Notes: a model not told the origin generated them from the sequence alone. 42,555 nucleotides of DNA from Nitrosopumilus sp. (GCA_041603475.1 JBFIEJ010000001.1:1-42555); one strand, 5' to 3'; positions 1 to 42,555 are shown, counted from the stretch's first letter. Made by a program: numbers and translations.

Positions 1-801
1 ATACAATTTTAGAATTCCAACAACGGGAATTCCAACATACATTCCAATATTTAGTAAAATCAGAGATATTCCATATCCAAGCATTTCATGCTCTGAATCA
101 ATCTCAACATGATTCAATAATGATAATGATGATAACATTGGAGTTAGTGATACTTTGATGATTTCTTTGAAAAATGGGTGTTCCCTTTCAAAATCAGCTA
201 CTGCTGGTGAAAATGAATAGTAAAACTGATTGAATGTGCTCATAAATGCAATTCCTGAATTAGTCTGAAGAATTGTATTGTCTCTAATTTCTCTTAGTTG
301 TTGAACTTGTGGTGCCAACTCAGAACCAAATGTTGCAGTTGCAATTAAACATCCACCATTTTCTTCATTTATTTCATTATTAGTTGGTGGAGATGGTTGT
401 GCATGAGCCTCTCCTACTGAAATATCAAAAGAAACTATTTCTGTTGGAATTGGACTAAACAAAATCCCCTCTACTTCAACATTCATTGAATATATTCCGT
501 CACCACGATTAAAATCAATTGGAATTTTTACTTCACCTTCAGATGTATGAATTAAATTAGTTGGTCCAAAAACAGTTTCACCATCTTTTGAAACTGCTAC
601 TGAATAATCAATATGTACTTGTGTTTTTTGTGTTTGCGGATTAATGAATTCAATATTCATTTTAGTTAAAACATTTGGTTCAATTTCATCATAAGTTAAT
701 TTAACATCTAATGTTCCTTTATCTGTAGGTAATGTTTGTGTTTCAGCAAAAACAGGTACTATCAACAATGGAATTAAAAATAATGCAAAAATAATTTTCA
801 T
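1..801 (-). CDS. Secreted/surface protein with CFI-box-CTERM-like C-terminal domain (3' end runs off the window)
   Basis: Not in the ORF track. Manual translation from ATG at 801: signal peptide MKIIFALFLIPLLIVPVFA, later NGGCLIATATFGSELAPQVQQLREIRDN...FYYSFSP and a hydrophobic C-terminal segment; open to base 1. Confidence 0.85.
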   Translation of the reverse strand, partial: MKIIFALFLIPLLIVPVFAETQTLPTDKGTLDVKLTYDEIEPNVLTKMNIEFINPQTQKTQVHIDYSVAVSKDGETVFGPTNLIHTSEGEVKIPIDFNRGDGIYSMNVEVEGILFSPIPTEIVSFDISVGEAHAQPSPPTNNEINEENGGCLIATATFGSELAPQVQQLREIRDNTILQTNSGIAFMSTFNQFYYSFSPAVADFEREHPFFKEIIKVSLTPMLSSLSLLNHVEIDSEHEMLGYGISLILLNIGMYVGIPVVGILKLY

Positions 802-865
802 AACAAATCTCTTATTTTGATGAATAAAAATTAATCTTTGTTTTCTTACTGAAAAAAATTATCAC

Positions 866-894
866 GCATAGAAATGCTATGCCAGCTTTAAATA
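866..894 (+). promoter_or_regulatory. Palindrome GCATAG-N5-CTATGC followed by TATA box TTTAAATA
   Basis: Inverted repeat 866-882; TATA 887-894 lies about 25 nt before the TTG at 917, consistent with a leaderless archaeal promoter. Confidence 0.45.
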
Positions 895-916
895 TGGAAT
901 TAACATAATTTTAACA

Positions 917-2611
917 TTGTACAATAAGTTGTTTCTACTACTTTCTCTAATTGGTATTTTTACAATTCCTGCATTAATTCCAGATGCATTTGGACATGGA
1001 CTTGGTGGAGATCAAGCTGAGCCACTAAGTTTTGGAGATATGGAAGTTACAGTCAGTACACAATTGAGTCCATCTGATATTACAGTTGGTGATATAAAGT
1101 CTGCAAATATGCAAATTCGTTTCTTTGATACTTTGACTGATAAAAATCTCGACAAAGTAACATACAGAATAGAAGTTTGGCAAAGTGGTGAGCTTTTAGC
1201 TAGAAATTTGTTTTATGACTTGGATGGAAGACTAGATGTAAAAATTAAACCAAAAGCTGATTGTAATAAAGTTCCAATAGAAAAATGCTCAATTTATGGT
1301 GGTTCAGAGCATGTAAGTGCCCCTGGTGCACTATTTGTACAAGGTGCAGAATGTACTGATGAAAATTTAGATATTTGTGCTAGACCATCAATTACTGGTC
1401 CAATATTTGTTAAAGGTGGATTATACAAAATAAGAGTTGACATTGAAGCCGCAACTAGTCCAAAAACTGTCCTTGCTAATTTACTGAGTTATGAAACTTT
1501 TGTAAGTGTTGCACAAGAGCAAAACTTTTTCTTCAAGACTGCAAATGCTGAAGAAGTTCCAGTAGTTATTAAAACATACTATGATGATGTTGATAATTTT
1601 AAATTTGATCAAAAAGATAATTCAATTTCATTTGATATGCCTTTTGATTGGAGTCCAGACTATGTAGACCTGGTTCAAGTTGTACATGAAGAAGTACGAG
1701 TACCAAAAACATTTACTCCATATGCAGAAGGCAAACAATTCAAAGGATATGTTAATGGTGTAGAGATTGATCAAAGGGCATTACTAAATGATCCCTATTC
1801 ATATGATGACACTAACATTGTTCATTTTCTAATTACTAAAAATGAATTACAAAAAATTAATGAAAAATTAGGTCCTGATAATTATGATAATAAAAAAATG
1901 GATTTGAAATTAGTTCCATTAAAAGAAACATCAAAAAGTTCTACAGAATTTTATCTTGTTGACTCCAAAAACTTTGAACAAGTTCCAACAACTGTGAATA
2001 TTTCATGGGATGGAAAATATGGTGCTAATCAAGAAATACCATTTGAGATTACATTCTTTAATGAAAATCGAAATCTAATCAAAGATGTTAGATATGGATA
2101 TGCAGTACTAGATGAACAAGGAAACAAAATTGCTGAAAACCTAGGAGATGATCCAATGGGTCCAGGAATTCTTTCAATAGAAGGATTGGATGTACAAAGA
2201 ATTTTTGTTCCATCTGAAGGTCAAATTAGATTAGATCTTTGGGTATATGGAACTGGTATAGAATATAATCCAAAATATGCAGGAATTGGCTCATCAATTA
2301 TTGAAATAGGACCAGGTAGTCCACTAGTAACTGAAACACAACAAATTCCATCATGGATAAAAAATAATGCAGGCTGGTGGGCAGATGGTTCCATAGATGA
2401 TAACTCCTTTGTTCAAGGTATTCAATATCTAATTAAAGAAAACATAATGAAAATTCCTCCAACCACACAAGGAATTGGTTCTAGTAATGAAATCCCTGCA
2501 TGGATAAAAAATAATGCAGGCTGGTGGGCAGATGGTTCCATAGATGATAACTCCTTTGTTCAAGGTATTCAATATCTGATCAAAGAAGGAATTATGAAAA
2601 TCCAATCATAG
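917..2611 (+). CDS. Secreted thaumarchaeal surface protein with two Trp-rich C-terminal repeats
   Basis: 564 aa; signal peptide ending DAFG-HG; two copies of [32 protein letters not shown]. Confidence 0.85.
2352..2577 (+). repeat. Identical 79-bp direct repeat (2352-2430 and 2499-2577)
   Basis: catggataaaaaataatgcagg...ttcaatatct occurs twice, 147 bp apart, encoding the Trp-rich repeats. Confidence 0.95.
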
Positions 2612-2644
2612 ATTTTTAAACTGTTTTTGTTAAGTGATTGTATC

Positions 2645-2851
2645 ATGAAAGACATCAATGACATCATGCCTAAAGTTCCAAACATGAAGTGGGGAGCCTT
2701 GATGAATAGACCTCCAACTAATGATAAAGTTGAGGAAATGAATAAAATTTTCCCTAGTAATGGTAAATGGCATACTGTGTTTGAAGAAAAAGATATGATA
2801 ACAATTGATGGAAAAGAAATTCGAAAAAAAGATCCAAATAAGTGGACCTAG
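2645..2851 (+). CDS. Small hypothetical protein (68 aa)
   Basis: ATG at 2645; fills the gap between two co-oriented genes and stops 1 nt before the next ATG. Confidence 0.7.
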   Translation: MKDINDIMPKVPNMKWGALMNRPPTNDKVEEMNKIFPSNGKWHTVFEEKDMITIDGKEIRKKDPNKWT

Positions 2852-2852
2852 C

Positions 2853-4409
2853 ATGAATTATCTCTCCTTATTTGCTCTGTTAATTTTCTCTTCATTGTTT
2901 GTATTTGCATTCAATGATGCATATGGACATGGAGTAGGTAGCGAAACTTTTCCTCCAGTTGAACTTGATGGGAAACTTGTCTCATTAGAACTTTCATCTT
3001 CAAAAAATGATCCTAAAACAAATGATGATCAACAAATCTCTATCTCATTAATTGACTTTAACTCTAAAATTACATTGCGCGATGTCACATTTCTAATCAA
3101 AGCTGAACGTGGTGAAACATTTCTTTTTGAAAAAGAATTCAAAGCTGATAATGGTTTTCTAGTTTTTAATTTTGTATCTGAAGATACTGAATCTGTAATT
3201 GTGGAAGAAGAAAATGGTAATGGTTTCTTTGGATCACTAATTGGAATAGAAAGCAGAATGATTCATGTTAAAGGACCAAGACTAAGCGAAGGAGGTCTTT
3301 ACAAGTTTGATATCCAAATTCTTACTGTAGATGGCTATGATAAAAAATTAAAAGATCCACTTGAGTACAATGCAGGAATATCAATTGCCCAAACCTCTAG
3401 GCATGATTTTATTGATCCAAATTTTGGAGAACAAAATATTCATGTAATTACATACTATGATAAAATTTCAGATTTTAATTACGATTCAATTTCTAAGGAA
3501 ATTAGTTTTTTTATGCCATTTGAGTGGAGTGAATCTAACATTAATCAAACCTCAGTTGTACATGAAGAACTTATAATCCCAAAAAAATTTGGCGATTTAC
3601 TAGTTTCGGGATTTACAATGTATGTCAATGGGGTAAAACTATCTGAAGATATTGTAAACATTGATGATTTTTTTTCTGATGGAAGAATTGTTCATTTTAT
3701 TATATATCAAAAAGAGTTATTGAAAATTTTTGATGATAATAAAAATCAAAATGGAATGAACTTCTTGATAAAACCTGATAGAGATTACACCCATCTTAGC
3801 TCAGTTACTGATAACGGACAATTTAGAATTCTTGTATCATGGGAGCCTGAAAATCTCAAATCAAACTCTAAGGCTAAAATAATTTTTGATATTACTGATA
3901 TTTTCTTAAAGAATAAACTTGTATCTACAAATTATGACTTTTCAGTAACTCAAAACAATAAAGTAATTTTTGAGCAAAGTGGGATTAGTACCAATGTTAA
4001 AGATGAACATAACATTATAGAATTTACAATACCGGAAAATATTTCAGGAATTGTACATCTTAATTTCAAAAATTTAGATAATAACAATCTTGCAAAGACA
4101 TCTTTTCCAATTGTAATTAATAGAGTCTCTACTAACATTGAAATTTTAATACCTGAATGGATTAGAAACAATGCATTATGGTGGTCTGAAGAGCAAATTG
4201 ATGATAATACTTTCATTCAAGGAATTGAATATTTAATTAAAAATGAAATACTTGTAATTCCTAAAACTCAACAGGAGTCATCAGAATCACAAACAATTCC
4301 TGCGTGGATTAGAAACAATGCAGGCTGGTGGGCTGCTGGAGAAATTGATAACAAAACCTTTGTTCAGGGTTTGGAATTTTTAATTCAAAAAGGAATTATT
4401 CGTGTATAA
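2853..4409 (+). CDS. Secreted surface protein, paralogue of 917-2611
   Basis: Start moved to ATG 2853 (MNYLSLF signal peptide ending DAYG-HG). Shares GGLYK, TYYD, MPFxWS, VVHEE and IVHF motifs and two Trp-rich C-terminal repeats. Confidence 0.85.
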   Translation: MNYLSLFALLIFSSLFVFAFNDAYGHGVGSETFPPVELDGKLVSLELSSSKNDPKTNDDQQISISLIDFNSKITLRDVTFLIKAERGETFLFEKEFKADNGFLVFNFVSEDTESVIVEEENGNGFFGSLIGIESRMIHVKGPRLSEGGLYKFDIQILTVDGYDKKLKDPLEYNAGISIAQTSRHDFIDPNFGEQNIHVITYYDKISDFNYDSISKEISFFMPFEWSESNINQTSVVHEELIIPKKFGDLLVSGFTMYVNGVKLSEDIVNIDDFFSDGRIVHFIIYQKELLKIFDDNKNQNGMNFLIKPDRDYTHLSSVTDNGQFRILVSWEPENLKSNSKAKIIFDITDIFLKNKLVSTNYDFSVTQNNKVIFEQSGISTNVKDEHNIIEFTIPENISGIVHLNFKNLDNNNLAKTSFPIVINRVSTNIEILIPEWIRNNALWWSEEQIDDNTFIQGIEYLIKNEILVIPKTQQESSESQTIPAWIRNNAGWWAAGEIDNKTFVQGLEFLIQKGIIRV

Positions 4410-4423
4410 GATTCTAATATATC

Positions 4424-5653
4424 ATGAAAAAAATGTTTAAATTTTTGATATTTGTATTTGGATTTTTACTTTATGCCTCACTATTTACAGAATTCTCCTT
4501 TGCCGATGTCTATATTCCTGACAATGAGTATTTGGGATATTTTGATTCACATGGAATCTATACAGTTGTTGGAAATGTAAAAAATGAAAATAATTTTGGA
4601 ATAATTCCCACCATTTCAGTTTCAATAATTGACGGTACTGAAATTGTCACAAAAAAATTTAAACATGTTCCATTGAGTCCTCAGAATGAAATTCCATTTA
4701 AAATAAAATTTAATGAATTAAAGAGCAATACGCCAATTCTTATGACTCCGGAAATACTGTTTGAGAAAACAATACATCATAATGTTCCTATTCAAATCCT
4801 TTATGACCAGACACTTGTAAAACATAATGATGGTCATATTACTGGTAGAATTCAGAATACAGGAGACAATACTATACACTATCCCAAAATTTATGCTGTA
4901 ATTCATGGTTATGAACTAGTTTTAGATATTACTCAAAACATTGAATTCATTGAAAAAATTGAGCCAGGGGAAATACTTGATTTTTCGATGTATCCTGATC
5001 CATCAATTACTGATGATATTTTTTACTACAGCTGCTTTGCACCAGTTGATACAACAGTAATACCTATCACTACAAAGAAGAATGGAGAAAATTTTGATTT
5101 TAGATATGATTCAGGCGCTTGGTATTCAAATGCTAAATTTGATGATGATGGAACAATTCTAACACTTCAAGGATACAATAGCTACCCTATTGAAACTTAT
5201 GCAAATTTTGAATTTCCACCAATTTCAGGTAATGAAAAATTTGATGTAACAATTAATGGCGAACCAATAGATTTTATCCAAAGTCTTGATGAAATGGGGC
5301 AATGGCATGTTGCATTCATTGTTGATCCACAATCTCAAGGTGTTGTTAAAATTACAGGTTTTGAAAAAGGATTACCTCCAGAATTTTCAAAAATTCCAAA
5401 TTGGATTAAAGTAAATGCAGATTGGTGGTCAACAGATCAAATCTCTGACATTGAATTTCTTGAAGGAATAGATTTTCTATTTGAGAAACAAATTTTTTCA
5501 ATAGAAAAACCAGCTGACACAAATCAATTACAATGGATGATACCTACTTGGGTAAAGATTTCTGCAAAATGGTGGATAGATGATCAAATCTCTGATGATG
5601 AATTTCTCAATATAATTGAAAATCTTGTTAAAAGAAAAATAATTGTAATTTGA
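4424..5653 (+). CDS. Secreted surface protein with Trp-rich C-terminal repeats
   Basis: Signal peptide; two GxVxN/GxIxN beta-sandwich-like segments; IPNWIKVNADWW and IPTWVKISAKWW repeats. Confidence 0.8.
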   Translation: MKKMFKFLIFVFGFLLYASLFTEFSFADVYIPDNEYLGYFDSHGIYTVVGNVKNENNFGIIPTISVSIIDGTEIVTKKFKHVPLSPQNEIPFKIKFNELKSNTPILMTPEILFEKTIHHNVPIQILYDQTLVKHNDGHITGRIQNTGDNTIHYPKIYAVIHGYELVLDITQNIEFIEKIEPGEILDFSMYPDPSITDDIFYYSCFAPVDTTVIPITTKKNGENFDFRYDSGAWYSNAKFDDDGTILTLQGYNSYPIETYANFEFPPISGNEKFDVTINGEPIDFIQSLDEMGQWHVAFIVDPQSQGVVKITGFEKGLPPEFSKIPNWIKVNADWWSTDQISDIEFLEGIDFLFEKQIFSIEKPADTNQLQWMIPTWVKISAKWWIDDQISDDEFLNIIENLVKRKIIVI

Positions 5654-5717
5654 TTCCTTCTCTAATTTTACTCCTGAAAAATCTTATTATATAATTTCAA
5701 ATCAAATTAGTTATCTA

Positions 5718-6494
5718 ATGCTTCCCCTAAGAGATGAAAATCCACATCCACCAGGTTTCAAACCGATTGTAACTTATGGATTAATCATCGCTAATGTAAT
5801 TGTATTTTTTTTCGAGGTAGCAGTTACTGGTCAATTCTTTGATTTTACAAATCAAAATGCATTTGCTCTCTTTTACAATTGGGGTGCTGTTCCAAATTGT
5901 GTGATGGGTGCAAATGTATTGAACATTAACTTTGGTTCTGGTCCAATTCAGATAGCATGTCCTGCTGAACCATACATCTCTTTACTTACATCAACATTTT
6001 TGCATGGTGGCTTACTTCATCTAGGAGGAAACATGTTGTTTCTCTGGATATTTGGAGACAACATCGAGCAAAAATTTGGAAAGATCAAGTATTTGGGAAT
6101 TTATTTAATGTGGGGAGTAATGGCAGGATTGATTCACATAGCTGGTGATACGAACAGTGTAATCCCAGCAGTTGGAGCATCAGGTGCTATCTCTGGAGTT
6201 TTGGGAGCATATCTAGTAATTTTTCCAAGAACTAGAATTCAGACTTTCTTAATGTTAGGCTTCTTTTGGAGAATGATGCACATTCAGGCAAGATGGTTTT
6301 TGCCTTTCTGGTTAGTCTTTCAGAATTTACTTCCATTTTTTGTAGGAGGGTTTGGTATTGCAGGTGATGGTGTTGCATATCTTGCACATATTGGAGGATT
6401 TGTTGTTGGATTAGCTACTGGATATATCTACAAAAAAACACATCGTTCTGATTTTATGTATGGAACACGTTATGGTTATCGTCCAGATTATTGA
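5718..6494 (+). CDS. Rhomboid family intramembrane serine protease
   Basis: FLHGGLLHLGGNMLFLW, catalytic GASG serine, AHIGG histidine, multiple TM segments. Confidence 0.95.
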   Translation: MLPLRDENPHPPGFKPIVTYGLIIANVIVFFFEVAVTGQFFDFTNQNAFALFYNWGAVPNCVMGANVLNINFGSGPIQIACPAEPYISLLTSTFLHGGLLHLGGNMLFLWIFGDNIEQKFGKIKYLGIYLMWGVMAGLIHIAGDTNSVIPAVGASGAISGVLGAYLVIFPRTRIQTFLMLGFFWRMMHIQARWFLPFWLVFQNLLPFFVGGFGIAGDGVAYLAHIGGFVVGLATGYIYKKTHRSDFMYGTRYGYRPDY

Positions 6495-6527
6495 AAGCAT
6501 AAATCACCGCATCTATTTTTAATTGAC

Positions 6528-6704
6528 ATGCCATTGATTACAGTCTCAATGTATCCTGGAAGAACACAGGAACAAAAAGATGAATATGCAAAAGCTATCA
6601 CAAAATCAGCAGTAGAGATTCTAAAAACTAAAGAAAGTCATGTAATTGTTGTTTTTGAAGATAATCCAAAAGAAAATTGGTTTCTAGCTGGGAAACAATT
6701 GTAA
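6528..6704 (+). CDS. 4-oxalocrotonate tautomerase family protein (58 aa)
   Basis: Not in the ORF track. MPLITVSMYPGRTQEQKDEYAKAITKSAVEILKTKESHVIVVFEDNPKENWFLAGKQL, with catalytic Pro-1 and the GRTxEQK motif. Confidence 0.92.
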   Translation: MPLITVSMYPGRTQEQKDEYAKAITKSAVEILKTKESHVIVVFEDNPKENWFLAGKQL

Positions 6705-6743
6705 ATTCAGTATATTAGAAATCCAGTTTTTTATTATTTTATT

Positions 6744-6815
6744 AAAAAGATTGGGCCAAAATGCCCAATCCTTGGACGATGGTAAACTAGCAGGTGACTC
6801 CTAAAGTAATACCAA
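6744..6815 (-). ncRNA. Candidate small structured RNA
   Basis: Minus-strand TTTTATA at 6842-6836, an interrupted hairpin (TGGTA...TACCA), a perfect 8-bp hairpin GATTGGGC/GCCCAATC, then TTTTT. Confidence 0.4.
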
Positions 6816-7015
6816 TAATTATTTTCAAGATTTTGTATAAAAGAGAATAGTAGGAATCATCAGTATGATCTAAATACTAATTTCAAAAACAATATTCAAT
6901 TGGAACTGTCACCAAACAACTAATCGTTGCTGGTCTTAAGTTCCAGGCTTTATAATTCAGACAATTTCAGTTTGTTCTTGTACATTTTGTTTATGCTTTT
7001 ATTCTCAATCACTTT

Positions 7016-7831
7016 ATGAGTTTCATGAAAGCAGCACTAGTACAATTCAAAGCATCAACAAAGAAAGAAAATAATCTAAAAAAAATCATTTCATACATAG
7101 TAAAAGCCGCTTCAAAGAAAGCGTCACTATGTGCCTTCCCAGAATTTATGATGTTTTACACAAATTCATCACAGTCGCCAAAACAATTAGCAAATGAGGC
7201 TGAAGAAATTAATGGAAATTTTGTTTCAAGCATTGCAAAGTCTGCAAAAGAAAATCATATTCAAGTTGTAGGTTCATTTTATGAGAAGAGCGGAAAGAAA
7301 GATCGTGTATATGATACTTCATTTGTAATTGATAAAACTGGAAAGGTTATCTCTACATATCGAAAAATTCATCTTTATGATGCATTAGGTTTTAGAGAAT
7401 CCGATAAAATGACATCAGGCTCAAAAATTGCAAAGCCTGTAAAGACTAGCATAGGTAAAATTGGAATGATGATCTGTTATGATTTAAGATTTCCAGAAAT
7501 GTCACGTGCATTAGCAGTTGCAGGCTCTGAGATATTGATCGCACCATCTGCATGGGTTAAAGGTGACATGAAAGAAGAACATTGGATTACAATTAACAAA
7601 ACACGTGCAATTGAGAATGGCTGCTATGTAATTGCACCTGATCAAGTAGGAAATATCTACTGTGGAAGAAGTCTTGTAGTTGATCCATATGGAAAAGTTC
7701 TACTTGATATGAAAAAGAAGCAAGGAATTGGTTTTGTAAATATAGATTTGAATAAGGTAAAACAAACACGCAAAGTTTTACCCTTGTTAAAAAATAGAAG
7801 AACAGATATCTATCCTACTTTGAAGGTTTGA
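7016..7831 (+). CDS. Carbon-nitrogen hydrolase (nitrilase superfamily, Nit1/YbeM-like)
   Basis: Glu-Lys-Cys triad motifs FPE, YRKIHL and ICYDLRFPE; RAIEN. Confidence 0.95.
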   Translation: MSFMKAALVQFKASTKKENNLKKIISYIVKAASKKASLCAFPEFMMFYTNSSQSPKQLANEAEEINGNFVSSIAKSAKENHIQVVGSFYEKSGKKDRVYDTSFVIDKTGKVISTYRKIHLYDALGFRESDKMTSGSKIAKPVKTSIGKIGMMICYDLRFPEMSRALAVAGSEILIAPSAWVKGDMKEEHWITINKTRAIENGCYVIAPDQVGNIYCGRSLVVDPYGKVLLDMKKKQGIGFVNIDLNKVKQTRKVLPLLKNRRTDIYPTLKV

Positions 7832-8282
7832 CTATTCTAGAACCACAAGTAAAGTTAGAGCATTGTTTAGTCCATTTTTGATTTCTTGAATATCTAAAAA
7901 TTATCATAGGCCACTTGCACACTTCACATGGCTTTTTTGTTGCCCTTAGTCGTGCTTTTTGTAATAGTGGTGATGATGCCTTGCACCCTCCATAATAATT
8001 TGAACAACCCATGAATCTTTTTCTTGTTGTTCTGGATCTAATTACCATTAATTCCCCAAGTTTGCATTGGGGACAAGGAACTAGTCCGTTTTTTGGAGAA
8101 TTTGTTCCAAGAATCATATATTTTTTATTTTTTGACGACCAAGAAAGAAACCCATTACTATCAAGATACTGAATTATCTCTTTTTTGAAAACACTAGTTT
8201 TTGACTTTGAAGATTTTACAGTATGTCTAATTACTGTCTTTTTGATCTGGACGGATTGTAGACTTGATTTCTTTGCCGGCAT
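7815..8282 (-). CDS. Stand-alone topoisomerase IA-type C4 zinc-ribbon protein
   Basis: CPQCKLGELM...RFMGCSNYYGGC plus a second CEVC...CSNFTC ribbon; basic N-terminus. Confidence 0.8.
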   Translation of the reverse strand: MPAKKSSLQSVQIKKTVIRHTVKSSKSKTSVFKKEIIQYLDSNGFLSWSSKNKKYMILGTNSPKNGLVPCPQCKLGELMVIRSRTTRKRFMGCSNYYGGCKASSPLLQKARLRATKKPCEVCKWPMIIFRYSRNQKWTKQCSNFTCGSRIVKPSK

Positions 8283-8330
8283 TTTTCTATGATGATTTTA
8301 CTAAAACGATTTTTATAGGGAACTGGGTCA

Positions 8331-9494
8331 GTGACATTTGTGGAAAAGGTTTGCGTTCTTGGCGCAGGTAGCACCAAATATGGAAAATTAGCCGAAAGCA
8401 TTGCCGATATTACTACTCAGGCATCAGTTTCAGCCATAGAAAACGCAGGAATTGATCCAAAAGAGATTCAAGCATCCTACATATCAAACGTATTTGGAGT
8501 TGCAGACAAGCAGGTACACATTGGTCCTGTCTTGATGAGCAGATTAGGAATTCCCGATAAACCATCATTAACAATAGAATCAGCATGTGGTAGTGGTTCT
8601 GTATCCTTTAGAGAAGCATATGCAAATGTTGCAGCCGGCTTTTATGATTGTCTTGTAGTAACTGGAGTTGAAAAAGTAACTCATACAGGAACTGAATGGA
8701 CTACAACTTACTTTGCATATTGTTCAGACTTTTTCTATGAAGGTCAAGCTGGTGCATCATTTCCAGGTCTGTTTGCATCAATGGCAAGAGCTTACTTGAC
8801 AGAGTTTGATGCAACTGAAGAAGACTTTGCAAGAGTTGCAGTGAAAAACCATGATAACGGTTTTCTTAATCCTAAAGCACACATGCAAAAGAAAATTACA
8901 ATTGATGATGTAATGAAGTCACCTGTAGTTGCAAGTCCTCTTAAATTATATGATTGCTGTCCATTTTCTGATGGTGCAAGTTCAGTAATTTTATGTTCAG
9001 AAAAGTTTGCAAAAGAACACGGTGGTGAATACATCGAAGTAATTGGTTCTGGTAGAGGTGGTTCACCTGCTGCATTACAAGGACGTGAACACATGACAAC
9101 TATTCCAAGTACAAAGATTGCAGCAGAGGCTGCATACAAGATGGCAGGTGTTACTGCAAAAGATATTGACTTTGCAGAAGTACATGATTGCTTTACAATT
9201 GCAGAAGTAGTTGACACTGAAGACCTGGGATTCTTTGAAAAAGGAAAAGGTATTCAAGCTGTACGTGAAGAAAGAACAAAATTAAATTCCGATATTTCAA
9301 TTAATCCATCAGGTGGTCTTAAATCAAAAGGACATCCAATAGGAGCTACAGGTGTTGGACAAGTAGTAGAAGTATTTGACCAGCTAACTGGAAAAGCAGG
9401 TGAAAGAACTGTTAAAGATGCAAAAATTGGTTTAACTCATAACTTTGGCGCAACTGGTGCAAGTTGTGCAGTTCACATATTTCAAAGTGTGTAA
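8331..9494 (+). CDS. Acetyl-CoA acetyltransferase (archaeal thiolase)
   Basis: ESACGSG catalytic Cys, EVHDCF, NPSGGLKSKGHPIGATG. Confidence 0.95.
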   Translation: MTFVEKVCVLGAGSTKYGKLAESIADITTQASVSAIENAGIDPKEIQASYISNVFGVADKQVHIGPVLMSRLGIPDKPSLTIESACGSGSVSFREAYANVAAGFYDCLVVTGVEKVTHTGTEWTTTYFAYCSDFFYEGQAGASFPGLFASMARAYLTEFDATEEDFARVAVKNHDNGFLNPKAHMQKKITIDDVMKSPVVASPLKLYDCCPFSDGASSVILCSEKFAKEHGGEYIEVIGSGRGGSPAALQGREHMTTIPSTKIAAEAAYKMAGVTAKDIDFAEVHDCFTIAEVVDTEDLGFFEKGKGIQAVREERTKLNSDISINPSGGLKSKGHPIGATGVGQVVEVFDQLTGKAGERTVKDAKIGLTHNFGATGASCAVHIFQSV

Positions 9495-9495
9495 A

Positions 9496-9864
9496 ATGAC
9501 GATAGAAGAACAACTTATTCAATATGCTAAACAAGGCAAGCTATTAACTCACAAATGTACAGAGTGTGGATATCTTCATTTGTCAACTGCGTATTACTGC
9601 CTAAAATGTGGCAGCAAGGGATTTGAGGATGTTGTGTTAGATGGTGTAGGCTCTATTGCCACATATACCATAATTACAGTCGCTCCTGCAGGCTTTGAGA
9701 AATTTACCCCATATGCCTTTGTTGTACTTCAGCTAGATGATACACATTTACGAATATCTGGATTTATGGCAGGAATTGCTACTCCTGAGGATTTACCCGT
9801 TGGGACTAGGGCCAAAATTACAGGTTTTGAGGATGGTTGTGGAATCATCATTCAAAAGCAGTAA
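9496..9864 (+). CDS. DUF35 family Zn-ribbon/OB-fold protein (thiolase partner)
   Basis: ATG 9496 directly after the thiolase stop; CTECG...CLKCG followed by an OB fold; classic thiolase-DUF35 pairing. Confidence 0.9.
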   Translation: MTIEEQLIQYAKQGKLLTHKCTECGYLHLSTAYYCLKCGSKGFEDVVLDGVGSIATYTIITVAPAGFEKFTPYAFVVLQLDDTHLRISGFMAGIATPEDLPVGTRAKITGFEDGCGIIIQKQ

Positions 9865-9934
9865 AATTATTTGCTTGAATTATTAAAAAAAATCAAAATC
9901 GATTCTTAATTATTTTGTATAATTGATCACTTTC

Positions 9935-10096
9935 ATGTCAGTTGAAGTTACATGTGGTAAATGTGGTGAAAAGATCACAAACATGAAGATGCTAAAATCT
10001 CTAAAAGATGTAATGAGTCCTTACAGTGGTAAATGTCCTTCTTGTGGACAAAAACTTTCTACATCAGAGTTTTCCCTTGATGTCCAAGAAAACTGA
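9935..10096 (+). CDS. Small zinc-ribbon protein (53 aa)
   Basis: Not in the ORF track. MSVEVTCGKCGEKITNMKMLKSLKDVMSPYSGKCPSCGQKLSTSEFSLDVQEN; CxxC and CPxCG knuckles. Confidence 0.85.
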   Translation: MSVEVTCGKCGEKITNMKMLKSLKDVMSPYSGKCPSCGQKLSTSEFSLDVQEN

Positions 10097-10165
10097 TCCA
10101 AAGAATCTCAAAAAGATCATTTCGATTTTCTAAATTAGATCTTTTGATCTCAATTCTTTGAATCC

Positions 10166-10259
10166 ATGATCAAAAACTGATCCAAATTGAATCTATCATC
10201 AAGAAAAATGATCAAAAACTGATCCAAATTGAATCTATCATCAAAAAAATGATCAAAAA
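10166..10259 (+). repeat. 42/41-bp tandem repeat (2 units plus a partial third) inside a GATC cluster
   Basis: atgatcaaaaactgatccaaattgaatctatcatcaa(g)aaaa at 10166-10207 and 10208-10248; a third copy begins at 10249. Confidence 0.92.
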
Positions 10260-10278
10260 TTATCTGAAATGATCTAGT

Positions 10279-10293
10279 CACAAGTCTTATTTA
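10279..10293 (+). promoter_or_regulatory. Putative BRE/TATA of the NrdD-like gene
   Basis: CACAAGT-C-TTATTTA ending 22 nt before ATG 10316. Confidence 0.5.
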
Positions 10294-10315
10294 CTCCTTA
10301 TTTTTAGAATGATTT

Positions 10316-12409
10316 ATGGAATTGGCTGAAGAAATATCAGAGCCAAAGAGAAGTGGAATTTTACAGTCTACATCAAAACGTGTAAGGATGATTTTCTCTG
10401 TTATGGCAAGTCCTAACAGAATTGATATTCTGAGAATCTTAAATTCCAAAGGTCCTCTGACCTATTCTGAATTAAAATCCCTAGCTGGATTCAAGTCCAA
10501 AAAAGAGAGTGGCAAATTTGCATACCACTTGAGAAAATTACTAAGACAATCACTTGTAGCATTAAACAAATCTGAAAGACGTTACACAATCACAAATCTA
10601 GGAAAACTAGTTTTGAGTTTGGCAAGACAAATTGAAGAAAGATCAATTATTGAAAGTGGAAAAATGTATGTTAGAACATCACATCAATCAATTGAAGAAT
10701 TTAACTCTCATAAAATTATTCAATCTCTAGTTCGTGAAGGAAGTTTACCACTAGAACTAGCACAAAAAATTACTGAAGAAGTTGAAAACAGAATTTACAA
10801 ATATCAGACTACTTATCTTACAGGCTCTTTAATTCGAGAAATGGTGAACTCTGTCCTCTTAGAGCACGGCCATGAAGAATATAGGAACAAACTTGCACGC
10901 CTAGGAATACCTGTTTATGATGTTCAGGAGATGATCTCCAATCTAGACAATGTAGATAATGGTGCAGAAGGCCTCTTGTTTAACACGGGACAGAGAGTTT
11001 TCGCTGAACATCTGCTAACAAACATCTTGCCAAAAGATGTAGCTGACTCGCATCTCTCAGGAGACTTGCACATTACTAATCCAGGTATTTGGTCCATGAT
11101 TCCCGATACAATATTTGTAAATGTTAAAGAACTAATTGAAGATGGAATTGATCTTGGAGGAAAATATCTTGATGTATCAAGAATTGCTTCATCAAAACAA
11201 CTAGATGAAATTACTAGTGCACTATCAATTGCTATATCTCTTCTCTCAAAAGAAGCTTCACAAGAGATTGTTCTTGATGGATTACCTTCATTATTTAGCA
11301 AACATTCAAAATCATTACCTGAACTTGAGCAGAAACTAACTGATGCATTTGCAACTGCATCAACTACATCAAAATACAACAAAGTTAGTACCAATATATC
11401 AATTAGATTACAATTGGGTTCTGACACAAAGATAATTAATTCAATTATTAATGCATACAAAAATTATACAAAGATTACACCAATACCAAAAATTGGTTTG
11501 ATAATTGATCATGAAAAAGGAAAGATCACTGACGTATCAGAATCTGCATCTGAAATTCTTTCCTTAGGTGGTAAAGTCATGTTTGCAAAAGGTCAAACAT
11601 CAAGCTTTGGTGTTACAAATGGATCTACTAAGACTCTTAGTCCACTATCAATTACATTGCAATCCGTTTCTATTAATCTACCAAGACTTGCTTTTGAATC
11701 AAACAAGGATGAAACTTACTTTAGAGCAAGACTTGCATTACTAATGAAACCCGCCTTGTCTTCTATGGCATTAAGAAAGAAAGAGATTTCTGATCTTACT
11801 AGAAGAGGACTAAATCCAATACTTGCAAAGAATACTCAATACATGCAAAGAAGTTCTGTATCACTTGTTGTAAATTTGGTAGGACTCAAAGAAGCAGTCT
11901 TTAACATACTTGGATTCCAAGACAACAAAGAAGGACGAGATATCCTACACAAAGTTATAGAAACTGCAGTTGATGTCGGAGCCAAAAAAGGCAAAGAATT
12001 AGGAGATACTGTGGCCATATCCATGATTGAATCTGAAGGTGCAACCAGATTTGCCACCCTTGATGGTGAGAAATATGGTAAAAATTCATCCCTTAATTCT
12101 ATGGATGCTGATTACTATTCTGAAGGTGTTGTTATTAATGCCTCTGAGATATCTGATTTAACGGCAAAAAGTGAGCCTATTTCTGAATGCAACAAACTCT
12201 CAAAACTACTTAACGGTGGTTTACTTGTAACATTGAGCATTGACAAAGATGCCAAGCCTGAAGAAATTAAGAAAGCAATAGAGAAAGCATCAGAACTTAC
12301 TCCATCTTTCAAGCCTGTTAAGAAAATTTCAATATGTGGTGAATGTGGATTTAAAGATGAACCATTTGATGACAAGTGTCCCAAGTGTAAGTCACCATAT
12401 GTTGTCTGA
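10316..12409 (+). CDS. ArsR-like HTH + ATP-cone + degenerate class III RNR (NrdD)-fold fusion; probable regulator
   Basis: N-terminal RIDILRIL..GPLTYSELK..FAYHLRKL winged HTH; YVRT...EEFNSHKIIQSL ATP cone; HLSGDLHI and SINLPRLA NrdD motifs; C-terminal CGECG/CPKC; no glycyl-radical loop. Confidence 0.85.
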   Translation: MELAEEISEPKRSGILQSTSKRVRMIFSVMASPNRIDILRILNSKGPLTYSELKSLAGFKSKKESGKFAYHLRKLLRQSLVALNKSERRYTITNLGKLVLSLARQIEERSIIESGKMYVRTSHQSIEEFNSHKIIQSLVREGSLPLELAQKITEEVENRIYKYQTTYLTGSLIREMVNSVLLEHGHEEYRNKLARLGIPVYDVQEMISNLDNVDNGAEGLLFNTGQRVFAEHLLTNILPKDVADSHLSGDLHITNPGIWSMIPDTIFVNVKELIEDGIDLGGKYLDVSRIASSKQLDEITSALSIAISLLSKEASQEIVLDGLPSLFSKHSKSLPELEQKLTDAFATASTTSKYNKVSTNISIRLQLGSDTKIINSIINAYKNYTKITPIPKIGLIIDHEKGKITDVSESASEILSLGGKVMFAKGQTSSFGVTNGSTKTLSPLSITLQSVSINLPRLAFESNKDETYFRARLALLMKPALSSMALRKKEISDLTRRGLNPILAKNTQYMQRSSVSLVVNLVGLKEAVFNILGFQDNKEGRDILHKVIETAVDVGAKKGKELGDTVAISMIESEGATRFATLDGEKYGKNSSLNSMDADYYSEGVVINASEISDLTAKSEPISECNKLSKLLNGGLLVTLSIDKDAKPEEIKKAIEKASELTPSFKPVKKISICGECGFKDEPFDDKCPKCKSPYVV

Positions 12410-12576
12410 AATTCGTAAATGAAAAACTAGTAACGATCATTTTGAAAAATATTTTGATCTAATTCAGAGTGGCGATCATCGTCGTTTACAACTAAAGTTA
12501 TGCCAGTATGAAGTTCATAGTAGCGGTGTTAAAAATATTGACACATTGATGGGTCAAGATCAAAACTTTTCGAGCA

Positions 12577-12616
12577 CACAAGTTATATCCACATTGTTTC
12601 TAACCACTTCGGGGAG
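12577..12616 (+). promoter_or_regulatory. Putative nrdJ promoter and Shine-Dalgarno
   Basis: CACAAGTTATAT at 12577-12588; GGGGAG at 12611-12616, 6 nt before the ATG. Confidence 0.55.
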
Positions 12617-12622
12617 ATTATA

Positions 12623-15274
12623 ATGGATAATTCACAAATAGAAAATACGATCAATGAGATCCGTAAGCGCAGTGGCGCAGTAACGGCTTTCAATAAAAAC
12701 AAAATTTCTAATGCCATCTTTAGGGCATTGGCTGCCACCTCTAAAGCCGACCGTGGTTTAGCCGATCAACTAGCCGAAAAAGTAGTTGACAAACTAGTAG
12801 AGCAAGGATTTACGAGTTCTAGAACTCCAACAGTTGAGGATATTCAGGATATTGTAGAATCTACTTTAATCGATAGTGGTAATAGCGATATTGCAAAAGC
12901 CTACATTGTTTACAGACATGAAAGAAGAAAATTAAGAGATGAAAAGAAAAAGGTTCTAAATCTTAAAGCCTTAGACCCAGTTTCCAAGAAATTTGACTTG
13001 AATTGTCTTAGAGTACTAGCATCAAGATATCTTTTCAGAAATGGAAAAAATGAGATTATTGAATCACCAACTCAAATGTTTGAAAGAGTTGCAATTCTAG
13101 TTGGAATTGGTGATATTCTTTATGATGCTCAAGTATTTGATAAATCAGGAAATACTAAACAAGACATTGAAGAAGCACAATCTTATCTTGAGAAATTAGA
13201 TGCCTTTGACTATAAATTCAAAGTAGGACCTTATTTCTTTAACAAGTGGCATTTCAGATCTTTGATCAATCACTATGTTACACTTGCAAACAAAGGTCAA
13301 ATGAAAGTAAGTTTCAAAGATTTACTGACATTATTAGCAGCAAAGAAGCTTGACAACTATGCAGACAAGATAACTGAATATCTTGAGCTAATGACTGCAC
13401 AAGACTTTCTACCAAATTCACCAACAATGATGAATGCTGGGGGTAGATTAGGACAACTCTCAGCATGCTTTGTACTTGGAATGGAAGATGGAATGGAACA
13501 AATCATGAAATCAACCTCTGATGCAGCATTAATCTTCAAATCAGGCGGTGGAGTAGGTATCAACTACTCTGATCTGCGTGAAGAAGGCGATATTGTAGCA
13601 TCAACTTCAGGTGTAGCATCAGGCCCTGTGTCCTTCATGAATATTATCAATACAGTCACTGAAGTCGTTAAACAAGGAGGAAAAAGACGTGGTGCAAACA
13701 TGGGAATCATTGAAGCATGGCATCCTGATGTTGAAAAATTCATCACAAACAAAACAGAACCAGGCATTTTAGAGAACTTTAACGTAAGTGTTGGAATCTG
13801 GGAAGACTTTTGGCATGCACTTGTCAATACCGCTGATGGTAACTATGTCTTACGTAGTCCACGTGACAAAAAACCGGTAAAAGAAATCAATGCACATCAA
13901 CTCATTGATCTAATTGCATTATCTGCATGGAAGAGTGCAGAGCCTGGTTTGATCTTCTTTGATCAAATTAACAAATACAATGTATTTGCAAAAGCAAGAC
14001 AAGCACCACTAAGAGCTACAAATCCATGTGGAGAACAAAGTCTGTATCCATACGAATCATGTAATCTAGGCTCAATTAACTTGGTAAATCTTGTAAAGAG
14101 ACAAGCAGATGGAACCTATGAATTTGATTGGCAAAGATATGAAGAGACAATCAGAAAGACAACAAGATTCCTTGATAACATCATTGATGTTAATCACTAT
14201 CCAGTACCAGAAATAGATGTAGCATCAAAAGAATCTAGAAGAATTGGATTGGGAGTAATGGGAGTAGCTGATCTTCTTTACAAATTAAGAATCCCATATA
14301 ATTCCAAAGAAGGATATGAACTACAATCAAAACTATCAGAAGCTCTGACATACTATTCAATGGAAGAAAGTGTTGCACTTGCAAAATCTAGAGGTGAGTT
14401 CCCACTTTGCTCAAGGACTGAATACCCTGAAGGAAAGATCCCAGTAGCAGGATACTATGAGAAACCAAAAGAATCTCACTCCTATGAATGGGATGCACTA
14501 ATTGAGAAAATTAAAAAATATGGTATCAGAAATGTTTTGACTACCACAGTTGCACCAACAGGTACACTCTCTATGATTGCAGATTGTTCAAACGGAATGG
14601 AGCCTGCATTTGCTCTAGTCTTTGAGAAGAGAGTTACTGTTGGAAGATTCTTCTACACAAACAAGATTGTTGAAGAAGTCTTAAAGGAAGAAGGTCTTTA
14701 CAACGATGAAATTCTTGCAAAGATTGCAGACAATTATGGTTCCTTGAAAGGTATTGAAGAGATTCCACAATGGATGCAAGATGTCTTTGTTACAGCAATG
14801 GATATTCATTGGGCTGATCATCTTATGGCTCAAGGAGTATGGCAAGATTGGATTGGAAATGCAATTGCAAAAACAATCAACATGCCTTATGACGTAACTG
14901 CTGAAGATGTAAAATCTGCATATCTTCTTGCACATGAAATAGGACTAAAGGGAATTACCGTTTATCGTGACGGTTCAAGACATAAACAAGTCCTTCATAT
15001 GACTAGTGAAAATGCTGAAAAGACATTTGATGTTACACCAAGTGAACATGTAACAGAGTATGTTACAAAGAATATTACAAATTCATATGTTCAATCTCAA
15101 GTCAATGCAGCACTTGCATTAAAACCACATGACGAAGAAATTGTACTTGAACCTCCAAAACAAGAAGAGATTTCTGAAGATCGTTTGTGTCCAACATGCA
15201 AAAATAATCTTGTCTTTGTAGAGGGATGTAGTATCTGCATTGAATGTGGATACAGTGGTTGTACTTCTGGATAA
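12623..15274 (+). CDS. nrdJ: Class II (adenosylcobalamin-dependent) ribonucleotide reductase with N-terminal ATP cone
   Basis: IRKRSG ATP cone; PNSPTMMNAG, LSACFV, TNPCGEQ, SCNLGSINL, APTGT, GLKGITVYRDGSR; C-terminal CPTC/CIEC...C; no intein evident. Confidence 0.95.
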   Translation: MDNSQIENTINEIRKRSGAVTAFNKNKISNAIFRALAATSKADRGLADQLAEKVVDKLVEQGFTSSRTPTVEDIQDIVESTLIDSGNSDIAKAYIVYRHERRKLRDEKKKVLNLKALDPVSKKFDLNCLRVLASRYLFRNGKNEIIESPTQMFERVAILVGIGDILYDAQVFDKSGNTKQDIEEAQSYLEKLDAFDYKFKVGPYFFNKWHFRSLINHYVTLANKGQMKVSFKDLLTLLAAKKLDNYADKITEYLELMTAQDFLPNSPTMMNAGGRLGQLSACFVLGMEDGMEQIMKSTSDAALIFKSGGGVGINYSDLREEGDIVASTSGVASGPVSFMNIINTVTEVVKQGGKRRGANMGIIEAWHPDVEKFITNKTEPGILENFNVSVGIWEDFWHALVNTADGNYVLRSPRDKKPVKEINAHQLIDLIALSAWKSAEPGLIFFDQINKYNVFAKARQAPLRATNPCGEQSLYPYESCNLGSINLVNLVKRQADGTYEFDWQRYEETIRKTTRFLDNIIDVNHYPVPEIDVASKESRRIGLGVMGVADLLYKLRIPYNSKEGYELQSKLSEALTYYSMEESVALAKSRGEFPLCSRTEYPEGKIPVAGYYEKPKESHSYEWDALIEKIKKYGIRNVLTTTVAPTGTLSMIADCSNGMEPAFALVFEKRVTVGRFFYTNKIVEEVLKEEGLYNDEILAKIADNYGSLKGIEEIPQWMQDVFVTAMDIHWADHLMAQGVWQDWIGNAIAKTINMPYDVTAEDVKSAYLLAHEIGLKGITVYRDGSRHKQVLHMTSENAEKTFDVTPSEHVTEYVTKNITNSYVQSQVNAALALKPHDEEIVLEPPKQEEISEDRLCPTCKNNLVFVEGCSICIECGYSGCTSG

Positions 15275-15320
15275 ATTACAGAATCACAACTTTTTTACTT
15301 TCTTTTCTTTTTGAATCTGT

Positions 15321-16439
15321 ATGGATATCAAAATTCTAGGCATAGTTGTAGGCATAGCAGTAATTATTGGAGCTGCCGCAGTTGTCTTGTCTACACCTGA
15401 AACTCAGATTACTTCACAGCAAACTAATGACAAAATTGGTCTTGTGATCAATACTCCTAGTCAGTCTGTATCGTTGCAACAAATTGATCAAATCTATACT
15501 GATGCTGCATCTACAGGAATAGGAAGAAGTAATGTCTATCTATTTTGGAATATTGTAGAACCACAACGTGGAGAATTTGATTGGAGTCAATCCGATATTT
15601 TGATGGGATTAAATGAAAAAAATGATCTCAAAGTTACACTGTTCTTTTCAATAATTAATGGAGAAACTTTAGGACCATTTCCAAACTGGATTGGAAAACC
15701 ATCTCTTAACGCAATTGGAGAGGACAGATTAATCACTGTACTTGATGAAATTTTGTCTCGATACCACATTATCGATTCTGTAATTATTTCAGGAGAAACT
15801 GAATCTCAATTTAGATACTATGAACAAAATATTCCAGTTTACAAGGAGTTGTTTTCTAATGTATATCAGAAGATAAAAGAGAAACATCCTGATGTAAAGT
15901 TTGGAAATTCATTTGCACTACATCAGGTACTCAATAAAGACTTGAAAAACATAGTAAGTGAACTAGCCATTGGTGATTTTGTTGCATTTTCATATTTTCC
16001 AGTCGATAGCCTTAATGATATAATTAAAACTCCTCAGCAGGCAAAAGAAGATTTGAATCAAGTATTTGAAATCATTCCTGACAAAAAAGTAGCATTTTTT
16101 GAGATCAGCTGGAGCACCTCTGTTTTTGTTGGAGGAAATTCTACAACTCAGAGTGATTTTCTGCAAAAATCCTTCGAGTTTTTCTCTGAAAAAGAACCAG
16201 AGATTGAATTTTTGACATGGTATAGACAGTACGACAGACCTGAGAATACATGTATTGCAGAACAACAAGATATTGGAGAAGAGAAAATTAGTGTGGGAGG
16301 GGGTTCAGGTTTGGGAAGTAGTGAGTATGTAATTGAACGACTAAATCATTATGTTTGTAACGCAGGACTAGTTGAGATTAATGGAAACCCAAAACCTGGA
16401 TGGAATGAATTTAAAAATCAAATTCAAATGATAAACTAG
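15321..16439 (+). CDS. Membrane-anchored glycoside hydrolase-like TIM-barrel protein
   Basis: N-terminal TM helix; WNIVEPQRGEFDWS, IISGE, AFSYFP and AFFEISW segments typical of clan GH-A. Confidence 0.65.
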   Translation: MDIKILGIVVGIAVIIGAAAVVLSTPETQITSQQTNDKIGLVINTPSQSVSLQQIDQIYTDAASTGIGRSNVYLFWNIVEPQRGEFDWSQSDILMGLNEKNDLKVTLFFSIINGETLGPFPNWIGKPSLNAIGEDRLITVLDEILSRYHIIDSVIISGETESQFRYYEQNIPVYKELFSNVYQKIKEKHPDVKFGNSFALHQVLNKDLKNIVSELAIGDFVAFSYFPVDSLNDIIKTPQQAKEDLNQVFEIIPDKKVAFFEISWSTSVFVGGNSTTQSDFLQKSFEFFSEKEPEIEFLTWYRQYDRPENTCIAEQQDIGEEKISVGGGSGLGSSEYVIERLNHYVCNAGLVEINGNPKPGWNEFKNQIQMIN

Positions 16440-16440
16440 T

Positions 16441-17109
16441 ATGATTTCTCTTATTCTAGCTGAATCTTCGATTGAAACAATTCCTAACGAGATGAAAGAT
16501 CACCCTTCAGTGATATCTCACGAAAGAAAACTCGGAAAGGATTATTCTGAAATACTATTGGATAATTCATGGCATTTTGCTGCAATGAAAGGAATTGAAA
16601 ATGAAATTAAACGTGGAAGACCTGATCTAGTTCATTTTTCTATTTTAGAGGCAACAACAATTCCGCTTTACTATAAAAATAAAATAAAAATATTCATTCA
16701 TACAATTAATGATAAAGTAATTGCTATTGGAGAAAATGTCCATATTCCAAAATCATATCATAGATTTGAAGGACTTTTTGAAAAATTATTCTTGGAGAAA
16801 AAAATTACTGTTAATGACAATGAACTACTGTCAATTAAAGATCAATCTTTTTCTGAACTAGTTGACCAGATCAATCCATCAAAAGTTGTAGGATTATCAA
16901 CTACAGGCAAATCAAGTTCATTTGAAAAAATTGGTACTACATTAGATGATAATTCATGTCTTGTAATTGGAGGTTTTCAGAAGGGACATTTCTCTGATTC
17001 AATCAAAAACAAATTCACTGATCTATTTTCTGTTGGAGAAACATCACTTGAAGCTCATGTTGTTGTTGCTAGGATGCTATATGAGTATGAAAAAACCATT
17101 TTTATGTAG
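16441..17109 (+). CDS. nep1: Nep1/Emg1 SSU rRNA pseudouridine N1-methyltransferase
   Basis: LLDNSWH, RGRPDLVH, IPKSYHRFEGL, IGGFQKGHF. Confidence 0.93.
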   Translation: MISLILAESSIETIPNEMKDHPSVISHERKLGKDYSEILLDNSWHFAAMKGIENEIKRGRPDLVHFSILEATTIPLYYKNKIKIFIHTINDKVIAIGENVHIPKSYHRFEGLFEKLFLEKKITVNDNELLSIKDQSFSELVDQINPSKVVGLSTTGKSSSFEKIGTTLDDNSCLVIGGFQKGHFSDSIKNKFTDLFSVGETSLEAHVVVARMLYEYEKTIFM

Positions 17110-17131
17110 GTCTAGAAATTTGCATTCTGTT

Positions 17132-17205
17132 GCAGTCATAGTATAGCCTGGTTAGTATTCGGGGTTTCCAACCCTGTGACGCGGGTTCGAATCCCGCTGA
17201 CTGCA
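17132..17205 (+). tRNA. tRNA-Gly (anticodon TCC)
   Basis: Acceptor stem GCAGTCA/TGACTGC, anticodon arm CGGGG-TTTCCAA-CCCTG, T arm GCGGG-TTCGAAT-CCCGC; no intron, CCA not encoded. Confidence 0.97.
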
Positions 17206-17256
17206 TTTATTCATTCTAATGAGAACCAATTTTTAGCTCCATTCTATGATAATATT

Positions 17257-17559
17257 GTGAAACCTGCACTTCAAAAGATTGCCATGGAGAGAATGCAAAT
17301 TCTTATTGATAGTGCAATTTCTAATGCTAGAACAAATCCAGAATTATCTCAACGTCAAGCATCAATTGCAAGAAGAATCAGTACTAGACATAAAATTCGA
17401 ATGCCTTATGATCTTAGGATGGTTTTTTGTAAAAAATGTAAATCATTTATCGCACCAGGAATTAATTCCAGAATTCGGCTTGGGAGAGCATCTGTCAAGT
17501 CGATCAGAATAAGTTGTAATTTGTGTGGGCATACTTATCGTAAAATAATACCTCAATGA
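17257..17559 (+). CDS. rnp4: RNase P protein component 4 (Rpp21)
   Basis: Start moved to GTG 17257 to avoid the tRNA; IAMERMQIL, FCKKC...PG and CNLCG zinc ribbon. Confidence 0.9.
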   Translation: MKPALQKIAMERMQILIDSAISNARTNPELSQRQASIARRISTRHKIRMPYDLRMVFCKKCKSFIAPGINSRIRLGRASVKSIRISCNLCGHTYRKIIPQ

Positions 17560-17590
17560 TTTATAAGACGATTATCGATTTTTTCACCTT

Positions 17591-18043
17591 ATGGCAAAGG
17601 TATACGATGTACCAGCAGATGTACTAATTACAAGATTAGCTGATATTCTAAAGAATGAAGATATTCCAGCTCCTTCTTGGATTCCATTTGTTAAAACAGG
17701 AGCTCATGCTGATAAACCGCCTCAAGATAGAGATTGGTGGCATACTCGATGTGCATCATTAATGAGAAAAATTTACCTTAATGGCCCAATTGGAGTAAAC
17801 GAATTAAGAAATGAATATGGTGGTGGTAAACCATCTGGATATGGAGCTGCTCATCATAGAGATGCCGGTGGTGCAATTATCCGTAATGCAATTCATGGAT
17901 TAGAAAAACTCGGTTATGTAGAAATAGTAGAGAAGAAAGGACGTATTATTTCTAAACAAGGAATGCAAAAACTGGATAGACTAGCAACAGAAATTCTTAA
18001 AGAAATGATCGTTGAAAATCCACAATTGAAAGTATACACTTAG
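17591..18043 (+). CDS. rps19e: 30S ribosomal protein S19e
   Basis: VYDVPAD, FVKTG, DWWHTRCASLMRKIY, YGG. Confidence 0.97.
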   Translation: MAKVYDVPADVLITRLADILKNEDIPAPSWIPFVKTGAHADKPPQDRDWWHTRCASLMRKIYLNGPIGVNELRNEYGGGKPSGYGAAHHRDAGGAIIRNAIHGLEKLGYVEIVEKKGRIISKQGMQKLDRLATEILKEMIVENPQLKVYT

Positions 18044-18050
18044 ATTCAAA

Positions 18051-18332
18051 ATGAGTTTTCCAGAACCTAACGAACTACCTCAAGATAACCCAAATCATGA
18101 GCATGCTGCACAAAAGGAGCAAATTCTAAAGCAAATTCTCACTCCTCAAGCAAGAATGAGGTTAAACAATATCAAAATGGTGAAATCTGAATTATCCGAT
18201 CTTGTAGAGCAATACTTGATTGGAATGGCAACTCAAGGAAAGATTCCCGGTCAGATAAATGACGATCAACTAAAGCAAATTTTACTTTCAATTCAACAAC
18301 CAAAACGTGATTTTAAGATAAATCGCATCTAA
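18051..18332 (+). CDS. PDCD5/TFAR19-like DNA-binding protein
   Basis: ILTPQARMRLNNIKMVK; canonical position after rps19e. Confidence 0.92.
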   Translation: MSFPEPNELPQDNPNHEHAAQKEQILKQILTPQARMRLNNIKMVKSELSDLVEQYLIGMATQGKIPGQINDDQLKQILLSIQQPKRDFKINRI

Positions 18333-18373
18333 TACTGAAAAAATATAATTATGGGTAACCTGACGAACTAGTC

Positions 18374-19453
18374 ATGAAAGCAGTTGTTTACAATGAATAC
18401 GCACCAGATGATAATTATTCTAAAATCCTCAAAGTCCAGGATATAGATGAACCAAAACCAAAAGCAGATGAGGTAATTTTTACCAATAAAGCATCCGCAT
18501 TAAATTATAATGATATTTGGGGAATGAGAGGAGTACCAGTTGCAGTTCCACTCCCACATGTTTCTGGATCTGATGTTGCAGGAGATGTAATTGCAGTTGG
18601 TGAAGATGTAACTAATTTTAAAGTAGGTGACAGAGTTGTTTCTCATTCTAATTTGGCATGTAGAGTTTGCAAGGCATGTACTGATGGAAGAGAATTTGAT
18701 TGTATCAAAAGACAAGTTTGGGGTTTCCAGACTGGACCTCTTTGGGGTGCATACTCTGAACAGATTCATTTACCAGAAGTTAATGTTTCCAAAATTCCAG
18801 AAGGAGTTTCATATGATGATGCAGCTGCTGCATCAATGACTTTGTTGACATCATGGCATATGCTTGTCGGCAGAGCAAAAATCACTCCAGGACAAACTGT
18901 CTTGATTATGGGTGGTGGTTCTGGAGTTGGAAGCTTTGGAATTCAAATAGCAAAACTCTACAATTGTGATGTAATTGCAACTGCAAGTCCTGATAAATTA
19001 GATAAATGTCTAGAACTTGGTGCAGATTATGCAGTAGACCACAGAAAAGACGACTGGAGTAAAGAAGTCTTTAAGATATCCAAAGAAATTGCAAAAACAA
19101 AAGGTGAAGCACCTGGAATTGATATTGCATTTGATCATATTGGTGAAACCCACTTCAACAAACAACTAACATTACTGAAGTATGGTGCATCTCTTGTCTC
19201 ATGTGGAGCTACAACAGGTTATGACGCAAATATAGATCTTAGACACATATTCTTCAAAGGAATTAACGTCTTAGGTTCAACACAAGGAACCAAAGCTGAA
19301 CTTGATCAAGGCCTTTATTGGATGGGTCAAGGAAAAATCAAAGCTGCAATTGATTCAACATATACATTTGAACAAGCAGCAGAAGCTCACACAAAGATGT
19401 TAACCGGAAAAGGAATGTTCGGAAAAATCTTAATGAAGCCAGAAGGCGCTTAG
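18374..19453 (+). CDS. MDR-family reductase, enoyl-CoA (acryloyl/crotonyl-CoA) reductase-like
   Basis: ALNYNDIW and HVSGSD (no catalytic Zn ligands), structural CxxCxxCx7C, GGGSGVG nucleotide loop. Confidence 0.8.
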   Translation: MKAVVYNEYAPDDNYSKILKVQDIDEPKPKADEVIFTNKASALNYNDIWGMRGVPVAVPLPHVSGSDVAGDVIAVGEDVTNFKVGDRVVSHSNLACRVCKACTDGREFDCIKRQVWGFQTGPLWGAYSEQIHLPEVNVSKIPEGVSYDDAAAASMTLLTSWHMLVGRAKITPGQTVLIMGGGSGVGSFGIQIAKLYNCDVIATASPDKLDKCLELGADYAVDHRKDDWSKEVFKISKEIAKTKGEAPGIDIAFDHIGETHFNKQLTLLKYGASLVSCGATTGYDANIDLRHIFFKGINVLGSTQGTKAELDQGLYWMGQGKIKAAIDSTYTFEQAAEAHTKMLTGKGMFGKILMKPEGA

Positions 19454-19460
19454 TCATTTA

Positions 19461-20315
19461 ATGACACAGCTTTTCCGAAGTCTCATTTTTGTTCCAGGTA
19501 ATAATCCAAGATTTCTGGAAAAAGCAAAAACCATTCAAGCCGATATAGTTTGTTTTGATTTAGAAGATTCTGTACCAGATAATGAAAAAGTCAAAGCAAG
19601 AAATCTTATAAAATCTGCATTAAAATCTAGAAAATCATACCAATCCTCAATTTTTGTACGCACAAATTCCCCATTATCTGGAAAAGTTCCATCTGATCTT
19701 AAAGAAATCATCCAAAAAGGCATTGATGGAATCGTAATTCCCAAAGTAAACAATGTTTCAGAATTAAAAAAGATAGTAAAATCTCTAACTAGTTTAGAAA
19801 AGACTCGAAAATTAAAACCCACTCAAATAATCCCATCAATTGAATCTGCTGAGGGAGTTGTTAATACGTATAACATAGCATCATTTGGAAAACGAGTCTC
19901 TGCTGTAGTCTTTGGCGTCTTTGATTTGTTAAATGATATGGGTGTTGAATATACCAAAAATTCTGAAGGTGAAAAATACTCTAGAGGAAAAATTCCTTTG
20001 GATTGCCATGCAGCCGGAGTTTCATCTATTGATGCAATTTGGCAAGATCTTAAAGACTCTAAAGGATTTGAAAGGGATTGCAAACTTGGTAAAAGCCTTG
20101 GCTATTCAGGAAAAAGCATTATCCATCCTGATCAAATATCTGTAGTTCACAAATTATTTCATCCAAACAAAGGAGAAATCTTATGGGCCAAAAAAGTCTG
20201 TAAAACCTATCTTGAATCAACAAAAAAAGGAAAAGGAGCTACTACAGTTGATGGAAAAATGATTGATGAAGTACATTTCAAACAAGCAAAAGCATTACTA
20301 GATCTAGTAAAATAG
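19461..20315 (+). CDS. CitE-like CoA-ester lyase (HpcH/HpaI aldolase/citrate lyase family)
   Basis: RSLIFVPG, DLEDSV, IESAEG, GKSIIHPDQI, DGKMID. Confidence 0.9.
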   Translation: MTQLFRSLIFVPGNNPRFLEKAKTIQADIVCFDLEDSVPDNEKVKARNLIKSALKSRKSYQSSIFVRTNSPLSGKVPSDLKEIIQKGIDGIVIPKVNNVSELKKIVKSLTSLEKTRKLKPTQIIPSIESAEGVVNTYNIASFGKRVSAVVFGVFDLLNDMGVEYTKNSEGEKYSRGKIPLDCHAAGVSSIDAIWQDLKDSKGFERDCKLGKSLGYSGKSIIHPDQISVVHKLFHPNKGEILWAKKVCKTYLESTKKGKGATTVDGKMIDEVHFKQAKALLDLVK

Positions 20316-20332
20316 TATGTTCTATAGCTTGA

Positions 20333-20944
20333 CTATTCCAATGATTCAAGAATTGATTTCATACTGGTACTCTTAGAAAATACTTTCTTTGATACAATTC
20401 CATTAACTATCGTTTTATCTTTTTTAATATCTAATTTAATTTCCTCAAATACACATTGGAGTTTAGAGATTTTTTTACTTTCACTTAAAATTTTTCCTGA
20501 TTCTATTATAATCCCACTTAAAATCAAATTTTCAATTTTTCTATAACCTGAAGTCTTTGGAACTTTAGCTTCTTTTAGAATTTTTGGAATTGTATATTCA
20601 TTATCTAATAATGTCGAAATAATTTTTCTTGTTTCAATATCCGCAAATATTTCTAATATTAAATCAGAAAGTTTTTGATTAGTAATAGAAACTAAAAATT
20701 TATCATCTTTCTTTTTTACTTTAAGTATTTTATTAATACAATCCTTTTCAAATTTACTAACATTAATTTGAGAATTTTTTTTTAAAACACTAGTAAATTT
20801 CTGAAAATGTTCTATAGATAATTTTATTGACATCCCATGCTCAAGAAACAATTCACGTTCTACACTCTTCAAAATATCAAGATTTAATCTACTTTTGATC
20901 TCATTTGTTAATTCTGATGATATTAGCCTGTCAATACCACTCAT
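20333..20944 (-). CDS. Winged-helix transcriptional regulator (C-terminal HTH)
   Basis: RKIISTL...TIPKILKEAKVPKTSGYRKIENLILSGII. Confidence 0.75.
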   Translation of the reverse strand: MSGIDRLISSELTNEIKSRLNLDILKSVERELFLEHGMSIKLSIEHFQKFTSVLKKNSQINVSKFEKDCINKILKVKKKDDKFLVSITNQKLSDLILEIFADIETRKIISTLLDNEYTIPKILKEAKVPKTSGYRKIENLILSGIIIESGKILSESKKISKLQCVFEEIKLDIKKDKTIVNGIVSKKVFSKSTSMKSILESLE

Positions 20945-21002
20945 ATCATAGGCTTGAATATGGAAAATATTAAAGCACCGCTTTTCTAACTATGATCAGA
21001 AA

Positions 21003-21353
21003 ATGACTAAATCAGTAATTGTTATAGATGATGATGAAGATACTGTTAGATTATTTAGTGAATTTCTTGAAGAAAATGATATCAACGTAGTTGGAAATGG
21101 ATTTGATGGTATTACTGCTGTAAAATTATTCAAACAAACAAAACCTGATGTTGTGCTCATTGATCTTAACATGCCTAATGGCAGTGGATTTTATGCAATT
21201 AAAAAAATTCAAAGTATTGATCCTAAAGCAAGAATAATAGCAGTTTCAGCAGATGGAAGTTATTCTACTGAAGAAAAATTAGATAAGCTAAACATCCCGC
21301 TAATCCAAAAACCATTTAGAATGGATAAAGTAGTATCAATTATCCAGAACTAA
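21003..21353 (+). CDS. Stand-alone response regulator receiver (CheY-like)
   Basis: IDDD, phosphoacceptor IDLNMP, VSA, QKPF. Confidence 0.92.
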   Translation: MTKSVIVIDDDEDTVRLFSEFLEENDINVVGNGFDGITAVKLFKQTKPDVVLIDLNMPNGSGFYAIKKIQSIDPKARIIAVSADGSYSTEEKLDKLNIPLIQKPFRMDKVVSIIQN

Positions 21354-21355
21354 CC

Positions 21356-21377
21356 AAAGTCCCAAAAATGGGACTTT
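21356..21377. promoter_or_regulatory. Perfect inverted repeat AAAGTCCCA-AAAA-TGGGACTTT, putative operator
   Basis: 9-bp arms directly upstream of the TATA-rich tract (about 21381-21398) of the 21417 gene. Confidence 0.6.
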
Positions 21378-21416
21378 TCATATAATCTTATATTATAAAC
21401 TTCATAACAATTTTTT

Positions 21417-21560
21417 ATGAGTAAACGTGTTACAATCATGATTGATGAAGATCTTGATAAAAAAATCAGACTAAGACAAGCAAAGCTGATTCAGCAAGAA
21501 CAGTCATCATATAGTTATTCAAAAGTATTGAATGAAACTCTTAGAAAAGTATTGAAATAA
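21417..21560 (+). CDS. Small ribbon-helix-helix-like protein (47 aa)
   Basis: Not in the ORF track. MSKRVTIMIDEDLDKKIRLRQAKLIQQEQSSYSYSKVLNETLRKVLK; alternating beta-ribbon followed by two helices. Confidence 0.8.
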   Translation: MSKRVTIMIDEDLDKKIRLRQAKLIQQEQSSYSYSKVLNETLRKVLK

Positions 21561-21629
21561 TTCTTTTCTCACTTATTTCCTTTATTAGAATAGGTTAAAG
21601 ACAATGAATTTTATTTAATTTCAAATACA

Positions 21630-22334
21630 ATGGTAAATCTACTTGATCCTTCAAACGTCATAACTAGAATGTTTAATGCAGGAAAATATGATGAAATGTA
21701 CGATTATTGTAAGAAAATGCTTGAAAAAATACCCAATGACATGGTGGCTTTACAAAACATTTCACTTTCTTTAATCTATTTGAAAAAATTTGAAGAGGCC
21801 ATTACCTACTGCGATAAGGTATTAGAAATAAAAAAATCAGATTCCTATGCTCTCAAAAACAAAATTTACTCTCTAGAAAATTTAAAAGAATATGAAAAAG
21901 TTCTTGAATTTTGCGATGAAATTTTATCTACAAATCTAAATGATATTTGGGCTCTCAATAGTAAGGGTCTGACATTAAACGAGTTAGACCGTCACAAAGA
22001 AGCTCTAGAATGCTATGAAAGTGCACTTGTAATAGATCCCAATGACGTTACAGCATTAATGAATAAAGCAATTTCTCTGAGTCACCTTGAAAATTATCAA
22101 CAAGCAATTGAATTCTATGACAAAGCACAAACTGTTGATAATAGTTTAAAGGAAATACCTTTAGCAAAATCTAGGTTATTTGAAAAATTAAGAATGCCTG
22201 ATGAAGCATTCTTAGCTGCACAAGGAGTTCTAAACAACGATATGGAAAAAATCATAATGAGTGCCAAAGAAAACAAGTGCACAGTTTTTCATCAATTTTG
22301 TCAGAATGAATTCGAAGAGTATGATTCTAAATAA
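21630..22334 (+). CDS. Tetratricopeptide repeat protein
   Basis: 34-aa periodic AL.NK...L..L....EA...Y...L pattern. Confidence 0.9.
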   Translation: MVNLLDPSNVITRMFNAGKYDEMYDYCKKMLEKIPNDMVALQNISLSLIYLKKFEEAITYCDKVLEIKKSDSYALKNKIYSLENLKEYEKVLEFCDEILSTNLNDIWALNSKGLTLNELDRHKEALECYESALVIDPNDVTALMNKAISLSHLENYQQAIEFYDKAQTVDNSLKEIPLAKSRLFEKLRMPDEAFLAAQGVLNNDMEKIIMSAKENKCTVFHQFCQNEFEEYDSK

Positions 22335-22389
22335 ATAATCAATACAGATTATCTAAATCATTTTATACATAGAATTTGTATCAACGTTA

Positions 22390-22974
22390 ATGTTTACTGG
22401 AATCGTTGAAGGAATTGGTAAGATAGTAAAAATTAGTAAAAATACAAAAAATAGAAGTGCAATCCAAATGACTGTAAATTTAGGAAAGCACTCTAAAGGA
22501 TTGAAAATTGGACAAAGTGTTGCTCTAAACGGTGTTTGCCTAACTGCCACAAAATTAAACAAATCTAATTGTATTTTTGAAATGATTGAAGAAACTACAA
22601 AAAAAACAGATCTGGGAAATTTGAAAGTAGGTGGAGTTGTAAATATTGAACGCAGTTTAAAAGCTGGAGATAGATTGGAAGGACACTTTGTTTTAGGACA
22701 TGTAGATGGTGTAGGAGTAATTAAAAAAATTCTCAAAAAACCAAAAGAAGTTCAAGTATGGTTTGAAGTTCCCAAAAGTTTGTCAAAGTATGTTGTGAAA
22801 AAAGGTTCCATTGCAGTAGATGGAATTAGTTTGACAGTAGTTGACATTAAAAACACCCTGGCATCAGTTTCTTTAATTCCTCACACAATTGAAGTAACGA
22901 ACTTTCATACCAAAAAAATTGGCGATAAAGTTAATATTGAAACTGACATTCTTGGTAAATACATTCTAAAATAA
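22390..22974 (+). CDS. ribE: Riboflavin synthase (trimeric, bacterial alpha-chain type)
   Basis: N-terminal MFTGIVE; NGVCLT, GHFVLGHVD, DGISLT, VNIETD. Confidence 0.95.
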   Translation: MFTGIVEGIGKIVKISKNTKNRSAIQMTVNLGKHSKGLKIGQSVALNGVCLTATKLNKSNCIFEMIEETTKKTDLGNLKVGGVVNIERSLKAGDRLEGHFVLGHVDGVGVIKKILKKPKEVQVWFEVPKSLSKYVVKKGSIAVDGISLTVVDIKNTLASVSLIPHTIEVTNFHTKKIGDKVNIETDILGKYILK

Positions 22975-23052
22975 AGCCAATTATCTACAATTTTAGTGGT
23001 AATTACCAGTTTTTTAGTAAACTTTATAATTAGATTGCAGAGATTTTTGTAT

Positions 23053-23718
23053 ATGTCCCTCGAATCTGCCTTGCAATCACTAAAACGTGGAGAATTTGTT
23101 TTATTGTTTGATTCTGCCGGACGAGAAAATGAGATTGATATGGTAGTAGCTGCAGAATTTGCTTCTCCTGAACATGTTGCAAGAATGCGTCAACATGCTG
23201 GAGGATTGTTATGTATTGCAATAGATCATAATTTTGCATCTTCACTTGAATTAAAATACATGCATGAAATTCTCTCTGATTCTACAATTTCTAATAAGGA
23301 GATGATTATGGGTTTGGCACCTTATGGTGATCACCCTACCTTCTCATTGTCAGTTAATCACTATCAGACCTATACTGGAATTACTGATAATGATAGATCC
23401 TTGACAATTCGTGAAATGGCAAATATCTACAATGTTGAAAACAAACAGAAAAAATTTGCTTCATCTTTTAAAACTCCAGGACATGTTCCTTTGTTAATTG
23501 CATCAAAGGGATTACTTGCTGCACGACAAGGACATACTGAAATGTCTGTATATCTAGCCCAACTGGCAGGATTAACCCCCGTTACTGCAATTTGTGAAAT
23601 GATGGATGCTGAGACATATACTGCCTTATCTGTTGATAAAGCAGAGAAATTTGCAAAACAGAATGGAATTCCATTAATTGATGGAAAAGAACTATTAGAA
23701 TACGCCAAGGTGCATTAG
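23053..23718 (+). CDS. ribB: 3,4-dihydroxy-2-butanone 4-phosphate synthase
   Basis: RENEID, TGITDNDR, PGHV, RQGHTE, ICEM; start moved to ATG 23053. Confidence 0.95.
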   Translation: MSLESALQSLKRGEFVLLFDSAGRENEIDMVVAAEFASPEHVARMRQHAGGLLCIAIDHNFASSLELKYMHEILSDSTISNKEMIMGLAPYGDHPTFSLSVNHYQTYTGITDNDRSLTIREMANIYNVENKQKKFASSFKTPGHVPLLIASKGLLAARQGHTEMSVYLAQLAGLTPVTAICEMMDAETYTALSVDKAEKFAKQNGIPLIDGKELLEYAKVH

Positions 23719-23720
23719 TA

Positions 23721-24137
23721 TTGAACATTGCTGTAGTGGTTTCGGAATTCAATGAAGAAGTGACATCTAGGATGCTTTCTGTTGCTATAGAAAAAGCAGC
23801 TTTAATGAAATTAAAAATTACTCATACCTGTAAAGTCCCTGGTGCCTATGATATGCCTATTATTGTAGATTCATTGTTGAGAAAAAAGGAAGTAGATGGT
23901 GTAGTTACATTGGGTGCAATCATTAAGGGTCAAACTAAGCATGATGAAGTAATTTCTCATTCAGCTGCAAATGCTCTAACTGATTTATCAATAAAATACC
24001 AAAAACCTGTTTCTTTAGGCATATCAGGTCCAGGAATGCAAGAAAGACATGCATATGCCAGAATTAGACCTGTGGCAGAACGTGCAGTAGAGGCAGTTGT
24101 TAAAATTGCTACTGAACTTGAAAGGATAAGAAAATGA
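23721..24137 (+). CDS. ribH: 6,7-dimethyl-8-ribityllumazine synthase
   Basis: VSEFN, VPGAYDMP, LGAIIKGQTKHD. Confidence 0.95.
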   Translation: MNIAVVVSEFNEEVTSRMLSVAIEKAALMKLKITHTCKVPGAYDMPIIVDSLLRKKEVDGVVTLGAIIKGQTKHDEVISHSAANALTDLSIKYQKPVSLGISGPGMQERHAYARIRPVAERAVEAVVKIATELERIRK

Positions 24138-24886
24138 TTCAACTTAGTATTTTAAAAATTAGTGGGTATGGACCTTGGACTTTAACATTGGGTAGTGACA
24201 GAGAGCACGAATTACAAATGCTTCAAGCAGCATTGTATAAAGAAGTACAAAAATTATTTTCTGAAAAAAACTGTTTGGTGTTTCTCAACCGTGCAGATGA
24301 ATTTTTTGTAGTTTCAAATGGAATTGAATTAGATGATCATATTGAAATTCAAAAATCACTAGAAAAATTATTTGATGTACGTCTGACTATTTCTATTGGT
24401 TATGGTGAATCTCCTTTTGATGCAAATTTGAATGCATATGAGGGAAAGAAAACTGAAATAATTTTGAATAAAGAACATAATATTTTTGGTTTTGTTAATG
24501 GAAAGACTGATTCAAAAGTTTCTATAATGCATTTAGATGTAGATGATCTTACTTCGAGAAGAAAAACAAATTCACCTTATGAAATTTCATCAACTATTTT
24601 TGAACTATATTCAAAGATGTCAAAATTTTTCCTCCAAAAAAACTCGCTTACATTTTTTATGGGAGGTGATAATTTTATGGTAATAGCATCAGATGAGGCA
24701 AAAAATTCTGTCAAGAAATTTATTGATATGATTAAGTCTGATGATGATATTTCATTGAATTGTGGTATCGGTAATGCTTCTACAGGCAGAGAAGCTGTAA
24801 AATTAGCCACAAAATCACTTGACACAATTAGAGAAATTCGAGATTCAGGAAAAGACAAACCTGAAGTTTATGAATTATCATGTTGA
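24134..24886 (+). CDS. gch3: GTP cyclohydrolase III
   Basis: GYGPWTLTLGSDREHELQMLQA and FMGGDNF motifs; riboflavin cluster context. Confidence 0.92.
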   Translation: MIQLSILKISGYGPWTLTLGSDREHELQMLQAALYKEVQKLFSEKNCLVFLNRADEFFVVSNGIELDDHIEIQKSLEKLFDVRLTISIGYGESPFDANLNAYEGKKTEIILNKEHNIFGFVNGKTDSKVSIMHLDVDDLTSRRKTNSPYEISSTIFELYSKMSKFFLQKNSLTFFMGGDNFMVIASDEAKNSVKKFIDMIKSDDDISLNCGIGNASTGREAVKLATKSLDTIREIRDSGKDKPEVYELSC

Positions 24887-26070
24887 TCAAAAACATTAGT
24901 GCACTATTAGGTTCTAACTTAGAATTTGTTTCAAATACCAATGTAAAAATTGAAAATCAAAAATTCAAAAAAATTCATCAAAAAATTATTCCTAGTAAAA
25001 ATGAAGAATCAATAGATGGACAAGGACTGCTATTAATTCCAGGTTTCATTAATGCACATACCCACATTGGAGATTCTATTGGAAAAGACGTATCGCTGGA
25101 TAATACTGTGGATCAAAAAATTCATCCTGTATTTGGAGCAAAATCAAAAATTCTTAAAAACACGTCTGATGATCATCTTCTCAATTTTATGAAAAATACA
25201 TGCCATTCAATGATTAGAAAGGGGATCACGACATTTGTCGATTTTAGAGAGGGTGGCTTAGATGGTGTTATTTTACTAAAAAAAGCACTAATTGGAATTC
25301 CTTTACGCCCTATAATTTTAGGAAGACTGGAATTTTATCAAACAGCTTCAGAAATTAAAAAAAACCAAAAATTCCCAAATTCAAAAAATGAGGATCTAAA
25401 ATCATTATTACAAGAATGTGATGGAATTGGATTAAGTGGTGCAAATGAAAATAGCACATCTGTACTTTGCCATTATTCAAAAACACCAAAGATTAGAGCA
25501 ATTCATTCTTCAGAAACCATGCAAAGTGTTTCTAAATCAAAAAAGAATACAGGAAAATCTGAAACATCTAGAGCATTAATTTTGAAACCAAATTTTTTGG
25601 TTCACATGACTTTTGCGACAAAAACAGATCTTAGGAATGCTTCTAAAAAAACAGACGGTATTGTAATTTGTCCAAGAGCCAACTCTTCACTTGCAGAAGG
25701 AATTCCTGACATTAAATTAATGAAAAAGGCTGGATGCACTTTGGCTTTAGGCACGGATAATGTGATGATTAACTCTCCAGACATGTTCAGAGAAATGGAT
25801 TTTCTATGGAAGGCAACCATGGGAATTCATAAAAAAAGAATTGATCCTAAAGAAATTCTTAAAATGGCTACAGTAAATGGCGGTAAAATTTTAAAAAAAA
25901 ATATTGGTGTTATTGAAACTGGAAAAATTGCTGATTGCATATTTCTTGACAAACATGCATTGGATTTAGAACCAATGCATAATCCTTATGCCTCAATTGT
26001 TCAAAGAGCTTCAGAGTCATCAATTAAAGCAGTAATGATTGGAGGTAAAATAGTTCATGGAAAGATCTAG
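24880..26070 (+). CDS. Metal-dependent amidohydrolase (deaminase-like)
   Basis: PGFINAHTHIGD, IHSSE, LVH, CPRAN, LGTDN, GKIAD; overlaps both neighbouring rib genes. Confidence 0.88.
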   Translation: MLIKNISALLGSNLEFVSNTNVKIENQKFKKIHQKIIPSKNEESIDGQGLLLIPGFINAHTHIGDSIGKDVSLDNTVDQKIHPVFGAKSKILKNTSDDHLLNFMKNTCHSMIRKGITTFVDFREGGLDGVILLKKALIGIPLRPIILGRLEFYQTASEIKKNQKFPNSKNEDLKSLLQECDGIGLSGANENSTSVLCHYSKTPKIRAIHSSETMQSVSKSKKNTGKSETSRALILKPNFLVHMTFATKTDLRNASKKTDGIVICPRANSSLAEGIPDIKLMKKAGCTLALGTDNVMINSPDMFREMDFLWKATMGIHKKRIDPKEILKMATVNGGKILKKNIGVIETGKIADCIFLDKHALDLEPMHNPYASIVQRASESSIKAVMIGGKIVHGKI

Positions 26071-26713
26071 ACCGTTTGTGATTTTAAGTGCAGCAACATC
26101 AATTGATGGAAAAATTGCAACTAGAACAGGTGCCTCAAAACTTTCATCAAACCTAGATGTCATTAGAGTTCATAAATTACGCTCCAAAGTTGATGCAATA
26201 CTTGTAGGAAAAAATACTGTATTCAAAGATGATCCAATTTTAACTGTTAGACATGTCAAAGGCAAAAACCCCATTAGAATCATTTTGGATTCTAAAGGTA
26301 GAATACCTGAAAATTCAAAAATTTTACAAACTGCAAATCAATATCATACCATAATTGCTGTTTCTAAGAGTATTAGTAAATCAAATTTGAAAAAACTAAA
26401 CAAATTTCCAGTAGAAGTAATCACTGCAGGTCAAAGTTCAGTAGATGTAAAACAATTGCTAAGCAAACTTTGGAAAAGAAAAATTAAAACAATTCTAGTT
26501 GAAGGCGGTGGAATGATCAATTGGGAATTTATTAAACAAAATTTATTTGATGAAATGATTATCACTATATCTCCATATCTTATTGGTGGAAATGATTCGA
26601 TTTCCTTAGTTCAAGGAAATGGTTTTGGAAAAATATCAAACTCTCCAAAACTACGTCTCAAATCTATCAAGAGGCTCAAAAATCACCTTGTTTTGCATTA
26701 TGCTAAGGTGTAA
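26057..26713 (+). CDS. arfC: 2,5-diamino-6-ribosylamino-4(3H)-pyrimidinone 5'-phosphate reductase (RibD reductase domain only)
   Basis: SIDGKIA, VHKLR, VGKNT..DDPxLT, LVEGGG; no deaminase domain. Confidence 0.9.
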   Translation: MERSRPFVILSAATSIDGKIATRTGASKLSSNLDVIRVHKLRSKVDAILVGKNTVFKDDPILTVRHVKGKNPIRIILDSKGRIPENSKILQTANQYHTIIAVSKSISKSNLKKLNKFPVEVITAGQSSVDVKQLLSKLWKRKIKTILVEGGGMINWEFIKQNLFDEMIITISPYLIGGNDSISLVQGNGFGKISNSPKLRLKSIKRLKNHLVLHYAKV

Positions 26714-26749
26714 GTTATTATACTTTATTTAAAATAAAACTACAAGAAA

Positions 26750-27007
26750 TTGGCAGTAAAAAAGAAAGCTACAACAAAAAAGAAAGCAGCACCAAAAAAG
26801 AAAGCTGTAACAAAAAAGAAAGCAGCACCAAAAAAGAAGGCTACAAAATCAAAAACAAAGAAACCAGCATTTGGTGGTTATGCAATTAATTTTGCAGGCC
26901 GTAAAGAAACTGTAGAACAAGTTTTTGGAAATAAACCAATTGCACCAAGTGAAATGACCAAAAAGATTTGGGCATTTGTAAAATCAAAAAGCCTTTCTAA
27001 TCGTTAA
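26750..27007 (+). CDS. Small basic protein: histone H1-like Lys/Ala repeats plus SWIB-like segment
   Basis: Repeated KKKAAP/KKKATT units; PIAPSEMTKKIWAFVKSKSL resembles the SWIB core. Confidence 0.8.
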   Translation: MAVKKKATTKKKAAPKKKAVTKKKAAPKKKATKSKTKKPAFGGYAINFAGRKETVEQVFGNKPIAPSEMTKKIWAFVKSKSLSNR

Positions 27008-27102
27008 ACCCACTTGTTAACGATAACTCGTTAACTAATTTCATTCTTTTAATTATTTTTAAAAAAATAAGATATAGATATTGGATTAAATGATAAATTT
27101 TA

Positions 27103-27660
27103 ATGTCTACTGCATCCTTACGACGCGATCATGAGTTAATTGAAAAAGTTATCAAAGCAATGGAATCTACAATTCAGCTTTTAAGTGATGGTAAACAAAT
27201 TCCCGAATCAATTCTATTGCCTGTTATTGATTTTTCAAAAAATTTTACAGATGTTTGTCATCATACTAAAGAAGAAAAATCTTTGTTCCCAGCATTAGAA
27301 AATGCTGGTATGCCAAGTAATATGGGTCCTATTGCAATGATGTTAATTGATCATCAACGTTCTAGGGAAATTGGAACTCAAATGGAAGAGTCTGCTAAAG
27401 TTTATCTCTCATCAGGTGATTCAAGTAAATTGATTTCAGATATGAAACAATATGTTGAACATATTACTGAACATCTATGGAAAGAAAATAACCGATTGTT
27501 TATGATGGCAGAAGCTCGATTACAGTATGTTGCAGAAAAAGTAGACAATGAACTAAATCAAATTGAGGAATCAAAACTTAATGAATTAGGAAAATCACGA
27601 AAGCATTATGAGGAATTAGCTGAAAATCTCACAAGAGATGTTTCTCAACAGGGTAACTAA
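27103..27660 (+). CDS. Hemerythrin/HHE cation-binding domain protein
   Basis: DHELI, HHTKEEKSLFP, DH, HLWKEN. Confidence 0.9.
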   Translation: MSTASLRRDHELIEKVIKAMESTIQLLSDGKQIPESILLPVIDFSKNFTDVCHHTKEEKSLFPALENAGMPSNMGPIAMMLIDHQRSREIGTQMEESAKVYLSSGDSSKLISDMKQYVEHITEHLWKENNRLFMMAEARLQYVAEKVDNELNQIEESKLNELGKSRKHYEELAENLTRDVSQQGN

Positions 27661-27662
27661 AT

Positions 27663-27962
27663 TTGTCTTATAGCCTATTTGGTCAAGTAGTTGGAGTTAG
27701 AAAATTTGTTAATGGTGACCTTGAACTAGACTTTTATCATGAGGATGAAATTACTGAATATCGCTCATCATCTGATCCAGGAAAATTAAGTAATTTTCCA
27801 AAGGAATTAGCTGATATGCTGGCTGCAACATTGGCTACAAATGTATGTGTAGAGATTTACTTTGATGAAAATGGAAATGCCACTCATGTTGAGCTAGAAG
27901 AATGTGATGATGATTTGGATGAAGAAGATTTTGACGAGGACCCAGTCCATGAGGAATCATGA
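27663..27962 (+). CDS. Hypothetical protein with acidic C-terminus
   Basis: 99-aa ORF starting 2 nt after the hemerythrin stop. Confidence 0.75.
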   Translation: MSYSLFGQVVGVRKFVNGDLELDFYHEDEITEYRSSSDPGKLSNFPKELADMLAATLATNVCVEIYFDENGNATHVELEECDDDLDEEDFDEDPVHEES

Positions 27963-28050
27963 ACTTTGAAAGTATTCCAAAGCTCAAGGCGTTCCCAAGA
28001 TCTCTTTGATCTTCACTCAACTAACTAATGTCATCGAGTGTCCTCGCCAC
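27960..28050 (-). ncRNA. Candidate multi-stem structured RNA
   Basis: Four helices; all non-Watson-Crick pairs are G-U on the minus strand; TTAAGTA promoter-like box about 20 nt upstream. Confidence 0.55.
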
Positions 28051-28109
28051 AGTAAATTATGTCAAATTCATACTTAAGGGATACTCATAATTCCCAAATA
28101 GTGGAATAA

Positions 28110-29513
28110 TTATTCTACGTAGTGATGATGTGTAAGATTATCATAGAATCTAACTGATTTTATATTTACAAATTCTAACATGCCATATCTTGACAATTCT
28201 CTTCCAAATCCACTGTGCTTTATGCCGCCAAATGGAATTCGAGGATCAGAAATTACTACATTGTTGACACTTACAATCCCGGATTCAATTCGTCTTGACA
28301 TTTTTTCTGCTTTTGCAAGATCTTTTGTCCAAATAGTAGCTCCTAACCCAAATTCAATATCATTTGCCAATTTTATTGCCTCACTTTCGTTTTCAACAAT
28401 TGTAATTGGTGCAACAGGTCCAAAGGTTTCTTCATTGGCAATTCTCATGTTTGGTTTAACGTTTGTCAGAATAGTTGGTTTATAGAAACATCCTTTTCCT
28501 TCCATCTCTGATCCTCCTAAAAGAATTTCAGCACCCTTCTCTTTTGCATCCTCTACAATGCCAGATATTGTTTCAAGACCTGATTTGCTTGAAAGAGGTC
28601 CCACATCTGTCTCAATTGACATTGGATCTCCTACATTTAGTTGAGATGTTTTTTTGATAAATAATTCAATGAAATCTTTAGCTATATTTTTTCCTACGAA
28701 GAATCTTTTTGATGCTACACAACTTTGACCGCAATTAATGAATCTGCCCTTTACTGCACCTTCTGCTGCCTTTTCAATAATTGCATCATCTAATACTATG
28801 AAAGGATCACTTCCACCTAATTCTAAAACACATTTTTTCAAATTCAATGCTGCTCTCTCGCCTACTTTTGCACCTGCATTTGTGCTACCAGTGAATGTGA
28901 CTGCATTTACATCTGAATCAATTAGATGGTTAGCAGAATCTACACTTCCCACTACTGTTTGAAAAATACCATCTGGTATTCCAGATTCTGTAAATGCTTT
29001 TTCAATCTCAATTCCTGATTGCATTGTAATTCTTGATGGTTTCATTACAATTACATTTCCTGCCATCAAACATGGTGCTGCAAATCTTAGAGCCTGCCAA
29101 TAAGGAAAATTCCATGGCATGATAGAGCCAATTACACCTAATGGTTCAAAAGTCAAAAAACTTTTTCTTGCATCCGTGTTTAGAACTTCATCTGATAGAA
29201 AACTATCTCCATGATCAGCATAGAATTCTAATGCCCATGCACATTTTTCAATCTCTCCAATTGATTCCTTGAGTGCTTTTCCCATTTCAGACGTAGCAAC
29301 TTTGGCAAGTTTTGTTTTGTTTTTCTTTAGATATTCTACTAAATTGTAAATGTAACTTCTGCGCTTTTCATAATCTTTTTTCCATTCAGGAAATGCTCTT
29401 CTTGCTTTTCCAACTAATTCATTTACTTGATTTTTATCCATTGCAGAATATGTTGAAATTTCCTCACCAGTTGCTGGGTTTACGGTAATAATTTGACTCA
29501 AGGATTTTTCCAA
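28110..29513 (-). CDS. NAD(P)-dependent aldehyde dehydrogenase, succinate-semialdehyde dehydrogenase-like
   Basis: PWNFP, FTGS, LELGGSDP, catalytic GQSCV, EETFGP, PFGGIKHSGFGRE. Confidence 0.93.
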   Translation of the reverse strand: MEKSLSQIITVNPATGEEISTYSAMDKNQVNELVGKARRAFPEWKKDYEKRRSYIYNLVEYLKKNKTKLAKVATSEMGKALKESIGEIEKCAWALEFYADHGDSFLSDEVLNTDARKSFLTFEPLGVIGSIMPWNFPYWQALRFAAPCLMAGNVIVMKPSRITMQSGIEIEKAFTESGIPDGIFQTVVGSVDSANHLIDSDVNAVTFTGSTNAGAKVGERAALNLKKCVLELGGSDPFIVLDDAIIEKAAEGAVKGRFINCGQSCVASKRFFVGKNIAKDFIELFIKKTSQLNVGDPMSIETDVGPLSSKSGLETISGIVEDAKEKGAEILLGGSEMEGKGCFYKPTILTNVKPNMRIANEETFGPVAPITIVENESEAIKLANDIEFGLGATIWTKDLAKAEKMSRRIESGIVSVNNVVISDPRIPFGGIKHSGFGRELSRYGMLEFVNIKSVRFYDNLTHHHYVE

Positions 29514-29543
29514 GAATTTCTCCTATTTATTTTAGTATTGTCT

Positions 29544-29942
29544 TCAGATTTTTTTAGGATACATTAAAAGCATTTTTGAGTATGAATCCATCATATTGTG
29601 AATGAATTGATCGTAAGATTTCATACCTGATATTCTAACTTGAGAATACCATTTTAGATAGTTATCATAATTTTCAATCTGATTAATCATTATTTCACTT
29701 AGATTATCTGAATATGATTTGAGATTTTTCAACAATTTTTCATCAATATTCATTTTATCAAAAAATTCCTTTTCTGACAGTAAACAGGCTCCAAAAATAT
29801 CATCTAAAACATGAAGATATTCCTTGTAAATATCTGAGTAGATTTGAAATTGCGAGGGGATCTGCATTTCCATTTTTTTGATTATTTTTGATGTATTGTC
29901 TTTGAAAATATTACAAACTGAAATTTGATTTTCTGTGGTCAT
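29544..29942 (-). CDS. Hypothetical helical protein
   Basis: 132-aa ORF co-oriented within a gene run. Confidence 0.7.
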   Translation of the reverse strand: MTTENQISVCNIFKDNTSKIIKKMEMQIPSQFQIYSDIYKEYLHVLDDIFGACLLSEKEFFDKMNIDEKLLKNLKSYSDNLSEIMINQIENYDNYLKWYSQVRISGMKSYDQFIHNMMDSYSKMLLMYPKKI

Positions 29943-29984
29943 AAATTATCACTAGTTAATTTTGTATTTAGTTTTATTTCCAGA

Positions 29985-30500
29985 TCAGAAAATTTGTTGC
30001 ATGTCTTTTTTAATTTCATCAATTTTCTTTGAATAAGCTTTTTTAGATTTATCGTTCTTTTTTAGATTTAAAACATTTCCACAAGATGGGCACTTGAACA
30101 TTCCTTCTAATGATTCTTCAAATGTCACTCTTGGACAATCTTCATTTCCACAATGATAAAAGTCAGATGCATTTTCATAATCTAATCTTTGCTGTAGTCT
30201 TTCAGTAATTTTCTTTTTTTGATTTTCAATGAAATGTTCTACCTCTTCTCTCCTTGTTCTCCATCTATAGACAAACCATCCTTTTCTTTCGTCTTTGACT
30301 CTAATTCCTGTAATGAGAGATTTTCCAAATAGATCATACAGCACTTTTCTTACCATGTTGATTCTTAGACCTGTAGAACTTGCAATTTCTTCATCAGTAG
30401 CATCTTCAGCCTTTAAAAGAGATCTTGCCACTTTGAGATATTCATCTCCTCCAATCATGGAAGCTATTCTAACAAATGGATCTTCGTATTTGTCTACCAA
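29985..30500 (-). CDS. tfe: Transcription factor E (TFIIE alpha)
   Basis: TDEEIA...VRKVLYDL winged helix, GWFVYRW, zinc ribbon FKCPSCG. Confidence 0.95.
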   Translation of the reverse strand: MVDKYEDPFVRIASMIGGDEYLKVARSLLKAEDATDEEIASSTGLRINMVRKVLYDLFGKSLITGIRVKDERKGWFVYRWRTRREEVEHFIENQKKKITERLQQRLDYENASDFYHCGNEDCPRVTFEESLEGMFKCPSCGNVLNLKKNDKSKKAYSKKIDEIKKDMQQIF

Positions 30501-30526
30501 CTCTAATTTCTCCTAATTTTCTACTA

Positions 30527-31060
30527 TTAATCCCTTGTTTCTTTTACCTGTACATTTTTCCCCTTTTTTGTGGGAATTATCTTCCTTTTTGCATCTGGAA
30601 ATATCTTTTCGAATTGCTTTCCACTTTGAATACGATCTAATACAATAGCTAATGCACTAATCTCTGAATGAGGTTGATTTCCCACACCTACGTTATAGTC
30701 AGCTAAATCATAAATTTCTCTTGGAACTTTTTCTGCCCCTACAACAATAAGTAAATTTTCTTCTCCTTGAAGTTTTTCCTGAACGCTATTAATATTTTCA
30801 CCATACATTGTGAGATGAACAATTCTGAAATTTTCTTCTTTCTTCTTTTTTACAATAGACTTCCACTTGTCAATAAATTCAACAACAAAATCTCCACCCC
30901 AAGTATCCTTAATTTTTTCAATGGTATCTTTAATTTCAGGATTAACCTCTGTCATGAAAATTTTTTTTGCCCCAAATGCTCTTGAAACTAGGGCGACATG
31001 AGTTGTAACCCTGTCATCTCTTACAAGACGTTGCCCTATTCTTACTACTTCAATTACCAA
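30527..31060 (-). CDS. trm56: tRNA (cytidine-56-2'-O)-methyltransferase
   Basis: [36 protein letters not shown]; start moved to TTG 31060. Confidence 0.95.
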
Positions 31061-32168
31061 ATACTTTTTCAGCTCCAAAAGAATTCGTAGAAAATTTTGG
31101 TGAATTCTGGCTTTCAATAATATCTCTTATCAGTTCCTTAAGCTGATTGACATTATTTCCAGTTTTTGCTGATACTGGAATCCATTTTTTATTCTCTGAT
31201 AAATTAAGTATCTCAACTTTTTCATCAATTTGTGCTTTAGTTAATAGATCTGATTTGTTTAATGCATAAGCCATCTTGTCTTTTTCAATTCCTAATTCAC
31301 CTAGCGTCCTCATGCAACTAGCAAATTTCTTTTTCAAATCAAATATAGGATCACTGATATCAATTACTACAATAACGATATCAGTGTAACCTAATTCTTC
31401 TAATGTCGATTTGAAAGCATCTATCATGTAGGCAGGTAGTTTACTGATAAACCCAACAGTATCTGAAATCAAAAATGATTCTCTGTTTATTGTAAATCTC
31501 CTAGTTGTAGTGGAAAGAGTGGTAAAAAGCTCCTTACTTTGGGCTCGAGTTTCTCCTGTCATCTTGTTAAATAAAGTAGTTTTTCCTGCAGATGTATACC
31601 CTGCAAGTGATATTGTTTTGAATCCCATTCTTTTTCTTCCCTGTCTGTGAAGCTCTCTTTGTTTTACAGCTTTTTCTAGTTTAGATCTAATTGTCTGCAT
31701 TCTATGTTTGATATCATTATAGTAAACATCTACTTCGAATTTTCCAATTCCCATAAATCCTGGTTGCTCACCCATGTTTGATAATCTGACTTTTTCTTTT
31801 GCTCTGACCATCTCATATCTTAATTGTGCAAGTTTGACTTGCAGTTTAGATTCTGCACTGGATGCTCTACTTTCAAAAATTTCAAGAATTAATGCTTCTC
31901 TGTCTAAAACTTCTCTATGTAAAACTGAAGCAAGATTATAATTTTGACTGGGTTTTAATATTTCATCAAATACTATTACATCAGGTCTTATCTTTTCAGC
32001 AATTTCCTCTAGCTGTTCTACTGCTCCTCCACTGATTCCGTATTTTGGTTTTTTAAGAAAACTTTGGGTAATTGTATGAACAACTTCGTATCCTGCTGCA
32101 TCACACAATCCTTTGGCCTCACTAATAGCGTCATCTTTGTCATATGTTATCAAAATTGCAGATTTCAT
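31050..32168 (-). CDS. hflX: GTPase HflX
   Basis: [40 protein letters not shown]. Confidence 0.95.
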
Positions 32169-32212
32169 TTTAATCAAATATTTTTACCATTTCAATCCTA
32201 TTTTTTTATAAA

Positions 32213-33259
32213 TTATCCAGTTTTCTTCAAAGCTTTTTCTATATTCATATTCAATACTATTTCTGCAATATCACTGGCATATTCTGATATTCTTCTTATG
32301 TTTTCAGTCATTCTTCTCACTCTGTAAATCTCTTCATCATCTTTTAATGATTTTGAAGCATCTCTGACTTTTTTCTCATATTTTGTTATTTCATCTATTT
32401 TTTTTATGGTTTTTTCAGCCTGAGAATAGTCCTCTTTAAACAAAGCCAGACATGAATCATCTAAAACTGATAAACAAAATTCATTCATATCTTGAAGTTT
32501 TGCTAAAATATCTTTCTTTAATGATTTTTTGAATTCAAGAAGATCTTTTGCAATAAATGCAGCATGATCCCCTGTTCTCTCAATATTTTTTACAACGAGT
32601 CTATATCCTAAACAGTTTCTGGCATTTCTAAAACCCATCTCTTTTAACATGTGCTCATTTTGTATTGCTATCTTTAATTGGCGAATAATGTAAAAGCCAA
32701 ATCTATCAACTTCATCATCTGTATTGATTACTTCTTTTGCCAATTCCAAATTATTTTCTTTGACTGCTAAGATAGCGTCACTTGACATTGATTTTGCTAA
32801 ATGAATCATCCTTTTGAAAGCACCATCAACTGATAATTCTAATAAATTTACAAGGACTTGAACTGTAATCTCTCCACTTGAATCTGAAATTATTTCAGAA
32901 CCCATTAACATTCGTTTTACAGCTTCCTTTACTGTATTTCTCTGGCTTGGACTTAATCTACCATTTTTAGGTTTGACATTAATTGTTTTGAATCCCAAAA
33001 AATACAATGAAATTAATTTTCTAACAATTGAAGAAGCCTCTTCCTCTATGTCGATTTCGATAACTGCATCCTCCTTTTTCTGTGCCCTTGATTCAAATTT
33101 TGGTGGGAATAATTCTAACGTTGATGAACCTTTTCTAACCATTCTGATCTGATCTCCTTGTTTAAGACCAAGATCTGTAATCCATTGTTTTGGCAATGAT
33201 ACTATATATGACGATTTACCAGTAAACTGAATTTTCCTAGTTTCTTCTCTTTCTTCCAT
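32213..33259 (-). CDS. phoU: Phosphate uptake regulator PhoU with N-terminal AbrB domain
   Basis: RKIQFTGKSSYIVSLPKQW; DDEVDR, ERTGDHA, YASDIAE. Confidence 0.92.
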   Translation of the reverse strand: MEEREETRKIQFTGKSSYIVSLPKQWITDLGLKQGDQIRMVRKGSSTLELFPPKFESRAQKKEDAVIEIDIEEEASSIVRKLISLYFLGFKTINVKPKNGRLSPSQRNTVKEAVKRMLMGSEIISDSSGEITVQVLVNLLELSVDGAFKRMIHLAKSMSSDAILAVKENNLELAKEVINTDDEVDRFGFYIIRQLKIAIQNEHMLKEMGFRNARNCLGYRLVVKNIERTGDHAAFIAKDLLEFKKSLKKDILAKLQDMNEFCLSVLDDSCLALFKEDYSQAEKTIKKIDEITKYEKKVRDASKSLKDDEEIYRVRRMTENIRRISEYASDIAEIVLNMNIEKALKKTG

Positions 33260-33344
33260 GATCTAAAGAGAAAAATCTATTCTATATAGTTTGAGATCAG
33301 AAATATGGTCTTTCATTGAACTAATATTTAGAAAAGATCTTCCT

Positions 33345-33824
33345 ATGCGTATGGACCATGTTTTAAAACTTCAGCATACTTTGGATGCATTGTTTGGAAA
33401 AGGTGTTTCAAAACAGTTGCCTCGAGATATTGAAATGACTTTTTCTAGAAAGACTGGAAGAATTAGAACAGTGTCGCATCAAGGAAAATTACTTTGTACT
33501 TTAAGAATTGATGGAGGTTTGGCAATTAGTCCATATTTTGCCCAAATATTACTCAAAAGCAAATCATTCAGAGAAAATTGCATTGAGATTAACAAAGATG
33601 CTGCACCATTTGTAATGGAAGGAAGATCTGTGTTTTGTAAGCATGTTGTGTGGTGCGGAAAAAATGTACAAATTTCTGCTGATACCCCTGTGTTATTCGA
33701 AGACAAAGTAATTGCAGTAGGAAAAGCAGTTTTATCATACCAAATGATTTCTGATTTTGATAGAGGCGTAGCCATTAAGGTCAGAGATAGTTTAAAAAGT
33801 CGTAATGAGGAAAATAAATTATGA
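33345..33824 (+). CDS. PUA-domain protein (C-terminal part of a split archaeosine tRNA-guanine transglycosylase-like protein)
   Basis: SRKTGRIR, LR.DGGL, GRSVFCKHV, RGVAIKVR; start uncertain (33345 or 33351). Confidence 0.75.
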   Translation: MRMDHVLKLQHTLDALFGKGVSKQLPRDIEMTFSRKTGRIRTVSHQGKLLCTLRIDGGLAISPYFAQILLKSKSFRENCIEINKDAAPFVMEGRSVFCKHVVWCGKNVQISADTPVLFEDKVIAVGKAVLSYQMISDFDRGVAIKVRDSLKSRNEENKL

Positions 33825-34162
33825 TGCGTGGCGGCAATCGCGAAATGCGAAGAATGATGGACAAAATGGGACTTGACATGAGTGAACTTCCCAATGTCCA
33901 AGAGGTTATCATAAAGACTGACAAAAAAGAAATTATCATTACCAAACCTTCTGTAACTGAAATGAAGGCAAAAGACAATTCAATTTTTACAGTTACTGCA
34001 GATAGTTATGAAGAACGAGAATTAGAAGTTCCAATCTTCTCTGAGGAGGATATTCAACTAGTTAGCCAACAAGCAGGAGTAGATGAAGATAGAGCCAGAG
34101 GTGCATTAGAGGAAGCTAAAGGGGATCTTGCTAGAGCGATCTTACTCTTGACAACTGGATAA
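33821..34162 (+). CDS. nac: Nascent polypeptide-associated complex protein
   Basis: RRMMDKMGLDM, EVIIK, UBA-like EDIQLVSQQAGV...GDLARAIL. Confidence 0.95.
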   Translation: MMRGGNREMRRMMDKMGLDMSELPNVQEVIIKTDKKEIIITKPSVTEMKAKDNSIFTVTADSYEERELEVPIFSEEDIQLVSQQAGVDEDRARGALEEAKGDLARAILLLTTG

Positions 34163-34238
34163 TTTACTATTTTTGTGACTAAAAAATTGATTAAAATGAA
34201 TGGTTTGCCAATATGTTTTGATTCTAAATTTTCTAAAT

Positions 34239-35054
34239 CTATTCTAAGACTATAACTTTTCCAGTCATCCAAGGATGTGCAATACAGTAATAGTCAAACG
34301 TTCCTTCTTCTTCAAATTGATTTGTAAAAGTAGAACCTGGAGAAATTAATCCACTATCAAAAATTCCATTATAACCATTTGAAGGGATTCCACTTGTAAC
34401 AGTGTGAACTGCAATGTCATCGTTAGTCCATGTAACACTGGAATGTTCATTAATTGTTACCGAATATGGAAGATAGCACTCATTTGTTTTCTCACATCCT
34501 GGTGATGCAGAGCCACGAGCAATTGAAACTTGGGTACTCTGTGAATTTGTACTAGTTTCAGTTTTTTCATCTACATCATTTTGATTATCCAAAAATTGTT
34601 GATTATTCATCATATTGTTTCCCATCATCATGTTTCCACCCATCATATTCATCATTTCAGGATTATTCATCATATGTGTCATCATTTGTTGTTGCATCTG
34701 GGGATCATTCATCATAGTATTCATCATTGGTCCCATCATCTGGTTCATGTATTGAGGATTAGACATCATCATGTCATGCATCTGTTGCATCATCTGGGGA
34801 TCATTCATCATAGTATTCATCCATTGATTCATCATTTCAGGATTATTCATCATTTGCTGTGGATTCATCATATCTGAACCCATCCAATGTTGAGACATCT
34901 TTGGATTATTAGACATCATTTGATCAAACAGTTCTTGATTTTGAAATTTCATTGACATCGGATCATATGTACTAGCAAAATAAGCATAACTTGCACCAAC
35001 ACCTACAAAGAAAACACCAATTACAATTGCTATCCAAATAGGCTGGCTTACCAT
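34239..35054 (-). CDS. Membrane-anchored Met-rich blue copper (plastocyanin/azurin family) protein
   Basis: N-terminal TM helix; long Met/Asn/Gln region; WTNDD..VHTVT, FDSG, YYCIAHPWM type-1 Cu ligands. Confidence 0.93.
   Translation of the reverse strand: MVSQPIWIAIVIGVFFVGVGASYAYFASTYDPMSMKFQNQELFDQMMSNNPKMSQHWMGSDMMNPQQMMNNPEMMNQWMNTMMNDPQMMQQMHDMMMSNPQYMNQMMGPMMNTMMNDPQMQQQMMTHMMNNPEMMNMMGGNMMMGNNMMNNQQFLDNQNDVDEKTETSTNSQSTQVSIARGSASPGCEKTNECYLPYSVTINEHSSVTWTNDDIAVHTVTSGIPSNGYNGIFDSGLISPGSTFTNQFEEEGTFDYYCIAHPWMTGKVIVLE
34619..34880 (-). repeat. Met-rich coding repeats (MMNNPEMMN / MNTMMNDPQM)
   Basis: atctggggatcattcatcatagtattcat and catttcaggattattcatcat each occur twice. Confidence 0.85.
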
Positions 35055-35193
35055 AATTTTGGTAGTTCCTCTCGATATTTAATGTGATTAACAGATGTCA
35101 ATTTTGATTCTAACTCTGAAATGGAAATTTAATTATAAAATGCCTGATTTACGCATAGATCATGCCTACCAAGTGAATGATTTAAGTAATGGA

Positions 35194-35212
35194 ATATCCA
35201 AATTTTGGATAT
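35194..35212. promoter_or_regulatory. Perfect palindrome ATATCCAAA-T-TTTGGATAT between TATA and start codon
   Basis: TTTAAGTA at 35181-35188, palindrome at 35194-35212, ATG at 35214. Confidence 0.5.
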
Positions 35213-35213
35213 A

Positions 35214-35549
35214 ATGAGTAGCATGGCCGAATCCAAAGTTACAGGAATTATAAAATCTTTGAATGGATTAGAAGATGATCTGGATTCCCTTACCAGCAAA
35301 GTTGCTGATATGAAAAAACAACTTTCTATCAAGGCCCAAAATGAAATTGAATCCTTGATGGAAAAAACTAGGGAAATTGCTACTAAAGAAGCAGAAGTTA
35401 TGATTAATTCCGCTAAAGAAAAAGCAACTGCAGAATCTGCAAAAATTGCTCAATCTGGTGAGGCTAAATTGGCTGAAATTCAGTCAAATATAGATGCTAA
35501 TTTTGATGAAGCAGTAAAACATGTCGTGTCAACTGTTTTGAAGGCATAA
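35214..35549 (+). CDS. Coiled-coil protein, A/V-type ATPase subunit H/G-like
   Basis: Ala/Glu/Lys coiled coil ending NFDEAVKHVVSTVL; start 35214 or 35223. Confidence 0.6.
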   Translation: MSSMAESKVTGIIKSLNGLEDDLDSLTSKVADMKKQLSIKAQNEIESLMEKTREIATKEAEVMINSAKEKATAESAKIAQSGEAKLAEIQSNIDANFDEAVKHVVSTVLKA

Positions 35550-35570
35550 AAATAAATCAGATATTTCATT

Positions 35571-36233
35571 TTGCCTAATATCGATCCCATACTAAATGCC
35601 CGTATTGGAATTGCTACTACTTATGGTAAGCCATACTATAGATTTTCTACCTATCTGAAAACCCTCAACCTTTCTTTTGACTCAATTCTTCCTGAAGAAA
35701 TTAAAAGTTATTCTGGCAATCTAATTCTAACAACAAAAAAAGAATCCCCCAAAAAATGTGAAAAACCTTTACTTCATGAAGATATTTTTGAAAACCATCC
35801 TACTGTGATTAGGGGAATGATAATGCAAAAACTCAATCTGGATTTTGAAGAAGAAGATCTAATTTTAGGAGTTGATCCAGGAAAGCGAATTGGATTATCT
35901 GTATTTTATTATGGTAAAGAAATTGATAGTGTTTTTCATTCATCACTGGATGAATTAATTTCTCATATCATTGGAGTTTTGGGAGGTCTTAGGGCAAAAA
36001 GGAAAATTGTTAAAATTGGAAATGGTCATATGAAAATTGCAAAACAGATTGCAACAATGCTTAATCTAAAATTCTGTTCATCATATGAACTTCAATTCGT
36101 TGATGAGAGCAAGACGAGTCTAAAAATAAAAAATTTCAATCAAAGAGGAAAACGTGATATGCTTTCTGCAAAGTACATCTCTCAAAGAGATGGTTATGGG
36201 TACTCGATATTACCTCTGTCGATTACTGGCTAA
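35571..36233 (+). CDS. Hypothetical protein with YqgF/RuvC-like RNase H domain
   Basis: ILGVDPGKRIGL, IGNG, VDESKTS, RDMLSA. Confidence 0.7.
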   Translation: MPNIDPILNARIGIATTYGKPYYRFSTYLKTLNLSFDSILPEEIKSYSGNLILTTKKESPKKCEKPLLHEDIFENHPTVIRGMIMQKLNLDFEEEDLILGVDPGKRIGLSVFYYGKEIDSVFHSSLDELISHIIGVLGGLRAKRKIVKIGNGHMKIAKQIATMLNLKFCSSYELQFVDESKTSLKIKNFNQRGKRDMLSAKYISQRDGYGYSILPLSITG

Positions 36234-36589
36234 AATTCAAGTTAACTTACAAAAAATGTAAAAAAGCTTTAATTTTTCAGATAACTGATGTTTATTTTTA
36301 AATTAAATTTGGAGAATGATGAAAGTATGATGATTTTTTGAAAATTCTTGATTAATAATTTTGAAAAATGTAATTTTTACTCAAACAACTATATTGACAT
36401 GTATCAAATTTGCAAAAATAAAAAAATTAGTTCAAGCTATACATATTTATTGAAGATTTCTTGGTTTTATTTGAAACTAATAACTTTGATCGCAAATAAA
36501 TACATAATAATTTCATGTTTTTAAGAATATTTTATAATTTTTATCGATCCATCCTTATATAGTTATGAATTCTATATAAAAATACCAAG

Positions 36590-37060
36590 ATGACTTGTAA
36601 AGGAATTTGTGTTAGATATAAGGCTCAAAAGCCAGTTGGAACAGGAAGATATGCTTCTGGACAACGTCGATGCCAAATTTGTGAGATTTTCATCAAATGG
36701 GAAGGACTATGGTGTCCATGTTGTGGATATAGATTGAGAACAAAACCACGTAATCTAAAATATAAAGCAAAATTACGTGCTAGAGTTGAGGCAGATTCTA
36801 TTGAAGCTAAAGCAGTTGCTGATACTCAATCAGATGAAATTGAAGTTGAAGCAGTAGCCGTTAAATCAAAAACTAAATCTAAAGCTAAAACTGCAAAAGC
36901 AAAAACATCAAAAGTTAAAGCAAAAACTAAAGAAAAAACTTCTTGTACATACTGTGATAAGATGTTTGTTTATGTTGACAAACATGAAAAAAACTGCAAG
37001 AAGAATCCAAATAAAGTTGAAGCTTCCCATGCGACTGAATCAATAGCAATAAAAGCATAA
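36590..37060 (+). CDS. Cys-rich basic protein with Lys/Ala linker and C-terminal C2HC finger
   Basis: CKGIC, CQIC, CPCCG; KSKTKSKAKTAKAK; CTYC...H...C. Confidence 0.85.
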   Translation: MTCKGICVRYKAQKPVGTGRYASGQRRCQICEIFIKWEGLWCPCCGYRLRTKPRNLKYKAKLRARVEADSIEAKAVADTQSDEIEVEAVAVKSKTKSKAKTAKAKTSKVKAKTKEKTSCTYCDKMFVYVDKHEKNCKKNPNKVEASHATESIAIKA

Positions 37061-37074
37061 GACTCGTTCAAAGC

Positions 37075-37419
37075 TTGTTGAACTCTCCAAACGGATTTAC
37101 CCAGAAATTGGTAAATTTGGAGAGTCGTAGTTTTTCTTTACAGATTCAGAAATTTGATAATGGATTTTTTGTTTCTGTAACTGAAGGAGCTAACAAATTA
37201 GGTTCCATGGTTGTATCATTAGCAACAGGGCCTACCCCAATTACAACTACTATTATCCCTTCTAGAACTGAAACCCTTTTTCTGAAACTTGTGGCTGAAA
37301 GAATTAGTACCAGAATGCGAGGTATAGCATTAGTTTCTACATTTATTCAGAAAGAATTGGAACCAAACACTGCAAAAGCCTTAATGTCTGAAATTATGGA
37401 GATGATCGAGAATGACTGA
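37075..37419 (+). CDS. Hypothetical protein, proteasome assembly chaperone 4-like
   Basis: Pattern LGSMVVS...T.I......LVAERIS; overlaps the ubiD start. Confidence 0.6.
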   Translation: MLNSPNGFTQKLVNLESRSFSLQIQKFDNGFFVSVTEGANKLGSMVVSLATGPTPITTTIIPSRTETLFLKLVAERISTRMRGIALVSTFIQKELEPNTAKALMSEIMEMIEND

Positions 37420-38746
37420 TTTAAGAAATTATATCTCTCAAGTTAAAAAAATTAATGATCTAAAAACTGTAAAAACTAAAGTCTCTACAAAATTTGAAAT
37501 TGCAGGTATTACAGCTAAAGTTGATGGCTCTCATGCTGTACTTTTTGAAAATATCAAAGAAAGTAAATTTAATTTAGTTTCCAATTTGGTTGGAACAAGA
37601 AAACGTTTTGCTCTAGCAGTAGGATCTACTGAATCTAATATTCACCAAAAAATTATTTCAGCAATTAAAAAAGCAAAACGACCAAAAACCATCAGCACAG
37701 GAAATTTTTTTGAAAACAAATCAAAAAACATCTATTCTATGCCTATTGTTACCCATTTTGAAAAAGAATCTGGCCCCTTCATAACATCTTCCATAGTTTA
37801 CGCAATAAATCCTGAAACCGGAAAACAGAATTCATCATTTCATAGATTAATGCCAATTGATAAAACACATTTTTCCATTAGAATGGTAGAGGGTCGTCAT
37901 CTTCATAGATGCTTTACAGATGCAAAAGAACACGGAGATGATCTAAAAATTGCAATTACTGTTGGAGTTCATCCAGCAATATCTATTGCTGGTGCATATC
38001 AAGCTGAATGGGGAAAAGACGAAATTGATATTGCAAATTCTATCTTGGGAGGAAAACTTACCTTATCAAAACTACCCTCAACTGGATTGAAAGTTCCTTC
38101 CGGATCTGAAATTGTAATAGAAGGAAAAATTCTTCAAGATAAAACTCATCCTGAATGGATGGTTGAGATGCTCCAAACATATGATCATAAACGTTCACAA
38201 CCTGTCATTGAGATTGAAAATCTATACTTTAGAAATAATCCTATCTTTCATGATGTTTTATCAGGATACGCTGAGCATAGATTACTTATGGGAATGCCAA
38301 TTGAATCTAAATTAAATGGAGAATTAAAGAAGGCTTTCCCACAAACAAAACAAGTTTCAATGACTAATGGTGGTTGCAATTGGTTACATGCTGTAGTGCA
38401 AATTAAAAAGAAGAGTGAATCAGAACCAAAAAAAATAATCAAAAAAACTTTTGATTCACATCGTTCTCTAAAACAAGTTACAATAGTTGATGAAGATATT
38501 GATCCTAATAGTGCAGAGGCAGTAGAATATGCAATGGCTACACGATTTCAAGCTGATAAAGATCTAGTAATTATTGAAAAAGTTCGGGGTTCAAGTCTTG
38601 ATCCTTCTAGTGATCAACAAAAATTACAAACAGCAAAAATGGGAATTGATGCCACAAAATCCCTTTCCAAGCGTCCAGAAGGATTTGAAATCGCCAAAAT
38701 TCCTAAAATTGATAAAATAAAGCTTGAAAAATACTTTAAAGTCTAA
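37412..38746 (+). CDS. ubiD: UbiD family (prFMN-dependent) decarboxylase
   Basis: NSSFHRL, GRHL, EIVIEG, VDEDIDP, EYAMATRFQ, GSSLDPS, KMGIDAT. Confidence 0.92.
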   Translation: MTDLRNYISQVKKINDLKTVKTKVSTKFEIAGITAKVDGSHAVLFENIKESKFNLVSNLVGTRKRFALAVGSTESNIHQKIISAIKKAKRPKTISTGNFFENKSKNIYSMPIVTHFEKESGPFITSSIVYAINPETGKQNSSFHRLMPIDKTHFSIRMVEGRHLHRCFTDAKEHGDDLKIAITVGVHPAISIAGAYQAEWGKDEIDIANSILGGKLTLSKLPSTGLKVPSGSEIVIEGKILQDKTHPEWMVEMLQTYDHKRSQPVIEIENLYFRNNPIFHDVLSGYAEHRLLMGMPIESKLNGELKKAFPQTKQVSMTNGGCNWLHAVVQIKKKSESEPKKIIKKTFDSHRSLKQVTIVDEDIDPNSAEAVEYAMATRFQADKDLVIIEKVRGSSLDPSSDQQKLQTAKMGIDATKSLSKRPEGFEIAKIPKIDKIKLEKYFKV

Positions 38747-38792
38747 AATCAAATGATTAAATTAAATTGGATGATTTTTAGAATAGTTTTAA

Positions 38793-39281
38793 ATGACATC
38801 TAAAAAATCTAACCTGCGTGAAAAGAGTCCTTCGGAATCACATGCTGAAGTAATTGTTAGGATGTTTCCATCAGATGCAAATCCTGCAGGAAATGTGTTT
38901 GGTGGTGAAATTCTAAAACATATTGATATGGTGGCAGGAATTGTTGCTCAACGTCATTCTCAATCTAATGCCGTTACAGTTTCAATGGATAGTGTAAATT
39001 TTTTAAAACCTGTTTTTGTAGGAAATGTTCTCAAACTTAATGCCAGGATAAATTACATACACAAATCATCTATGGAAATTGAAGTTAAAGCAGAAGCAGA
39101 AGATATTGTAACTGGGATCAGAACAATTACAGGTACTGCTTTTGTTACGTTTGTAGCACTGGATAAAAATGGAAAACCTATGCATGTTCCTAAATTATCT
39201 CTTAAAACTGATGAAGATAGGATAAAGTTTGAGGAAGGTAAAGCAAGAATGGAAAAACGATTAAAAAATCGCCAAAAATAA
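38793..39281 (+). CDS. Acyl-CoA thioesterase (hotdog fold, YciA-like)
   Basis: PSDANPAGNVFGGEILKHID, SSMEIEV, FVALD. Confidence 0.93.
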   Translation: MTSKKSNLREKSPSESHAEVIVRMFPSDANPAGNVFGGEILKHIDMVAGIVAQRHSQSNAVTVSMDSVNFLKPVFVGNVLKLNARINYIHKSSMEIEVKAEAEDIVTGIRTITGTAFVTFVALDKNGKPMHVPKLSLKTDEDRIKFEEGKARMEKRLKNRQK

Positions 39282-39333
39282 CCGACAGATCTTCATAGAT
39301 CCATTTAAGAATAATGAAATTTTACTTTAGTTA

Positions 39334-39747
39334 ATGTCTCAACCAGAAAAATCAAATGAATGGGATTCATTATGGCAAGAATACACAAAGTCATTAGAAA
39401 ATTGGAAAACCCTTTTTGAACAAATTCAAAAAGCTAGTAACGAAATGCAAGCTAAATTTAATGAAGTTTGGGAAAAAGCTACTGTAGAATCTAGTGCTGA
39501 TACAATGAAGTTGTTTGGAGAAAATTGGCAAAAAGCCTTGAATGAGGCTGGAATGAATTCTTTTAAAGAATTTAGTGAAAATTGGCAAAAGGCTCTAAAT
39601 GATACAAACACTGCATCTTTCAAACAGTTTGCTGAAAATTGGCAAAAAACTCTTAGTTCTTCTGGACTAGAGCAAATGAATGCCTATGGTGAAATGATGA
39701 AAAAATTCGCTGAAACATGGAGTACCATGTGGCCAAAATCTAATTAG
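39334..39747 (+). CDS. Hypothetical helical protein with 19-aa FxENWQK repeats
   Basis: gaaaattggcaaaa at 39520, 39577 and 39634 (57-bp period). Confidence 0.85.
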   Translation: MSQPEKSNEWDSLWQEYTKSLENWKTLFEQIQKASNEMQAKFNEVWEKATVESSADTMKLFGENWQKALNEAGMNSFKEFSENWQKALNDTNTASFKQFAENWQKTLSSSGLEQMNAYGEMMKKFAETWSTMWPKSN

Positions 39748-39756
39748 ACAATTAAA

Positions 39757-39972
39757 TTGAGAGAAAAACTTCTCTTTTTTTGTACTTGCACTGCTTTAGA
39801 AATAATGACTGCAATTGGGGTTACTAGTTACCTGTTTTTTCAAGGAGCATCTATTCTTGCATTAATTTCTATGGTAGTTTTTGGTAAACTAATAATTTTC
39901 CATTTTATTATGGAATATTTTGATAGGCAAAATTCTTTAAAATCTAAAAAAATTATCAAGTTTGAATCTTAA
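39757..39972 (+). CDS. Small membrane protein
   Basis: 71 aa, two hydrophobic segments, basic tail. Confidence 0.55.
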   Translation: MREKLLFFCTCTALEIMTAIGVTSYLFFQGASILALISMVVFGKLIIFHFIMEYFDRQNSLKSKKIIKFES

Positions 39973-40268
39973 CGATTTATTTCATAATATTCTACAGGAT
40001 GAGAAAATTGTCGATTAAAATCTACTTCATTCCAAAATCTCTCTTCATCTATAATTTTTCCTTCTGAAATCCATACGTTTAGAACTTTTTGCATAAACAT
40101 TTGTGTTGTGTCATCAATTTGTGGTCTAATCCCTGTTTCTTTTTCTATTCTATCTCTATCTTCCTTGAATTTTTTTAATAATTCTTTAAGATTTTTACCA
40201 TTAATTTTTGCAGCTTTTTCTCTTTTTGCAGACTTAAAATCATTTTTAAAATTTGATAAAAAACCCAT
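39969..40268 (-). CDS. Hypothetical protein
   Basis: 99-aa ATG-initiated ORF. Confidence 0.7.
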   Translation of the reverse strand: MGFLSNFKNDFKSAKREKAAKINGKNLKELLKKFKEDRDRIEKETGIRPQIDDTTQMFMQKVLNVWISEGKIIDEERFWNEVDFNRQFSHPVEYYEINR

Positions 40269-40344
40269 ACTCTTGATTGATTATTGTTTTACTAAAGAGT
40301 TTGGAATAAAATTTTCTGGTGAATTCTTTATCAAATATAATTAA

Positions 40345-41028
40345 TTATTTCCATACTGTCAACTCTTTAATTTTCTCTCTAGATTCATTTACTAATCGTT
40401 TTATCACTGGAATGTAAATTTTCACAGTATAGGCGATTTCAACATTGTCATGTTCCCCTACATCAAGAAATGCAGAAGCAATTACTTGATTTTCTCGCAC
40501 TTTAGGCTCATTTTTTCCATTTCTTTTATGATTAATAATTTCTAAAAAAATGGGTAGTTGTCTCTTTACCTCAATTTGTAATTCTTCTTTTGAACGTAAT
40601 TTACCATTTGTTGAATTAAATTTAATTTCTTGATAAATATCATCTTTGAATCTCTCAGATGATCTCATCATAATTTTTATCCCTGGTAATTTTTTAAATT
40701 TAATTTTAAATTCAATAATATTTCTAATGATATTTGGATATGTGTTTTTATGCTCTTCATTGTATTTTTCCACATACCATTCAAAAAATTTGATGGCATT
40801 TTCATCCTTTTTACTTGTAGCTTTTTCAAAGAATTTTTCTTTAGAAATTTTGTCTGTTATAAATAACCCAAAATCTCTATTAGCTTCTTCAAAAATTCCA
40901 TCTGTAATATCATTTACAGCATCAATGTATTTGCTGAAAAAATAATTCACATAGTATGGGTCAGGATCATATTGATTAATTTGTTTTAGATATATTTCAC
41001 AATTTTTTATAGAATCTTCAATACTCAT
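40345..41028 (-). CDS. Hypothetical protein
   Basis: 227-aa ORF overlapping the upstream gene by 4 nt. Confidence 0.75.
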   Translation of the reverse strand: MSIEDSIKNCEIYLKQINQYDPDPYYVNYFFSKYIDAVNDITDGIFEEANRDFGLFITDKISKEKFFEKATSKKDENAIKFFEWYVEKYNEEHKNTYPNIIRNIIEFKIKFKKLPGIKIMMRSSERFKDDIYQEIKFNSTNGKLRSKEELQIEVKRQLPIFLEIINHKRNGKNEPKVRENQVIASAFLDVGEHDNVEIAYTVKIYIPVIKRLVNESREKIKELTVWK

Positions 41029-41405
41029 TCTTTGATAGATTCTGATGTTGCATATTTTGATTGTGCCTTGAGACTAGTAGCTAATTCTTTAAAAATTTCA
41101 TTAACGCTTACATCTACTAAATTAATGGTTGCATTCTCCTTTACAATTTGTTTTTCGAATTTTTCTTTTATTGCAAATGATACTGAAGACCAATGAAGAG
41201 TACCCTTCAATTGTTCTTCTACTGTCACATTTGTTGTAGGAAAATTTGCAGGTGAAAATACAATTCCATTAGTCCATTGCATTGTTGGAATTCCTCCCCC
41301 AGAAGATCTTGTACTAAATGCTATCTGACGCACCCAATCATCAAATTTGTATTCAATAACTTCATGAATAATCAATTTTTTCCATGGTTCAATAGAAATT
41401 TCCAT
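41025..41405 (-). CDS. Conserved archaeal hypothetical protein
   Basis: 126-aa ORF; EPWKKLIIHE and WTNGIVF motifs. Confidence 0.8.
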   Translation of the reverse strand: MEISIEPWKKLIIHEVIEYKFDDWVRQIAFSTRSSGGGIPTMQWTNGIVFSPANFPTTNVTVEEQLKGTLHWSSVSFAIKEKFEKQIVKENATINLVDVSVNEIFKELATSLKAQSKYATSESIKE

Positions 41406-41517
41406 TTACCATTTTCAACCAAATGCCAATTATAATCTTATTTTTTGTGCGTAAATTCTTGTCCGTATTATTATTTGACACTCATACAGGTAAATCTGAT
41501 TTTAGTGTATTATTACC

Positions 41518-41901
41518 ATGGCAAAAATCATGATAATTGATTCATCAGATGATTCGCGATTTATTTTGAAAAACTATCTTTTATCAAATAATCAAGAAGT
41601 TGTTTTTGAAACAAATAATGGGATTGAAGCAATTCAAAAATATTTTCTAATTAAACCTGAAATCATATTTTTAGATCTTTCGATGAATAATTATGATGGA
41701 CTAGCTATCTTGAAAAAAATTAGACTAAAAGATCCAACTAGTAAAATTGTAATGTTAACCACTAATGATAAAATGAATATGTTAGAAGAATGTATTCATT
41801 TTGGAGCAATTGCATTTATTTCAAAACCATATTCATTATATGATATTTCATCAGTAATTTCATTTGTTAATGAAATTGAACCCATAGAATTGTCTCATTA
41901 A
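41518..41901 (+). CDS. Stand-alone response regulator receiver
   Basis: IIDS, FLDLSM, LT, GA..FISKPY. Confidence 0.88.
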   Translation: MAKIMIIDSSDDSRFILKNYLLSNNQEVVFETNNGIEAIQKYFLIKPEIIFLDLSMNNYDGLAILKKIRLKDPTSKIVMLTTNDKMNMLEECIHFGAIAFISKPYSLYDISSVISFVNEIEPIELSH

Positions 41902-41940
41902 GATCGCTTATTTAGTAGGAATTAATCACTATTTTTTATA

Positions 41941-42555
41941 ATGGATAAATGGGCTGACTATTTAATTTCTGAAGTCAGTTATGATTCTGATCATCTCATC
42001 TATATTGCAATCCGTCATCAAGATACTGAAAAGGGAATTACTTCTGGAAAACCTGTAGATCGTTTAACAATAGCCTCTGATATTAAAAATGGATTATTTT
42101 ACATTACAATAAACAGTGGTAAAAATTCATGGAAACAAGGAAAAAAAATTCAAACTTTTTCAATTGATGGTAATCCGTATTTGCGAATTGATGGTAACAA
42201 AGTAAAATTAGATTATCTTGGGGATCTTCCTGAAGTATCCTCAATAGATTTAAAACAAATCCAAGAATTAGAATCTAAACCCGAATCGATACCAGAACCA
42301 GTATCGGAACCCACTCCCAGTCCTAGAGGTTCATTACCTAAACAATCAGCAGAAGAGCTTCCACAAGAATTAGATCTTGTACCAGAACAAACCCAAGAAA
42401 TAGAAGATGATGAAGCTACACCAGAACAAATAGCACAACTAAATGAACTTCAACAACAGATAGATGATTTAGAAGATTTACTTTCAACCAATCCCTTACC
42501 GGAAATACAAACAGAACCCACTCCCAGTCCTAGAGGTTCATTACCTAAACAATCA
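41941..42555 (+). CDS. DUF3892-like N-terminal domain protein with acidic Pro/Glu repeats (runs off the window)
   Basis: Not in the ORF track. MDKWADYLISEVSYD...YLRIDGNKVKLDYLGDLPE followed by a PEPVSEPTPSPRGSLPKQS region; open to the window end. Confidence 0.8.
   Translation, partial: MDKWADYLISEVSYDSDHLIYIAIRHQDTEKGITSGKPVDRLTIASDIKNGLFYITINSGKNSWKQGKKIQTFSIDGNPYLRIDGNKVKLDYLGDLPEVSSIDLKQIQELESKPESIPEPVSEPTPSPRGSLPKQSAEELPQELDLVPEQTQEIEDDEATPEQIAQLNELQQQIDDLEDLLSTNPLPEIQTEPTPSPRGSLPKQS
42307..42555 (+). repeat. Identical direct repeat of at least 42 bp (42307-42348 and 42514-42555), 207-bp period
   Basis: gaacccactcccagtcctagaggttcattacctaaacaatca occurs twice and encodes EPTPSPRGSLPKQS. 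Confidence 0.9.

Follow-up and report, generated by a model that had tools for sequence, protein, structure and literature searches.

In a 42,555-nucleotide stretch of Nitrosopumilus sp. DNA (the window), a gene resembling an anaerobic class III ribonucleotide reductase (RNR; NrdD) joined to a DNA-binding domain precedes the class II RNR gene nrdJ, and the question raised by this locus is whether the product of the fusion is a reductase or the regulator of one. A sequence-only reading had proposed a dead NrdD that retains its nucleotide-binding sites and acts as a transcription factor for nrdJ. The open reading frame and its architecture were recovered as that reading gave them (Table 1), with Pfam matches of the 697-aa protein to HTH_20 (residues 30-82), DUF7347 (26-100) and the ATP-cone (117-189), a weak match to NRDD (101.8 bits), and a score of 92 bits against the NrdD equivalog model TIGR02487, whose cut-off is 326. 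The motifs HLSGDLHI, SINLPRLA and GQTSSFGV were all present in the translation, the last in a cysteine-free segment as described. The count of five cysteines (625, 674, 677, 688 and 691; none in residues 1-624), with four of them in the zinc ribbon and six residues after the last, was also correct. The full-length model (pLDDT 77.7, only about 50 in the HTH part) gave class III RNRs as all of its top Foldseek matches (E 6e-21), and both model and Foldseek showed the RNR-type ten-stranded alpha/beta barrel. The winged helix, placed by the earlier reading at about residues 20-105, was found, with its boundaries moved to about 16-114 and its type assigned as ArsR/SmtB.

Table 1. Features of the fusion gene, the spacer and nrdJ, in window coordinates.
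Feature	Position	Strand	Basis
Likely BRE/TATA of pseudo-RNR gene	10277..10294	+	strongest motif other than palindromes, 20 orthologous upstream regions; putative function
Winged-helix + ATP-cone + dead class III RNR gene, 697 aa	10316..12409	+	ORF, Pfam, model
ArsR/SmtB-type winged helix-turn-helix, aa 16-114	10361..10657	+	model, Foldseek, Pfam
ATP cone, aa 117-200	10664..10915	+	Pfam PF03477, 35.8 bits vs cut-off 25.8
Class III RNR alpha/beta barrel, degenerate and with NxN flap deleted, aa 201-670	10916..12325	+	Foldseek, alignments
HITN, remnant of HxHD substrate-triphosphate motif	11069..11080	+	second His in 7/7 intact NrdDs, replaced here
T265 at beta-A cysteine position	11108..11110	+	Cys in 7/7 intact NrdDs
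G432-V433 at finger-loop Cys-Cys (thiyl radical site)	11609..11614	+	CC in 7/7 intact NrdDs
Zinc ribbon with four Cys, aa 674-691	12335..12388	+	
Tail of six residues and stop, glycyl-radical loop absent	12389..12409	+	
Box A, dyad element of nrdJ promoter	12505..12523	.	second symmetry peak (48 loci), inverted repeat I2, column conservation
Box B, palindrome TGTCAA-N5-TTGACA (consensus), candidate operator	12527..12543	.	
Likely BRE/TATA of nrdJ, 39 nt downstream of box B	12577..12588	+	archaeal promoter consensus; putative function
nrdJ, intact class II B12-dependent RNR with own ATP cone, 883 aa	12623..15274	+	Pfam, TIGR02504

Catalytic columns were compared with seven intact NrdDs from fetched loci, the roles of the motifs, HxHD included, being those given in parts of PMC11226230 and 10.1101/2022.04.23.489257. 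This alignment bore out the proposed loss of the glycine loop and catalytic cysteine and extended it, the thiyl cysteine, beta-A cysteine, HxHD, NxN flap and RxxGY all being missing. The loss is shared by the family. Glycine occupied the finger-loop cysteine column in 26/26 Nitrososphaeria and 29/39 deeper members, and the finger-loop thiyl-cysteine motif (MGCR, MCCR or QCCR/A; SFGV in the window protein) occurred in 0/66, 0/102 and 0/116 members. Orthologues with an intact RxxGY, sought as a possible refutation, were absent from all sets checked (0/120 close homologues, 0/102 HTH-bearing representatives longer than 480 aa, 0/116 distinct deeper loci), and 119 of the 120 close homologues likewise stop six residues after the last cysteine. 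In Nitrososphaeria the loop is deleted; in deeper members it is often full-length but substituted, which suggests stepwise decay, and the two glycines found at the radical position among 26 scored long tails of deeper members never stood within RxxGY. The fusion protein is thus predicted, with near certainty, to be without reductase activity.

Neither a local truncation nor a pseudogene accounts for this, both being ruled out by the wide conservation of the fusion, by selection and by the shared missing RxxGY: besides 286 of the 301 Nitrososphaeria genomes, the fusion was found in Bathyarchaeia and Asgard archaea, and none of the members checked retains RxxGY. Altogether 293 of the 301 genomes matched, 286 of them at E<=1e-60, the seven weak matches being left out. 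A profile matched 179/251 genomes of the phylum (a count that includes intact NrdD), and 40/40 fetched high-scoring loci were HTH fusions. The genome scan gave at least 585 confirmed stretches, and 78 of the 80 kept were titled Bathyarchaeia. Named representatives (part of 30) included Caldarchaeum, Terraquivivens, Culexarchaeum and Thermoprotei, and those from Asgard archaea included Promethearchaeota, Odinarchaeia, Helarchaeota, Jordarchaeia/Freyarchaeota, Baldrarchaeia, Ranarchaeia and Atabeyarchaeum. The family is far wider than nrdJ-linked aerobes. No viral copies were confirmed in viral_contigs. One fusion lay on a 5.6-kb contig titled as bacterium (L157), likely a mis-binned archaeal contig.

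In a FastTree phylogeny of 72 proteins (HTH left out, rooted on 11 MCC-type NrdDs, long branches flagged), one clade held 50/50 fusions (SH-like 100) and was sister to 11 archaeal NrdDs, all but one of QCC type. By this phylogeny the fusions have a single origin from an archaeal QCC-type NrdD. A separate intact nrdD accompanied the fusion in 24 of 40 genomes tested, whereas intact NrdD exceeded the cut-off in only 3/121 Nitrososphaeria and in 0/95 from families f1-f3, a pattern which would suggest that an old duplicate outlived its parent in aerobes.

The winged helix is the part of the protein most tightly held. Modelled separately (residues 15-115, 53 sequences), it reached a pLDDT of 94.6 with a helix-helix-HTH-wing-helix topology, and Foldseek placed ArsR-family proteins, NolR, CzrA and HlyU on top (TM 0.6-0.76). 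DUF7347 matched 53/53 family members and HTH_20 44/53; the NCBIfam model HTH_metalloreg gave 23.7 bits for the 697-aa protein, below its cut-off of 55. The recognition helix ESGKFAYHL is nearly invariant, and invariant across class Nitrososphaeria, and no metal- or redox-sensing Cys/His ligand set was found in the domain. Over 29 pairs, whose synonymous sites were nearly saturated, dN/dS was about 0.003 in the winged helix, 0.04 in the cone and 0.07 in the barrel; as judged from such comparisons the whole protein, barrel and zinc ribbon included, is under strong purifying selection. Identity to the window protein in other Thermoproteota was 52% in the cone, 33% in the winged helix and 18-19% in the barrel. 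The protein is very probably a sequence-specific DNA binder. A variable, acidic, repetitive N-terminal extension precedes the winged helix in many Nitrosopumilus orthologues (L010, L020, L023, L032).

The claim that nucleotide sites are retained for dNTP sensing stood for the ATP cone and found no sequence support at the specificity site. Cone residues V119, R120, E127, F129 and K133 are retained by column counts, and the cone is predicted, on balance, to be a working nucleotide sensor; in NrdR and NrdD it is the cone that reads ATP against dATP, according to parts of PMC9110341 and PMC11226230. Sensing through the specificity site may occur, but the sequence backs it weakly: the lysine at 294 is kept in only 6/26 and 17/39 members, and some lineages are missing the region. 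Five shortened members of 535-616 aa (L087, L091, L092, L094, L095) lack the zinc ribbon and keep the winged helix and cone; some shortened members also lack the specificity-site region, and their nearest representatives are named from Caldarchaeales. A very degenerate fusion of family f14 (L063, 1408-3348; about 20% identity), with an eroded cone and no zinc ribbon, is perhaps a decaying or re-purposed member.

The source genome (1.39 Mb, 91% complete) holds one NRDD-like gene, the fusion, and one class I/II large subunit, nrdJ, which was intact as the earlier reading had stated (TIGR02504: 722 against a cut-off of 400). The lack of the activase NrdG, previously noted for the window, held over the cut-off for NrdG and NrdG2 in the whole genome; as this is only 91% complete, the conclusion also draws on five near-complete relatives, in 5/5 of which NrdG2 over the cut-off was likewise missing. 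The best radical-SAM match in the genome resembles QueE and adjoins a folE-like gene. NrdR (TIGR00244) gave 0 matches in the genome.

Linkage of the fusion to nrdJ, whose failure would have counted against a regulatory role, was conserved in most ammonia oxidisers (kin not being independent in these counts): nrdJ lay directly 3' in 28 of the 30 best loci, window included (the exceptions were a contig end and a rearrangement), in 20/20 loci from other genera and in 23/30 nrdJ loci of families f2-f5. A different nrdJ type (33% identity) lies downstream in family f4, and a convergent nrdJ in 3/3 loci of f7. Of 116 deeper loci, 20 were followed in the same orientation by nrdD, with both QCC and MCC types represented, or by nrdJ, and 96 had no RNR gene in the fetched flank. 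In three Bathyarchaeia genomes an NrdR-like gene, one of them a confirmed NrdR, lay directly 5' of nrdD in addition to the fusion, as at L188 (3576-4028), L190 and L191, where the nrdD is of MCC type. In the 20 loci with a downstream RNR gene a glutaredoxin-like gene often intervened, as between the fusion and a QCC-type nrdD at L116 (4198-4605), L081, L102 and L113, and its product may be a reductant of NrdD3 enzymes. In families f3/f5 a Snf7 (ESCRT-III/CdvB-like) gene, its Pfam assignment checked on L039 only, lay directly 5' of the fusion (L038, 766-1368; L039, 729-1358; L041; L042; L043), a possible link to cell division. In the window a 57-aa double-CxxC zinc-finger ORF (9923-10096) lies directly 5' of the fusion gene, and in most of 20 Nitrosopumilaceae loci the end of its coding sequence could be seen upstream; between them, a 42-bp tandem duplication (10166-10249, 98% identical) sits in a GATC- and A-tract-rich stretch, and GATC-rich DNA similar to these surroundings occurs in some relatives. 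Three long ORFs at 917-5653 (564, 534 and 409 aa) had no Pfam match at E<=0.01.

The 213-bp spacer between the fusion and nrdJ contains two symmetric elements, boxes A and B, with centres about 21-22 bp apart, that is, two helical turns. Box B was found within three mismatches in 40/48 Nitrosopumilaceae loci and was also recovered by a de novo search of 20 other-genus loci (log-likelihood 87 against 24-33 for shuffled sequences, a contrast that relatedness inflates). In the 43 of 48 loci scored, the distances from box to TATA fell into two classes, 24 loci having 27-30 nt and 19 having 37-39 nt, with none between, and the distance to a fixed nrdJ codon was likewise bimodal. The classes switch 5-12 times on the tree; they look like two promoter types, perhaps old ones, so that these switches are not all independent indels. 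At L027 the spacer between fusion and nrdJ carries the two types one after the other. Where nrdJ had been relocated (G083), it carried intact boxes (score 14.2), and the copy left behind the fusion had decayed (1.2).

De novo searches did not recover the boxes in the nrdJ promoters of families f2/f3/f5 (21 promoters; 33 against 15-29 shuffled) or in 20 deeper nrdD promoters, even though the recognition helix does not vary across the class, and no shared palindrome was found in the fusion's own promoters. With a matrix trained without Nitrosopumilus loci, the window box ranked only tenth in the genome, which indicates a motif low in information. Strict-pattern matches across 30 genomes lay 5' of nrdJ (8/27 loci) or mostly in coding sequence. 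No further target in this genome was borne out among the candidates checked: the matrix matches examined fell in coding sequence (polyprenyl-synthase-like and cobT-like genes), and the top match, before a phosphoribosyltransferase gene, lay inside the upstream ORF and was unconserved in 15 orthologous loci. Weak matrix matches also occurred at purA and rps13, and a bacterial sigma-70 scan was at chance level.

On this evidence we put a probability of about 0.65 on the fusion being a nucleotide-sensing transcription factor for an RNR gene, here nrdJ; that it controls RNR genes at all is likely. The regulatory claim of the sequence-only reading is favoured indirectly by the invariant recognition helix, by linkage to several different RNR genes and by the candidate operator. 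In the mechanism we propose, the winged helices would dimerise in the manner of ArsR and bind boxes A and B, which would be occupied by two dimers or one tetramer on the same face of the DNA; ATP or dATP in the cone would alter the oligomer state or domain orientation; and the barrel, a likely dimerisation scaffold, may retain some specificity-site binding. As the boxes lie 27-31 or 37-39 nt 5' of BRE/TATA, where archaeal activators bind (parts of PMC6737238), the bound protein would bring in TBP/TFB and switch nrdJ on, most plausibly at low dATP. Activation through boxes A and B is a tentative proposal, held at somewhat less than even chances. More speculative still is the view that an ancient class III RNR duplicate, predating the Thermoproteota-Asgard split, became an archaeal master regulator of deoxynucleotide supply, whose cone would read ATP/dATP and whose retained RNR dimer interface would read dNTP balance, which would activate whichever RNR is present through tandem phased operators, and which would have outlived its parent enzyme when ammonia oxidisers turned aerobic.

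The best surviving alternative, though an unlikely one, is a nucleotide-sensing factor with a wider or different regulon (pyrB/pyrI, replication, cell-cycle), the nrdJ boxes perhaps belonging to another factor. The commonest neighbour in deeper loci is indeed pyrB (64/116, often with pyrI next), which in Bathyarchaeia outnumbers RNR genes as neighbour, but it is mostly convergent, tail-to-tail with the fusion, which is a weak sign of co-regulation, and 62 pyrB upstream regions yielded no palindrome beyond core-promoter or coding signal. The failure to find the boxes outside Nitrosopumilaceae and the coexistence of NrdR-nrdD units with the fusion in some Bathyarchaeia would fit such a factor, as would a near-invariant winged helix, which suits many sites or a conserved protein partner; against it, linkage to several unrelated RNR genes recurs, and strict-pattern matches other than those 5' of nrdJ are mostly coding.

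A variant of the preferred reading, sharing most of its evidence, is that the protein represses nrdJ as NrdR does, its dATP-loaded form bending or occluding the promoter from the tandem boxes. ArsR-family proteins are mostly repressors. The pairs of NrdR boxes are likewise integer turns apart (parts of PMC12051234), as boxes A and B are at two turns. Repression is nevertheless quite improbable here: the boxes, 27-39 nt 5' of TATA, are clear of BRE/TATA and the start, and they stay in phase with TATA, which is what contact with TBP/TFB would require.

Lower again stands a non-transcriptional pseudo-subunit, which would bind the active RNR or, using the winged helix as an unspecific anchor on DNA, hold nucleotide synthesis at the chromosome. 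Purifying selection on the whole barrel and zinc ribbon would suit it, and heterodimers could have formed after an origin by nrdD duplication; yet the protein is kept in the ammonia oxidisers without intact NrdD (0/95), and its best-kept part, the recognition helix, fits base-specific reading. That the protein has remained enzymatic, whether as a class III RNR of unusual chemistry or through a new activity of the barrel, is scarcely credible despite the retained fold, the reductase names in databases and the residues N454, R578, D583 and Y601 invariant in Nitrososphaeria, as these four are common to intact NrdD and can be structural, the host is aerobic, no thiyl cysteine, beta-A cysteine, glycyl-radical motif or activase was found, and barrel identity falls to the lowest of any domain in deeper members (18-19%).

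A nucleotide-sensing transcription factor at this locus would give archaeal RNR control a named protein with a ligand site and a candidate operator, testable in cultured ammonia oxidisers or in vitro; NrdR is rare in archaea (parts of PMC9110341), and the fusion would supply the RNR regulator that these archaea seemed to lack. A full-text literature search returned no description of an RNR pseudo-enzyme as a transcription factor, though subscription papers and supplements such as arCOG tables may carry a label for the family; the terms HTH, helix-turn-helix and ArsR are absent from the main text of the RNR phylogeny preprint (10.1101/2022.04.23.489257), and ribonucleotide and NrdD from the ancestral-genome paper on ammonia-oxidising archaea (PMC7554672). 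The predicted mis-annotation is real: automatic annotation calls the homologues reductase, HTH protein or ArsR regulator by turns, and databases enter the fusions of aerobic ammonia oxidisers and of Asgard archaea as anaerobic reductases, a mis-naming, corrected here, that skews what is concluded about oxygen tolerance and the distribution of RNRs. One dead member from Bathyarchaeia (L100, 5034-7349) even scored 328.8 against the TIGR02487 cut-off of 326.35, so pipelines will call it an active enzyme.

Metabolic enzyme folds have been reused as ligand sensors for their own pathways in Bacillus PurR and PyrR, NadR and BirA; to our knowledge, no RNR or glycyl-radical enzyme fold underlies any of these. 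The fusion is a member of neither NrdD nor NrdR. With archaeal QCC-type NrdD (NrdD3 of 10.1101/2022.04.23.489257), its sister in the tree, it shares the ATP cone, barrel, INLPR strand and zinc ribbon; compared with this and with the class III structures (T4, T. maritima, P. copri and S. thermophilus NrdD), it lacks the finger-loop cysteine, beta-A cysteine, HxHD, NxN flap, RxxGY and activase, carries an extra N-terminal winged helix and is kept in aerobes without intact NrdD. With ArsR/SmtB proteins (NolR, HlyU, CzrA, SmtB) the likeness is that of fold over residues 16-114 (TM 0.6-0.76), and HlyU, an ArsR-family structural match, is listed as an activator; in contrast to them, the fusion domain has its own GKFAYHL helix (DUF7347-like), has no metal-binding Cys/His set and is joined to a nucleotide-binding-type scaffold of about 580 aa.

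The likeness to NrdR, the bacterial RNR-specific repressor (parts of PMC9110341 and PMC12051234), lies in an ATP cone joined to a DNA-binding domain, in a gene that adjoins RNR genes, in candidate boxes that are paired, palindromic and integer turns apart and, mapped by eye, in the kept cone equivalents of V48, K50, E56 and K62. NrdR, however, has about 150 aa and binds with a zinc ribbon bearing an arginine run, whereas the fusion, at 697 aa, includes an entire RNR barrel, has an ArsR-type winged helix at its N-terminus and a cone of archaeal NrdD type, and is paired with candidate boxes of another sequence, recovered in Nitrosopumilaceae only. The functional analogy to NrdR drawn by the earlier reading therefore likely holds for purpose and probably fails for sign: NrdR represses, and the promoter geometry of the fusion suggests activation.
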